Below, in pieces: positions 1 to 61,056 of a DNA stretch of 61,056 bases. Where the stretch lies: the IMG/VR virus record IMGVR_UViG_3300043469_000246, positions 1 to 61,056 of that record, one strand, 5' to 3'. Position numbers and translations under genes: made by a program. Under the pieces are notes generated by a model. It made no database searches. It had not been told where the DNA came from and saw only the letters and a program-made list of their open reading frames with translations. Position 1 is the first letter of the stretch, and every line of letters starts with the position of its first letter. This DNA is from a virus. Lineage: Duplodnaviria; Caudoviricetes.

Positions 1-45
1 TTCTCCAACTTCCTTACCCATTACTTTTTTAGAATAGTTAGGCAT
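1..45 (-). CDS. 5' part of a hypothetical protein (runs off window start)
   Basis: ATG at 43-45 overlaps the stop of the upstream gene; frame MPNYSKKVMGKEVGE is open to base 1. Confidence 0.6.
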   Translation of the reverse strand, partial: MPNYSKKVMGKEVGE

Positions 46-257
46 TATCGACCCCTTCCAGCGGATTTACGCATCATTCCTTGGTTCTGAACTTTTGCTA
101 AATTACGTCCAATTTTCTTCATAACCATTTGATCTTTACCACCCATCTTTGGCTTTGCCTTCATACCCAAGACTGTAGGACCTGAGTCACCTAAATTCTT
201 ACCTTCAGTCTTGCCTTTTTTAGCAATCCCATCTGCGCTTTTCTTAAACATTTTCAA
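45..257 (-). CDS. small basic protein with ADGIA-KGKT motif
   Basis: KSADGIAKKGKTEGK motif shared with other small basic ORFs; AGGAG SD just upstream; true start may be the second Met. Confidence 0.7.
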   Translation of the reverse strand: MKMFKKSADGIAKKGKTEGKNLGDSGPTVLGMKAKPKMGGKDQMVMKKIGRNLAKVQNQGMMRKSAGRGR

Positions 258-261
258 CTCC

Positions 262-768
262 TTAAATTAAATAACTATTACCTTTAGCCAAATTTTCCGA
301 GCCTGGCACAACTCGTAGATTACTAGGCACATGAAGCCCAGACACATATTTGCCTTGTAATGGAATTATATGGTCTACGTGCCAAGGAAAGTCAAACATT
401 TTTGTTCTTAAAACAGCAAGCTCATATGCCTCTTCTACTATCCAAAAATCGTTATTGGTTAACCATTTAGGTGTTCTTTTTAAAACAGACGCCCTACGTT
501 TTGCATCCATAGCTAACACTTTTTCAGGATTTTGTTGTTTCCACAACTTGTTTCTAGCAAGAATGATGTTTTTACTAGAACTATATTTATTTAAATCCGC
601 TGTTTTAGCGTGTAATTTTGCTTTATCTGGGTTAACTTTTTTCCATTTTTCTTTACGGATATTGTCACATTTTTTGCAATGGCTTTGATAACCATCTTTA
701 CTATTCAAAGACTGTTTATAAAATTCACTGTACGACTTGCTAGTTTTGCATTTTGTACAAATTTTCAT
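262..768 (-). CDS. HNH homing endonuclease (free-standing)
   Basis: N-terminal CxxC...CxxC, C-terminal WHVDHIIPL..GLHVPSNL..N motif; ATG at 768 overlaps the upstream TGA (ATGA). Confidence 0.85.
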   Translation of the reverse strand: MKICTKCKTSKSYSEFYKQSLNSKDGYQSHCKKCDNIRKEKWKKVNPDKAKLHAKTADLNKYSSSKNIILARNKLWKQQNPEKVLAMDAKRRASVLKRTPKWLTNNDFWIVEEAYELAVLRTKMFDFPWHVDHIIPLQGKYVSGLHVPSNLRVVPGSENLAKGNSYLI

Positions 769-1187
769 GTTATCTCTATCGTTACTGAACCTACTAAACA
801 ACTTGGGGCTAAATTATTAGGTGTTAGTCCATCGTCTCTAGCACCGCCAACAGGATTCCACGACCACTGAAATATTCTACTACCACCTTCTGGAAAACCA
901 ACACCCTGTAAGGTAGTGTCATTTGTTCCGTTAATCTGCAAACCGCTACTTCCAGATACTTGATAGCTTACATCAGGGCGTGGTTCCCGTACAGCTTGTG
1001 GATCATCCACTGGATACATCCCTAACTGCAACTGTGGCTGATCTGGCTCCCAACAACTTGGACATACTTTGATGTTTACTTGCTTAGTCTTAATCGTTAA
1101 TTTTCTAAGCTCCTTTAGCTTATACCGCTGTCCACATCGGTCACATTCAGCAATCGCATACTTACCACTACTAAATTTATTAGGCAT
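765..1187 (-). CDS. conserved phage protein with CxxC...CxxC zinc-ribbon, in virion gene block
   Basis: CDRC and CPSC pairs; overlaps neighbours. Confidence 0.75.
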   Translation of the reverse strand: MPNKFSSGKYAIAECDRCGQRYKLKELRKLTIKTKQVNIKVCPSCWEPDQPQLQLGMYPVDDPQAVREPRPDVSYQVSGSSGLQINGTNDTTLQGVGFPEGGSRIFQWSWNPVGGARDDGLTPNNLAPSCLVGSVTIEIT

Positions 1188-2106
1188 AGAACATGTTCCG
1201 AGGGACGAAACGAATTGCCGCTTTTTCTCTGTCTTCTGTGGAAGCTAAAAGCCACTGCTCTTCATATTCCTGTTTCAAAAACGGTAATCGCATTTGTCCA
1301 TCAGGTAATTTCTGAGCCATATAAAAAGCAAGTCCAGCCACCATACAAGGTAGTAGTCTAAATGGGATATCAGGCTCTACCGTGCCGTTTGTGCCAGCGT
1401 CTTGGACTCTACGTAGTCTCCAATAGACAAAGGTATACGGACCACCGCCTGCGTCTGGTGTTAACCAGAGATTAACAGCGGGTAAGTTTTGAACTGTAAT
1501 AACCGCAGCCGCAGTATGCGCCGCAGCAGTCGTGCCGTTTTGTCCACGATTTACATTAATTAGATTATTACCCGTTACATTTGAGTAACTCATGACTTCA
1601 GAGTCAATCTTAATAAAGCCTGTAGTCGATAAGTAACTAGCGTTAGAAACTGGGATAGTCGTAGCTGTCGAAGTAATCGTACTGGCTAGGGTTGCTGAGG
1701 ACGTATTAGACTGCCCCGACTGGCGGTTAAACCACATCTGAATAGGACGTCCTTGAGCTAATTTATTGGGGATTGTTGCCCAAGTAGACTCTGAAATACG
1801 AGTGATATTAATATCAACTTGGTTACTTTGTACGCCGTTGTTTTGACGCACCACAGCATCTAGAATGTCAATAGTGTCTACGGGCATTGGGTATAAGCCT
1901 TGTCCTGTAGTTAACAGAATCTGACCTTGCTCTATTGTCCACAGGTTAATACCACGATTAGCCCATTCAATTGTTAAAAGGTTCAAAGACCTACGAGCAG
2001 TCCGCATGTCATAACCCGTACGCAATTCCGCACCAGCTCTCTCAAACGCCTCTTCAATGAGGTTATTAAGGTCTAAGTTAAAAGCTGTTGTGCCTGAAGT
2101 ACTCAT
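1180..2106 (-). CDS. putative head-tail adaptor / tail tubular protein A-like virion protein
   Basis: helical N-terminus (LIEEAFERAG..ARRSLNLL..EWANRG), C-terminal PFRLLPCMVAGLAFY; position in virion block (inference). Confidence 0.55.
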   Translation of the reverse strand: MSTSGTTAFNLDLNNLIEEAFERAGAELRTGYDMRTARRSLNLLTIEWANRGINLWTIEQGQILLTTGQGLYPMPVDTIDILDAVVRQNNGVQSNQVDINITRISESTWATIPNKLAQGRPIQMWFNRQSGQSNTSSATLASTITSTATTIPVSNASYLSTTGFIKIDSEVMSYSNVTGNNLINVNRGQNGTTAAAHTAAAVITVQNLPAVNLWLTPDAGGGPYTFVYWRLRRVQDAGTNGTVEPDIPFRLLPCMVAGLAFYMAQKLPDGQMRLPFLKQEYEEQWLLASTEDREKAAIRFVPRNMFYA

Positions 2107-2351
2107 ATCTTCCTATACGGTTTTACTTTTGCTTTTACTGTTTTTGGCTGGGGCACGAACTGTTTTCCTTGTGCTTTTCCCGCCCGCTTTGCTCGTGTTG
2201 TTGCTGCGTACTCGCTTGGGCTTAGGGCTTCGATTGCTTTTTTTGGCAGGTATCGCTCCCCCGTCTCGGACGACTTCTTCCCTGACTTGGTTGTCCATTT
2301 TTGGTCGCCCCAAGCTTTTAAAGAACGCTGAGATTTTGCTAAACCACTCAT
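2103..2351 (-). CDS. DUF5872-like protein (C-terminal half)
   Basis: QRSLKAWGDQKWTTK..GERYLPKKAIEALS..KQFV motif. Confidence 0.7.
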   Translation of the reverse strand: MSGLAKSQRSLKAWGDQKWTTKSGKKSSETGERYLPKKAIEALSPSEYAATTRAKRAGKAQGKQFVPQPKTVKAKVKPYRKI

Positions 2352-2620
2352 TTATAGCCACCACCAGACGCCTTATATTTTTTTGCTACTAGTTGAGCCT
2401 TGCGAGCTGACCACTGACCCGCACCAGTACCATGTGTTGCAGCGGCTTTAACTTGAGAAACAATCCGTTTACGCAAACCTGGTTTAGTGTAATTACCCGC
2501 AGCATTGACTTTACCACCCTCTTTATATTGGGTGAAGTCGGTATCATCCCTACGGGCTTTTTTCTTACCTTTAGGCATCTTAGAGGGGTTTATATCACCC
2601 ATGCCACGACTTGGTCTCAT
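2348..2620 (-). CDS. DUF5872-like protein (N-terminal half)
   Basis: NYTKPGLRKRI..GQWSARKAQLVAKKYKASGGGY motif. Confidence 0.7.
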   Translation of the reverse strand: MRPSRGMGDINPSKMPKGKKKARRDDTDFTQYKEGGKVNAAGNYTKPGLRKRIVSQVKAAATHGTGAGQWSARKAQLVAKKYKASGGGYK

Positions 2621-2988
2621 GCTCTAGTCCTTCCTCTAATTGCTATGCCATCTGCTCGTTTAGAGGCGAAGGATACCTTACCGCCCGCTTTGTGATTCTT
2701 AGTAATATCACGGTTAGTTTTTGGTATGCCAGTGCTACCACTACCGCTAGGTAATCTACCCATATCCTGTAACCTCTCGGTATAAGTGCGTGGGCTTTCA
2801 GCTTTAGCTTTAGCTCTTTGCTCTTCTGCCATCTTATGTGCATCAGCCTTAGCTTTTTCGTTATCTTGTTTCACTTTTTCCGCCGCTTTGTCGTATTCGC
2901 TAGGACCAAACTTTTCCTTGGGAGGAGTGTATTTATCACTCTTACCATCGCCAACTTTTTTAGAAGGGTCAATAGGCTCTATTGGCAT
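2617..2988 (-). CDS. small basic protein with KAGG and RADGIA-RGRT C-terminal motif
   Basis: ORF abuts neighbours; shared C-terminal motif. Confidence 0.7.
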   Translation of the reverse strand: MPIEPIDPSKKVGDGKSDKYTPPKEKFGPSEYDKAAEKVKQDNEKAKADAHKMAEEQRAKAKAESPRTYTERLQDMGRLPSGSGSTGIPKTNRDITKNHKAGGKVSFASKRADGIAIRGRTRA

Positions 2989-3612
2989 TTAGCAAGCCTT
3001 ACCGCCTGATTTCATAGCGATCATCTTGCCTTTGGTCTTGCCTTTGATCTCAATGCCGCCGCCTTTAGCCATACCGTGCATACGCTTTTCGTGACCCTTA
3101 ACGGCTTTAGTGGCTACCGTCTTCATCATTGGCTTGTCTTTAGCTACATCTGAGTGCGCCATTCCGCCTTTAGCCATTTTGCCTTTGCCATCAGCAGCAA
3201 ACGCTGGTACTTTTTTACCATCTTTCATTACCATCGGCATACCACCTTTTTTCATAGGCATATCTTTATCAGCCATAGAAGATTTTCTTTTTGCCATCAT
3301 AGCCATCATGCCTGGATTCATCTTTTTCATATCATTTACCTTTTCATTTTTAGTTAAAGTACCACCCGTTTTTTTACCTTTAAATCTTTCTAAACTAACA
3401 TTTGGTAACTGCATCATTCCATGATTTGATTGGGGCCTATTAATTTTACCTTTAGCTGGATTAGTTGATCCACCAGTTCTAAATTTTTTACCTTTATCCG
3501 CTTCCATAAAATCTTCTCCAACAGATTTAGTAATGCCAACCTTTTTGGCAAACTTAGGGTTATTAGCCACAGCCGCCATGAAATTATGTTGCTTTTTTGA
3601 AGCACTTGGCAT
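2989..3612 (-). CDS. Met/Lys/Gly-rich basic protein with repeated xxGG motifs
   Basis: MPSASKKQHNFMAAVA N-terminus; six [MFK][AKR]xGG motifs. Confidence 0.75.
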   Translation of the reverse strand: MPSASKKQHNFMAAVANNPKFAKKVGITKSVGEDFMEADKGKKFRTGGSTNPAKGKINRPQSNHGMMQLPNVSLERFKGKKTGGTLTKNEKVNDMKKMNPGMMAMMAKRKSSMADKDMPMKKGGMPMVMKDGKKVPAFAADGKGKMAKGGMAHSDVAKDKPMMKTVATKAVKGHEKRMHGMAKGGGIEIKGKTKGKMIAMKSGGKAC

Positions 3613-3615
3613 TAC

Positions 3616-3849
3616 TTACCTTTTAATAAGTTGGTCAATTTTGTCTTCAAGTTTGTTAAACCTTGCGTCCATGTGTTCAACAATGCGGTCAACTTCTGCT
3701 TTAGTGACGTTATCACGTGCTACCTCCTCACGGGTTTTGTTTAATAAAATATCAATCCGTTTTAATTCGTTGAACTTTTCGTGCATGACGTATCCAATAA
3801 ACGCTATAAATATTGTAAGTCCACCAGTCCAAAGTTCCAATATATTCAT
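3616..3849 (-). CDS. small membrane protein with coiled coil
   Basis: N-terminal hydrophobic helix, then heptad pattern RFNKLEDKIDQL. Confidence 0.7.
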   Translation of the reverse strand: MNILELWTGGLTIFIAFIGYVMHEKFNELKRIDILLNKTREEVARDNVTKAEVDRIVEHMDARFNKLEDKIDQLIKR

Positions 3850-4136
3850 ACCATTCGTCCTCTAGTCTTACCTTTAACTGCAATACCGTCAGCACGTTTA
3901 GAGGCAGAAGATACCTTACCGCCTGATTTGTAATTAAACTTTTTGGCTTTTATCATTTTGTCCAAAGGCATTGGATCGCCACCGCCACCGCCACCGCCAC
4001 CACTTCTACCTTTTTTCTCGTATGGAGCTAAATTACGTCTATCAACATTTTCTTTTATCTGATAGTTTGAAACATCTTTTTCGTAATCTTTTGGTTTGCC
4101 CATATAAGGCAGTTCTGTTGTTTTTGTGTCACTCAT
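3846..4136 (-). CDS. small protein with poly-Gly and RADGIA-KGKTRG C-terminal motif
   Basis: YKSGGKVSSASKRADGIAVKGKTRGRMV; ATGA overlaps. Confidence 0.7.
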   Translation of the reverse strand: MSDTKTTELPYMGKPKDYEKDVSNYQIKENVDRRNLAPYEKKGRSGGGGGGGGDPMPLDKMIKAKKFNYKSGGKVSSASKRADGIAVKGKTRGRMV

Positions 4137-4453
4137 ACCATCTTCCCTTTAGTCTTGCCACGGACTTCGCACCCGCCACCACGAACTGCTCCGCCTTCTT
4201 TGCAGTTCCAAGCACGTAATGACTTGTTGATGCGTGAATCGGGGTCGTTAGCAGTTTTAGCAGATGTGAGCTTTTTCTTCATACCTGACATACGGGCACA
4301 GAACGATTTCTTTCTTGAACCGCCTTCTGGTTGTGGACGTTTGAGTCCAGGCTTACCAGGATTGGCTGCGTTATACGAAGCTCTGCCCTTGGCATTTAAG
4401 CCACCTTCAGGGTTTTTGCCCTCTTTGCGTTGCCACGCAGGAGTCTTAGCCAT
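4133..4453 (-). CDS. DUF6321-like protein
   Basis: AWQRKEGKNPEGGLNAKGRAS..RKKSFCARM..DPDSRINKSLRAWNC. Confidence 0.7.
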   Translation of the reverse strand: MAKTPAWQRKEGKNPEGGLNAKGRASYNAANPGKPGLKRPQPEGGSRKKSFCARMSGMKKKLTSAKTANDPDSRINKSLRAWNCKEGGAVRGGGCEVRGKTKGKMV

Positions 4454-4958
4454 AGTAAATCTGCGCTGAATCTATGGCACTCATATACGCATAAATCCCA
4501 TTAGCTGCTAATACACCCTCGCCAGGAATAAGCGGAGCGTTTTGGAACTCGTCCGTTGAGTGCGTTTCATAAGTCATTAACCAACGATTTACCCCGCTAA
4601 CATATATAGCCGCAGTACTTGTAATTGTGCGTGAGTTAATGTCAGTTAATGTAAACGAATTTGCATCTACTCTAGTAATAGAATAATTGCCGTCCGTTGC
4701 GGATACGCCTGTATTTGCGTCAAAGTGAATACCGACTACATCACCTGTAGCTAGACCGTGCGCTGTTTTACTTACGGTTACGGTTGTACCACTTTGTGCA
4801 TAAGTAACACTAGACGTAACAGGAGCAGAAGTCGTGTCAAATAACACTAAAGTTCCACCGCCACCAAAAAAAGAAACAGCCTTAACACGGTTGCGTCCAA
4901 GAACAAAGAAACCACTTTCGTTTAAGTGTCCTTGTTTTACATCATATTGCATACCCAT
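4446..4958 (-). CDS. putative virion protein with inserted beta domain
   Basis: Thr/Ser-rich, HGLATGD..DGNYSIT..DANSFT insert, C-terminal IPGEGVL. Confidence 0.65.
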   Translation of the reverse strand: MGMQYDVKQGHLNESGFFVLGRNRVKAVSFFGGGGTLVLFDTTSAPVTSSVTYAQSGTTVTVSKTAHGLATGDVVGIHFDANTGVSATDGNYSITRVDANSFTLTDINSRTITSTAAIYVSGVNRWLMTYETHSTDEFQNAPLIPGEGVLAANGIYAYMSAIDSAQIYYG

Positions 4959-4960
4959 AA

Positions 4961-5131
4961 TTAATCCTCTTTATGTTCTGCTGGTGGGTCTTGTCGATCT
5001 AATTCGGTCAACAATACGTCCACCATTGCAATTGCTCCGTTAGCCTGTTGGATAAGATCTAAGTACTTTTGCCGTTGCTCAAGTGCCTGATTTCTCAAAT
5101 CCAACAGGTACGCTTTATCTAACGCAGCCAT
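4961..5131 (-). CDS. 56-aa coiled-coil protein (not in ORF track)
   Basis: MAALDKAYLLDLRNQALEQRQKYLDLIQQANGAIAMVDVLLTELDRQDPPAEHKED; ATG overlaps upstream TAA and fills the gap exactly. Confidence 0.7.
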   Translation of the reverse strand: MAALDKAYLLDLRNQALEQRQKYLDLIQQANGAIAMVDVLLTELDRQDPPAEHKED

Positions 5132-5703
5132 TAGGCATTAAAGTTAGCAGCAGTAGCAGCAAGCAGGTAATAATCACTACCAGCAATTTTTACACGCAGT
5201 CCATGAGTAATCTCATTAACGTTGGTAATAGTACCAGTAGCGGCTAATTTAGCACCAGCAACAGTTACGCCAGCAAGGTTTAGCAAATAACCGTTGGTAT
5301 CAACAGTTGCTGCGCCTGTACCATTAACAGAAGCGTAAATTAAAGAGGTATTTGTGCCAGTAGATGCTCCAGAAGCACAGTTAAGCTCAATTTCAACAGG
5401 AGCATAAGTACCTGAAGAAGTGCCTGCTGAAAGGCTTAATTCAGCCACAAAAGCTGAACCTAAACCTGTTGTGCGACCTGTAGCACCATAGGTAACTTGG
5501 GCTTTCAGGGCGTTAGAAAACGAACCCAAAGCTACGTTGGTATCCATCTCAAACAAAGTACGTCCACCCGTGCCGCCAACACCCGTCATTGTGACAGAAG
5601 TAGTACTAGCATTGAATGTAGCTGCACCTGTTGAGGTATTTGTAATATCAGTGATAAAGCCGTTGTCGGATGCCACTGGACCCGAAAAGGTAGTACGTGC
5701 CAT
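5131..5703 (-). CDS. putative capsid-associated/fibre protein
   Basis: MARTTFSGPV N-terminus, Thr/Gly/Ala-rich, directly after major capsid gene. Confidence 0.65.
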   Translation of the reverse strand: MARTTFSGPVASDNGFITDITNTSTGAATFNASTTSVTMTGVGGTGGRTLFEMDTNVALGSFSNALKAQVTYGATGRTTGLGSAFVAELSLSAGTSSGTYAPVEIELNCASGASTGTNTSLIYASVNGTGAATVDTNGYLLNLAGVTVAGAKLAATGTITNVNEITHGLRVKIAGSDYYLLAATAANFNA

Positions 5704-5782
5704 AATAATTCTCCATACAGAGTTAAGCTTATTAGTCTTGTATGCGTCTGCTGGGGCAGTCTAATAAGCTGGTTTACCCAGA
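5704..5782 (-). ncRNA. candidate cis-regulatory structured RNA (10-bp stem plus two pseudoknot-type pairings)
   Basis: AGCUUAUUAG/CUAAUAAGCU stem; loop CCCAG complementary to upstream CUGGG; loop CAUACA complementary to UGUAUG overlapping the GGAG SD. Confidence 0.5.
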
Positions 5783-5803
5783 TATTTAAATCTTACTACA
5801 AGT

Positions 5804-5836
5804 AAAACAAAAAAGGGGAGTTTTTGGCTCCCCTCT
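5804..5836 (-). terminator. intrinsic terminator after major capsid gene
   Basis: GGGGAG-loop-CUCCCC followed by UUUUUUGUUUU. Confidence 0.8.
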
Positions 5837-5839
5837 TCT

Positions 5840-6751
5840 TTATGCGCCTGGCGAACCAAACATTCCTAGTGGATCCGAGAATCCAAAAGAATAACGCTCA
5901 CGAGACTTGTAACGGACGTTACCAGTATCGAAGTCTCCGTCCATGCTGTTTGCTAATGGGGAACGAACAAAATGCTTCATGCCATTAGGAACATCAGTAC
6001 AGATAAAGTAAGCATTGGTGTCGGTCAGATAGTTATTAACTGTATAACCTTCTGGGATCGAACCGTTGTTTACGATAGCGTTAATGTCGTTGTCAGCAGT
6101 ACCAACACGCAACTGGGTCTCTAAGAGACGGGTAGCTACGAACTGGAGTGCAGGTGGAACAATTAACTTCTTAGGTTTAGCAGCGATTAACAAGCCACGC
6201 TCGTCTGTCCAAGCAGCGATCTGAATAACTGCGGCTTCCAAAGAAGTCTCATTCAAATCAGCAGGGGTAGATTGAGTATTGCTGTTTACACCACCAGAAA
6301 CCAGTGGGTGTGAGGTGCTAAATAAAGCCACACCGTCACCACCAGCAAAAGTTCCAGCAGTGAAACCGTTGTTTAGAACGGAAGCTGCTTTAGTTTGCTT
6401 GGTGTATGCCATAGCACGAGCCAAAGCCTTGGTATAACGAGCTGATAGGCTGTCATACAAGTTGTCCTCGATTGCCTCTTCCGTTAGGGAGAAGCCAAGG
6501 GCAATGGTTTCGTGGTTATAGCGAGCTGTGAAAGCCTCTTGTGCATTGTCATAAGCGATGGCAGAACCTTCGTTTTTGACTGGTGCAGCGGAGAAGCCTG
6601 ACAGTTTTGTTTCTTCTTCAAACGAACGCTCAGAGGTCTCAGTATCGTAGATCTCTTTGTGTTGTTCACCATATGTTGCGTACTCAAGACCAAACAATGC
6701 GTTCAGACCTGGGAGCAACTCTTTCAGTAGTTGTGCACGTGAAATAGCCAT
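5840..6751 (-). CDS. major capsid protein
   Basis: 303 aa, MAISRAQLLKELLPGLNALFG..., ALGFSLTEEAIEDNLY, KLIVPPALQF, RERYSFG; follows scaffold, precedes terminator. Confidence 0.85.
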   Translation of the reverse strand: MAISRAQLLKELLPGLNALFGLEYATYGEQHKEIYDTETSERSFEEETKLSGFSAAPVKNEGSAIAYDNAQEAFTARYNHETIALGFSLTEEAIEDNLYDSLSARYTKALARAMAYTKQTKAASVLNNGFTAGTFAGGDGVALFSTSHPLVSGGVNSNTQSTPADLNETSLEAAVIQIAAWTDERGLLIAAKPKKLIVPPALQFVATRLLETQLRVGTADNDINAIVNNGSIPEGYTVNNYLTDTNAYFICTDVPNGMKHFVRSPLANSMDGDFDTGNVRYKSRERYSFGFSDPLGMFGSPGA

Positions 6752-6763
6752 TTTCTAAGCTCC

Positions 6764-7384
6764 TTATACGCCAGTTGGGTTTGTGTACTGATGAGTGTTA
6801 ATGTTTATCTTAACGATAAACTCAACAAACGTGTCAGCGCCAGTTGCAGTTTCTCTTACCACATCAATAATGCGGATAGGTAAACTGCTGGTAGTATTTT
6901 GCGTACCTTCATCAATCGCTACAGCGGAGTTACCAGTAATGGTAGATCCAGCGTTTTGAATCAGAGCAATGTTATTACCAATAGCAGAAATGCCCATTCC
7001 AGCCACGACTGTGGTTGCAGAACAAGAAACTACTTTGAACAATGTGTCAGGATCGTCAGCAACGACTGCAAAAATCTTTGTACCCGCTTTAATAGGGGTG
7101 CTTGCAGGGTAATACTGTTGTTGTTGAACTTGACCAGTTGAGGCATTGGTAAACTGAACACCTAAAAATACACCACAAGGTGTAGCTGTAGTTGTGCCAG
7201 CATCTTTCTCAACAGTTCCATCGGAAACACGTTTTACTAAATCGCCATAAAAAATACTTGTCCCATAACCTACGTTATTAGACGAAGCAATTTCCATTAA
7301 ACGAGTTGACCCCGCAAAGACCTGACCACCAATCAAATTGACTGGTTTTAGTCCATACGGAGCGTCTACGGTTGGATAAGCCAT
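6764..7384 (-). CDS. putative capsid decoration/cement protein
   Basis: PYGLKPV, IFYGDLV, DDPDTLF motifs; immediately upstream of MCP. Confidence 0.6.
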   Translation of the reverse strand: MAYPTVDAPYGLKPVNLIGGQVFAGSTRLMEIASSNNVGYGTSIFYGDLVKRVSDGTVEKDAGTTTATPCGVFLGVQFTNASTGQVQQQQYYPASTPIKAGTKIFAVVADDPDTLFKVVSCSATTVVAGMGISAIGNNIALIQNAGSTITGNSAVAIDEGTQNTTSSLPIRIIDVVRETATGADTFVEFIVKININTHQYTNPTGV

Positions 7385-7404
7385 AATAAACTCCTAAATT
7401 AAAA

Positions 7405-7851
7405 TTAACCTTTACCAAAGGTCACCGTAGATTTGCTCTCTTTAAAGAGCGGTGCTCTAGGATCACTTTGGCGCATAAGAGTATTGTCTACAGCCTCCAT
7501 TTGATTTTCGGCTTGCTTTTGATAAAAGGCATTCCGTTGATCAACAAGTTCTTTTGGAGTTTTGCAGAGCAATAACCCGCTAATCTCAATATTGTCGTTA
7601 AAACGACTATTGGGATCAACTAGCAGTTTCATTTGTGGTTGTTCCTCAATTCTTACAGGATCCCATCCTTCTCTGAATTTGGCAGAGATGTTGCGGGGGT
7701 CTGCTGTTCCGAGAGTAGATACTCTTATCCACCGATATTTAAAACCTTCTTGTTTATCGGGTTCTGGCAACAATTCAGGCGGTTTCCACTGCTGGGGGCG
7801 CATTTCTTGTTGTCTAGTTTCTACTTCACGAGGTTTTCTGTTTTCAGCCAT
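7405..7851 (-). CDS. conserved head-module protein
   Basis: WKPPELLP..GFKYRWIR..REGWDPV..GLLLCK; location. Confidence 0.7.
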   Translation of the reverse strand: MAENRKPREVETRQQEMRPQQWKPPELLPEPDKQEGFKYRWIRVSTLGTADPRNISAKFREGWDPVRIEEQPQMKLLVDPNSRFNDNIEISGLLLCKTPKELVDQRNAFYQKQAENQMEAVDNTLMRQSDPRAPLFKESKSTVTFGKG

Positions 7852-8788
7852 TTTGGGACTCCAGTTTTGTTAATTCACGAGCATATTGCTCTGGGGTTAG
7901 ATTAAATTTCTTTGCCAGTGCTACTTGCGTTGGCGTAAGTCTGACTTTTTTTGGAGAGGTAGACCTAGTCGCTGGCGCAACTACTGTGCTCGGTTTTTTC
8001 ACAGAGTATTTGGTCCCTGTCTCTGGAGAGTCTTTGGTCTCTCCTGCCCCAAATTTCTCTGGGAATCTCTGACGCATTTCTGTGTCAATGACCTTGAAAT
8101 AGTGGTCAGATCCTATCGGAACTCCTTCTCTTTCCAAGCGTCTATGAATACCCATTGCTAGGTAACTCATATCATCATCTACCCCATACCAGCTGTTTTT
8201 GTCCAGCCACGATTGGGTTTTTGAGTCCAAACGTTGAGGTTGTGACATTTGTACATCATTATTTTCATTTTGTAAAGTATCTTGTGAATACTCAGGTTGA
8301 TATCGTTCTATCTGTTGAGAGTCCATTTGTACTTTAGTGAGCTTTTCCTGAGCTTCTACAAGACGGTCTGAATCGCCAGAATCATAGGCGTTCTTGTATT
8401 CGGCTTTGGCTTTTTCTAGTTCATGGGCAATGTTTTCCTTGTATTTAGAGTGCAAGCTCTGCTCACCAGCGCTTAATTTGGTCTTTAGCTTTTGATTTTC
8501 CGCAAGCAATTGCTGTGCTACACGGGATGCTTCGTCTGCCTCCTTTTGGGCTGTTTCCTTTGCTCTGCGCTCATCGTTATAGACTTTTTTAGCCTGTAAC
8601 AATCGTTGCTTTGCTTCTCCTGTGTAGGCTTCAAGGTCATCATTATCAAGTTCTTCAACAATATCCTTGGGCATTGGTGCTAAATTACGATCTTCCTCAG
8701 GTGTATCGTCTTCAATAACAATTTCTAGTTGTTCGGGTTCTCCCTTTTCATCGGGATATTTAAATGCTTCCAATTCTAATTCAGGCAT
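7844..8788 (-). CDS. putative scaffolding protein
   Basis: acidic coiled coil with C-terminal VRLTPTQVALAKKFNLTPEQYA, between portal and capsid. Confidence 0.65.
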   Translation of the reverse strand: MPELELEAFKYPDEKGEPEQLEIVIEDDTPEEDRNLAPMPKDIVEELDNDDLEAYTGEAKQRLLQAKKVYNDERRAKETAQKEADEASRVAQQLLAENQKLKTKLSAGEQSLHSKYKENIAHELEKAKAEYKNAYDSGDSDRLVEAQEKLTKVQMDSQQIERYQPEYSQDTLQNENNDVQMSQPQRLDSKTQSWLDKNSWYGVDDDMSYLAMGIHRRLEREGVPIGSDHYFKVIDTEMRQRFPEKFGAGETKDSPETGTKYSVKKPSTVVAPATRSTSPKKVRLTPTQVALAKKFNLTPEQYARELTKLESQNG

Positions 8789-8798
8789 GATTTTCTCC

Positions 8799-17437: not shown

Positions 17438-17758
17438 ATGGACTTTGAAGAATGGTATGAAAAATACAAACCCATTAAGAATCACCTTGCAAGGGGTGAG
17501 GATCGGGATTACTTTGAGACCTATGACCTTGAACTGGGTTATGTCTTAGGTATCGCAGATACTCATCCCAAAAAGGTATGGACTTATGTTGATGGTGATG
17601 GTGGGACTTATGTGGTGGATGGTTATCACCTAGTCAATCGTATCTATTACTTCATTACTGAAGTGCCTTATGAGGGTGATGGGTTAGAGGTTCAGGTTGA
17701 TGAATATGGTGGGTGTGCAATTTGTGGAGAGGAAGGAGAGTGCGAACATGAGTTATGA
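17438..17758 (+). CDS. acidic early hypothetical protein
   Basis: FETY..VWT.VDGD..GYHLVNRIYYFITEVP. Confidence 0.75.
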   Translation: MDFEEWYEKYKPIKNHLARGEDRDYFETYDLELGYVLGIADTHPKKVWTYVDGDGGTYVVDGYHLVNRIYYFITEVPYEGDGLEVQVDEYGGCAICGEEGECEHEL

Positions 17759-17933
17759 CTCAGATTACGAAAGTGTTTACATGGTTGAGTTTGAATCAGG
17801 CAGAACAATCCATGTTCAATTCTTTGATGCAGAAGAAGTAAAAGATTACTGTTCTCAACATCACCCTGACATGGTTATTAAATCAATCTACCGAGAGGTT
17901 TACTGTAATTTTGAGGAGTGTGAAGATGCGTAG
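17748..17933 (+). CDS. acidic early hypothetical protein
   Basis: AAGGAG SD before ATG 17748. Confidence 0.65.
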   Translation: MSYDSDYESVYMVEFESGRTIHVQFFDAEEVKDYCSQHHPDMVIKSIYREVYCNFEECEDA

Positions 17934-18099
17934 ATATGGAATGAGTGTCAAATTTGAGGGAACGACCTATGTTGAGGTGGATGTGCCAAATGGGGAAGAT
18001 CCTGAAGAATATGGGATGGATATTGCTAATCCCAAGGATGTGGATAACTGGGAGATTATTGAGGTTTACGGATTAGATGAGGTTGATCCGAATGACTAA
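17926..18099 (+). CDS. acidic early hypothetical protein
   Basis: GAGGAG SD before ATG 17926. Confidence 0.65.
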   Translation: MRRYGMSVKFEGTTYVEVDVPNGEDPEEYGMDIANPKDVDNWEIIEVYGLDEVDPND

Positions 18100-18238
18100 A
18101 AGTATCTTAGAACTTATAAAAGAACACTTGATTACATGGCCTCAGTCGGTTGATTCTCAGTTATGGAATGACCGAGTTGATACCTTAATTAAGCGGGTTG
18201 AGGAGTTAGAGGAGAAGAAAGACCAAAAGCCCGAATAG
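18092..18238 (+). CDS. 48-aa hypothetical protein (not in ORF track)
   Basis: MTKSILELIKEHLITWPQ...EKKDQKPE; GAGG SD; ends before terminator. Confidence 0.55.
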   Translation: MTKSILELIKEHLITWPQSVDSQLWNDRVDTLIKRVEELEEKKDQKPE

Positions 18239-18260
18239 ATTTACCTAGCAGTAAAAGGAA

Positions 18261-18291
18261 GCCCCCAGTGCCGTAAGACTGGGGGTTTTTC
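18261..18291 (+). terminator. intrinsic terminator between convergent early and replication operons
   Basis: CCCCCAGT-8-ACTGGGGG followed by TTTTT; likely bidirectional. Confidence 0.8.
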
Positions 18292-18295
18292 TATA

Positions 18296-19117
18296 TTATC
18301 TGCCTATCAACACCTTTTTGAGGGATTGAGACATTTTAAAAGCACCATGAGCAATATAGTCATCATTGAAATCATGCCCGACTGTCGTAGAGATCCAATA
18401 AGGTTTGCCTGTCTCTTTGGCGACTCGTTCTCCGACACCACTGGGGTCATTGTCAGCCACGACTATCCCATTGGGGATAAGCCTTGCTACTTCCTTGAGG
18501 TTGCCTGCACTAAAGCAAACATGGATTGTGTATCGCATTTTATTGGCTCTCATTACCGCCTGAATCGAGAGACCCGTAGCGAGACCCTCGCAGAAGATGG
18601 GGACACCTTTTGCGTCAAAGGTGAAAGTTGCCCCCTTCGTCTGTTGACCATAGAGAAACTTCTTCTTCCCCTCGTCATTGATGAGTTGGCATCCTACTAT
18701 TCTTCCTTCTCTTCGCATGGCAATAACTAACTTACCTTCGCCCTCTGGCGTGTTCCAAACTGGCATCATTTCGTCTGGAAATCCTTTTTTAATCAGATAG
18801 GGATGGTGCATAAGTTGGGTCTGATGCATAATCCAGCCCGCTTTTGCACTTGCCCGTTCTGCCAGTGCCTTTCGTTTTTGATCTTCTTGATTGCGTAATT
18901 TTTCGAAATGTGGGGTTGGTGCATATTTCTCGTTGCTTCGCCACATACTGGGTTTATCCATGGTTGCCCAATTCTGCACCCACGCTACATCACCCATGTA
19001 TTTATAACGCCCATTACGCTTATGGGGGTGGTCGTCCGTTGGGGTAGATATCCACTTAAATGGAACAACACTGTTAATAATGAGCCCATGGGATCGGGCA
19101 AAGTCCTCAAATCTCAT
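18296..19117 (-). CDS. TOPRIM-domain primase
   Basis: CEGLATGLS, FSAGNL, VADND, DFND motifs; ATGA coupling with helicase. Confidence 0.8.
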   Translation of the reverse strand: MRFEDFARSHGLIINSVVPFKWISTPTDDHPHKRNGRYKYMGDVAWVQNWATMDKPSMWRSNEKYAPTPHFEKLRNQEDQKRKALAERASAKAGWIMHQTQLMHHPYLIKKGFPDEMMPVWNTPEGEGKLVIAMRREGRIVGCQLINDEGKKKFLYGQQTKGATFTFDAKGVPIFCEGLATGLSIQAVMRANKMRYTIHVCFSAGNLKEVARLIPNGIVVADNDPSGVGERVAKETGKPYWISTTVGHDFNDDYIAHGAFKMSQSLKKVLIGR

Positions 19118-20592
19118 GCACTTCCCTTTCCTTTTGACCAAGCAATCATTCTATTTTTTACCCATTTTTGGGTCGTAATCGAGGGGGGTATGGTGGTATC
19201 TAACAGACCTTTAGGCCATACGCCAAATCTTTCTCGATATTTATGGTTAGCCCAATAGGGGTTGTAGTTGTAAGTCTTGGCTATGTATAAAAGTTCGGAG
19301 TAAAAGATTTGCTTATCATCTTTTCTTGCCTTATTGCCCGCTACCAATTCAACTAACTCACCCGCCACATGATCGACCATGCTCTTGCGTTTACGCACAT
19401 GACCACAAGCGGGGCAAGTATCACTGTTCTTAGGCCATAAATAACCGCAGGATGGGCATTTGGCTTCTGCTTTTTTCTTTTCAGTTAGTTCTCGCTTGGC
19501 TCTCTCTACTTTACCCTCAAGGGACTTAACACCTTCGGAGTAAATCTCATCCCAATCATCCCGAAAGCGTAAATAGTTACCTGAATGGTCTAGCCATAGG
19601 GCAAACTCTTTGCCTTCGTAAGGACGCATAACCCGCCCCATTTGTTGGACATGACTGGAAAGGGATTTGGAAAAAGGTCGAGCAGAAACTCCAATCATCA
19701 CATCCGATACATCAAAGCCTCTAGTAAGAATGTCAGTCGCAATCAGACCATTGATCTCGGTATCGGGTTTGGCAAAGTCTTCGATGGCTGCCCGCTTGAA
19801 TTCGTCATTATCTTTATAGGAAATCGAGACAAAGTTATAGCCTTTTTGGGCAAACTTATCGACCAAATGTGCGCCATGGGCTACGCCTGAGCAGAAAACA
19901 ATAGTTTTAACGGGCTTTCCAAAAACTTCGTGGGTCTTTTTAATCCATTCATCCACAATATCGCCCGTAATTCTCATGCCTCTCTCGGTGGTTTGGTCGG
20001 CAGACCACTCTCCAGCGACCTTTTTAACGCCCGTCATATCGATTTCTTTAGCAATATAGACCTTGAGTGGGGCAAGCCACTTAGAATTCACCAAATCCTC
20101 TGTGGTAGCCCCGCAGACCACATTGGAATACAGATCCCCCAATCCTTTGGTAAATGGCGTGGCGGTCAATCCAATGACTTTGACCTGGGGATTGTTTTGG
20201 ATAAAGTCAGAAGTCTGCTTTCTAGCGATATGGCATTCATCGACTATAAGAAGATCAATCTCTGGAAAGTCTTGTCTGCGTTCTAGGGTTTGGGCAGAAC
20301 ACACCTGAAGTCGGTTGGTGCGGTCAAATTTCCAATGATCGGCTTGAAATACCCCATGATTGATGCCGTACTTAGTGAGGCGGTTACTGGTTTGATCGAC
20401 CAAGACAATGCGGTCAAGCACCATCGATGCCTTCTTGTAATTGTCTTTGGTGGCTTTCATTAGGTAGATGGCTACCTCGGTCTTACCAAACCCTGTTGGG
20501 GCATACAACAGTTGAGATCGGTGTCCTTGCTTAAACCCGTCTCTTAGAACACTAACCACATGGGTTTGGTGTTCTCTTAACTCTAAATCCAT
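19114..20592 (-). CDS. superfamily 2 DNA helicase with C-terminal Zn finger
   Basis: APTGFGKT, DECH, TAT, RGFD, QMGRVMR; CPSC/CPAC. Confidence 0.9.
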   Translation of the reverse strand: MDLELREHQTHVVSVLRDGFKQGHRSQLLYAPTGFGKTEVAIYLMKATKDNYKKASMVLDRIVLVDQTSNRLTKYGINHGVFQADHWKFDRTNRLQVCSAQTLERRQDFPEIDLLIVDECHIARKQTSDFIQNNPQVKVIGLTATPFTKGLGDLYSNVVCGATTEDLVNSKWLAPLKVYIAKEIDMTGVKKVAGEWSADQTTERGMRITGDIVDEWIKKTHEVFGKPVKTIVFCSGVAHGAHLVDKFAQKGYNFVSISYKDNDEFKRAAIEDFAKPDTEINGLIATDILTRGFDVSDVMIGVSARPFSKSLSSHVQQMGRVMRPYEGKEFALWLDHSGNYLRFRDDWDEIYSEGVKSLEGKVERAKRELTEKKKAEAKCPSCGYLWPKNSDTCPACGHVRKRKSMVDHVAGELVELVAGNKARKDDKQIFYSELLYIAKTYNYNPYWANHKYRERFGVWPKGLLDTTIPPSITTQKWVKNRMIAWSKGKGSA

Positions 20593-20645
20593 AAATACTC
20601 CTAACTACCAAATTCCCTTTGGCTTGGGCTGGGGCATACGCCCCC

Positions 20646-21509
20646 TTAAACTGTTTCGTATTTCTTTAGTTTTGCTTTTAATGATTTAATGGTTCGCATC
20701 ATTTCAGCGTTCTCGTTTTGATAAATGTCTCGGCTTTCACGCATAGACTTGTTATCAATCTCTAAAACCCTGATCTGTTCCCGTAGGTTCTTGATGGTCT
20801 CTTCGACATCGATCTTCTCAATCTCAGAGGCATCCCACTGTCCTACGGCTATCTTGTCCCGCATGACTGTGTTTTCTTCTGCCAAAGTATTGACTGTGGT
20901 GGCTAACTCTTTGACCTTTTGCTCCAGTTCTTTGACCTCTGGGTTGGCGGTTGTTACATCAGGCTTCGTGGTTGGGGTGGTCGCCTTTTTCTTCTTATCG
21001 GTCTTCATGGTGGTTGTATTGCCATGCCTATCGACATAGGTAACAGTGGTTTGGGCTGGGGTTTTCGCTTCTTCTTGCATCGCTACACGCACACGCCCAA
21101 CAGTCATGCTAGAGATATCAAGTTCCTTGGCAATATGGTTGTTTGACCACTTGCTGTATTCCTCATCGGTAAGCATGATGCGAAGAATGGCACGGATGTC
21201 TTCGGCTTTAAGGCGGTTGCCATGTTTGTTGTTGGCTTTCCATGCGTAGAACTGGGCTTCACGCAGTGTGCCAGTATGGATAATTGCTTCGATACTGGTT
21301 AGCCCATTAGTTTTATAACCAAAGTAGCGATGGAATCCATCGACTAACCAGTATACCGAGCCATCATGGAATACTTCAACGGGCGGGAAAACAACTCCCT
21401 CACGCATCACCTCGGCATATTCTTTGACGAGGTTTTGATCTAGTTCGAGACGGGGCTGAGTTCCCCCATCAGTACGGATATTCAGTAGATTCAGTTTCTT
21501 CACATTCAC
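20646..21509 (-). CDS. ParB-like N-terminal domain protein with HTH and coiled coil
   Basis: TQPR, FPPVEV, LVDGFHRY, WSNNHIAKEL; start may be GTG at 21503. Confidence 0.75.
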   Translation of the reverse strand: MNVKKLNLLNIRTDGGTQPRLELDQNLVKEYAEVMREGVVFPPVEVFHDGSVYWLVDGFHRYFGYKTNGLTSIEAIIHTGTLREAQFYAWKANNKHGNRLKAEDIRAILRIMLTDEEYSKWSNNHIAKELDISSMTVGRVRVAMQEEAKTPAQTTVTYVDRHGNTTTMKTDKKKKATTPTTKPDVTTANPEVKELEQKVKELATTVNTLAEENTVMRDKIAVGQWDASEIEKIDVEETIKNLREQIRVLEIDNKSMRESRDIYQNENAEMMRTIKSLKAKLKKYETV

Positions 21510-21797
21510 TCCTCTTGTAGTTAAGTAAGTAATACAGTCAGGTTGCTTTTTGGTGAACGCACCTAGCCTCTCCTAGATGCCTTCAACTGTTGCTTTTTGG
21601 AGCCACAGCACCCGCCAGACGTTCGATCTAGGACTCTGGCTTCGCCATCCTTTCCCCTGTTTCAGATCTAATCCCACAGTAGGGGTTCTTCCCATATAGC
21701 TGCTGTTATGTCCGACCTATATGGTGTAGCTGTGGAGACTTACGAAGAGTGAAGAGGCAGTTATGCCTTTCACACGTTCTCGTAATTCTCCTAGCAC
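21510..21797 (-). ncRNA. ~285-nt highly structured 5' leader / ncRNA of the replication operon
   Basis: six consecutive hairpins, a 12-nt direct repeat, no credible ORF, own promoter. Confidence 0.55.
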
Positions 21798-21801
21798 GAC
21801 T

Positions 21802-21830
21802 AGATTAAACCAATCGAAATAAATTTGCAA
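21802..21830 (-). promoter_or_regulatory. sigma70 promoter of replication operon
   Basis: TTGCAA-17 nt-TAATCT with upstream A-tract. Confidence 0.65.
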
Positions 21831-21844
21831 CAATTTTTTTTCAC

Positions 21845-21882
21845 AAAAGAAAAACCCCCAGGAGTGTGAGCCTGGGGGTTTT
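21845..21882 (-). terminator. intrinsic terminator (symmetric)
   Basis: AAAACCCCCAGG-8-CCTGGGGGTTTT then TCTTTT on minus strand. Confidence 0.8.
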
Positions 21883-21970
21883 AGGGTGAGTGTGTTCACC
21901 GAGGGCTTGCTTTGCACAAAACCAATCTGCTAGGAGTGGAGAACGTGCGATACCAGTGTTGGCTGGTGCA
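21845..21970 (-). ncRNA. candidate trans-acting antisense sRNA carrying CUCCUAGCAG
   Basis: bounded by promoter and terminator; hairpins; 10-nt perfect complement of the repeated RBS motif. Confidence 0.6.
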
Positions 21971-21973
21971 CTA

Positions 21974-22003
21974 AATGTACCACATAACAGGAATAAACGT
22001 CAA
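21974..22003 (-). promoter_or_regulatory. putative sigma70 promoter for the sRNA
   Basis: TTGACG-18 nt-TACATT with extended TGn. Confidence 0.55.
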
Positions 22004-22035
22004 CATGTTGTGTTATCAAGGAACATCAAAGGCTA

Positions 22036-22329
22036 TCAACGGATATCAATAAGTCCGTTTTCAAAGAGCCAGCCTATAGTCTTGCGGTGGGCTTCTTCCC
22101 ACATTTCAACCCGTTCTGCTTTACTTAGGCTCAAACCCTGATCCAGATTGGAATGACACTGAAAACAGAGAGCCGCCACCCTAAAATCGTGCGCCTTCAA
22201 GGATCTCCCTTTTCCGTCACGGAGCTGGTTTGAGTGCGCAGCGCAGACTGTGCCGTCCTGTTTGCCACAGTTATGGCATGGGCTAGTTCTAACCAGCTCT
22301 AGGAGCTTCTTATTGCGATAAATAGTCAC
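22036..22329 (-). CDS. small zinc-binding HNH-like nuclease (DUF968/Ref-like)
   Basis: YRNKKLLELVR..CHNC..AAH..KAHD..LCFQCH. Confidence 0.65.
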   Translation of the reverse strand: MTIYRNKKLLELVRTSPCHNCGKQDGTVCAAHSNQLRDGKGRSLKAHDFRVAALCFQCHSNLDQGLSLSKAERVEMWEEAHRKTIGWLFENGLIDIR

Positions 22330-22511
22330 AGAAGATCATCTGGGGAATAGACATCATAGCGAGTTCTTAGAACTCGTCTGATCTTATCCAAGGCAGATTT
22401 CTCCAAAATAGATACATATGCACGGGATATGCCCATCTCCTTGGCTATCTCTTCATGGGTTAATTCTGCTTCAAACCCCGTTGTTTTATTAACATCTACC
22501 ATCATCTTCAT
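22326..22511 (-). CDS. sigma70 region 4-like HTH protein
   Basis: LTHEEIAKEMGISRAYVSILEKSALDKIR. Confidence 0.75.
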   Translation of the reverse strand: MKMMVDVNKTTGFEAELTHEEIAKEMGISRAYVSILEKSALDKIRRVLRTRYDVYSPDDLL

Positions 22512-22704
22512 CGCTGATCCTCACACTGGAAGATACATTGTATGCCCGATTCCATGCTGCTTGCCAGACAATCCAGTAGTTCTGAAGGATCTTTTGGGGG
22601 TGGGGCCATGGCTCTATGGTATCCATAGCCCACTGATTAAATTCTTCTTCCATTCGATTTATATTTAGGGAATTTTCACGATCTTCGGTAGTCCAAGTAG
22701 TCAT
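22489..22704 (-). CDS. hypothetical protein
   Basis: MTTWTTEDR; WIVWQAAW. Confidence 0.6.
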   Translation of the reverse strand: MTTWTTEDRENSLNINRMEEEFNQWAMDTIEPWPHPQKILQNYWIVWQAAWNRAYNVSSSVRISDEDDGRC

Positions 22705-23333
22705 GTTATCTCCTCAAAGTTATAAAACCATTCGTCCTTAGCACTCCACTTAGCATGGTTCTCAACGCTATATACCTCGGTGGGTATCTTAAAGTCGGGT
22801 GTCTTTAGAACTGCGGGTACTAGCGATACATCGTACCAAAGGCACCGATTATTAGGTTGGCAAGCAAACTGCCCGTTATCTAAACGGATAAAGTTATAAG
22901 ACTTATGCTCCTCAACACCCTCTGAAAAGCTAGTATCTAGTCTGTTAGATTCGGGCGAGGCAAAGTCAATGGTGAACAGGTAATTACCAAAGTGAAACTG
23001 CTTGTCCTTGCCAAAGAACTTGACCTTGAGTCCTCTTAAATTAGACTTCTCAATCACCGCCATGTCGTAGGATAGGCAGTCCCATATCTGTAGGTGGTCT
23101 AACGGCAACGGCTCGGCTACTTCTTTCCACACATAAGCATGGATTGGTAGCTTGTCGTACAAAGCACCGTAGTTAGTTAGCATCGACTCGATACGGAAGG
23201 CTTGCCCTTTGATCGCCTTGGCAGTCATCCACACACAAGGCTCTAGTTCTCCATGCCCTTTCTCGTGGTTGTAGAGAAACTCCTTACGCACAAAGCACTT
23301 GACGGGGGGTATATTGGCTACAAGGAATGTCAT
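22701..23333 (-). CDS. conserved phage hypothetical protein
   Basis: ANIPP, YGALYDKLPI, QIWDCLSY, EHKS, NGQFACQPNNR; ATGA coupling at 23330-23333. Confidence 0.75.
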   Translation of the reverse strand: MTFLVANIPPVKCFVRKEFLYNHEKGHGELEPCVWMTAKAIKGQAFRIESMLTNYGALYDKLPIHAYVWKEVAEPLPLDHLQIWDCLSYDMAVIEKSNLRGLKVKFFGKDKQFHFGNYLFTIDFASPESNRLDTSFSEGVEEHKSYNFIRLDNGQFACQPNNRCLWYDVSLVPAVLKTPDFKIPTEVYSVENHAKWSAKDEWFYNFEEIT

Positions 23334-23503
23334 TTTTGAATCCTTTCCCACAACTCAGACATTGGCATCCCCCTAATTTCTCTCCAACCAATGTGTATAC
23401 AGGCGTACATAATGAACAGGAAGAACGCAAAGACTACGGCAAATATTAGCACCGCACAGGTAGCTACGAACAAAGCAAACATATTAAGTATGGTGACAAT
23501 CAT
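23330..23503 (-). CDS. 57-aa membrane protein (not in ORF track)
   Basis: MIVTILNMFALFVATCAVLIFAVVFAFFLFIMYACIHIGW...; fills gap exactly. Confidence 0.6.
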   Translation of the reverse strand: MIVTILNMFALFVATCAVLIFAVVFAFFLFIMYACIHIGWREIRGMPMSELWERIQK

Positions 23504-23504
23504 T

Positions 23505-23765
23505 TTATTTAATATATTTTGGCATACAGGTTACGTCAACTGGGGCCTCAGATAAGAACCCATTAACTTTTCTTCTAGTAGTTATTACAACAGGTCTTGT
23601 GCCTGCCGCTTCGCACTCCATAATGGCATTAATCATTTCATTTCGAGACATTACATACGTGCTTTTATCTACAAGAACTTCCGTATTCGGAAGATTAGCA
23701 ATTGGGTCTCTGCTGGCACAAGCACCAAGTACTGCACACACCGCAACAATGTATAGCTTCTTCAT
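23505..23765 (-). CDS. putative lipoprotein
   Basis: MKK + hydrophobic stretch + LGAC lipobox. Confidence 0.7.
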   Translation of the reverse strand: MKKLYIVAVCAVLGACASRDPIANLPNTEVLVDKSTYVMSRNEMINAIMECEAAGTRPVVITTRRKVNGFLSEAPVDVTCMPKYIK

Positions 23766-24043
23766 TTTTTGTTTCCTTTTTCAAAAAAATTTAGGGAGTA
23801 AGAATGCAACATGCCTGTATCCCAAATAATGAGCACTCTTGACTCATCTGCTGCCCAACAGCCAAAGTTAGCACTCCCATCTCTGTAGGTTAAGTAGGCT
23901 ATCTTTGTATTCTTAATATCTTTACACTTTGCATCTGTTAAAGAAATGGTCATATCGTCCTGATTTATACCTTGAGCTATAACGCCACGTGCTAAAACTT
24001 GGGCAGATAAAATTAGGCTTAACAAAACAACTACAACTTTCAT
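23762..24043 (-). CDS. putative secreted protein
   Basis: signal-peptide-like N-terminus; GCW motif. Confidence 0.65.
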   Translation of the reverse strand: MKVVVVLLSLILSAQVLARGVIAQGINQDDMTISLTDAKCKDIKNTKIAYLTYRDGSANFGCWAADESRVLIIWDTGMLHSYSLNFFEKGNKK

Positions 24044-24234
24044 TTTCTAACTCTTTTTTTAATTGCTGGTAAACCAATGGTTTCTTGTGGTTTCCGAGCC
24101 TCAATCATGTGGTCAGCTAACGCATACGCACCCTCTGCTACTTCTTCTAACTTATTGTTTCCACGCATCAACAACCCCGCTAAAGCAAAACCCGCAAGTA
24201 AATCACGCAGATACTCTTTTTCTTCATCGTTCAT
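24040..24234 (-). CDS. small conserved phage protein
   Basis: LRDLLAGFALAGL..AYALADHMIEAR motif. Confidence 0.7.
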   Translation of the reverse strand: MNDEEKEYLRDLLAGFALAGLLMRGNNKLEEVAEGAYALADHMIEARKPQETIGLPAIKKRVRK

Positions 24235-24515
24235 TTTTTAATCTCCAGTGATTCAATTTGATCCGTTAGGATTGAGCCAAGATCTTTTCCCTTGATAGCT
24301 ATCATTTGAGCTTCTTCACAATCGTAGACTAACTGCGATGCATCCTTAAGGGCTTTGTTATACCCACTGGTGTACGCATCATTTCCCTCGATAATCATGC
24401 AAATAGCATCCCGTATTAACTTAGATGCTGTTCGGTTCTTGGCTTCTTTCTTAAGCCGAGCATGCATATCGGCAGGCAGATACACCGAATAAGGAACTAA
24501 TTTTTTTTGCGCCAT
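24231..24515 (-). CDS. ribbon-helix-helix-like DNA-binding protein
   Basis: YSVYLPADMHARLKKEA..ASKLIRDAI. Confidence 0.6.
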   Translation of the reverse strand: MAQKKLVPYSVYLPADMHARLKKEAKNRTASKLIRDAICMIIEGNDAYTSGYNKALKDASQLVYDCEEAQMIAIKGKDLGSILTDQIESLEIKK

Positions 24516-24916
24516 TCGTTAAATTCCTTTAATATTCTGGTAAATGAGATTCTTGCCATTTCATTGGTCTTTAGTTCAGAACGAGATTGAATATTCAGGC
24601 AATGGCGTAACCATTCTGTTGCCATCGCCTCTTCTTCCTCAAAGATTTGCCCGTCATCACACAGATACTTCCAAAATTTAGGATCACGGCATAGCAAACC
24701 AGCAATGCGAACATACTTATCACCAATAAACTCTTCTCTGTTTAGTGGGGATTCATCTGCTCCAATCCTGACCATAACCACCTGATACCTAGCACCGACA
24801 AAATCCCGAAGAAGCTCTTCTGGGATATCGTCTGGGTGCATAGATAAGGTCAAGACATAGCCAGTCTTATCCTGTTTGAGAGCAACCTTGACCCCTTCAA
24901 ATTGCATTGTCTTCAT
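24497..24916 (-). CDS. hypothetical protein
   Basis: AGLLCRDPKFW..IQSRSEL motif. Confidence 0.7.
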   Translation of the reverse strand: MKTMQFEGVKVALKQDKTGYVLTLSMHPDDIPEELLRDFVGARYQVVMVRIGADESPLNREEFIGDKYVRIAGLLCRDPKFWKYLCDDGQIFEEEEAMATEWLRHCLNIQSRSELKTNEMARISFTRILKEFNEWRKKN

Positions 24917-25146
24917 TGGCTTTTTTCAAGTCCTAATTGATGTTCAAGGTAAGAGATCACCGCTTTGTAACCGACAATTTGGTGATTTAGCTCTGCAATT
25001 TGAATGTCTTTGAGGTCAATCGTTTCGTGTAAAGAGTCAAGCTGAGACTCTTTGTATAAGCTAATTTTTTGTTTAGCAGAGTTTTCAAACCGTTCAGCTT
25101 GCGCATTGATATCGTCAAAGGTATATATCTTTTTAGTTCTTCCCAT
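24913..25146 (-). CDS. hypothetical coiled-coil protein
   Basis: AGGAG SD, coupled. Confidence 0.65.
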   Translation of the reverse strand: MGRTKKIYTFDDINAQAERFENSAKQKISLYKESQLDSLHETIDLKDIQIAELNHQIVGYKAVISYLEHQLGLEKSQ

Positions 25147-25154
25147 GACGTCTC

Positions 25155-25409
25155 CTAGTAAGGTAAGTCGTTATCAACAGGCTTCTCATAGGGTTCTGAG
25201 GCAGAGATTGACAATGTCTTCTTGCCGTTGATCTCTTTCTTCCACCCCGCCACGGATATTTTGATAAGCCCTTCGGGATTCTTCATCATCATTGCTTTGA
25301 TAAAGTCACGATCAAGATGCAGATCACCCCTAACATCAGGGTGAGTCTCTGTTTTCTTCTTATCGTTAGGCCACAGTGTGCCTGTGTTTGCTTTTGGTAT
25401 GAACGCCAT
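25155..25409 (-). CDS. putative small ssDNA-binding protein (DUF736-like)
   Basis: GTLWPNDKK..HPDVRG..ISVAGWKK..LSIS; acidic DNDLPY tail. Confidence 0.6.
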   Translation of the reverse strand: MAFIPKANTGTLWPNDKKKTETHPDVRGDLHLDRDFIKAMMMKNPEGLIKISVAGWKKEINGKKTLSISASEPYEKPVDNDLPY

Positions 25410-26110
25410 TATGCTTCCTCCTTGTTAAATTCATTCTTTTTCTCTGTAAACTTGCCCATCATTTCCTTGAAGAATGTGGCATCGGTAGCTTTGACAGTGT
25501 CAAACAACACCTTGTTCTTCTTAAAAATCAACATGACATCTTCCTCGTTCTCGGTCAGATCAAGCAACTGATGCGAGGTAATCTTGATTAACTCAAGCCA
25601 ATCACCAACTTCTCCTGCGGGCTTTCCTGGTGCCACAATCTGCCACTCACCTTTCTCGCCAGCAATTTTCTTGGGTTCAGGCTTATTGGGTTCAGGCGTA
25701 ACAGGTGTTACGCTTGGTTTCTTGGCTACCTCTACCGCACCAGTAGTCGCATCCAAGGAGTCATGCTCCACGATCTCAAAAGCATTTGTCCACAGATATC
25801 TACGCAGATAGGTTTGCACCGCACCTAGGTTCTGTACATCATGGCAACCTTTGAGGGCAGCAGAAGACATTGGCGAAGTAAACATAATGGATGTGCCATC
25901 CTCTACATCGTTAATCTGTAGGAACGCCATCTCATGGTTAAATGACACTACACCGCAAAGTCCTATGTCATTGCAGATCTTCTGAATCGCTGGAAGAAAA
26001 TCGCCTAACTCAAAGTACTCGTAGCCAGCAAACTTATTCTTGCCTGACTTTGATAACTTTGTGCCTTGTAGCAACATCCTAGCTTGTTGCAGTTTTTTAT
26101 ACACACTCAT
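25409..26110 (-). CDS. erf: ERF-family ssDNA annealing protein
   Basis: KSGKNKFAGYEYFELGD, QNLGAVQTYLRRY..D. Confidence 0.8.
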   Translation of the reverse strand: MSVYKKLQQARMLLQGTKLSKSGKNKFAGYEYFELGDFLPAIQKICNDIGLCGVVSFNHEMAFLQINDVEDGTSIMFTSPMSSAALKGCHDVQNLGAVQTYLRRYLWTNAFEIVEHDSLDATTGAVEVAKKPSVTPVTPEPNKPEPKKIAGEKGEWQIVAPGKPAGEVGDWLELIKITSHQLLDLTENEEDVMLIFKKNKVLFDTVKATDATFFKEMMGKFTEKKNEFNKEEA

Positions 26111-26985
26111 ACACACTCCTTAGTTGATAAATAATCCCGATACTGTTGGCAGTATTGAGACACTGGGCAAAAGTTTGCACACCGAGTACGCTCGCCCTGA
26201 CGCACTTCGATCTCATAGTCCTTGCCTAGTTGCTCTAAGGCTTCTGTGGCAAAAACTTCTGATTCATATAAGGACTTGGCTCTAACATTCCCTTTCTTCT
26301 TAATAGCCCATACAGTGGGTTTCTCCCACATCTCTTCGGGGGTGCAGTCGGGTAGACCGCCATCCGTCTCGATAGCAAACTCACAGGCACTGTGTAGGGA
26401 GATACGCTTGGCAATATAAGCCTCACGTTCCTGCATCGTCCACAGCTTCATGGGGATTTCTAGGATAGGGGCTTTAGGGTAGCCCTCTTTCTCCCGATCC
26501 CGTCTGCTCCAATCACGCAACATAGCTACGATGGTGACTGACTTAACAGGCACTTTCTTAACCTTCTCAACAAGCCATGCGTAGATGTTTAATTGGTTCT
26601 CCCACTCAGGCTTCTCGTTCATAGCTGCCCAAACCGAGGTGAACTTGTAGTCCTTAACATGGATGCCATCGGCTTCAACTTCCTGTAAATCAACCGCCCC
26701 AGTGATGTGCCAACCATCATGCTCGATGTGAATGCGTTGCTCGACTATATGGTTCTCATCCTTGCCTTGTTCCAAGAAGTTATGGATAGCTGAGCCGACT
26801 ATTGACCATACCATCTCAGAGGCGTCTTGCTCGATCTCATCCTCAAACTTGCGGGTCAAGGCTACGATCTTGGGGCTATTGAGTAACTGGGTAGCAGACA
26901 GGTGAGCCTTACCTTTGTTATAGGTAGGGCGTTCTAAGACATTGATAAAGGTCTGTGGGATGCCGTATTCGTTAGTTAATTTCAT
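26107..26985 (-). CDS. PD-(D/E)XK exonuclease (Cas4/RecB-like)
   Basis: SATQL, GSAIH, E..ITGAVD..DYKFT, QLNIY, C-terminal C..FCPV..C. Confidence 0.8.
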   Translation of the reverse strand: MKLTNEYGIPQTFINVLERPTYNKGKAHLSATQLLNSPKIVALTRKFEDEIEQDASEMVWSIVGSAIHNFLEQGKDENHIVEQRIHIEHDGWHITGAVDLQEVEADGIHVKDYKFTSVWAAMNEKPEWENQLNIYAWLVEKVKKVPVKSVTIVAMLRDWSRRDREKEGYPKAPILEIPMKLWTMQEREAYIAKRISLHSACEFAIETDGGLPDCTPEEMWEKPTVWAIKKKGNVRAKSLYESEVFATEALEQLGKDYEIEVRQGERTRCANFCPVSQYCQQYRDYLSTKECV

Positions 26986-27133
26986 GCTTGCTCCTTGTAG
27001 CTAGTTCCATCTGCATTTGCTCATACATATGTTGACGCATCATGCGAAAGAACTGGATTTTTTGGTCACGTTCATCTTTTTTATTTTCAAAGTATCTACG
27101 CTCGTCTATGCGAGTCTTCCAACCTTTTCTCAT
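26972..27133 (-). CDS. hypothetical protein
   Basis: ATG 27133 coupled to upstream TGA. Confidence 0.55.
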   Translation of the reverse strand: MRKGWKTRIDERRYFENKKDERDQKIQFFRMMRQHMYEQMQMELATRSKHEIN

Positions 27134-27357
27134 TTCTTTGCCATTAAAAAAACAACGCAAACAAACATAAGAAACCCAGTACATCCGATTAACACCAAGC
27201 GCTCTAAGTTACGCTGGCGGTGCCACTTTGGTGGAAATATAAACAGCGTTTGGATATAGATCATGTCCTCATCGTCAATGGGCATGGGCTTAGGACATTC
27301 GTTATAGCGACAGCCAATCTGAACGCCCTTGGAAGTGGTATACGGAATTGTTTTGAT
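27130..27357 (-). CDS. 75-codon membrane-anchored protein starting at ATC (non-AUG start or start-lost)
   Basis: ATC 6 nt after AACTGCTAGGAG, preceded by in-frame TAA; frame open to TGA 27130; C-terminal hydrophobic helix. Confidence 0.5.
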   Translation of the reverse strand: MKTIPYTTSKGVQIGCRYNECPKPMPIDDEDMIYIQTLFIFPPKWHRQRNLERLVLIGCTGFLMFVCVVFLMAKK

Positions 27358-27363
27358 TTAGTT

Positions 27364-27375
27364 CTCCTAGCAGTT
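27364..27375 (-). promoter_or_regulatory. AACTGCTAGGAG leader/RBS motif copy 5
   Basis: exact 12-mer on minus strand, just after promoter. Confidence 0.8.
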
Positions 27376-27387
27376 AAACTAGACTTG

Positions 27388-27416
27388 ATTGTGAACCATA
27401 GTTTATAGCATGTCAA
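27388..27416 (-). promoter_or_regulatory. sigma70 promoter of recombination operon
   Basis: TTGACA-17 nt-CACAAT. Confidence 0.7.
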
Positions 27417-27451
27417 TAGGTTATACTCACATTAATTCATCTATTATATTC

Positions 27452-27474
27452 TCACTATAACAATGTTATAGTGA
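27452..27474. repeat. perfect 11-bp inverted repeat (operator-like)
   Basis: TCACTATAACA-A-TGTTATAGTGA in divergent intergenic region. Confidence 0.75.
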
Positions 27475-27492
27475 CTAAGGGAAAACACCTAG

Positions 27493-27828
27493 ATGCAAAT
27501 AGAATTGCCATACCCGCCAAAAGAACTATCACCGAATGCCACGTTGCACTGGGCTAAGAAGGCAAAGTTTAAGAAGTCATACAGACATACCTGTTGGGCC
27601 TTAACGCTGGCTCAGAAGCTCGTAGCGCCTCCTGAAGGCAGGATTGATATTCATATAACCTTTTACCCACCAGACAGACGGCACAGGGATGCGGATAATA
27701 TGGTGGCCTCTATAAAAGCTGGCTTAGACGGGGTAGCTGACGCCCTCAAGGTAAACGATAAACGCTTTCTGCCTACCTTTAAATTTAGCGAAGAGCCGCT
27801 TGGAAAGATTGTTATCGAGATAAAATGA
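27493..27828 (+). CDS. rusA: RusA-like Holliday junction resolvase
   Basis: LPYPP..SPN, RHRDADN..K..LDG.ADAL..ND. Confidence 0.75.
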   Translation: MQIELPYPPKELSPNATLHWAKKAKFKKSYRHTCWALTLAQKLVAPPEGRIDIHITFYPPDRRHRDADNMVASIKAGLDGVADALKVNDKRFLPTFKFSEEPLGKIVIEIK

Positions 27829-27861
27829 AGATGCCGCAGCAATGTGGCTTCTTCACGTTTT

Positions 27862-27889
27862 GGGGGGCTTAGAACACCCCCCTTTTTTT
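27862..27889 (+). terminator. intrinsic terminator after rusA-like gene
   Basis: GGGGGG-9-CCCCCC followed by T7. Confidence 0.65.
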
Positions 27890-30800
27890 ACAGTTTAGAT
27901 TCCAAACGCATCTCAATAATGCCATCTAATATTTCTTGTTTGGTTCGCTGTAAATCAATGATCTCTTGTCTGCGTTGCTCTGGTGTTGCAGTCTTGTCCT
28001 TAACTTCGCCAGCCATACGAATCTGGAGGTTGATGTCCCGTAGGGCTACTTCCATACTGGTTACATAATCACGAGCAGAAATTAAATCCTCATTCTTGTC
28101 AAAGTATTTATCAGCCTCGTCTGCCTTATCACGCTCTAATAGTTTCATGTAAGTCTCGTACTTGTTATCTACCCTTTTCTTAAAGTCGTAGAACAAATCT
28201 TCGTTACCACGGGCTACATCAGGGGCAACAAACGATCCGTACAGTGGGTTCTGTCTAGTTGTGGAGCTAGGGCGGTCTTCTCCAAACATATTAGATAGCC
28301 ATTGAACGGCAGAGCCAGTCGTACCAAATAAACCACGGACTAGATGATCTGCCTCGATTGGGTTAAGAACACGCTTACCTTCGGTAAATGGAATGCTAGT
28401 TACGGCGCTGAAAATCTTTCCAAGCTGCGAAGTCGCTGCGGTGTATTGCTCGACAGCGTCTAAGTCTTCCATACCTCTAGGCGTTACTGTGCTACCTGTA
28501 AAGAAGTTACGATTTAAAGTAATTTCTGCAAAAGGTTTAACGCCTGTTGAGATTAGGTTTGGACCAAGCAAAGAGTCAAATGCAGCCTCACGAAGGGCGG
28601 TGCGTAGGCGTGTACCATCTATTTCATTACTTGTCCCCTGTGTGGTTACATAATTATAAGTTAGCTCAGGGATAGCCTTAAACATGAAGCTGGCAGAGGT
28701 ATGCATTGGGAGAAGGATGTTGTTATCCAAGCCAGTCCAGTTCTTCGATAGGAAGATATTGCGAACTTTGGTTTGGTCATCGAGCTTCTGGTATTCGTCG
28801 TCATCTCCAACAGCCATGCTGTAAAGCATTACATAGAAGCCAAAGGTAGCCCCAGTCTTAGCCAACTGTGCCAAGGCAGCGCCACGGGCTTTGCCAGTTA
28901 AGCGTTTGCCGACCAAGGACATTGCCAAGATATCAATCTGCTGGGCATATGCGTTCATAAAAGATACAGTCTTTGTCAAGAACTGGGCGTGTCTAGCACT
29001 ACCACGCTTAAGGAAGTCGATCACATTGTTGGCTTGAAGCAGAGCCAGCATCTCATCACCAGTCTGTCTTAGGGTGTTGTTGTATACCGACACACGCTGT
29101 CCGTAGTCTGAGGCATCGCCTACACGATCTAGCAGACCCATCAAGGCATCAAACTTGTTCTTTTCCATTAAGCCAATCTGCTGTTTGTACTCAATCTCTG
29201 GGGTACGGGTATATGACTGATAGCCCCCAATACCATAGGACTTGAGCATATCGACCACAGGATCATCGGATTGCAAGGCTTTAATGAAACCACGGAATGT
29301 GCCAGCCCAGACTCTGGTTGGATCTTTTAAGCCAGTGACTAAGGCTGCGGTAGGCGCATCCATGAACAACTGACGGATCTGGAACTGAGGCCAGAGGGTA
29401 ACACCTCTGCGTAAGCCGTTAGCTAAAGCTCCAAGCATATCCATCGCTGGCATGCTGATATTTTCCATGCCTAGGACAGACTCAGCGATCAACGGATCTT
29501 TGATCTCGATGATGATTCTGCGACCATTAACAAGGATATTGGTGCGGACTGCGCCCTCTGGGGTACGACCCTCCTCTGGGAATACAGCAATCTGACCCTT
29601 CTTATTACGGGTAGCGTACTGCTGTGCCACACGATTGGCAGCGTAGTTACGCATCGAATTACGGGTAATCATGGCTACGTTGTGGAGCATGTTATCCACA
29701 ATGTCATCAATATCCTTAACTACTACAGTATCCTCAAAGCGCTTTTCCTTGCCGACATTGGTTAGACGCTTCACGCCACCCATTTGTGAGGCTTGGTGCA
29801 AGTCTTCCATATCGTCTTGGATACGATACCAGGGTACATAGTCCTTAATTCCTTTTAGTTGCTTAGCCCGCTTCTCGCTAATGATCTTGCCAAATAACAT
29901 CATGTCGATCATGTTGTCATTTACCTTAGTCCAGTTATCGAGCATGGTGCGTAATTCTGGATGTTGTTTCTCTTGGTCGCCATAGAACTTGATCTGCTCT
30001 TCGTCAAAGCGGACTTTTTTCTTGGCAATATTAATCATCCGCAAGCCTTTCTCAGCCTGAAGAATCTCATCTAACAGCAAAGCCTGACGAGCAACCGAGG
30101 TTTTTGGATCACGCATCTCAGCGTTTAGATCGTTTAATTCTTTTTCACGAGCCTTGAACTCATCCATGATGCTCTTGGATCGCTTGGCTTCGAAGAAGGT
30201 ATTGACCCTATCGGTAGCCCTTTGCAAGCCTTCACGCTCGATCAAATCATGCTTAGCCAGCAATACGTTAGCCATAGAGAATGGTCGTCTAATTGCTTGG
30301 AACATCTGGGTCTTAGCGTTAAATGCCAGCGCACCACGGATGATGACCTCAGAGGCAATATGACCAGCATGCAAGGCGTTAGTAACGGCAATCGAGGCAA
30401 CGGCTCGCATCTCGCCATCACGCAACATACCTTCTAAACCTCTGGCTTTTTGGAGAGCCAGATCAGCCATCTCTAGACCAGCGCCATACCAAATGTTCTT
30501 ATTGCGAACATACGTTATGGCACGAACTAATTTACCACCCATAGCCTGAGAAGCTAGTAAAGGAGCATCTTTAGCATCCTTATAGACCTGTCTTGCACCC
30601 CTAAAGCCACCGAGCAACAAGTCCTTAACGCCACGGCTAGGCTTGACTGGGGTATGGTTTAGGCCATCCGCTTGAAACTTCTTATCAAAATCATCCACGT
30701 TGTTAAGGAACTTTAGGGCGTCTGCATTATCGGTCACATACTCGACTAGCATTTGATTTGTGATGCGCTGCTGGTTGCCAGACATAATGCGGGCAAACTC

Positions 30801-33800
30801 ACGATGGATTGCTCGTTTATTGTCAAAGCCTAGGACATCTTTAATAGTTTCCAACAGACGCTGCATAGCCTTCTTAAATCGCTGCCAGCCACCGCCTAGC
30901 TGTGCCTTGAGTAATGGCTCAGCATTGACCGCCCAGTACTCTGACGGGTTGATGAACTGATATAGCTTATAGTCTGGAAGGGCGTCTGTTGCTTTTCTAT
31001 AAGTAGCTTCTGTTGGATTCTGGAGATAATCAAACACTGCCTCAAAGTAATCCTGTGATACTTGATCTGTATTGTCTTCAATTGCTTTTTGTAAAGCATC
31101 AGCCCATGCGTTTACCACCGCAGTCTGTGCCTCTGGAGTCATCATCTGTTCCATGGAGTGGGCAATCTCATGGCGCATGGTCTTGTCTTTTGGTAAAGGA
31201 CCAAAAAGATCAAAACTCTTATAGATTGTCACAAGACGTTTTACAGGCTCAAAATTACCAGATACGCCAGCCACTTTAGGTTGTTGAATTGATAATGACA
31301 GCCCATCTAAAACTGCGGGGTATCGTGTAGCAAGGGCATCAACAACCTTGTATGTATCGTTATCTATGTTATCAGCTGCCAACTCAGCAGCAGCTTTAGC
31401 CCTAAACCACTCTGCTGTCTTGCGAGGAGGTTTGGTTTTGGCTATCTTTTTGTTTATTTCTTTTTTTGCTTGATCAAGGAATGTAAGTTCACGCTGGATA
31501 TTGATGCCTATGTTGCCTTTAATAATCTGGCGTTTGATAACAGATATACCACGGCTTAGCTCAGCGCTGCGCTTAATCTGTTCAGCACGTACTTCATCTC
31601 TACGAGTATCAATTTGTTTAGGGGTAATGCCAGTAATATCCTCTAGTGTTGTTTTGGGAGCAAACATCTTACGGGCTTGTTCTTGATAAGTAACTGCCTT
31701 AAAGAACTGCTCTTTTTCTTTCATCAGATAGTCAATGGCTTGTGCAAACTCAGCTGGATCACGGGTGTAATTCAGCATGGATGAGCCACGCTTATAGAAG
31801 TCTCTACGACCTAGGATGTCGGTTAAGTTCTTGTCTAGGAAGTATTCACCACCAGAACGCTTGTTGGATGGCAAATCAAACATATAGGTATCGCCACGCT
31901 TGGTAATCCGTATGACATTGTCATCACTGGAAATCGTGCCACCTAACTCATCAAGGAACCGCATCATATCCTGTGGAGTTTTTAGACGGACATCTGCTGA
32001 TTTCTTCTCACGCTCAAAGTCAAACTGGCGGGACATTAGGATGCCCTGACCTGTAGTGCCATCGTTCTTGGTATAGGTGAGGATCTGACCAGGATATTGA
32101 GCAAAACCAGCCAAAATATTGCCAGTAATCATCCAGCGCTTCTCACGCCTGACGCTTGCACCTTTGTCAAATATATCAATAATTGGAACATACTCACCCT
32201 GCTGAGTCTCTGGGTTGAGATAGTTCACCACATCTTCTTTTTCCAATGTGTAGTTTGTGCCAATCTGCGAGAAATTAAGTGTTAAGCTCTTAGAGTCACC
32301 GTTAGCCACTGCCAAAATCATCTTCCAATCAGATCCCGATGCTGGATTAACAGTGCGCTTGACGTTCTTAATGTCGGTAATCATGCCGTAAACATAAACG
32401 CCATTTTTATCTTTAATGGTGACAGGATCGCCAATCTGAATGTTCTGCAACACAGAACGTATTTGACCAGCCATCAGTCGCTGTCGACCTTGTTGTTCGT
32501 CTATCTTAATTGGGTCAGTCTCTTTTTCCTTGAGATCTGCCATCTTCTCATTAAAGTATTTGTTTTCACGCTCATCAAATTCGCTAATAAATTCCTTAGC
32601 AATTTGTTGTTTGGTCTTACCTCCAAGGTTTTCGTTAACCATTTCCTTGATTTCTTGGCTGCTGTATGGCTTAACAGTGCGCTTAACATCTACACGCTCC
32701 ATAAAAGCTGGAGTAGAGAACACAGAATCCTCGCCCTTATCCTCAGTGAGAGCCTCGACAGACAGGGTTTCAGCATCTAAGTCAAAAGCCTTAGCTTCTA
32801 ACCTGTTAGTTCCCATACTGTTCTCACGCTCTAACAGCTCGTTATAGCGATCAATCAGGTCGGCATAGACCTCTTCTTGTTGGGCTAATGGAAGGATAGG
32901 AATATAGCCAGTGAACCTACGGATATCTGCTTCTAGGGCTTCGTTGGTATCCTCGGCAATTGCCAACATCTTATCGCCACCTAATGCGTTATGGATCTCT
33001 GGGTTATCCCGTAGATACTCTTGGGCTACTTGACCCCCATAGTCATTCATAAAGTCAACTACGCCTTCAGCTGTCACCGCAGACTTACGGGATGCTGTGG
33101 TGTTGGCGTTGAGCGATGCCATCTTCTTAAGCAATACCGCAGCTGGTCTCATTTCAGCTGGAATGTCAGCCATCATCTGAGAGTAGGCTGGAACTACAAC
33201 TTGACCAGTTCTATTAACACGACCTAGTGTTTGCACATGCACGTCAATGTTCTTTTCAGCTTGAACAATAATCATGTGGCGCTTGCTTTGATCTTTAAAC
33301 TTGTTTGAGGCATGCAAGGACAAACCAGTAGAGCCAGCTTGGTTGAGGATGATAACATCGGTATCACCGCCATTAAAGCCACGCACCGCATTAACACGCT
33401 GACGGATATTGGCTGAACGGGTAGTTAGGATAGGCTCGCCAGTCGTGTAGTTTAGGGTAACTGTGCGCCCCGTAATCTCATCGGTCTTATACCCAGCCTT
33501 ACGCAACTCACTGTGCATGTAGTCAATAGGCGATATAGGGGCAGAGCCAAATCCAGAGTTTTCAATCTGCTGGCGAATCTGGTTATAACGTGCCATCAAA
33601 GTAGGGCCAAGCTCATCTGGTGTTAGTTTGCGCTGTGTTTTTTTTCCATCAGGCGTTTTGATCGTAATCATCAACTGCTTGTCTAAGTAGCGGATATACA
33701 GATCAGCAAAGGACAGGTCTAATCGCTCACCAACATTAATGTTCATGTCTTCTGCATAGCTCTGCAAAAAAGATCCCATGGTGTTGGATACTGTCATTAC

Positions 33801-36800
33801 CACCTTCTCGCCAGCTTTGAGGCGATCAATAGCGTGACGAACTGAGTCTTTTGCCTTCAACGACAAGAGCATCTGGTCAATCAGGTTGTGCATGACCGAG
33901 CCAAAGTTAGCGCCTTGGACTGTGGTTTTCTCTCCGCCCACCTCAGTAACCATCTTGGCTTCTTTATCAAGCGTCTTCTGCATTTGCTTTAAAGCAACAT
34001 CTTTGCTACGGGAGAACGCAAGAATATCTCTCATGGCTGTTGCCATGTTCTCAGCAGTTTCTTTCTCTACCTTGGTGTCTATAGTGTTGTACGCAATCCC
34101 AGCAAAAGTTCTTTCTCTGCGGATATATTGACCATCTTTGGTCAACATGGTTGCCACAATCTGTTGCATCGGTACACCACCACGCTTAATGGCTTCTGCC
34201 AGATCAGATGGTTTATCTACCGCCAACATCATATTGGTGCTGGAATACAAGTCCATCACATCTGGGCGCTTGGCGTAGGTAGCCGAGGAAAAGAATGTAC
34301 CGAAGGCGTTATTAACTAAGTTACGGACAAATGCTGAACGACCAGTGCTAAGGCTCTCACCCTTCTTAGCAGCTTCTCTTTGTTCTTTGGATCTAGCCTG
34401 TGTCTCACCAGCACCGCCAGCATTGTGAGACTCATCAAAAATCATGTAATTGCCTGCTCCAAAGGTCTTGATGAACTTTTGACGTTCTGTATCTTTGCCC
34501 TTAACAGTTTGGAGCTGGCTATAAGTGGTAAAAATTACCTTGTAATCGCCAATGCTTTCCTTGTTGCGTAGCTCTTCCATCATGCCATCAAGAGCTTTAC
34601 CAGACTTGGGAGCTTTTAATGTAAGGTTAATCTCTTCAACTTGATCGCCTTTTTTGCGGAGCAATTGGTATGGGATTGATTCACCACCATTGGTAATAAA
34701 TATCTTTGGCTTGGCTGTGTCAAGCGCAAGCTCTCTGGTCATGCCAATATCGTCTAGATCTCGGATCATGTCGGAATAAAGATTTGGCTTCTCGGTAACG
34801 AAGATTGGAATCTTGCCAGAACGAATAGCAAACTTAATCATAGCAGCTACAACACGACCTTTACCTATGCCTGTCTGATCGCCAATGATGAAGCCCTTAC
34901 CAGCCTCAGCGTTACGGATGGCTAAGGCTAGGGCATCAATCTGCTCTGCGGAAAAGTCCTCACGCAAGGTCTCTAAATCCATGCCTATACTGTCTGATAC
35001 ATATTCATCCAGACTGCCCATCTCATTCTCGACCTTCTGGAGTGACTGCTCAATCGAGTCACGCATCGCCCTTGGCACTAAAGTACCAACGGATGTAGCC
35101 TGAGAGTGAGGTTCATAAGTGACTTGTCCTGCTGTTTCTACTTCTTCTCCTCTGCGCTCTACGAGGCCAGACTTGACTCGCTCACCTGAGACAATGCTAG
35201 GTCCACCCACTGTGCTAGGTTTACGTTCTTCAGTGACTCTTCTGCCAGCGGGTTGCTCTCCTTCACCTCTTGGAATGGGTTTTCCTTCATCTCTGCCACG
35301 TTCAGATACGTCAACAGGTTTAGGTTGTTCTGCACGAGGTTCTGCCCTAGCTCCACTGGGTTCTCCACTAGGGGTAGGTCTAGCAGCCGACACGCCTGTA
35401 GGCTCGCCTCTTTCGGGTCTGGCTCGTTCTGTGCCAGCTGGCTCACTCGGTCTGACAGTGCCTCGACCCACTGTTTGTGGTTCACCTTCCCTAACGGCAG
35501 CTTCACCGAGGTCAGCTCTGGCGGGGCGCTCAGCCCCTCTGGATACCATGCGACTAGCTTCATCTAGCTTCTCCTTTAATTGCTCATACGAGCTATAAAC
35601 TTTTGGCACATTAGCAGTTGGTAGATCAATTGATTCACCACCTTTGCCGTTAATTACAATAACGTCTACAGGGTACGCAGCGCCCTGTTTCTTGTACAAG
35701 TCACCCGATACAGTGAAATGGTCTACTACGTTGTATTTTTGATAGAGGTTGTAATAGAAGTTCCGTTTAGATGGAGAACGATAGCCTTCTCGTCTACCAT
35801 CTTCTGTTTTACCCATCACACCACCAACAATCAAGACGGCACGACCATCGTTTTTCATGTTGTTTAAGGCTTTGAACGCAATAGCGTGGTCTATCTCGTT
35901 GCTCTTAAAGCCGTCTACGTCATAGGAAATAGTCTTGCCTTCTCTGTTCTTGACTACGCCAAACGGAGGGTTAGCGATGACAGCATCAAACTCCCTAGAT
36001 ATATTGAGCTCTACAGCGTTCTCATTATTGATAGTTGCCCCATCCATGACCCGTTCTAACATCTCATAGCGAGTGCCATTAAGTTCATTGGCGATGACAT
36101 TCTTAGGACTGGCATCAATCAAGAGCATGCCGTTTCCAGCTGTAGGCTCAAATACAGTACTGTTCTTATTGATTCCTGCTAACTGACTGGCTACATAAGC
36201 TAGAGGTGCTGGGGTAGAGTAGGCTTGTTCTGAGATGCTGGTAGAAGTGCGCACCGACAGATTAGGCTGGCGGTTATATAGATCTACTAGGTTATCGTAT
36301 ACATTGTCACCTTTAGCAATCTTGCGAGATGCCAAGACTACACCGACTTCAATGGCTTCATCTGCTTCTTTTGCTTGTGCAGTGCCAGCTTCGATCTTCT
36401 GACCTGTAATGTTACTAATAAACTTACGGGCATCGAGGATGTCTTTAAATCCGTTGCCATCCAAGAAGTGCTTAGATATATCCTCGGCAATCTTAAACTT
36501 GCCACTAGGATCCATAAGATCAACAACACCTTCGGTGGTGTCAGGCAACTCAGCCTTTTGCACTTTATCGTAGGTATCCATGTCATCAACCATTGACTTG
36601 GCAGAGGGGTCATCACGGACAGCGTTGTACCACTGTTTGAGGTATGGCTTAACCTTATCGCCCAGATCAGCAATCATTGCCTTAGCGTAGGCTGAGAATG
36701 TACGAGCACCCTTCTCAATATGATAGCCAGACAGGGTAATACCATCAATTAGGAACTCAGGATCTATGCCTGAGTTCAACTGATTTAGCTTGGAGCGTAA

Positions 36801-39194
36801 GCGGTTACGGGCTTTGGTTGCTGCATCCTCAGTAAAGATCTTATTGGGCGTGACCTGAATAGCTGGTGCTTCTTCTTTCTTGGGAAGCTCAACTACTGTT
36901 TTTGGTTTTTCTTTAGGGGCAGAAGAAAGATAATTAACTATTTCTTGATAGCTAGATCCACTGCTTAATCCAGCTTCTTGTGCTCCTTTACCAAGATAAA
37001 AAGATTTGCGTCTACCACTTTTTATCTTAATTAATCCCATCTCTTCCATTTTTTTCAATTCTGGAAGAGCCTCGTCTACCATTTCTACATCTTTACCAGC
37101 AATCCCAAGCGCCTTATAAACAAAACGTGGCTCCATGTCAGCGGCATATTTAGCCTTAGCGTCTTCATATCCTTTTTGACGCTTAAGCATTGCTTCTGGC
37201 TCTTCAGGGAAAGCAGTCGTGCCAGCCTCAGCAGCAGCCCTCTGCTCGGCTTGGCGTTGGCGGTTAATTTCAGCCTGTGTTGGTGCTGGCGCTTCTGCTG
37301 GAACCTCGGCAGGAGCAACTTCTTCAGCTGGAGGAACAGTAACCTCTGGCTCAGTTACTACTTCTTCGGCAACTGGGGCTACGAGTGGCATGCCAAGAGT
37401 TTCTTTAACTGTATTTAAAGTTTCTTGTGGCGTTGCACCAATTTCTAAATTTAGTTCTTTAGCAAGTGGGTTTACATTTCTTGCTGTAACTTTTGCTGGA
37501 TCTTTCTCAAGCTCCTCAACAGTAATCCTCATTCGGTAGGCTTGCTCTGATTTGAGGTCAATTGGCTGTGCTGCTGGTGGCGTAATGGGAGCTTGTGGAG
37601 CTTGAATTAGCTGGGCAATCTCTTGCTGAATTATGTTCTGGCGCTCATTAAATATCTGTAACTCTTCTTCGGTCAAATTAGGATCGAGCTTGCGTTGCTC
37701 AATCATCTGGAACTGACCTTCTAGGTTTTGAACTTGCCCAGCGACTTCTGGTGGCAAGCCAGCGGTCTGCAACAGCATTGGTGTAGGCGTAGGCGCTACC
37801 CGTGGTGCTGGCGCTATAGCCTCTACTTCGGCTTCCTCAATAGTCGCAGATGGAGCAGGTGTAATGGCAGGGGTTACAGCTGGTGCAGCAGCTGGTGCAG
37901 CTGGAGGTACGGCTGGAGGAACGACTGGAGGAACGCCTTCACCGAGATCCAAGCGCATCTGAGCATCAATATCAGCCTGAGTAGGCGCTTTGGCTGCCTT
38001 CTCTGCTTCCTCTTTAGTCTTGGCTACTGCGCCACGATAAGCACCTGGACCAGCGCCACCCATAGCACCCAATACAAAGTTAGCAAAGGATTCTTCGCCA
38101 ATCTCTTTGATGACTGCTTTGTTAATACCTAAGTCTTTAGCGATGCCTTCTAGGAACTCTTGTGTGCCTTCTTCCGCTGCGCCAGCTGTAGTGCCGAGTG
38201 CGATACGTCCAAGGCGGTTCTTGACTGGACCAGTCATTAGCTTGTCAAACTGACCTGTAATTAATTTACCTGTGATAACGCTACCAAATGCCGATACAGA
38301 GCCTTGAAGTTGGGCTGCATACTCTGCTGCTTTATCGGTAACTACCTTACGGGCTTCTGCTGGATTTATCCCATCCTCAACCATCTTCTTAAAGTATGGG
38401 CTAGACTGCATCAGCTGCTCATCGCTGAGCTTGCCTACATACTCGGTAGCGTCTTTAACTGCCTCACCAGCACCCATACCAAAGCCGACTGTTCCAACAG
38501 CTTTACTGCTTCCTTTAGTTACGACTGCGGTTGTAATGATTGGGACTAAAGATCCTAAGACCTGAGATCCTTGCAGGGCATAACCCATGAAGGATGGGTT
38601 TTTACCAAAAGATAAGTTCTCAACGCTTTGATTCTGGATAGACTCTAGAAGATTACCTTCTACCTGAGAGTCAGCAATAGCCTGTTTGCCTGCCGCTGAT
38701 ACACTTTCACGCAGTCTTCCAGATACTCGCTCTCCCGCATCTGCCAACTGGGATAAGCCAGGAATCCGTGGTAATCCAGAGATAGCACGATCTACAGCAA
38801 TCTGATCTTGAGTTTGGCGCTCTTGTTGCTGTTCAAAGGACTCACCAGTAGCCTTCTTAATAAATGCCTTAGCGGTATTGGTAAGTAGCTGGGCTGGACC
38901 CTTCTTGACTAACTCTTCGGCAAAAGTGAGTGGCCCTACTTTAGATACAGGAGTAATCCCTTGTTGTTCAACAACTTGGCGAGGGATGTTACGGACTGAA
39001 GATTCTATGCCAAGCGGGATTGCTGCGGTAGGACCAACAGCCCCAGACGCAAACATTTTGGCTGGATCTAATAACTGGCTTGGTTCTTCTTCTTGCGGTG
39101 TTAAGTACTTAGCAAAAGGATTTTCAAGAGGCGTTTCAGCTGATTGTTCAACGTATTTTGCAAACGGGTTGACGTTCTCAGGCTTAGTAGCCAT
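27888..39194 (-). CDS. giant polyvalent virion/ejection protein: adenine MTase + Strawberry-notch-like SF2 helicase + zincin-like peptidase + LPD38-like C-terminus (DarB-like)
   Basis: EPTAGNG and NPPF (35961-35972); GDQTGIGKG, FDESH, SAT, STGLSLH, QTLGRVNR; HEIAH (31158-31172). Confidence 0.8.
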   Translation of the reverse strand: MATKPENVNPFAKYVEQSAETPLENPFAKYLTPQEEEPSQLLDPAKMFASGAVGPTAAIPLGIESSVRNIPRQVVEQQGITPVSKVGPLTFAEELVKKGPAQLLTNTAKAFIKKATGESFEQQQERQTQDQIAVDRAISGLPRIPGLSQLADAGERVSGRLRESVSAAGKQAIADSQVEGNLLESIQNQSVENLSFGKNPSFMGYALQGSQVLGSLVPIITTAVVTKGSSKAVGTVGFGMGAGEAVKDATEYVGKLSDEQLMQSSPYFKKMVEDGINPAEARKVVTDKAAEYAAQLQGSVSAFGSVITGKLITGQFDKLMTGPVKNRLGRIALGTTAGAAEEGTQEFLEGIAKDLGINKAVIKEIGEESFANFVLGAMGGAGPGAYRGAVAKTKEEAEKAAKAPTQADIDAQMRLDLGEGVPPVVPPAVPPAAPAAAPAVTPAITPAPSATIEEAEVEAIAPAPRVAPTPTPMLLQTAGLPPEVAGQVQNLEGQFQMIEQRKLDPNLTEEELQIFNERQNIIQQEIAQLIQAPQAPITPPAAQPIDLKSEQAYRMRITVEELEKDPAKVTARNVNPLAKELNLEIGATPQETLNTVKETLGMPLVAPVAEEVVTEPEVTVPPAEEVAPAEVPAEAPAPTQAEINRQRQAEQRAAAEAGTTAFPEEPEAMLKRQKGYEDAKAKYAADMEPRFVYKALGIAGKDVEMVDEALPELKKMEEMGLIKIKSGRRKSFYLGKGAQEAGLSSGSSYQEIVNYLSSAPKEKPKTVVELPKKEEAPAIQVTPNKIFTEDAATKARNRLRSKLNQLNSGIDPEFLIDGITLSGYHIEKGARTFSAYAKAMIADLGDKVKPYLKQWYNAVRDDPSAKSMVDDMDTYDKVQKAELPDTTEGVVDLMDPSGKFKIAEDISKHFLDGNGFKDILDARKFISNITGQKIEAGTAQAKEADEAIEVGVVLASRKIAKGDNVYDNLVDLYNRQPNLSVRTSTSISEQAYSTPAPLAYVASQLAGINKNSTVFEPTAGNGMLLIDASPKNVIANELNGTRYEMLERVMDGATINNENAVELNISREFDAVIANPPFGVVKNREGKTISYDVDGFKSNEIDHAIAFKALNNMKNDGRAVLIVGGVMGKTEDGRREGYRSPSKRNFYYNLYQKYNVVDHFTVSGDLYKKQGAAYPVDVIVINGKGGESIDLPTANVPKVYSSYEQLKEKLDEASRMVSRGAERPARADLGEAAVREGEPQTVGRGTVRPSEPAGTERARPERGEPTGVSAARPTPSGEPSGARAEPRAEQPKPVDVSERGRDEGKPIPRGEGEQPAGRRVTEERKPSTVGGPSIVSGERVKSGLVERRGEEVETAGQVTYEPHSQATSVGTLVPRAMRDSIEQSLQKVENEMGSLDEYVSDSIGMDLETLREDFSAEQIDALALAIRNAEAGKGFIIGDQTGIGKGRVVAAMIKFAIRSGKIPIFVTEKPNLYSDMIRDLDDIGMTRELALDTAKPKIFITNGGESIPYQLLRKKGDQVEEINLTLKAPKSGKALDGMMEELRNKESIGDYKVIFTTYSQLQTVKGKDTERQKFIKTFGAGNYMIFDESHNAGGAGETQARSKEQREAAKKGESLSTGRSAFVRNLVNNAFGTFFSSATYAKRPDVMDLYSSTNMMLAVDKPSDLAEAIKRGGVPMQQIVATMLTKDGQYIRRERTFAGIAYNTIDTKVEKETAENMATAMRDILAFSRSKDVALKQMQKTLDKEAKMVTEVGGEKTTVQGANFGSVMHNLIDQMLLSLKAKDSVRHAIDRLKAGEKVVMTVSNTMGSFLQSYAEDMNINVGERLDLSFADLYIRYLDKQLMITIKTPDGKKTQRKLTPDELGPTLMARYNQIRQQIENSGFGSAPISPIDYMHSELRKAGYKTDEITGRTVTLNYTTGEPILTTRSANIRQRVNAVRGFNGGDTDVIILNQAGSTGLSLHASNKFKDQSKRHMIIVQAEKNIDVHVQTLGRVNRTGQVVVPAYSQMMADIPAEMRPAAVLLKKMASLNANTTASRKSAVTAEGVVDFMNDYGGQVAQEYLRDNPEIHNALGGDKMLAIAEDTNEALEADIRRFTGYIPILPLAQQEEVYADLIDRYNELLERENSMGTNRLEAKAFDLDAETLSVEALTEDKGEDSVFSTPAFMERVDVKRTVKPYSSQEIKEMVNENLGGKTKQQIAKEFISEFDERENKYFNEKMADLKEKETDPIKIDEQQGRQRLMAGQIRSVLQNIQIGDPVTIKDKNGVYVYGMITDIKNVKRTVNPASGSDWKMILAVANGDSKSLTLNFSQIGTNYTLEKEDVVNYLNPETQQGEYVPIIDIFDKGASVRREKRWMITGNILAGFAQYPGQILTYTKNDGTTGQGILMSRQFDFEREKKSADVRLKTPQDMMRFLDELGGTISSDDNVIRITKRGDTYMFDLPSNKRSGGEYFLDKNLTDILGRRDFYKRGSSMLNYTRDPAEFAQAIDYLMKEKEQFFKAVTYQEQARKMFAPKTTLEDITGITPKQIDTRRDEVRAEQIKRSAELSRGISVIKRQIIKGNIGINIQRELTFLDQAKKEINKKIAKTKPPRKTAEWFRAKAAAELAADNIDNDTYKVVDALATRYPAVLDGLSLSIQQPKVAGVSGNFEPVKRLVTIYKSFDLFGPLPKDKTMRHEIAHSMEQMMTPEAQTAVVNAWADALQKAIEDNTDQVSQDYFEAVFDYLQNPTEATYRKATDALPDYKLYQFINPSEYWAVNAEPLLKAQLGGGWQRFKKAMQRLLETIKDVLGFDNKRAIHREFARIMSGNQQRITNQMLVEYVTDNADALKFLNNVDDFDKKFQADGLNHTPVKPSRGVKDLLLGGFRGARQVYKDAKDAPLLASQAMGGKLVRAITYVRNKNIWYGAGLEMADLALQKARGLEGMLRDGEMRAVASIAVTNALHAGHIASEVIIRGALAFNAKTQMFQAIRRPFSMANVLLAKHDLIEREGLQRATDRVNTFFEAKRSKSIMDEFKAREKELNDLNAEMRDPKTSVARQALLLDEILQAEKGLRMINIAKKKVRFDEEQIKFYGDQEKQHPELRTMLDNWTKVNDNMIDMMLFGKIISEKRAKQLKGIKDYVPWYRIQDDMEDLHQASQMGGVKRLTNVGKEKRFEDTVVVKDIDDIVDNMLHNVAMITRNSMRNYAANRVAQQYATRNKKGQIAVFPEEGRTPEGAVRTNILVNGRRIIIEIKDPLIAESVLGMENISMPAMDMLGALANGLRRGVTLWPQFQIRQLFMDAPTAALVTGLKDPTRVWAGTFRGFIKALQSDDPVVDMLKSYGIGGYQSYTRTPEIEYKQQIGLMEKNKFDALMGLLDRVGDASDYGQRVSVYNNTLRQTGDEMLALLQANNVIDFLKRGSARHAQFLTKTVSFMNAYAQQIDILAMSLVGKRLTGKARGAALAQLAKTGATFGFYVMLYSMAVGDDDEYQKLDDQTKVRNIFLSKNWTGLDNNILLPMHTSASFMFKAIPELTYNYVTTQGTSNEIDGTRLRTALREAAFDSLLGPNLISTGVKPFAEITLNRNFFTGSTVTPRGMEDLDAVEQYTAATSQLGKIFSAVTSIPFTEGKRVLNPIEADHLVRGLFGTTGSAVQWLSNMFGEDRPSSTTRQNPLYGSFVAPDVARGNEDLFYDFKKRVDNKYETYMKLLERDKADEADKYFDKNEDLISARDYVTSMEVALRDINLQIRMAGEVKDKTATPEQRRQEIIDLQRTKQEILDGIIEMRLESKL

Positions 39195-39209
39195 GGTTTA
39201 ATCCTCGAA

Positions 39210-41411
39210 TTATTTGCCTAGCGCTCTTTGCGCTGCACCAACCCCAAATATAGCATCAAATTGCTTCCTTGTTTCAGGTGTATCCATATTTTTTAACTGT
39301 TGAATAGCTGCTTTTGGTGGGGCACTTGTGGGACTAGCTGGTGCTTTGCCAGGTGCTGGAGGAGTACCAGAATCTTGTTGATTTGGTATGTTGATCGTTT
39401 TAAGTTTAAGAAGATCACGCAAATCAGGAGATAAATTTTCAAGAGCTATCTTTTGAGCATCAATTTCTATTTGATCAGGATTGCCCTTATATTTTTTATG
39501 CAAAGCTGTTCCAACTTTACTTGCTCCAGCCGTTATTTGTGCTCTAGCATTTCCTAATAAAGTGTTATATGTAGTTTGTGCTCTAGAAAGATCAAGTGCA
39601 GCTCTGTTTGTTGCGGTAGCTCCAGCCGTAGCTTTAGCTTGTTCAAGGGCTGCTTCTTTACCGTACAGTTGACCAAGTGCCGTTTGCTGCGCTCCAAGTA
39701 ACCCAGTCTCACGGGCAAATTTAGACTTTTCTCTTTCAACACCTTGCTGTAATAGGATTTTTCCTAAGTCTTTTTCTTCTAATTTACTTCTAGCATAAGA
39801 TTTAAATCCTTCTTCACCACCTGCTCCAAAATTACTTAATGGGTCTTGTGATGTACCTTGCATGGTTCTTAAGCCAGCCGCTGTTAAAGCGGCATAAGGA
39901 GCCATTCTTTTACTTTCTGCTATCTGCGCACGGATTTGCTCATCTTGTGCCCGTGATTCTTTGAATGGATCTTCCGTCTTTAAGCGCTTCATTGCCTCAA
40001 GCACTTCTCTTTCTAGTTGATCACGATAAGACTGCCGAGACTGAGATGCACTTTTAATGGCATCAACCCCACTAGGATTGCCACCCTCTCTAAATGCCAC
40101 GATACCGCCACCTGCCATATTTTCTGGAACCATCTCACCTGTACTAATACTGGCAATACCAGAACGTAGAGCGGGAGCCATGATTTGATCCGACTCAGGA
40201 TTCATTGCCATACGGCTTCGCAACATAAGTTCTCTTCTAATCATATCTACTTCAAGTTCATCTAAATTAGGATTGCTAATTAATTTTTCTAATTGTTCCG
40301 TTGGCATTGTTTTAATATCGCCACCACTCCTGTATGCTAGACCGCCTTGTGCCATCTTAACGGGACCACCTTTAGCTCCTTTAAATCCACCTGACATACC
40401 ATAGATACCAAGAGCTGAAAGACCTAGACCGCCAAGCTGAGATGCTGCACTTGGAGGGGCTTGATATGTTGCCCGATTAGTAGCTTCCATAGGCAAACCA
40501 CGCAACATATTAGACATAACTCCAAGCTGCATAAGCGGATATTGTTGCTGTGTACCGTAGTCTTGGATAGCTTGATTAATCTTCTGTTGCTCAAGAGCTT
40601 GTTGCTGACCACCCATTGCTGCCATCTGGTTTTGACGAGCTATATCAGCGCCTTGCTGAGTAGCCCCTAATTGACCTAACTGAGCACCAGCACCCATTGC
40701 CTGTCCGTACCCTTGCATACCTAAATTAGCACCAAACTGTTGCGTCTGCATTGCTCTGTCGTAAGCAGATTGCGCCCCTTGCGTTTGAATATTGGATAGA
40801 TTAGATAATAAATTGCGCTCACGCTCAGTATTAGCAAGAAGATTTCTAGCGCCGCCATATGTACCTGTACGAGCAGCGCCTAAGTTTTGAGCTTGTTTTG
40901 CCATCTCTGCTTCACGAACCGCTGCTGCTTTAGCAACATCAGTTACGTTTTGCATATAGGGAGACATATAAGACTGCGTTGTATTTGATGCATCAAACAT
41001 GGGGTTTCTATTTGCATCAAACATCGGATTGCCAGCAGCATCTACTCTTTGTCTATTTGTTACGTTTTGACCAAACTGTCCAGCAGCGCCTAAAGACCGA
41101 ATACCACCTGCGCCTGTTAGCCCGCTACCTAAAGCAAACTGTCCTGGTTGCTGCATTGCTCCAGCTTCAAACTGAGCTTGCCGTTGTAAAGGAGAGAACC
41201 CAGCAGAGTAGTCGTTGACATTGGTGCTATAGGGTTGATATGGTCTAAACCCAGTAATATCATAACCACCCTCTGGAGTCTTGTTCCCAGTAAATAACTG
41301 CTGCTGGGTAGCCTCGAACATGTTCGTTACATACGGCTTCGCATACTCAGGAATATTTGAAGTTACCGTAGTATTCTGGCTTGGACCTGGACTACCGCCG
41401 CCTTTACCCAT
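39210..41411 (-). CDS. putative DNA ejection (internal virion) protein
   Basis: Gln/Gly/Ala-rich, YMSPYMQNV, xxGG motifs, position before giant protein. Confidence 0.65.
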   Translation of the reverse strand: MGKGGGSPGPSQNTTVTSNIPEYAKPYVTNMFEATQQQLFTGNKTPEGGYDITGFRPYQPYSTNVNDYSAGFSPLQRQAQFEAGAMQQPGQFALGSGLTGAGGIRSLGAAGQFGQNVTNRQRVDAAGNPMFDANRNPMFDASNTTQSYMSPYMQNVTDVAKAAAVREAEMAKQAQNLGAARTGTYGGARNLLANTERERNLLSNLSNIQTQGAQSAYDRAMQTQQFGANLGMQGYGQAMGAGAQLGQLGATQQGADIARQNQMAAMGGQQQALEQQKINQAIQDYGTQQQYPLMQLGVMSNMLRGLPMEATNRATYQAPPSAASQLGGLGLSALGIYGMSGGFKGAKGGPVKMAQGGLAYRSGGDIKTMPTEQLEKLISNPNLDELEVDMIRRELMLRSRMAMNPESDQIMAPALRSGIASISTGEMVPENMAGGGIVAFREGGNPSGVDAIKSASQSRQSYRDQLEREVLEAMKRLKTEDPFKESRAQDEQIRAQIAESKRMAPYAALTAAGLRTMQGTSQDPLSNFGAGGEEGFKSYARSKLEEKDLGKILLQQGVEREKSKFARETGLLGAQQTALGQLYGKEAALEQAKATAGATATNRAALDLSRAQTTYNTLLGNARAQITAGASKVGTALHKKYKGNPDQIEIDAQKIALENLSPDLRDLLKLKTINIPNQQDSGTPPAPGKAPASPTSAPPKAAIQQLKNMDTPETRKQFDAIFGVGAAQRALGK

Positions 41412-41420
41412 ATCTGCTCC

Positions 41421-41834
41421 TTATACTGGCAACTCGAAAGTTACCCAATGTTGTTTATACCCATCATTAATAAATATTTTAGCCCAGCCAGCTCTGGCTG
41501 TAGCTTCAATTCCATCACACCCCATGTCTTTTGCATATCTTTGCAACAAACTTAACATCTGGTCTTTCCATTCTTTTAAATCACGCCCGCCACAAAACGC
41601 CATACATAGCAGTTTACGTTTTGGGTAAATAACCATGTTTGTTACTACCGCACCTTTTATGCCTGTTTCGTCAAAAGCAACCCATAATTGGTAATCGTGT
41701 TCTACTACTGAGTCATAAATATCGTCGCTTGTATATCTATCATGAGTATACTTTGCCGCTTTTTCCATAAAAGGTTTTATTTGTTCCCAGCACGTATCAA
41801 TAAACTGCTTTGGAACTAAAGAAACCTCAATCAT
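41421..41834 (-). CDS. GNAT-fold-like virion assembly protein
   Basis: QLWV..GAVVT..YP..GG..W..AKDMGC..IE..AR.GW; position analogous to T7 gp13/P22 gp14. Confidence 0.55.
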   Translation of the reverse strand: MIEVSLVPKQFIDTCWEQIKPFMEKAAKYTHDRYTSDDIYDSVVEHDYQLWVAFDETGIKGAVVTNMVIYPKRKLLCMAFCGGRDLKEWKDQMLSLLQRYAKDMGCDGIEATARAGWAKIFINDGYKQHWVTFELPV

Positions 41835-44359
41835 GCAGCCAATAGCCCTTTTCTAGGTTTAATTTTAGCCCGTTTTTTACGATCTATAGCCATTAATCCC
41901 CCTGCTCTATTACCAGTAGGAGCCGCATCAGCTGCAACAACAGGTGCTGGCGCTGAAGCAGAAGCAGGTCTTGCCGCATCAGAAATTGGAGTACCTAAAA
42001 CTAAATTATTTACAGGTGGTGGTCTGTATGTATATGGATTTGTTACAGCAGTAGCTGGATTAACAAAATTAGCTGGCGGTGGTCCATATTGATCCATCAT
42101 TTGACCGTACAAGAACTCCAAGCCAGCATTGGAATAAGGATCACGCACCGAATCTGGCAAATTGGTAGTGCGCCGACCTAAAGTTGGATATGTGGGTTGA
42201 TAAGGTCCTGCACGGTTTAAAGTGTTTAGTAAGCTAGCTTGTTTCTGTGCTAAGTTTTCTGGTGTCACCACATTTGGTGTGCGGTCACGAGTATCAACAC
42301 CTTGGTAGTTAGCATAATTAAATGGCACAGTTAAGCCAGCAGCTCTATATGCGTCGCTTAACACTTGGTTGCTTTGGTAGTATCCAGGATCTTGCCTTGA
42401 CAATACCCCTTGGCGCCCCGCTGCTTCTGCTTCTGCTCTAGCTATATTTGCATCTTCGCCAATTTGCTGACCATAAAGGTTATCAACAATTACCCGTGCT
42501 TGTGGTGTTGCAAGTATTGCTCTTGTTTCAGCTGCGGTTTTATTAACGCCGTTTACTGGCGCTAAACTGCTTTTTATGTTGTTGTACGCTGCATCGCTCA
42601 ACGTTCCATTATCACGAGCAGTCTTAATAGCTGCCTCTATATGAGGCTCATTTATTATATCTACGCCTGGATTTGCTGTGTAAACGCCATCTATAAACTT
42701 ACTTACAACGGCTTGACGAGTTGCTGGAGTTGTAAATTGAACTCTTCTGCCGTCTATCATTGACACGTTTTCTGCATCATCTGCTACGTCATAAATACTT
42801 TTATCCGAGTAATAACCAGCAAAAGGATCTGATTCTAATGCGGCAAGATCCAAGTTTTCAAACTTTTTGCCAATCGGAATATTTTGTTCTGTTCGTTCTT
42901 TTGCAGCAGCTTGGGTAATACGATCTGCAAGTTGGCTTGCCGTAAGTCCTTCTTTTTGTGCTACAGAGAACCAATATTGCTGACCTGCTGGCTCTGGGTT
43001 TCTGCCCAACACTTGTCTGTATACAGAGGCAATGCCTTGTCTATCTAAATTTTGACCCTCTACCGCTTGAGCAATACCTTTAGAAACATCAGCTACAGAT
43101 TGTCCGCCTGCTATAGCATTACCGTAAAAATCTCTAGCTGTCTGTTCAGCTTCACGACCAAATTGTTGTTGGAAAATTTGATTAACTTGATTACCTCTAG
43201 CTTCTGGAGACGCTGCCATACTTGCACGAATTTGCTCGATTGGTGTGCCAGTAGCTAACAGATTTGAATAATACGCTAAACCAGCTGCATCTGGTTTACG
43301 ACCTAAAACAGAATCGTACAAAGCAGCAACTTCACCACCATCAGCATATCCAACCATCCCACCACTAGCGTATCCAGCTATACCGCCAGATGCTTTTTTT
43401 ACAGGTAAATACTTTTCAGCATTAACTTCTGGGGCTTGTTTCTTTTTACCAGTGCGGGCTTGGCGTATCTTGTCCATCATGCTGTATAAGCGTTTTGCAC
43501 CAGCATCGGTAGAGCCGTTGCCTAAATGCGACACCACATCAGCTGGAACTACAAACTCCCCATCAGCAAGGCGGGCGGGTTGTTTCCCACCGATAACGCC
43601 AGGAATAGAATCAGACATACCATCACCAGGACCTTTAAGCATTCTGCCGCCATCTGAGTACCCTCCTAAACTAGCAATGCCTCCACCAGCCATGTCCATG
43701 CCAGCTTCATCATCGTATGAATTCATTACACCGCCTGCTGCTGCGTAACTTGGGCGATAGTATGGATTGGGTCTTGGAGCCTCGTACGCTTTATAGTTAG
43801 GGCTTAATCTATAGCCTTTTAAACGTTTATCGTATTCATCTTCTTGATAACCACCACCAGCGGATGAACGGTTTTGACTTCCTAATAACGACAAAGCTGT
43901 TGTTCCAGCAAGACCATAACCAAGTTTTTGTGCACCAGTTAATCCAGTAGCGGTGCTTGTGACTGGAGGTGTAAAGGTCATGCTTGATGGTAATACGGTA
44001 TTTGCTGCTAATCCTGTATTTGCTGCTGGAACCATACCAGCAACGGGTGATGCTTCAGCAAGAGCCAAGGCTTCTAAATTTAATGCTGCTGCTGGAGCTG
44101 CCGTTGCTGCTGCCCCCGCTGGAGCTAATGGAGCTAATGGAGCTACTGCGGTTGCTGGAGCTGCTGGTAAAATAGCAGCACCAGTGCCACCAATAAGACC
44201 GCCAGTAAGCATACTGTTTAAAATATCGCCTTTACCAGTTACGGCACTGTATAAACCACCTACACCAGCGCCAATTAAAGCTCCACCACCAATAGTGGCT
44301 GCTAAACCAGTTAGTCCTACGGTTCCACCGACTGTAGCTGCTATCGTGACGAATGCCAT
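41831..44359 (-). CDS. putative ejection protein with DUF4214-like helical repeats
   Basis: hydrophobic Gly-rich N-terminus; GPGDGMSDSIP..LADGEFVVPADVV; three (L/F)GR.P/A...G..Y repeats. Confidence 0.65.
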   Translation of the reverse strand: MAFVTIAATVGGTVGLTGLAATIGGGALIGAGVGGLYSAVTGKGDILNSMLTGGLIGGTGAAILPAAPATAVAPLAPLAPAGAAATAAPAAALNLEALALAEASPVAGMVPAANTGLAANTVLPSSMTFTPPVTSTATGLTGAQKLGYGLAGTTALSLLGSQNRSSAGGGYQEDEYDKRLKGYRLSPNYKAYEAPRPNPYYRPSYAAAGGVMNSYDDEAGMDMAGGGIASLGGYSDGGRMLKGPGDGMSDSIPGVIGGKQPARLADGEFVVPADVVSHLGNGSTDAGAKRLYSMMDKIRQARTGKKKQAPEVNAEKYLPVKKASGGIAGYASGGMVGYADGGEVAALYDSVLGRKPDAAGLAYYSNLLATGTPIEQIRASMAASPEARGNQVNQIFQQQFGREAEQTARDFYGNAIAGGQSVADVSKGIAQAVEGQNLDRQGIASVYRQVLGRNPEPAGQQYWFSVAQKEGLTASQLADRITQAAAKERTEQNIPIGKKFENLDLAALESDPFAGYYSDKSIYDVADDAENVSMIDGRRVQFTTPATRQAVVSKFIDGVYTANPGVDIINEPHIEAAIKTARDNGTLSDAAYNNIKSSLAPVNGVNKTAAETRAILATPQARVIVDNLYGQQIGEDANIARAEAEAAGRQGVLSRQDPGYYQSNQVLSDAYRAAGLTVPFNYANYQGVDTRDRTPNVVTPENLAQKQASLLNTLNRAGPYQPTYPTLGRRTTNLPDSVRDPYSNAGLEFLYGQMMDQYGPPPANFVNPATAVTNPYTYRPPPVNNLVLGTPISDAARPASASAPAPVVAADAAPTGNRAGGLMAIDRKKRAKIKPRKGLLAA

Positions 44360-44360
44360 A

Positions 44361-44780
44361 TTAGTTCCCTTCCAGCAAGAAGTCTTTTGAGTTGTCTACG
44401 CACATATTTTCTAGTTTTTCTATGTCGGTCTCTGGTGTTGAGTAAATGTTTTGAAATACAACTGTTTCAATAATATAAGCAATTTTACGCCCAGGCTTAG
44501 CCATAAAGGTTGTTGGTGCAACTAATTCTTTCTTATTACCCTGCTCGTCCATGACGATCATACGTCCTGAAACCATATTACAAAGATGCTCCATGCGGTG
44601 ATGTTTGCCAATAATCAAAGCACCTGTTGGCATAGTTACTTCTTTAATGTAGAGGTTAGGTCCAAAGTGATGTTTTTCTTCGCATTTAATCTGTGGCTGC
44701 GCTTTGGCTGTCTGATATAAATTACCGATCTTCGCCTCTAAAAGAGATGCGGTTCTAGGCTTTATTGCAACAACGCTCAT
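44361..44780 (-). CDS. cupin-like protein
   Basis: HHFGPNLYIKE..P.G...GKHH..H...SG. Confidence 0.6.
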   Translation of the reverse strand: MSVVAIKPRTASLLEAKIGNLYQTAKAQPQIKCEEKHHFGPNLYIKEVTMPTGALIIGKHHRMEHLCNMVSGRMIVMDEQGNKKELVAPTTFMAKPGRKIAYIIETVVFQNIYSTPETDIEKLENMCVDNSKDFLLEGN

Positions 44781-45301
44781 ATCTGTGCCTTGAACTTGTA
44801 CTTTGGGTTATCTGACTTTTCAATGCGAGCGCCTAGTTTTTGAAAAACTTCCACCGTAATTGGGGCTGGAATTGTGTCATAAACCGTATTAATGCCTTTA
44901 TTTTTTAAATACTTATAGAAGTAGCGCATGTCATTTGCTAGATCTCTCATTGTTCCAACGGTAAAAAAATGAATTTGAGCTGTGCTTTTGCCAAGGTCTT
45001 TCATACCCATTACCGAACTTTCAAATGGAATAAGTTGTAATCCATTAGCAATCTCTTTTTTAACCCCAGCTAACGATTGTTCTACTGGTAAACCTTTATT
45101 TTTAAAGTAATTAGCAATTACTTTCATTATTTGAATTTGTTCAATTTTACTATTTGCATCTGCTAGGCCACCTTTTGCCATGGCTTGCGCAGCTGGCGCT
45201 TCCGCAAATGACATTGGGACTCCCTGTGGGGCATCCATAGGCTTAGCAAGGCTTTGTGCCTGATATGTGGATGTATCTATTAGACTGTCAAAAAAACCCA
45301 T
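44777..45301 (-). CDS. hypothetical protein with MAKGG motif
   Basis: ORF coupled to next; MAKGGLA. Confidence 0.65.
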   Translation of the reverse strand: MGFFDSLIDTSTYQAQSLAKPMDAPQGVPMSFAEAPAAQAMAKGGLADANSKIEQIQIMKVIANYFKNKGLPVEQSLAGVKKEIANGLQLIPFESSVMGMKDLGKSTAQIHFFTVGTMRDLANDMRYFYKYLKNKGINTVYDTIPAPITVEVFQKLGARIEKSDNPKYKFKAQI

Positions 45302-45311
45302 AGAACCCTCA

Positions 45312-45611
45312 TTATAAAATTGTCACCGTTACCGTTCCTACACTAGCTGTGGCTGATACTCCAAATACATAAGAAATATTGGGTACAACAATCTTTAAGT
45401 CCTCGCCAATTTGAAATACAGTTCCGTCTGGCAAATTGTACCCTGATGTTGGTAGATTTAATAGCCGTAAGCCGTCTAGTTGTAGGGCAGCATTGGAGTC
45501 GCTTTGAGAAAAATAGAGCCTTAATGCACCAATCAACTGCGCCATATGCTGTTGATCGTATTCTGTTGGGGCCAGAGGTAAAGCTGGTGCCCGAAACCGT
45601 TGCATTCCCAT
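45312..45611 (-). CDS. small virion protein
   Basis: APALPLAPTEY..LRLYF; C-terminal ATASVGTVTV. Confidence 0.65.
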   Translation of the reverse strand: MGMQRFRAPALPLAPTEYDQQHMAQLIGALRLYFSQSDSNAALQLDGLRLLNLPTSGYNLPDGTVFQIGEDLKIVVPNISYVFGVSATASVGTVTVTIL

Positions 45612-47656
45612 TATCTACGTCCATCAGGTCTGCCATCTAAACGAGGACTACCTAGTTGCCACTGCACGTCTAAAGCCGTAGATTCAATCTGAAGAGCCAT
45701 CTGTCTAGCCCTAGCCCGCATAAAGATCTGTTCGGTATATATGTCTACGGAAGTCTCAATAACTTGTTGGGAGTCTATGTTGGAATATGCACTTCCAGGG
45801 AAGTTTCGTGGTTTTATGTACATTGTGACCGCAGGTAAAGCGGCAGTTGACCCTGCAAAGTTCATGTCAGGGATAATCCGCTTGGTCAAAATAAACTGAT
45901 CCCCGTCTACAAGATCTGCGTCTGAAGACGCTATATAGGAGGTCATCGGTAGAATATTGTCGTTTAAACCTTGCTCGTGGTTATATATAACGCTGTCAGC
46001 AGTCATGCTAGTCTGTACTACAAGCTGGGAGATATTGAGGGTATAAGTACCTGTTCCGCCTGTACCAGTGCCTAGTGCCGTTATTACGGTACCCGTAGCC
46101 ACGCCTGTACCTTCAATGACGCTGCCAACTTGCAAGATACCCGCAGAAAGAGCTGATACCGTTAGAGTCGTGCCAGAGACAGACCCTGTAAAGTAAGTGG
46201 CTGTAAGGGCTTGAGGGTATTCTCTAAGTGATGAATCTGACCACGCTGTGCGGTCAATCGTGCCGTAGTACCAGATCTTTTCTAGGTGGTTATATATGAC
46301 ATAAGCATTATTGACGTTGCTATTTGCCGTTGGGTAGAACCACCAGACTTCGTTCCAACCCTCATTAGTTCCAGAAATAATCTGATCGGCTTGATTGTAG
46401 TTTAGGTTCTGAAAGACGTGATTTCTGATTGAACAAGGCAGAGTTTCTACCCGACCGCCATAGGCATAGAACTTATCATGCCCAAACCAGTACGCCGTAT
46501 TGTTAACCGTAACGACCGCACGGGGGCTAAGAATTGATATGTTGTCCGCAAGTTCTTGGAGTCCAAATACATCCGTTGTTCCTAAAAACTGCAGCGAATT
46601 GAGCGTACCTTCAGTAAATACAAGGATCTCTTGGCGAGTTGCTATGGCGCAAACAATAGCCGAACCACGGGAAACACGCAAGAAACCAGCTGAATTGGTA
46701 ACTAAAGGAGTCCAAACATTAGGCTGGTCTTGGGTAGCAAAACGGATTAATAAAGGGTCTGCCGTTCCTCCGCCAAAAGGGGTACAGCCAAACGCTATCA
46801 AATGTTTATCGTTCTGAGAGACTAAAACCTGCATTGCCTTGTCTGGCACGTCAGCTGGAGCTACACCTTCTATAGTTGTAGCAGAAAGAAGAGTAGCACT
46901 ATTAGCAACACCGCCTGAGTATTTCCAATAATAAATAGCTCCATTACGGATATTAGCTACAAGATCATCATCAAAGTTCTGTAAGAACCAGTCTTGCTGA
47001 GCAGCAAACACGGGAGCGGCTGCGCCTAATCCCCAACCAACAGTACCCCATGTTCCTGCACCCCACCCGTAACCCGCAACGGCAATATCGTTTCCTACGT
47101 TAATTTGAAACTTGGCTGTAATTCCTGTTCCCCCGCCAGCGCCAGAGGATGAGGCTGCTGTAGCAACCGTAATAGTAAAAGAATTAGCGTCTATATAAGT
47201 AATAATAAATTCAGTATTAAGGTTTGGTGCGGTAATACCGTTAAATGCTGTTGCGCCAGAAAAGATTACATAATCTCCATCTGCACCGCCGTGTGCGTTG
47301 ATTGTTACGGTTACGGTTTTAGACCCATTTACGGTAGTAAAGCAGTTGTTGGTTGCAGAAGAAACAAAAGTAGCCCGTATCGGCGTGATGTCGTACAGGG
47401 TCTGTCCAGCCTCAATATATAGTTTCTTAGACGTTCCAAGAGCTAGGTAGTTATCCGAAGCCGTGGTTATCCAATTAAACATCTGGCGACAAACGCCTAC
47501 AACCGTAAACAGACCATAACGCAGCCAGCCGCCCATTTTTTGTGGATAGCCAGAACGAAACCGTACCTTGTCGCACTCAAACCAACCACCCTCATTAGAG
47601 TAATTAGTTTGGTCTTTGTTTAAACCTGGTCTGAACTGTAATTTTTGGAGTGGCAC
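45611..47656 (-). CDS. tail nozzle/hub protein (P22 gp10 / tubular protein B-like)
   Basis: 681 aa beta-rich; [26 protein letters not shown]; position before ejection genes. Confidence 0.65.
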
Positions 47657-47665
47657 GGGTTTACC

Positions 47666-48142
47666 CTAAGATAAAAATAATGCTCGTTCATCGTTTCTGC
47701 GAGTAACTAAGCCTTTCAGTACTTTACCCCCAGCGAGCGTATATTTCAAGAACTCTTCTGCCGCTTCTTCCATCTCGCCCCGAAGAACCTTTTGACGGAG
47801 GGTTGAGCGCTGTAATGCTCCCAGACCAATATTGAAGCTAAAAGATACAAGAGCATCGAACTGACCTTGAGTGAGCTTAACGGGACAGTAGCGTTCAACA
47901 CCTCGCTCAAAGCGATTAAGATCGTCTCTAAGAATTCCATCTACTTCCTCCATTGAAAAGGTACGGTCATCTTTATATTCCAGTGGGTAGGCGTCTCGCT
48001 CATCTATTTTTAAAGCACCTTGCCGTGGGTAAAGTACATGCCCGACACCAATCGTCCACAATTTTGCGGGACAGCGATATGGACGCTGTCTATAACCCTC
48101 ATGGTGTTTTACCATTTTGATAGCTTTATCACTTATTTTCAT
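47666..48142 (-). CDS. endolysin, GH24 lysozyme
   Basis: HEG..PY.CPA..WTIGVGH, QFDALVSFSFNIG, GLVTRR..E. Confidence 0.9.
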   Translation of the reverse strand: MKISDKAIKMVKHHEGYRQRPYRCPAKLWTIGVGHVLYPRQGALKIDERDAYPLEYKDDRTFSMEEVDGILRDDLNRFERGVERYCPVKLTQGQFDALVSFSFNIGLGALQRSTLRQKVLRGEMEEAAEEFLKYTLAGGKVLKGLVTRRNDERALFLS

Positions 48143-48624
48143 CGTTTAGAAAATGCCTGAGTCCCGAACCAAAAAGCAATAATAGAGGCTAATATCTGCA
48201 TCTCGTCTGCATCAAATACCATTGGGATAGCCTCGGCAAACGCTACACCGCTAGACCATGCCCACCAGATAGAGGCTACGTCTACAATGATTAGTAGGAA
48301 AACAAACAGGTAGGTAACGACTGGGCGTACAGAGGCTCGTAGGTTAATAATCCACTGAGAAGCACCCTTACCAATCTCAATATCGTGGTTGTACATAGCG
48401 GTGCGTTCTTGGGCTTGAGTCTCCATCTGGACTTGTTCTGTCCTGATCTCTTCGATACGGGCTTGGGCTATATAACCCGCTTCCATCATCTTTAGTTCCC
48501 GCTCCATCTGCATAGCAGCAAGCTCTATTTCGTGCTTTTTATCAGCCTTGTCTTGGAAGAAGTCCAGTAGTTTAGGCAGACCCCCCATGAGGAAGGATAG
48601 CGCTGTGGATATTAAGGTAAACAT
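48139..48624 (-). CDS. holin (GTA 3TM-like)
   Basis: ASVRPVVTY, TM segments, IIAFWFG; directly upstream of lysozyme. Confidence 0.7.
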   Translation of the reverse strand: MFTLISTALSFLMGGLPKLLDFFQDKADKKHEIELAAMQMERELKMMEAGYIAQARIEEIRTEQVQMETQAQERTAMYNHDIEIGKGASQWIINLRASVRPVVTYLFVFLLIIVDVASIWWAWSSGVAFAEAIPMVFDADEMQILASIIAFWFGTQAFSKR

Positions 48625-49232
48625 TATTTCTTACTCCTTGATAACATGGTTGCGCCAACATAAAGCATTGATTTAACTTTTTCTAAATCGGCTGGGGGTT
48701 TATTCCAACCAACGGTAATTTGACCTACAAACCTACTGGGTTCTGGCGGTACACTAATTCTACAACCAAACGTCATGCCTTCTTCAATGTACCAAAGCCC
48801 AATTTCTGACTGTGCCGCCTTATAGTCACCGCAAGGTATATTGCCCGCCATTAAAGCAACTACATCTTGGTTATTTGCTTGATTAGAAGTAAACAACCCA
48901 ACATCCAGCCCATCATTTGTTTTATCCCGACCATTCTTTGTATAAGCTCGATACTGTACTCTAGTGCCAAACAACGGGTTTACTTTAAATATTGTTACGA
49001 TGGTTGCATCAGTCGTTTTAAACAAATGGGTTGCTACATCATCTACTCTATCTTCGGCAATACTAGGTAACTTTTGACTCTCTTTATAAGTGCCAACAAT
49101 TAGTTCCTGATTGTCATAAATAATGTAACCACCAAACGCCAACACCGCCATCAAAATAACTGCAAACAGCTTAAATGGGGAGTCTACATACGCCAGTACT
49201 TTAGATAGGGCATCGTCTGGTTTTTTAATCAT
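48624..49232 (-). CDS. membrane-anchored protein with GAF-like periplasmic domain (lysis-associated?)
   Basis: one N-terminal TM helix; C..C-containing GCRISVPP..FVGQITVGW domain. Confidence 0.5.
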   Translation of the reverse strand: MIKKPDDALSKVLAYVDSPFKLFAVILMAVLAFGGYIIYDNQELIVGTYKESQKLPSIAEDRVDDVATHLFKTTDATIVTIFKVNPLFGTRVQYRAYTKNGRDKTNDGLDVGLFTSNQANNQDVVALMAGNIPCGDYKAAQSEIGLWYIEEGMTFGCRISVPPEPSRFVGQITVGWNKPPADLEKVKSMLYVGATMLSRSKK

Positions 49233-49398
49233 TCTTTACTTTGTTTAGTCTGTAAATTATATTTTTAGCCTTTAAAGATGCATCTTCATAATCAATTGCA
49301 TATATAGTCTCAAACGTTTCTTGCCCATGCTCATCAATCATATCTATTTGCCAAAATTTACCTAACTTAAATGGTTTTATAGATTTAATTTCAATCAT
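49225..49398 (-). CDS. AT-rich hypothetical protein
   Basis: ATG 49398 coupled to upstream TGA. Confidence 0.55.
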   Translation of the reverse strand: MIEIKSIKPFKLGKFWQIDMIDEHGQETFETIYAIDYEDASLKAKNIIYRLNKVKND

Positions 49399-49841
49399 CG
49401 CCAACGACCCCATGTACATTCGTACGCTATCCAAGTTGCAAATATGTAACATAGTGCCATCACGCTTTTCATCACCCGCCTGTCGTATTGCTCTAAATAT
49501 TTATCTTGGCGTTCTTCCCATTGCTTTCTAGCCTTAATGCCCTGTATTTCTTCCCAAGCCTTACTGCCGTATTTCTTAGTAATTTCTTCTTTAATATTTT
49601 CTTCAGACTGCTTGGCTAACATCAGCCTTTGAAACTCATCTACCGCCTCAATAATTGTCGTGGTATCAGGACTTACTTCTCTTGAATTCTTTCTTAATGC
49701 CGCCCTTTCTTTTGCCGCCTTATCCGCTACTGCCAGTACACCATCAATTGCTTTACTAAGTTCTTCAGATGCCTTTACCGACTCATTAAGAGTCTTTGTG
49801 ACCTGTTTCGTGCCATCTATAATTCCAAAAGGATCGGGCAT
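49395..49841 (-). CDS. hypothetical protein with C-terminal TM helix
   Basis: helical, YG..AW.EI motif, hydrophobic C-terminus. Confidence 0.65.
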   Translation of the reverse strand: MPDPFGIIDGTKQVTKTLNESVKASEELSKAIDGVLAVADKAAKERAALRKNSREVSPDTTTIIEAVDEFQRLMLAKQSEENIKEEITKKYGSKAWEEIQGIKARKQWEERQDKYLEQYDRRVMKSVMALCYIFATWIAYECTWGRWR

Positions 49842-49849
49842 GATTCAAT

Positions 49850-50062
49850 TTAAAATACCTCTCCGCCAGCGGCAGGAACAGATGTAGCATGAATTGATAT
49901 ATGCTGTCTAAGGTTTAAAGGCGCTCCACAGTCTGAGCAGACATCAGCTTGCAGTTCGGACTCATCTAGGTCGTAGCCACAAGCCGAACACACCACTTCT
50001 ATTTCGTGGTGCGGCTCAATCAGTCCGCTTTCTAGGGTTCTAGCTTCTATAGTCTGTTTCAT
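49850..50062 (-). CDS. zinc-ribbon protein
   Basis: CSACG...CSDCG. Confidence 0.65.
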   Translation of the reverse strand: MKQTIEARTLESGLIEPHHEIEVVCSACGYDLDESELQADVCSDCGAPLNLRQHISIHATSVPAAGGEVF

Positions 50063-50886
50063 GTTAGACCCATCTCTTTGCGTATTTTGGTAGCAGAAAT
50101 GTTGTGCGTTGCATCATCAAACGTCTCTTGCTCAATCTTGTAGCCAACATCACGCCCGTAGGTAATATTGACCACGTTAGGGACAACTTGTATCTCGTAC
50201 TGACCTTGATAAAGAGGGTCTAAGTCACGCTTGATATACGACTTAACCTGCTCAATAGCAAACGGGTTGCTGCCTTGCCATCCTTGGCAATCACGGATCT
50301 GGATAACGACTTGACCTGTCTTTGCAATAGCACGTTCAAACAAAGCTCTATGACCTTCGTGCCACGGTTGCCAGCGACCCAGCATCTGAACCGTTTCTGT
50401 CTGCCAGTTAAAGACTGGACGGCGGCGATTTTCAATAATGTGGTTGCCGATAAACTCAGCCCACTTCTCGCAGTTCTGCTCCGTAACACGGAAGTCATAG
50501 ACCTCTGGCGGTACAAACGCTTTGTTTGTATCTTCAAACCGCCCAGCATCAATGGTATCCATCCAGATTGTCCAGTCCGCCTTAAAGTTATTACGCATCT
50601 CGACCAAAGGAGCAACAAAGTCACAGATCACATAATCACCGCCAGCAGACAGGGCAAACTCAGCCATGCGTAAAGATTGACGAATACGTCCCTCTTTTGA
50701 AAAGTCCCAATCATTGTATTTCTTACGCACTTCATCGGCATTGAACCAATTGACTTGAGCGTTAAATCCTGTAAATGCCTCGCCGTAGTCAACTCTAGTA
50801 GCGTTTTGCTCTAAGTAGGCTTTTAATGCTTGTGCTAAGTAAGTCTTACCAGATCCTGGCAGACCCATGATTAGTATCTTTTTCAA
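50059..50886 (-). CDS. adenylylsulfate (APS) kinase-like domain fused to HxGH nucleotidyltransferase domain
   Basis: GLPGSGKT, NADEVR, R.RQ..RM, DFVAP, F.PP; then GRWQPWHEGH and ISATKIR. Confidence 0.8.
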   Translation of the reverse strand: MKKILIMGLPGSGKTYLAQALKAYLEQNATRVDYGEAFTGFNAQVNWFNADEVRKKYNDWDFSKEGRIRQSLRMAEFALSAGGDYVICDFVAPLVEMRNNFKADWTIWMDTIDAGRFEDTNKAFVPPEVYDFRVTEQNCEKWAEFIGNHIIENRRRPVFNWQTETVQMLGRWQPWHEGHRALFERAIAKTGQVVIQIRDCQGWQGSNPFAIEQVKSYIKRDLDPLYQGQYEIQVVPNVVNITYGRDVGYKIEQETFDDATHNISATKIRKEMGLT

Positions 50887-50895
50887 TTAAGCTCC

Positions 50896-51321
50896 TTAGC
50901 TGTTTAGTTCTGCTTGGGTTACATCTAACTCTTCTTGCGTTGTTGCCGCATTGATCTGTGCACGTAAGTCTTCATAGCGAGCCTGAGCTGCTGCTACGAT
51001 GGCTGGATCGTAATGATCGTCTGGATTGCTATTGGTTTCCAAGGCAACTTGACCAGCAACAACTTGATTGTACTGGCTGGTATTTTGACCAAGCTGGCTG
51101 CTCTTGCGGGTTGGGATGTCGTAATCAAAGATAGTCCATACGATCTCGACAGGATCTTTAGAGCAGTCATAGACTGGTCCGTTTAAACCTTGACGATAAG
51201 GTACTGGAGTTGGTTTGATCTCAACTGCGTTCTTCCAGCCGTCTTGACCGACTGGTACGGGTGGCGTAGTGTCAATGCACTGTGCCATAGCGTTGTTTAC
51301 TACCTGAACGTATAATGCCAT
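50896..51321 (-). CDS. putative tail fibre assembly/chaperone-like protein
   Basis: follows RCC1 genes; C-terminal AQINAATTQEEL helix. Confidence 0.5.
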   Translation of the reverse strand: MALYVQVVNNAMAQCIDTTPPVPVGQDGWKNAVEIKPTPVPYRQGLNGPVYDCSKDPVEIVWTIFDYDIPTRKSSQLGQNTSQYNQVVAGQVALETNSNPDDHYDPAIVAAAQARYEDLRAQINAATTQEELDVTQAELNS

Positions 51322-51339
51322 TTTAATGCTCCTTTGTTG

Positions 51340-52503
51340 TTAATTTACTGCAATTGCTAATACTGAATTAGAACCACTCATAGAACGACAAAGAGTTGTC
51401 CAGCTTGTTAAAGCGCCCACTTGTTTTGGTGACGAGTAGTTTGTAACGTTTCCAAGACCCAATGCGCCATAAGTAGCACCTTGACCCCAAGACCACAGAG
51501 TACCATCTGTTTTAATAGCTACACAAAATGCAACACCATTTTTTACTTGAGACCAATTTGTAAGCGCACCAATTTGCACTGGAGACACTCTATACGTAGT
51601 ATCTCCTAAGCCCAATTGCCCAAAATTGTTATAACCCCATGCCCAGAGTGTGCCATCAGTTTTAACCGCAACAGAAAAAAGCGAACTAGCAGAAACACTG
51701 CTCCAATTAGTCAATGCTCCAACTTGTTTTGGGGAATTATAATTTGATGTATTGCCAAGTCCTAGTTGCCCTTGGTTGTTCTGACCCCATGACCATAGAG
51801 TTCCATTTGTTTTAATAGCAAGAGAATAGTAATTTCCTCCTGAAACTTTTAACCACCCAGTTAATGCTCCAACTTGTTTTGGTGAGGAATAGTACGTTGC
51901 GTTTCCAAGTCCAAGTTGACCTGCGTTATTAAAACCCCACGACCAAAGAGTGCCGTCTGTTTTAACAGCAAGAGAATGATAAAACCCACCAGCAATATTT
52001 AACCAATTAGTTAAAGCGCCTACCTGCGTTGGAGATGATCTATCTGCTGTGTCTCCCAACCCAAGTTGTCCAAAAGTACCCCTCCCCCATGCCCATAGTG
52101 TTCCATCGGTTTTGGTTGATAATACAAAACCAGTACCAGTAGAAATTTCATACCATGCTGTTAGCGCACCGATTTGTACTGGTGAAGAATAGTTTGTGTT
52201 ATTTCCGACGCCCAGTTGTCCTCGACTATTGCTTCCCCAAGACCACAGGGTACCGTCTGTTTTAATTGCAATACCAAAACCACCGCCAGCAGATAGCTTT
52301 GACCAATTAGTTAACGCACCAAGTTGTTTAGGTGAGGAATATCGTGTAGTGTTTCCAAGTCCCAGCGCACCAGATCCACCATCACCCCACACATACAACT
52401 TTGGAGCAGGCGGTACGGGCCAGGTTCCAGCCCCCTTAGCCTTACTAGCTGCGCTTAGGTTCCAGATGCCTGTGTATTGGGTGTATGGGTATGATATTGG
52501 CAT
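51340..52503 (-). CDS. RCC1-repeat beta-propeller protein (type B)
   Basis: 7 repeats of ~52 aa SSPxQVGALTxW..A(I/V)KTDGTLWxWG..GQLGLG. Confidence 0.9.
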   Translation of the reverse strand: MPISYPYTQYTGIWNLSAASKAKGAGTWPVPPAPKLYVWGDGGSGALGLGNTTRYSSPKQLGALTNWSKLSAGGGFGIAIKTDGTLWSWGSNSRGQLGVGNNTNYSSPVQIGALTAWYEISTGTGFVLSTKTDGTLWAWGRGTFGQLGLGDTADRSSPTQVGALTNWLNIAGGFYHSLAVKTDGTLWSWGFNNAGQLGLGNATYYSSPKQVGALTGWLKVSGGNYYSLAIKTNGTLWSWGQNNQGQLGLGNTSNYNSPKQVGALTNWSSVSASSLFSVAVKTDGTLWAWGYNNFGQLGLGDTTYRVSPVQIGALTNWSQVKNGVAFCVAIKTDGTLWSWGQGATYGALGLGNVTNYSSPKQVGALTSWTTLCRSMSGSNSVLAIAVN

Positions 52504-52504
52504 A

Positions 52505-53674
52505 TTAGTAAGCTAACGCAAAAGCAGAGTTAAAGGCGGCGGATGGATCATACCAATTAGTATTTCCACCAATTTGTTTAGGTGATGAGTATTGTGTTGT
52601 ATTGGCAAGACCTAATTGCCCAACGTTATTAGCGCCCCACGACCACAAAGTGCCGTCTGTTTTTGATGCCATTGCAAATTCGTTTCCACAAGACACATTT
52701 GACCAGTTTGTAAGAGAACCAACCTGATTAGGACTAGATAGAGTTGCATAGTAGGTTGAAGTTCCCAATCCTAATTGACCATTCCTATTAAAGCCCCATG
52801 ACCACAGAGTTCCATCGGTTCTAACAGCTTGACAAAATGCACCGTCAGATCTAAATCCACAAGAAATTTTTGACCACGCTGTTAAGGCGCCAACTTGAAT
52901 TGGTGAAGAGCGCATTGTTGTATTACCAACACCTTGTTGACCTTGAGAATTACCACCCCACGCCCATAATGTGCCATCGGTTTTGATAGCCATTGCAAAA
53001 TTAAACCCTATGGATACATTTGCCCAGCTAGTTAGTGCACCAATTTGTTGCGGGGAGCTTGTGTTGTAAGCCGTTGAAAGACCTATACCTAATTGACCAG
53101 CATTATTACTTCCCCATGACCACATTGTGCCGTCAGTTTTAATTGCCACTGCAAAATTAGAATAAGCCCCGCTGGTAATTTTTAACCAATTAGTTAACGC
53201 TCCTAGTTGAACTGGAGAAGACCTGCTTGATGTATCATCAAGACCTAATCTTCCGTTTGCTCCGCTACCCCAGACCCACATAGTGCCATCGGTTTTGATA
53301 GCGTAACCAGCCATGTTAGTGCCGTTTGAAGCAACTCCAACATAAGCCCAAGTCGTTAAAGCTCCGATTTGTTTTGGCGAAGAATAGTCGGTTGTATTAC
53401 CAAGACCTAACTGACCAGTGTTATTTCTGCCCCATGACCACAGTGTTCCATTTGTTTTAACAGCAAGTGCAAAACTATAACCACCAGCAATTTCTAACCA
53501 ATCGGTTAATGCGCCAACTTGCACTGGGGACGATCTATTTGTTGTGTTCCCAAGAGCAAGCTGTCCTTCCGTATTTTTTCCCCAGCTATTTAAATAATAG
53601 GTATAGCTAGGCGTACCTTGTACTAGGGTGTTTAACCCTGGATCTATAAAAGCGGCATCGTAACGGTAGCTCAA
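52505..53674 (-). CDS. RCC1-repeat beta-propeller protein (type A)
   Basis: same repeat. Confidence 0.9.
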   Translation of the reverse strand: MSYRYDAAFIDPGLNTLVQGTPSYTYYLNSWGKNTEGQLALGNTTNRSSPVQVGALTDWLEIAGGYSFALAVKTNGTLWSWGRNNTGQLGLGNTTDYSSPKQIGALTTWAYVGVASNGTNMAGYAIKTDGTMWVWGSGANGRLGLDDTSSRSSPVQLGALTNWLKITSGAYSNFAVAIKTDGTMWSWGSNNAGQLGIGLSTAYNTSSPQQIGALTSWANVSIGFNFAMAIKTDGTLWAWGGNSQGQQGVGNTTMRSSPIQVGALTAWSKISCGFRSDGAFCQAVRTDGTLWSWGFNRNGQLGLGTSTYYATLSSPNQVGSLTNWSNVSCGNEFAMASKTDGTLWSWGANNVGQLGLANTTQYSSPKQIGGNTNWYDPSAAFNSAFALAY

Positions 53675-55443
53675 CTGACCATCCTTATGGGTTGCTTGGT
53701 TGTGTTTAGTTTTGCTTTAATGCGGTCAAACGGTGCTGTCCAATCACCAAAAACTTCTTGGCGGATCAGCGTCATACTATTGTAGTACGGGGTCTTGTCG
53801 CCGTCTAGCGCATACAAGAAGTACGGCATAACAGGTGTTACCACCCATGTTTCAACGCCCATAGCAGCGGATAGGTGGGATACCGATGTGCAAGCCGAGA
53901 TAACTAAGTCGCACGATGCAACCGCATTTCTAGTATCTTCCCAGCTATTTAGCGGAACCTGACGTACCCAAGGAGGGCAAGCATCTGCACCTTCGTCACG
54001 CTGCAAGGATATAAACTCGCACTCGTCAGACTTAACCGCATCAAACATCATCTCGTATGGGAACTTCTTATGATGCTCATGCTCAAATGTTGGGTTGCCC
54101 TGCCAGCGCAGTCCGATACGCTTCTTACGTCCTTTGATGGCAATTGGCTTGTCAATGTACGGAGTGCCTTTTAAGTCCTTAAGCTCGTAACCTAAAGGGA
54201 CAACAGCGCTCATGCCAGCTACCCAGTAATCATGGTAAACACCATACTCAGCGCCATGTTGCACCACAGCAGAAACACCGTCTAGCTGGTTAAACATAGG
54301 AACTAAAGCTCCAGTACAGGCAACCACGACTTTATTACCACGGTCTGCAATGTCTTTGGCATAACGAATCTGATGGATCTGATCTCCCAAACCGCCTTCT
54401 AAATAGAGCAGAATTGTGCCTTTTGACTTGCCATCCCACTGCTGGGTGACTGTCTCTGGGTGCTTATTACCAAATACACCAACAAAACGACCACGATCCA
54501 TGAGCTGGTAGCCCTTCTGAATCTGCCCTTGACGCAATGCATACCAGCCACGGTTATATGCCGCACGGTGATTATTTGGCTCATTGGCTTCTAGTTTATG
54601 TGCTAAGCGCAAGCCTTCAACAAAGTCACCCGATGTAGAGGCGGCTAATTGCAGGTCTAAGTCTGTTAACTCTGGAACGGTACGGGGCTTTTCTAACCAG
54701 AACTCAGGCTGGCAGAACGCTGCGTAGTGGTTCTTTAGTACGTCTTTTGGTGACTCGCTATGCTGACGTTGTAGCACGGGCTTAACATCGTGCATACCAG
54801 AGTAGCCATGTAAGTTCTCATCGTCCTCTTTTACCGAGGAGCCGTCAATATTAGACAGGTCATAGTCAAACGCTGGCAGATCTAAAAACTCGTGGATACG
54901 GTCTAGTTGCGCCTTTGGGTTAGCCAATAGGTCTTCGTACTCCACAAACAGGAAGCACTCAGGCATGAACTGGTAGCCTTCTTGCAGCGAGATATACGCC
55001 GCCTTTAAATGGTCAGCAAGCTGTCCAGAGTGCATAAACTCATCTAAATCTTCAGGCTTAGCGATACGGACAAACGATGCCATACAGTCAGGCACGGAGC
55101 GAACAGTTGCAATAATCTTTGGCTTATGCTGTAGCACTTGGCTCATGGCTTGCATAATCACGGGAACGGGCCAGCCACGTCCCTTATCAATAATTACAGG
55201 CTTATCAGTAGACTCGTAGAACGCATCAATCGTGCCACGCATGGTCTGGGCTAGGAGCTTACGCTCTGGGTCATTCTCATTAAGTAGACCAGCCGAGTGC
55301 CATGTATTAGCAAGACCATCCAAAGCATGAACCAAACCAGAAGTTGTACTGACGTGGGTCTGCGGATTCTGGTTAAGGATTGCCGCCAAGACTGTAGATC
55401 CTGAACGTGGAATGCCTGATAAGAAATGCAATGTTTTTTTCAA
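53671..55443 (-). CDS. sulfotransferase-TPR-glycosyltransferase (GT9-like) fusion
   Basis: GIPRSGSTVL (5'-PSB), VRSVPDCMASF (3'-PB), YEDL; TPR-like helix pair; GLGDQI, IGLRWQGNP, DLVIS..TS..HLSAAMG. Confidence 0.8.
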   Translation of the reverse strand: MKKTLHFLSGIPRSGSTVLAAILNQNPQTHVSTTSGLVHALDGLANTWHSAGLLNENDPERKLLAQTMRGTIDAFYESTDKPVIIDKGRGWPVPVIMQAMSQVLQHKPKIIATVRSVPDCMASFVRIAKPEDLDEFMHSGQLADHLKAAYISLQEGYQFMPECFLFVEYEDLLANPKAQLDRIHEFLDLPAFDYDLSNIDGSSVKEDDENLHGYSGMHDVKPVLQRQHSESPKDVLKNHYAAFCQPEFWLEKPRTVPELTDLDLQLAASTSGDFVEGLRLAHKLEANEPNNHRAAYNRGWYALRQGQIQKGYQLMDRGRFVGVFGNKHPETVTQQWDGKSKGTILLYLEGGLGDQIHQIRYAKDIADRGNKVVVACTGALVPMFNQLDGVSAVVQHGAEYGVYHDYWVAGMSAVVPLGYELKDLKGTPYIDKPIAIKGRKKRIGLRWQGNPTFEHEHHKKFPYEMMFDAVKSDECEFISLQRDEGADACPPWVRQVPLNSWEDTRNAVASCDLVISACTSVSHLSAAMGVETWVVTPVMPYFLYALDGDKTPYYNSMTLIRQEVFGDWTAPFDRIKAKLNTTKQPIRMVS

Positions 55444-55456
55444 AACGTTATGTCCT

Positions 55457-56617
55457 TTATGTTGTTATTGCTATTGCTAATTGATGAATACCTTGTCCTT
55501 GACTTACTGTTTGCCAAGAAGTTAAAGCACCAACTTGAACTGGTGATGATCTAGTTGTGGAATCGCCAAGACCTAATTGCCCAATATTGTTACGCCCCCA
55601 AGACCAAAATGTTCCATCAGTTTTAAGAGAATATGCTGAATATACATTTCTATAAACTGTAGACCAATTTGTTAAAGAACCAACTTGTTTAGGAGAAGAG
55701 TAGTTTGTTTGATTTCCAAGTCCTAATACACCGTTAGCGCCATATCCCCAAGCGTATAATTGACCAGTGGTTGTAGTAGCGACTACAAAATATTGACCTG
55801 TTGCAGCATATAACCAATTAGTCAGTGAGCCAACTTGTTTTGGGGATGAGTAACTTGTGGTATTTCCAAGTCCTAATGCGCCTTGAGAACCACTACCCCA
55901 AGACCAAAAAGTTCCATCTGTTTTAACTGCAATAGAACTATAAGCCCCTGCGGAAACTAAAAGCCAATTTGTAAGTGCGCCGACTTGAACTGGGGAAGAC
56001 GTGCTTGTAACATTACCAAGACCTAATTGACCTTGAGCGTTATACCCCCAACCCCACAATGTGCCATCGGTTTTAATTGACATTGTAAAGTACGTGCCAC
56101 AAGAAACACTAGACCACGTTGTTCCAGAACCAACTTGTTGTGGACTTGATATGCTAGTTGTATTGCCAAGTCCTAGTTGACCAAAGCCATTTGCACCCCA
56201 AGCCCATAAAGTGCCGTCTGTTTTGATGGCGGCAGAAAACTCATATCCAGATGATATTTTTGACCAAGTGGTTAACGCACCAATTTGCTTTGGTGAGGAG
56301 TAAGAAGTAGTGTTACCAAGTCCCAATCTACCAGAATTACCAAGTCCCCATGTCCAAATCGTTCCATTAGTTTTAAGCGCCAAACTATGGTAGTAACCAG
56401 ATGCAAGAGATAACCAATCAGTTAGTGCACCAACTTGCTTAGGAGACGAGTAGGTAGTTGTGTTGCCAACACCAAGCTGACCTTGATTATTAAAACCCCA
56501 GCTAAACAACTTAGGACTAGGCGGTACGGGCCAAGTACCCGCAGCTTTAGCGTCTGCTTGCTGAGATGCTGTCCAGATGCCGCCGTATTGGATGTAGGGT
56601 GATGGATTTATTGGCAT
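55457..56617 (-). CDS. RCC1-repeat beta-propeller protein (type B)
   Basis: same repeat. Confidence 0.9.
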   Translation of the reverse strand: MPINPSPYIQYGGIWTASQQADAKAAGTWPVPPSPKLFSWGFNNQGQLGVGNTTTYSSPKQVGALTDWLSLASGYYHSLALKTNGTIWTWGLGNSGRLGLGNTTSYSSPKQIGALTTWSKISSGYEFSAAIKTDGTLWAWGANGFGQLGLGNTTSISSPQQVGSGTTWSSVSCGTYFTMSIKTDGTLWGWGYNAQGQLGLGNVTSTSSPVQVGALTNWLLVSAGAYSSIAVKTDGTFWSWGSGSQGALGLGNTTSYSSPKQVGSLTNWLYAATGQYFVVATTTTGQLYAWGYGANGVLGLGNQTNYSSPKQVGSLTNWSTVYRNVYSAYSLKTDGTFWSWGRNNIGQLGLGDSTTRSSPVQVGALTSWQTVSQGQGIHQLAIAITT

Positions 56618-56618
56618 A

Positions 56619-57755
56619 TTAGTAAATTAAAGCTAATGTGTTTGATTGACCGAGAGCAATGGAAAGCCAATTTACACTAGCCCCCACTTGCACTGGAGAA
56701 GATCTATTGGTTGTGTCTCCAAGACCTAGTTGACCTTGAGCATTTACTCCCCATGACCACAACGTTCCGTCAGTTTTAATAGAGGCACACGCTCCTGTTG
56801 AATATGTTTTTGGTAGAAGAGACCAATTAGTTAATGCGCCGACTAGTTTAGGAGAAGAATAATATGTTGTATTTCCTAGACCTAATCTACCTCGATTTCC
56901 ATTGCCCCATGAATATAGCTGCCCCGTGGTTGTAATTGCAAACGAAGCGGTACTTGCTGTGCTAGTACGAGCCCAATTTGTTAATGCCCCAACTTGTACT
57001 GGTGATGAAAAATATGTTGTGCTGTTTGTGCCTAATTGACCAGAATTATTTAAACCCCATGCCCATAAAGTATTGTCTGTTTTAATAGCAATACAATAAG
57101 CATTTCCGCAACTAATTGAAGCCCAATTAGTAAGAGCGCCTATTTGTTTTGGCGATGAGTAGCTTGTTGCATTACCCGTAGCGCATTGACCGTTGTTATT
57201 TTGACCCCAGCCCCAAAGTGTGCCGTCTGTTTTTACTGCAATACAAAAATTAAGACCTGAAGATACATTTCTCCAGTTAGTTAAAGCGCCAACTTGCACT
57301 GGCGATGATCTATTTGTAGTTGTGCCATCGCCTAGCTGCCCATCTGAATTGCGACCCCAAGACCATAAAGTGCCATCGGTTTTAATAGCAACCGTAGTAA
57401 CGTTTCCAAGGGAAACAATAGCCCAATTTGTTAAGGCTCCAACTTGCTTGGGAGATGAATAATCTGTTGTGTTACCAAGCCCTAAGCAACCAAACCCTCC
57501 TGCCCCCCACATATATAAGGTTCCGCTGGATGAAATAGCGCCAGAGTAATCTGCGCCACTTGCAATAAAAGCCCAATTTGTTAATGCGCCAACCTGTTTT
57601 GGTGAAGAATAATAAGTTGTATTACCAAGACCTAATGTGCCGCTTGTCCCTGCTCCCCAAGCATTTAAATAAGGGGAATACGTAGGTGGTGGCGGGGCTA
57701 CAAGCGGGTTGAACGCTCCGTCCTGTAGCCAAGCTCCTGTGTAACGCAGGGACAT
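56619..57755 (-). CDS. RCC1-repeat beta-propeller protein (type A)
   Basis: same repeat; start set at MSLRY by alignment with paralogue MSYRY. Confidence 0.88.
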   Translation of the reverse strand: MSLRYTGAWLQDGAFNPLVAPPPPTYSPYLNAWGAGTSGTLGLGNTTYYSSPKQVGALTNWAFIASGADYSGAISSSGTLYMWGAGGFGCLGLGNTTDYSSPKQVGALTNWAIVSLGNVTTVAIKTDGTLWSWGRNSDGQLGDGTTTNRSSPVQVGALTNWRNVSSGLNFCIAVKTDGTLWGWGQNNNGQCATGNATSYSSPKQIGALTNWASISCGNAYCIAIKTDNTLWAWGLNNSGQLGTNSTTYFSSPVQVGALTNWARTSTASTASFAITTTGQLYSWGNGNRGRLGLGNTTYYSSPKLVGALTNWSLLPKTYSTGACASIKTDGTLWSWGVNAQGQLGLGDTTNRSSPVQVGASVNWLSIALGQSNTLALIY

Positions 57756-57756
57756 C

Positions 57757-58332
57757 TTAGGCTCCCTCTTTCTTGGCAGCCCAACCAGCTCGAATAGCAG
57801 CAATCATTTTTTCTCTAGTTGCTGGGTCTTTCCATTGTTTTTTCTTTGACTCAGAAATATTCTTACGTTGCTCTTCTGTGCGCTTTAATCCAGTGCGAGA
57901 TGCAACCATCTTTGCACGAGTTTCTGCTGTTACAGGACGATCTGCGTTGGTTGGGCGTTTTCCATACATTGGATGTGCTTTACCAGTTCTACCATAAGCG
58001 CCATTCTTTTCTCCAATTAAACCAAAGCCACCACGCCCGCCAGTAGAAAAGTTGTAACCCTTTGGAGATAATGTATTAAATGATTGAATTGCTTTTGCTT
58101 CCATTGAATAACAGTATTCTTGGGTTCCTTTGAGCAGGACATCCATTTTAAAGTTATTAATACCATGTTTGTGCATAGCGTATCTTACATAAGACTTTGA
58201 TGTTTTTCTTTGTTCGGCATGAGTCTTAAATCTACGTTTAGGAGTTTTAGACACGCCTATATACTGCATACCATCCAAAAGATTGGTAATGCAATAAAGG
58301 TAAGCGATAGGCTGATTAACAGCCTGGATCAT
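57757..58332 (-). CDS. GIY-YIG homing endonuclease with NUMOD3-like repeats
   Basis: YLYCITN..YIGVS..R..H, E, GYN; GEKNGAYG/HPMYGK, ETRAKM, EEQRKNISES. Confidence 0.85.
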   Translation of the reverse strand: MIQAVNQPIAYLYCITNLLDGMQYIGVSKTPKRRFKTHAEQRKTSKSYVRYAMHKHGINNFKMDVLLKGTQEYCYSMEAKAIQSFNTLSPKGYNFSTGGRGGFGLIGEKNGAYGRTGKAHPMYGKRPTNADRPVTAETRAKMVASRTGLKRTEEQRKNISESKKKQWKDPATREKMIAAIRAGWAAKKEGA

Positions 58333-58733
58333 GTAATTGCCTCAAAAATCGCTGTGTAAGTCAAGGCAGATGCAGTGCCTGAAGTTACACCAACAGATTG
58401 ATTCTCCGTAATATAAAGGTCGGTAGTCTTATCAACTACGATCAAAGAAGCGTTTGCTGGCACAGAGATCTGATAAGCCAAATATCCGATTACCGTAGCA
58501 GAGCCGAACGTAGCGTTGTTGCCTACACCAACCGTTGCAGCTGCTGCGGATGCCGTTGTGTTAGACACAATCAGTCCTGTAATTTTATTTACAGTATTGG
58601 CAGCTGGTGTTAAGCCAGTAAGCGTTGTTGCGCCGTCAAATGTCCAGCTAGTCGTTGCGGTTGTGCCTGATGGAACCACATAGGCTGTCTGCCCTTTGAT
58701 TGTGGTTAGTGCTGCTATATTTGGATTTGCCAT
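58329..58733 (-). CDS. putative tail-associated protein
   Basis: MANPNI.., QISVPANASLIVVDK..YITE; Thr/Ala-rich. Confidence 0.65.
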   Translation of the reverse strand: MANPNIAALTTIKGQTAYVVPSGTTATTSWTFDGATTLTGLTPAANTVNKITGLIVSNTTASAAAATVGVGNNATFGSATVIGYLAYQISVPANASLIVVDKTTDLYITENQSVGVTSGTASALTYTAIFEAIT

Positions 58734-58743
58734 GATGTCTTCC

Positions 58744-59445
58744 TTAAAATCCTAATGTCATTGTAAGAGCAATTACTTTTGCTTGTGAAATACCTGCGCT
58801 AACCGTGTCCCAAGAAGCCACTGTACCGTTGGTAGTTAAATACTTACCAGACTGACCAGTTTGGCTTGGTAAAGCATCTACTGTTGCCCATGAGGTATCA
58901 GTACCGTTTGTAGTTAAATACTTACCAGTATTGCTAGTCTGGCTTGGTGCTAATGCGTTAAATGCTGTTGTTGCCGTTGTCTGCCCTGTGCCACCAGAAC
59001 CTATAGGAAGTGCTGATCCTAAAGTTAACGAACTTAGGTAATTGGTTGCATCTACTACGTTAGTCCCGTTGTTATAAACAAACATAGACTTACCAGCGGC
59101 TACAGCAATACCTGTGCCTGATGTGTTCTTTACAGTAACAGCATCGGCTAACCCGTTGTTTATTAAGTATAATTTTTCAATCTGACAGCCTGAACCAAGG
59201 ATTAACTGCCTTGCGCCACCAGAAGTACCTGTCAGGTTTAAACGCAGATTACGGGCTGTTTGCGCTGCGTTACTGTCTGTGAGGGTAACGGTTACGTCTG
59301 CACTTGAAAAGGCAACATCCGCTGATCCTGTAATTGCTTCACTTAGAGCAATAGAAAAGTTGTTGTTGGTCGTGGTTCCCCACGTACCTGTCTGGTCGCC
59401 TGTACCAATCAGCTCTATCTTTAGATCACTGTATGTAGATGCCAT
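58744..59445 (-). CDS. putative tail fibre base/short fibre protein
   Basis: GTWGTTTNNN, GGTG, duplicated PSQT..GKYLTTNGT..SW.TV. Confidence 0.7.
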   Translation of the reverse strand: MASTYSDLKIELIGTGDQTGTWGTTTNNNFSIALSEAITGSADVAFSSADVTVTLTDSNAAQTARNLRLNLTGTSGGARQLILGSGCQIEKLYLINNGLADAVTVKNTSGTGIAVAAGKSMFVYNNGTNVVDATNYLSSLTLGSALPIGSGGTGQTTATTAFNALAPSQTSNTGKYLTTNGTDTSWATVDALPSQTGQSGKYLTTNGTVASWDTVSAGISQAKVIALTMTLGF

Positions 59446-59472
59446 AATTTGTCCTTACTCAATAATATCATT

Positions 59473-59907
59473 TTATGCTGCTATTTCAACCCAGTTCGGG
59501 GTTTGATTATCGTTAATCGTAATCCAAACCGTTACTGAAGTCACGCTTGCCGTGCCGCTAACTCCAACTACAAAAACCTCAATTGAAGGTATTACAGTAA
59601 CCGTTCCAACAGACCCTGTAGCTTGTAATCCTGTAACAGGAGTATTAGCCGATCCTGTTACAGAAACTGACCCTAAAACAACTGTGCCCGCAACTCCTGT
59701 AACTAAAACATTAGAACCCGCTTCTATAACTACGCTACCAACAAATCCTGTTACTTCTAGCCCTGTTACTGGAACATCTACATCTGCAATAACAGTAACC
59801 GTTCCTACAAAGCCTGTAGCTACAAACGATACGTTTCCTTCACCCCAGGCTGAATCACCCCAGCCCTGACTACCAAATCCGCCTAAAGGTACGGTGACAT
59901 CACTCAT
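59473..59907 (-). CDS. Val/Gly/Thr repeat virion protein
   Basis: VTG..ATG.VG.VTV repeats; C-terminal INDNQTPNW. Confidence 0.7.
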   Translation of the reverse strand: MSDVTVPLGGFGSQGWGDSAWGEGNVSFVATGFVGTVTVIADVDVPVTGLEVTGFVGSVVIEAGSNVLVTGVAGTVVLGSVSVTGSANTPVTGLQATGSVGTVTVIPSIEVFVVGVSGTASVTSVTVWITINDNQTPNWVEIAA

Positions 59908-60821
59908 GCTGCCGTCCTAATAATTGTCCAGTTTGGTGTTTGATTATCGTTAATTAGGCTCCAAATCAACACCGATCCAATCTGTCCTGTACATTGCACT
60001 CCTGTTACGTTAACACTAGCAGAAGCAGAAATTGTTACATTTCCTACGCTGGCTGTAGCCTGTACGCCAGTAACTAGGGCTTGAATACTAGGAATAACTA
60101 CTACCGTCCCTACTGCCGCAGTTCCTGCTACGCCTACAACGTCTACAACCGCCGTTCCTGTTACAGATGCATTACCTTGCTGTACGGTTCCTGCAACCCC
60201 TGTTACAAGCACTTCTACGCTTGGTACAACGGTTACTGAACCTACTTCTCCCGTAGCAGAAAGACCTGAAACTGGAGCATTTGCTGCTGCTTCTACAGAG
60301 ACTGATCCTTGTACTACCGTTCCTGCTACACCTGTTATAAGTACTAAAAGCGAACCATCAACAACTGCATCACCTATAGCGCCAGTGCCTTGTACGCCTG
60401 TTACAGCTACTGATACACCTGGTACAACAGTAACTTCACCTACAGATCCAGTACCAGAGACTCCTGTTACAGAGACTCCAATACCTTGCCCAACTGTTAC
60501 GCTACCAACAATACCTGTACCGCTTACTGAAGTAACTCCAATACTAGAACCAGCATCAATAGCTACGCCTTCTATCTGTCCTGTACCGCTTACTCCAGTT
60601 ACGCTAACAGCTGCTGAAGCAGTAACCGTTGCACTACCTAACTGCCCTGTTCCCGATACCCCTGTTAAGCTAACATTTACATCTTCAGTAGCATTTACAG
60701 TAACTACGCCTACATTTCCAGTGCCTACAACTCCACTAGGGGAGACCTCTACGTCAGTGTAGTCCTCGCCCCACGGTCCGCCACTCCACGCACCGCTTCC
60801 CCAGCCCGAATAAGTTGGCAC
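59904..60821 (-). CDS. Val/Gly/Thr repeat virion protein (paralogue)
   Basis: ~22-aa repeats VTGVSGTG.VG.VTV; C-terminal INDNQTPNW. Confidence 0.7.
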   Translation of the reverse strand: MPTYSGWGSGAWSGGPWGEDYTDVEVSPSGVVGTGNVGVVTVNATEDVNVSLTGVSGTGQLGSATVTASAAVSVTGVSGTGQIEGVAIDAGSSIGVTSVSGTGIVGSVTVGQGIGVSVTGVSGTGSVGEVTVVPGVSVAVTGVQGTGAIGDAVVDGSLLVLITGVAGTVVQGSVSVEAAANAPVSGLSATGEVGSVTVVPSVEVLVTGVAGTVQQGNASVTGTAVVDVVGVAGTAAVGTVVVIPSIQALVTGVQATASVGNVTISASASVNVTGVQCTGQIGSVLIWSLINDNQTPNWTIIRTAA

Positions 60822-60831
60822 CTAACCATCC

Positions 60832-61056
60832 CTAGGCTATACGAATAATTGCGTTGCTTGAGTCTGCCGTTGGGAAAACAATCGTAAATGTACCTGCGGT
60901 TGAAGTCTTAGCGCCGCCAAAGTCGAGTACGCAAACGGTTGGATCACCCGCTGCGGTGTCGTTATAGATCAATGCGCCAAACGCAGTAATCGTTGCCGAA
61001 GTAAACGACAGGTCATTAAAGTCAGTAAACGCTGTAGTACCTGTAGAAGTTGGGGT
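60832..61056 (-). CDS. 3' part of conserved virion structural protein (starts beyond window end)
   Basis: open frame ...GALIYNDT..VLDFGGAKTST.GTFTIVFP..AIIRIA to TAG 60832. Confidence 0.7.
   Translation of the reverse strand, partial: TPTSTGTTAFTDFNDLSFTSATITAFGALIYNDTAAGDPTVCVLDFGGAKTSTAGTFTIVFPTADSSNAIIRIA

What the first reader, a model, noticed from the sequence alone, without database searches (positions are those of the whole stretch)
21845..21970. Promoter- and terminator-bounded sRNA whose single-stranded core is the exact complement of the repeated RBS
Minus strand: TTGACG-18-TACATT, a 5' hairpin (ACCAG/CUGGU), then GUUCUCCA-CUCCUAGCAG-AUU, further hairpins (GGUGA/UCACC) and a strong terminator. 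CUCCUAGCAG (21927-21936) pairs perfectly with CUGCUAGGAG at all five leaders. Extra anti-SD words (UUCUCC, ACUCCU) are also present. Read on the plus strand, the motif leads only to a 9-codon frame, so an RBS role here is unlikely.
Basis: partly seen in the sequence, partly recalled or inferred. Interest (0 to 1): 0.88.

Follow-up and report, generated by a model that had tools for sequence, protein, structure and literature searches.

The report
Phage small RNA against shared ribosome sites
An uncultured freshwater phage and dozens of relatives keep a small RNA gene whose exposed core mirrors the ribosome-binding tag at the head of the phage's early, recombination and replication operons, so it probably switches them off, though the RNA has not been seen directly.

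Summary
A near-consensus sigma-70 promoter, four helices, an exposed CUCCUAGCAG core and a strong terminator lie on the minus strand at about 21845-21969. The 10-mer's complement occurs 6 times in the window against 0.11 expected. Five copies are ribosome-binding sites of operon-leading genes.

Comparative data add three points.
1. A covariance model finds the RNA upstream of a ParB-like gene in 25 loci at E<=0.0015. On these, 93% of cells are paired, 21 of 25 pairs change on both sides, and the core is the most accessible conserved stretch.
2. The seed co-varies with unlinked RBS tags. Relatives with the seed ..UAGCGG have tags CCGCUAGGAG, and the window-type seed finds no site there.
3. The tract just 5' of the core co-varies with the 5' end of a second same-strand RNA (RNA2). 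RNA2 starts about 50 nt after the terminator and runs through the orphan Rfam motif Betaproteobacteria-1 into the ParB-like/helicase/primase operon. Across 29 distinct combinations, 0 of 20000 permutations matched the cognate pairing.

No Rfam family matches the sRNA. The closest analogue is the c4 RNA of P1/P7.

Expression and the direction of regulation are untested. RNA-library contigs give only weak hints.

The scan noted a look-alike sRNA in another genome (e1-6248211), as a first-reader note only.

The parts
21974..22003 (-). Promoter P1 of the sRNA: TTGACG, an 18-nt spacer ending in TG, then TACATT
   Evidence: By the scorer, 21 of 25 homologues scored at least 8 of 12 hexamer positions. 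In 19 of these the -10 hexamer ends 1 nt before the model start; L023 and L019 reached 8 of 12 only with misplaced hexamers. 17 homologues carry TG before the -10.
21845..21969 (-). sRNA1, about 120-125 nt. The start is inferred from the promoter and the end from the terminator.
   Evidence: Model R1 scores it at 125 bits, E 8e-27. Fold z = -4.97. No Rfam family matches it.
21952..21967 (-). Helix 1, the 5' hairpin ACCAG/CUGGU
   Evidence: All 4 modelled pairs show changes on both sides across homologues. Relatives have GUCAG/CUGAC or CCAAG/CUUGG.
21939..21947 (-). Lineage-specific tract CACGUUCUC, which pairs with GAGAACGUG of RNA2
   Evidence: cognate tracts are complementary across 29 distinct combinations.
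21927..21936 (-). Seed CUCCUAGCAG. CCUAGC(A/G)G is kept in 23 of 24 distinct homologues; one has UUUAGCAG.
   Evidence: accessible; pairs with the tags.
21906..21920 (-). Helix 2, a small conserved hairpin (UUGUG..GCAAG); coordinates approximate
   Evidence: 95% of cells are paired.
21885..21900 (-). Helix 3, GGUGA/UCACC. Relatives have GGAUC/GAUCC.
21845..21882 (-). Intrinsic terminator: 12-bp stem, 8-nt loop, UUUUUCUUUU tail
   Evidence: In one search, 7 of 11 pairs show changes on both sides and 98.9% of cells are paired.
21802..21830 (-). Putative promoter P2 of RNA2: TTGCAA, 17-nt spacer, TAATCT
   Evidence: My regex for the hexamers at this spacing, followed by the GCTAG(G/A) tag, matched 55 of 58 locus records. 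The -10 matches the consensus at only 3 of 6 positions, so it failed the scanner. Promoter function is inferred.
21773..21796 (-). 5' end of RNA2, UGCUAGGAG-AAUUAC-GAGAACGUG, complementary to sRNA1 as two 9-bp helices
   Evidence: It is the best non-self site in a genome-wide duplex scan: -39.8 kcal/mol against a mean of -14.1, sd 4.1. Core helix counts are, tract covariation.
21730..21796 (-). RNA2 stem-loop 1. The 5' arm above pairs imperfectly with a 3' arm around an apical hairpin.
   Evidence: my reading of the 18 printed folds is that 15 show this architecture and L012, L027 and L030 do not.
21610..21726 (-). Betaproteobacteria-1 RNA motif (Rfam RF02932), part of RNA2
   Evidence: 100 bits against a gathering score of 49.4. 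Also found in 8 of 20 related loci scanned.
20646..21509 (-). ParB-like gene, first gene after RNA2. Helicase (19114-20592) and primase (18296-19141) follow.
   Evidence: PHROGs matches.
15107..15119 (+). RBS tag AACUGCUAGGAGA, 8 nt before the ATG at 15127
15414..15426 (+). RBS tag, 6 nt before the ATG at 15432
16519..16531 (+). RBS tag, 9 nt before the ATG at 16540
16940..16952 (+). RBS tag, 6 nt before the ATG at 16958
27363..27375 (-). RBS tag after a sigma-70-like promoter, 6 nt before an ATC (27357) where relatives have ATG. It heads the operon that holds the exonuclease and Erf genes.

Best explanation
sRNA1 is a trans-acting antisense RNA of about 120-125 nt, made by host RNA polymerase from a strong promoter.

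Its exposed, conserved core (C/U)CUCCUAGC(A/G)G pairs with the extended Shine-Dalgarno tag (AAC)UGCUAGGAG(A). That tag marks the first cistron of the phage's early, recombination and, in many relatives, replication operons. The pairing covers the ribosome-binding site, so it most likely blocks translation of these genes once the sRNA has accumulated.

In the window's clade the same region, lengthened by a lineage-specific tract, also forms a duplex of about 20 bp with the 5' end of RNA2. RNA2 is the leader of the ParB-like/helicase/primase operon and contains the Betaproteobacteria-1 motif. There sRNA1 competes with RNA2's own 5' stem-loop, which ties the replication module to the same switch.

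Shown: the gene's conservation and structure, seed accessibility, and co-variation with both the tags and RNA2.
Inferred: that the RNA is transcribed, that it represses rather than activates, and the consequence for RNA2.
For: Motif excess. The seed complement occurs 6 times against 0.11 expected. All 5 copies outside the sRNA gene are RBSs.

A conserved gene.
- Model R1 finds full-length matches on the ParB strand, upstream of the ParB-like gene, in 25 loci at E<=0.0015. These include distant, GC-richer phages.
- On that alignment 93.1% of cells pair, 21 of 25 pairs change on both sides, and 0 of 500 shuffles reach this. Slid controls pair at 38-56%.
- The promoter is kept.
- The seed is accessible in 24 of 24 distinct homologues.

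Seed and tags co-vary.
- In genome G006 the seed is CUCCUAGCGG. Its RBS tags are CCGCUAGGAG (5 sites), UCGCUAGGAG (2) and ACGCUAGGAG (the ParB gene).
- The window-type seed finds 0 sites in G006.
- In the window 5 of 5 tags have U where the seed has A.
- In nine genomes including the window, RBS-placed tags pair with the cognate seed for 10-16 contiguous bp, G.U included. The sRNA was not located in a tenth, G003.
- In distant loci the ParB gene's own RBS carries GCUAGGAG.

sRNA1 and RNA2 co-vary.
- With the conserved core left out, the cognate variable tracts sum to -203 kcal/mol against a permuted mean of -100 (sd 11.7). None of 20000 permutations matched, over 16 combinations.
- Over 29 combinations the figures are -366.5 against -176.7 (sd 13.4), again 0 of 20000. 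The cognate partner ranks first in 18 of 29.
- The two variable pairs of the core helix show CG/UA/AU and UA/CG types.
- G.U oppositions number 19 against 7 A.C, which favours this strand as RNA.
Against: No direct transcript.
- RNA-library contigs of 4 runs from 4 studies cover 21485-21775, which is RNA2, not the sRNA.
- Only one contig touches 21898-21940, and it then diverges, so it comes from a relative.
- Contigs cannot show strand or ends, and DNA can be present in RNA libraries.

Thermodynamics are unremarkable for two partners. Net dimer free energy is -8.9 kcal/mol for RNA2, whose own stem-loop must open, and -9.7 for the tag at 27373. Three control leaders give -8.4 to -10.5. Only the four plus-strand tags stand out, at -15.9 to -21.9.

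The window's ParB RBS lacks the tag.

Exceptions to the RNA2 co-variation:
- L083 has a leader that does not fit its sRNA tract.
- L027, L105 and L106 pair only through 8 A-U pairs.
- In 3 of 58 locus records my regex found no RNA2.

The alignment behind one search was fitted to the model's structure, which favours pairing.

The direction of the effect (repression) rests only on the position of the pairing over the SD.
Confidence: 0.6

Rival explanations
1. sRNA1 is a dedicated antisense controller of RNA2 and the replication operon only, comparable to c4 or CopA in logic. The matches to the five RBS tags would be a by-product, because RNA2's 5' end itself begins with the common tag.
For: The longest and most specific complementarity is with RNA2. 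In L042/G009 the anti-GGAG part of the seed is lost, while a 12+9 bp duplex with its RNA2 is kept.
Against: Distant homologues have no RNA2-like partner next to them (my reading of 220 nt downstream in 12 loci; no RF02932 match in the 11 distant loci scanned). They still keep the seed, and their unlinked tags co-vary with it: G006 and G007. G009 still pairs for 12 bp, 3 of them G.U, with two RBS tags through the 5' half of the tag.
Confidence: 0.17
2. RNA2 is a decoy or sponge. Its 5' end mimics the tag and adds lineage-specific pairs, so it titrates sRNA1 and relieves repression of the tagged genes. Control would run from RNA2 to sRNA1, not the reverse.
For: No conserved ORF follows the tag-like GCUAGGAG at RNA2's 5' end (my reading of the alignment). 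The RNA2 region appears in RNA-library contigs of 4 studies. Phage-encoded anti-sRNAs are known: AgvB, in passages of PMC12197685.
Against: P1 is near consensus with an extended -10, while P2 has a weak -10, so sRNA1 should be in excess. The decoy segment is sequestered in RNA2's own stem-loop. RNA2 continues into the ParB-like gene without a terminator.
Confidence: 0.1
3. The two complementary segments belong to one read-through transcript and form a long-range helix in cis. This would be a leader structure of the replication operon, with no trans action.
For: The segments lie on the same strand about 130 nt apart, and the pairing is nested around helix 3 and the terminator.
Against: A strong, co-varying intrinsic terminator lies between them, as do conserved -35 and -10 hexamers. 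The seed/tag co-variation in genomes without RNA2 is not explained.
Confidence: 0.06
4. It is not an RNA regulator. Either the plus-strand copy at 21927 is an RBS for a mini-ORF, or the inverted repeat is a DNA site for a protein such as the ParB-like protein.
For: The word is on the same strand as four real RBSs, and a GTG follows after 8 nt. A ParB-like gene is adjacent.
Against: The 9-codon frame is not conserved (by eye). All neighbouring genes are on the minus strand. Helices co-vary with G.U pairs on the minus-strand RNA, 19 against 7. The arms differ in spacing (2 nt against 6 nt between the two blocks), which fits an RNA internal loop better than a symmetric DNA site.
Confidence: 0.03

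Closest known systems
c4 antisense RNA of phages P1 and P7. Passages of the review PMC12197685 were read; details of processing are recalled.
   Same: It is a small RNA encoded upstream of, and on the same strand as, its target. Exposed segments pair with the target mRNA around a ribosome-binding site. Compensatory differences between related phages give specificity (heteroimmunity).
   Different: The Rfam scan gave no C4 match. sRNA1 has its own promoter and terminator, whereas c4 is processed from the operon transcript (recalled). It has one contiguous seed plus tract instead of two loops. At least five further unlinked RBS targets co-vary with the seed. The phage has no integrase or resolvase match, so lysogenic immunity is unlikely.
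Plasmid antisense copy-control RNAs: CopA/CopT of R1 and RNAI/RNAII of ColE1 (recalled)
   Same: A highly structured small RNA pairs with the leader of a replication gene's mRNA. Variable pairing segments define specificity types. The target segment sits in a stem-loop.
   Different: Those RNAs are transcribed from the opposite strand of their target and are fully complementary. Here both RNAs are read from the same strand, so the complementarity must be kept up by co-evolution.
Betaproteobacteria-1 RNA, Rfam RF02932 (orphan motif). The main text of Weinberg et al. 2017, PMC5737381, does not mention it. Supplements are closed.
   Same: The motif lies 120 nt downstream on the same strand and is part of RNA2, the best-supported partner of sRNA1.
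   Different: sRNA1 itself is not part of that family. The motif does not include the stem-loop that sRNA1 pairs with.
Host-type anti-Shine-Dalgarno sRNAs, for example the 'toxic small RNA' RF02278. This was a lead from earlier AI notes.
   Same: A pyrimidine-rich exposed stretch is complementary to SD sequences.
   Different: There is no Rfam match at E<=1. The seed here reads 5 nt beyond the SD into a phage-specific tag, so it addresses a chosen gene set rather than SDs in general.
T4 RegA and RegB, protein-based shut-off of early mRNAs at their ribosome-binding sites (recalled)
   Same: Functionally, a set of early messages is switched off through a shared feature at the RBS.
   Different: Those systems use a protein repressor or a nuclease. 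Here the agent would be an RNA.

Membership tests
C4 antisense RNA (Rfam C4 family; accession recalled as RF01695) | Match to the family's covariance model | tested here: not met
   No C4 match at the gathering score in the whole window, nor at E<=1 in 21450-22100.
C4 antisense RNA | Encoded upstream of its target on the same strand | tested here: met
   sRNA1 lies at 21969-21845 and RNA2 starts at about 21797, both on the minus strand.
C4 antisense RNA | Processed out of the operon transcript rather than made from its own promoter and terminator (recalled feature) | tested here: not met
   sRNA1 has its own conserved promoter and intrinsic terminator. Processing itself cannot be tested here.
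C4 antisense RNA | Specificity between related phages through compensatory changes in the RNA and its target | tested here: met
   29 distinct tract/leader combinations, with 0 of 20000 permutations matching the cognate pairing.
Betaproteobacteria-1 RNA (RF02932) | Match to the covariance model at or above the gathering score | tested here: not met
   The match covers 21610-21726 only. The finding's interval 21845-21970 has no match. The neighbouring RNA2 is a member; sRNA1 is not.
Betaproteobacteria toxic small RNA (RF02278) | Match to the covariance model | tested here: not met
   Not among the 3 matches at E<=1.
Trans-acting base-pairing sRNA that occludes ribosome-binding sites (a functional class) | Independent transcription unit with its own promoter and intrinsic terminator | tested here: met
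   Consensus scan and conservation. Transcription itself is not shown.
Trans-acting base-pairing sRNA that occludes ribosome-binding sites | Conserved, accessible seed | tested here: met
Trans-acting base-pairing sRNA that occludes ribosome-binding sites | Complementarity to several targets that is kept in evolution | tested here: met
Trans-acting base-pairing sRNA that occludes ribosome-binding sites | Repression of target translation; dependence on a chaperone such as Hfq | not testable with these tools
   This needs reporter fusions, toeprinting, and a host.
Cis-encoded antisense RNA (CopA or RNAI type) | Transcribed from the strand opposite its target | tested here: not met
   Both RNAs are on the minus strand.

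The most novel reading that the evidence does not exclude
These virulent freshwater phages may run an RNA-only addressing system with two layers.

- A common layer: one sRNA seed reads a shared 10-13-nt tag on the leaders of all host-polymerase operons. This would be a phage-wide off-switch whose seed and tags co-evolve.
- A private layer: more than 20 lineage-specific sRNA1/RNA2 pairings act like plasmid incompatibility groups. They would set replication-operon output, and let a resident phage silence the replication module of a superinfecting phage of the same type only.

This reading would also give the orphan Betaproteobacteria-1 motif its first functional context.
Probability: 0.3. Interest if true: 0.85.

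Novelty: new variant of a known kind. Interest (0 to 1): 0.72.

Why it matters
Phage gene timing is usually explained by proteins such as sigma factors, repressors and nucleases. Here the comparative record alone argues for something else: one small RNA that reads a shared tag on several operon leaders, with the seed and the unlinked tags changing together between lineages.

The same RNA carries a second, fast-evolving address that matches a neighbouring RNA heading the replication genes. This gives a testable model for RNA-based shut-off, and possibly for specificity between competing phages, in abundant uncultured freshwater phages.

It also places an orphan Rfam motif in a defined regulatory module. 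The natural seed and tag variants already suggest the compensatory-mutation experiment.

Tried and rejected
1. Tag as a promoter for a phage single-subunit RNA polymerase. This started from a recalled resemblance to the end of T7-type promoters. I found no PF00940 match in the window, but the control genomes did not ring either, so the search is uninformative. I rejected the idea mainly for three reasons: the tags sit 6-9 nt before start codons, the sequence upstream of the 13-mer is not conserved, and the tags co-vary with the sRNA seed.

2. Plus-strand mini-ORF, or a DNA-level inverted repeat. See the rival explanations.

3. A cultured model phage.
- blastn of 21500-22100 against 50,697 phage records found one record, Acidovorax phage AP1. 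The match covers 12% of the query, inside the RF02932 part.
- Model R1 with filters off found no sRNA1 in 12 kb of AP1.
- tblastn with the ParB-like protein found 8 records, all below 60% identity.

4. Prophage or host search. The ParB-like protein has no relative in the genome-contig collection, and the sRNA pattern has 0 matches there. No host is assigned.

5. RNA libraries.
- Contigs of 4 runs cover 21485-21775.
- No contig covers 21778-21885 or 21967-22128.
- One contig covers 21898-21940 and then runs on unlike the window.
- Contigs show neither strand nor ends, and the holders were found through the most conserved words. I therefore use this only as a weak hint. Parts without cover say nothing.

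6. Energy-based target ranking.
- A 42-nt by 40-nt duplex scan puts RNA2 first among non-self sites, but 10-bp tag sites are lost in the noise of -30 to -38 kcal/mol.
- Net dimer energies do not separate RNA2 (-8.9) or the tag at 27373 (-9.7) from three controls at -8.4 to -10.5.

7. Relay idea: the freed 3' arm of RNA2's stem-loop would pair with the ParB RBS. My script mislocated the start codons and crashed. The RBSs it did print differ between loci. I dropped the idea untested.

8. Literature.
- A search for 'Betaproteobacteria-1' found 3 unrelated papers.
- The main text of PMC5737381 has 0 occurrences of 'Betaproteobacteria'. Its supplements, which probably describe the motif, are closed.
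- A six-term search for phage-encoded anti-SD sRNAs listed 15 of 27 papers. I read passages of one, PMC12197685. It names c4, sar, AgvB and AsxR. In the passages shown I saw nothing like a tag regulon.
- I make no wider claim that this is absent from print.

9. RNAalifold on the plain MAFFT alignment recovered only helix 2 and the terminator. Helices 1 and 3 were out of register there, and I added them by hand to the model's structure.

Full report
**What the window is**

The window is an IMG/VR virus record of 61,056 bases, estimated 96% complete. Its GC content is about 44%. It has no tRNA gene, and I found no tyrosine- or serine-recombinase match.

The finding lies in a 526-nt gap between two minus-strand genes. 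One is a 97-aa HNH-like gene at 22036-22329. The other is a ParB-like gene at 20646-21509, followed by helicase and primase genes.

**The observation**

Reading the minus strand gives, in order:
- TTGACG, an 18-nt spacer ending in TG, then TACATT (22003-21974).
- A hairpin ACCAG/CUGGU.
- The stretch CGCACGUUCUCCACUCCUAGCAG.
- A small hairpin, then a hairpin GGUGA/UCACC.
- A 12-bp terminator stem with a U tract (21882-21845).

The 126-nt stretch folds at -43.1 kcal/mol (z = -4.97, 0 of 200 shuffles as stable).

The complement of the core, CTGCTAGGAG, occurs exactly 6 times against 0.11 expected. With one mismatch allowed the excess disappears: 7 against 3.67, and 11 of 100 shuffles reach 7. That seventh copy, GTGCTAGGAG at 21797-21788 on the minus strand, turns out to matter.

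Four plus-strand copies lie 6-9 nt before the ATGs at 15127, 15432, 16540 and 16958, within an extended AACTGCTAGGAGA. The minus-strand copy at 27373 follows a sigma-70-like promoter and seemed to lack a start codon. Two relatives have ATG exactly where the window has ATC at 27357, and the next 24 residues are conserved. So this copy too is an RBS, of a 76-aa gene with an unusual or mutated start. All five 'leaders' are real.

**Is it a conserved RNA gene?**

The ParB-like protein brought in 48 related viral loci. The whole intergenic region is recognisable by blastn in about 22 of them.

I built a covariance model of the sRNA (125 positions, 25 pairs). It scores 95-133 bits in the 22 blastn-recognisable loci, the window at 125 bits, and 46 bits in L042. 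It also gives full-length hits of 15-30 bits on the ParB strand in 14 further, GC-richer loci. At E<=0.0015 there are 25 matches, 24 of them distinct.

On their model-fitted alignment:
- 93.1% of cells form standard pairs.
- 21 of 25 pairs show changes on both sides.
- 0 of 500 shuffles reach the observed values.
- Sliding the partners by 1-3 columns drops pairing to 38-56%.

The caveat is that this alignment is fitted to the structure.

The distant members have the same plan: promoter, 5' hairpin, a stem whose loop carries (C/U)CUCCUAGC(A/G)G, a small hairpin and a terminator. The promoter is position-conserved.

The 8-nt core costs 0.5-3.1 kcal/mol to open. The mean over all 8-nt windows is 4.6-8.8, in 24 of 24 distinct homologues.

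Rfam 15 has no family for this RNA. At E<=1 only chance-level NsiR1 and His_leader hits overlap it.

**Does the seed really address the RBS tags?**

I read the contigs of nine relatives, whole except the last 59 bases of G006.
- The 13-mer tag precedes start codons in them too. This includes the ParB-like gene itself in L014, L024, L027 and L032, and a GCUAGGAG RBS of the ParB gene in eight distant loci.
- The decisive case is G006. Its seed is CUCCUAGCGG. Its tags read CCGCUAGGAG at five RBSs, UCGCUAGGAG at two, and ACGCUAGGAG at ParB. The window-type seed finds no site in that genome.
- G007 has the same seed, and C or U at the matching tag position.
- In the window all five tags have U opposite the seed's A.
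- In L003/G001 the seed changed CUCC to UUCC. This still pairs with GGAG through a G.U, and the pairing is lengthened on the other side into the AAC of the tag (12 bp).
- In G009 the anti-GGAG part is lost, and the seed pairs with the 5' half of the tag instead.

So different lineages cover different parts of the 13-mer, which explains why the whole 13-mer is conserved. A change shared by a seed and five to seven unlinked sites is hard to explain without pairing in trans.

**The neighbour**

Fifty nucleotides after the terminator lie conserved TTGCAA-17-TAATCT hexamers. They are followed at once by (G)UGCUAGGAG-AAUUAC-GAGAACGUG. This segment is complementary to the sRNA's CACGUUCUC-CA-CUCCUAGCA as two 9-bp helices.

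It is the best non-self site in a genome-wide duplex scan: -39.8 kcal/mol against a mean of -14.1, sd 4.1.

Among relatives the tract next to the core differs completely, yet it stays complementary to the cognate leader. Examples, sRNA tract / leader tract, are CACAUUUUCUC/GAGAAAAUGUG and CACAAUCUUUC/GAAAGAUUGUG.

With the conserved core left out:
- Cognate tracts give -203 kcal/mol summed over 16 combinations, against -100 (sd 11.7) for permuted partners. None of 20000 permutations matched.
- After a pattern scan that found 40 viral contigs, 29 distinct combinations give -366.5 against -176.7 (sd 13.4), again 0 of 20000. The cognate partner ranks first in 18 of 29.

Exceptions are L083 (a leader of another type), L027/L105/L106 (8 A-U pairs only), and three locus records where my regex found no second RNA.

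In the core helix, two of nine pairs show compensatory types, six never vary, and one is unpaired in 7 of 18 sequences. G.U oppositions outnumber A.C by 19 to 7, as expected if the minus strand is the RNA.

**What RNA2 is**

Its 5' arm also pairs, imperfectly and in a different register, with a 3' arm around an apical hairpin. By my reading of the folds this holds in 15 of 18 loci; L012, L027 and L030 fold differently. The sRNA therefore has to compete with this stem-loop.

Directly after it comes the Rfam motif Betaproteobacteria-1 (21726-21610, 100 bits). The motif is present in 8 of 20 related loci scanned, and all 8 are in the close clade. No terminator follows before the ParB-like gene.

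**Weaknesses**

- Net dimer free energies are unremarkable for RNA2 (-8.9 kcal/mol) and for the tag at 27373 (-9.7). Three controls give -8.4 to -10.5. The four plus-strand tags give -15.9 to -21.9. The case for RNA2 therefore rests on co-variation, and the interaction may be kinetic or co-transcriptional.
- Expression is not shown. Metatranscriptome contigs from four studies cover 21485-21775. Only one contig, from a relative, touches the sRNA. Contigs give neither strand nor ends.
- No cultured phage with this RNA was found. No bacterial genome holds it, so the host is unknown and the phage is probably virulent.

**Interpretation**

The most economical reading is an sRNA that occludes the tagged ribosome-binding sites of the early block (15127-18238), the recombination operon (from 27357) and, directly or through RNA2, the replication operon. 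It would act as a shut-off once it accumulates.

It works like the c4 RNA of P1/P7: same-strand antisense, RBS targeting, and specificity through compensatory changes (passages of PMC12197685). It is not a member of that family by the Rfam model. It also differs in having its own promoter and terminator and a multi-gene tag regulon.

The rivals cannot be excluded without experiments: a replication-only controller, RNA2 as a decoy, or a cis long-range helix. They are ranked in the rival explanations.

**Relation to earlier notes**

My tests support these.

A look-alike sRNA with the same core was noted in another genome, as a first-reader note only (e1-6248211).

Follow-up notes on other phages describe analogous anti-RBS sRNAs and name RF02278 or c4 as the closest known family. 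I tested RF02278 here and found no match.

Noticed in passing
window 27357-27130 (minus): The 76-aa gene behind the tag at 27373 starts with ATC where two relatives have ATG. The following 24 residues are conserved. This is either a rare ATC start or a recent start-codon mutation. Standard ORF calling would start it 24 codons late, at 27285.
   Followed up: yes
window 16436-16516 (plus): There is a sub-threshold match to the RAGATH-1 hammerhead ribozyme (27.7 bits, gathering score 56.3, E 0.066), with the CUGAnGA and GAAAC cores. It ends 3 nt before the tag at 16519. If active, it would cut the early mRNA just ahead of a tag.
   Followed up: partly
window 15330-15400 and 16885-16930 (plus): Two other tags are preceded by GC-rich hairpins, followed by GUUUGUGG or GGAUUGUC, 20-30 nt upstream. 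They may be processing or terminator-like elements, so each tagged cistron may begin a separate mRNA piece.
   Followed up: no
window 21545-21600 (minus): Between the Betaproteobacteria-1 motif and the ParB start lies a conserved hairpin, GCAUCUAG-GAGAGG-CUAGGUGC, flanked by two copies of CCAAAAAGCAAC. It holds a further CUAGGAG word. In L027/G005 the equivalent loop reads CUGCUAGGG, which may be a second sRNA1 site.
   Followed up: partly
window 18249-18257 (minus); also G001 at 13312: A conserved ACUGCUAGG word sits in the gap after the primase gene, at the 3' end of the replication operon. It is complementary to the seed for 8-9 nt and is not next to a start codon.
   Followed up: no
L018, L019, L025, L045 downstream of their sRNA1 homologues (for example L025 at about 2085-2150): Distant relatives have, in place of RNA2, a different conserved structured element with the shared words ACAGGAUUCC and GGUUCGGUUGUUG inside a long G/C-rich stem. 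No Rfam match at the gathering score was found in the loci scanned.
   Followed up: no
L083 (IMG/VR contig of 5878 bases): Here the sRNA tract and the RNA2 leader do not fit each other, and the leader is of the L081 type. It looks like a natural recombinant, which could show what happens when the pair is mismatched.
   Followed up: no
window 21485-21775: Metatranscriptome contigs from four studies cover this stretch at 95-99% identity. Several end at 21716 or at 21507-21509 without loose ends. This is a weak hint that the Betaproteobacteria-1 part of RNA2 is a stable RNA species.
   Followed up: partly
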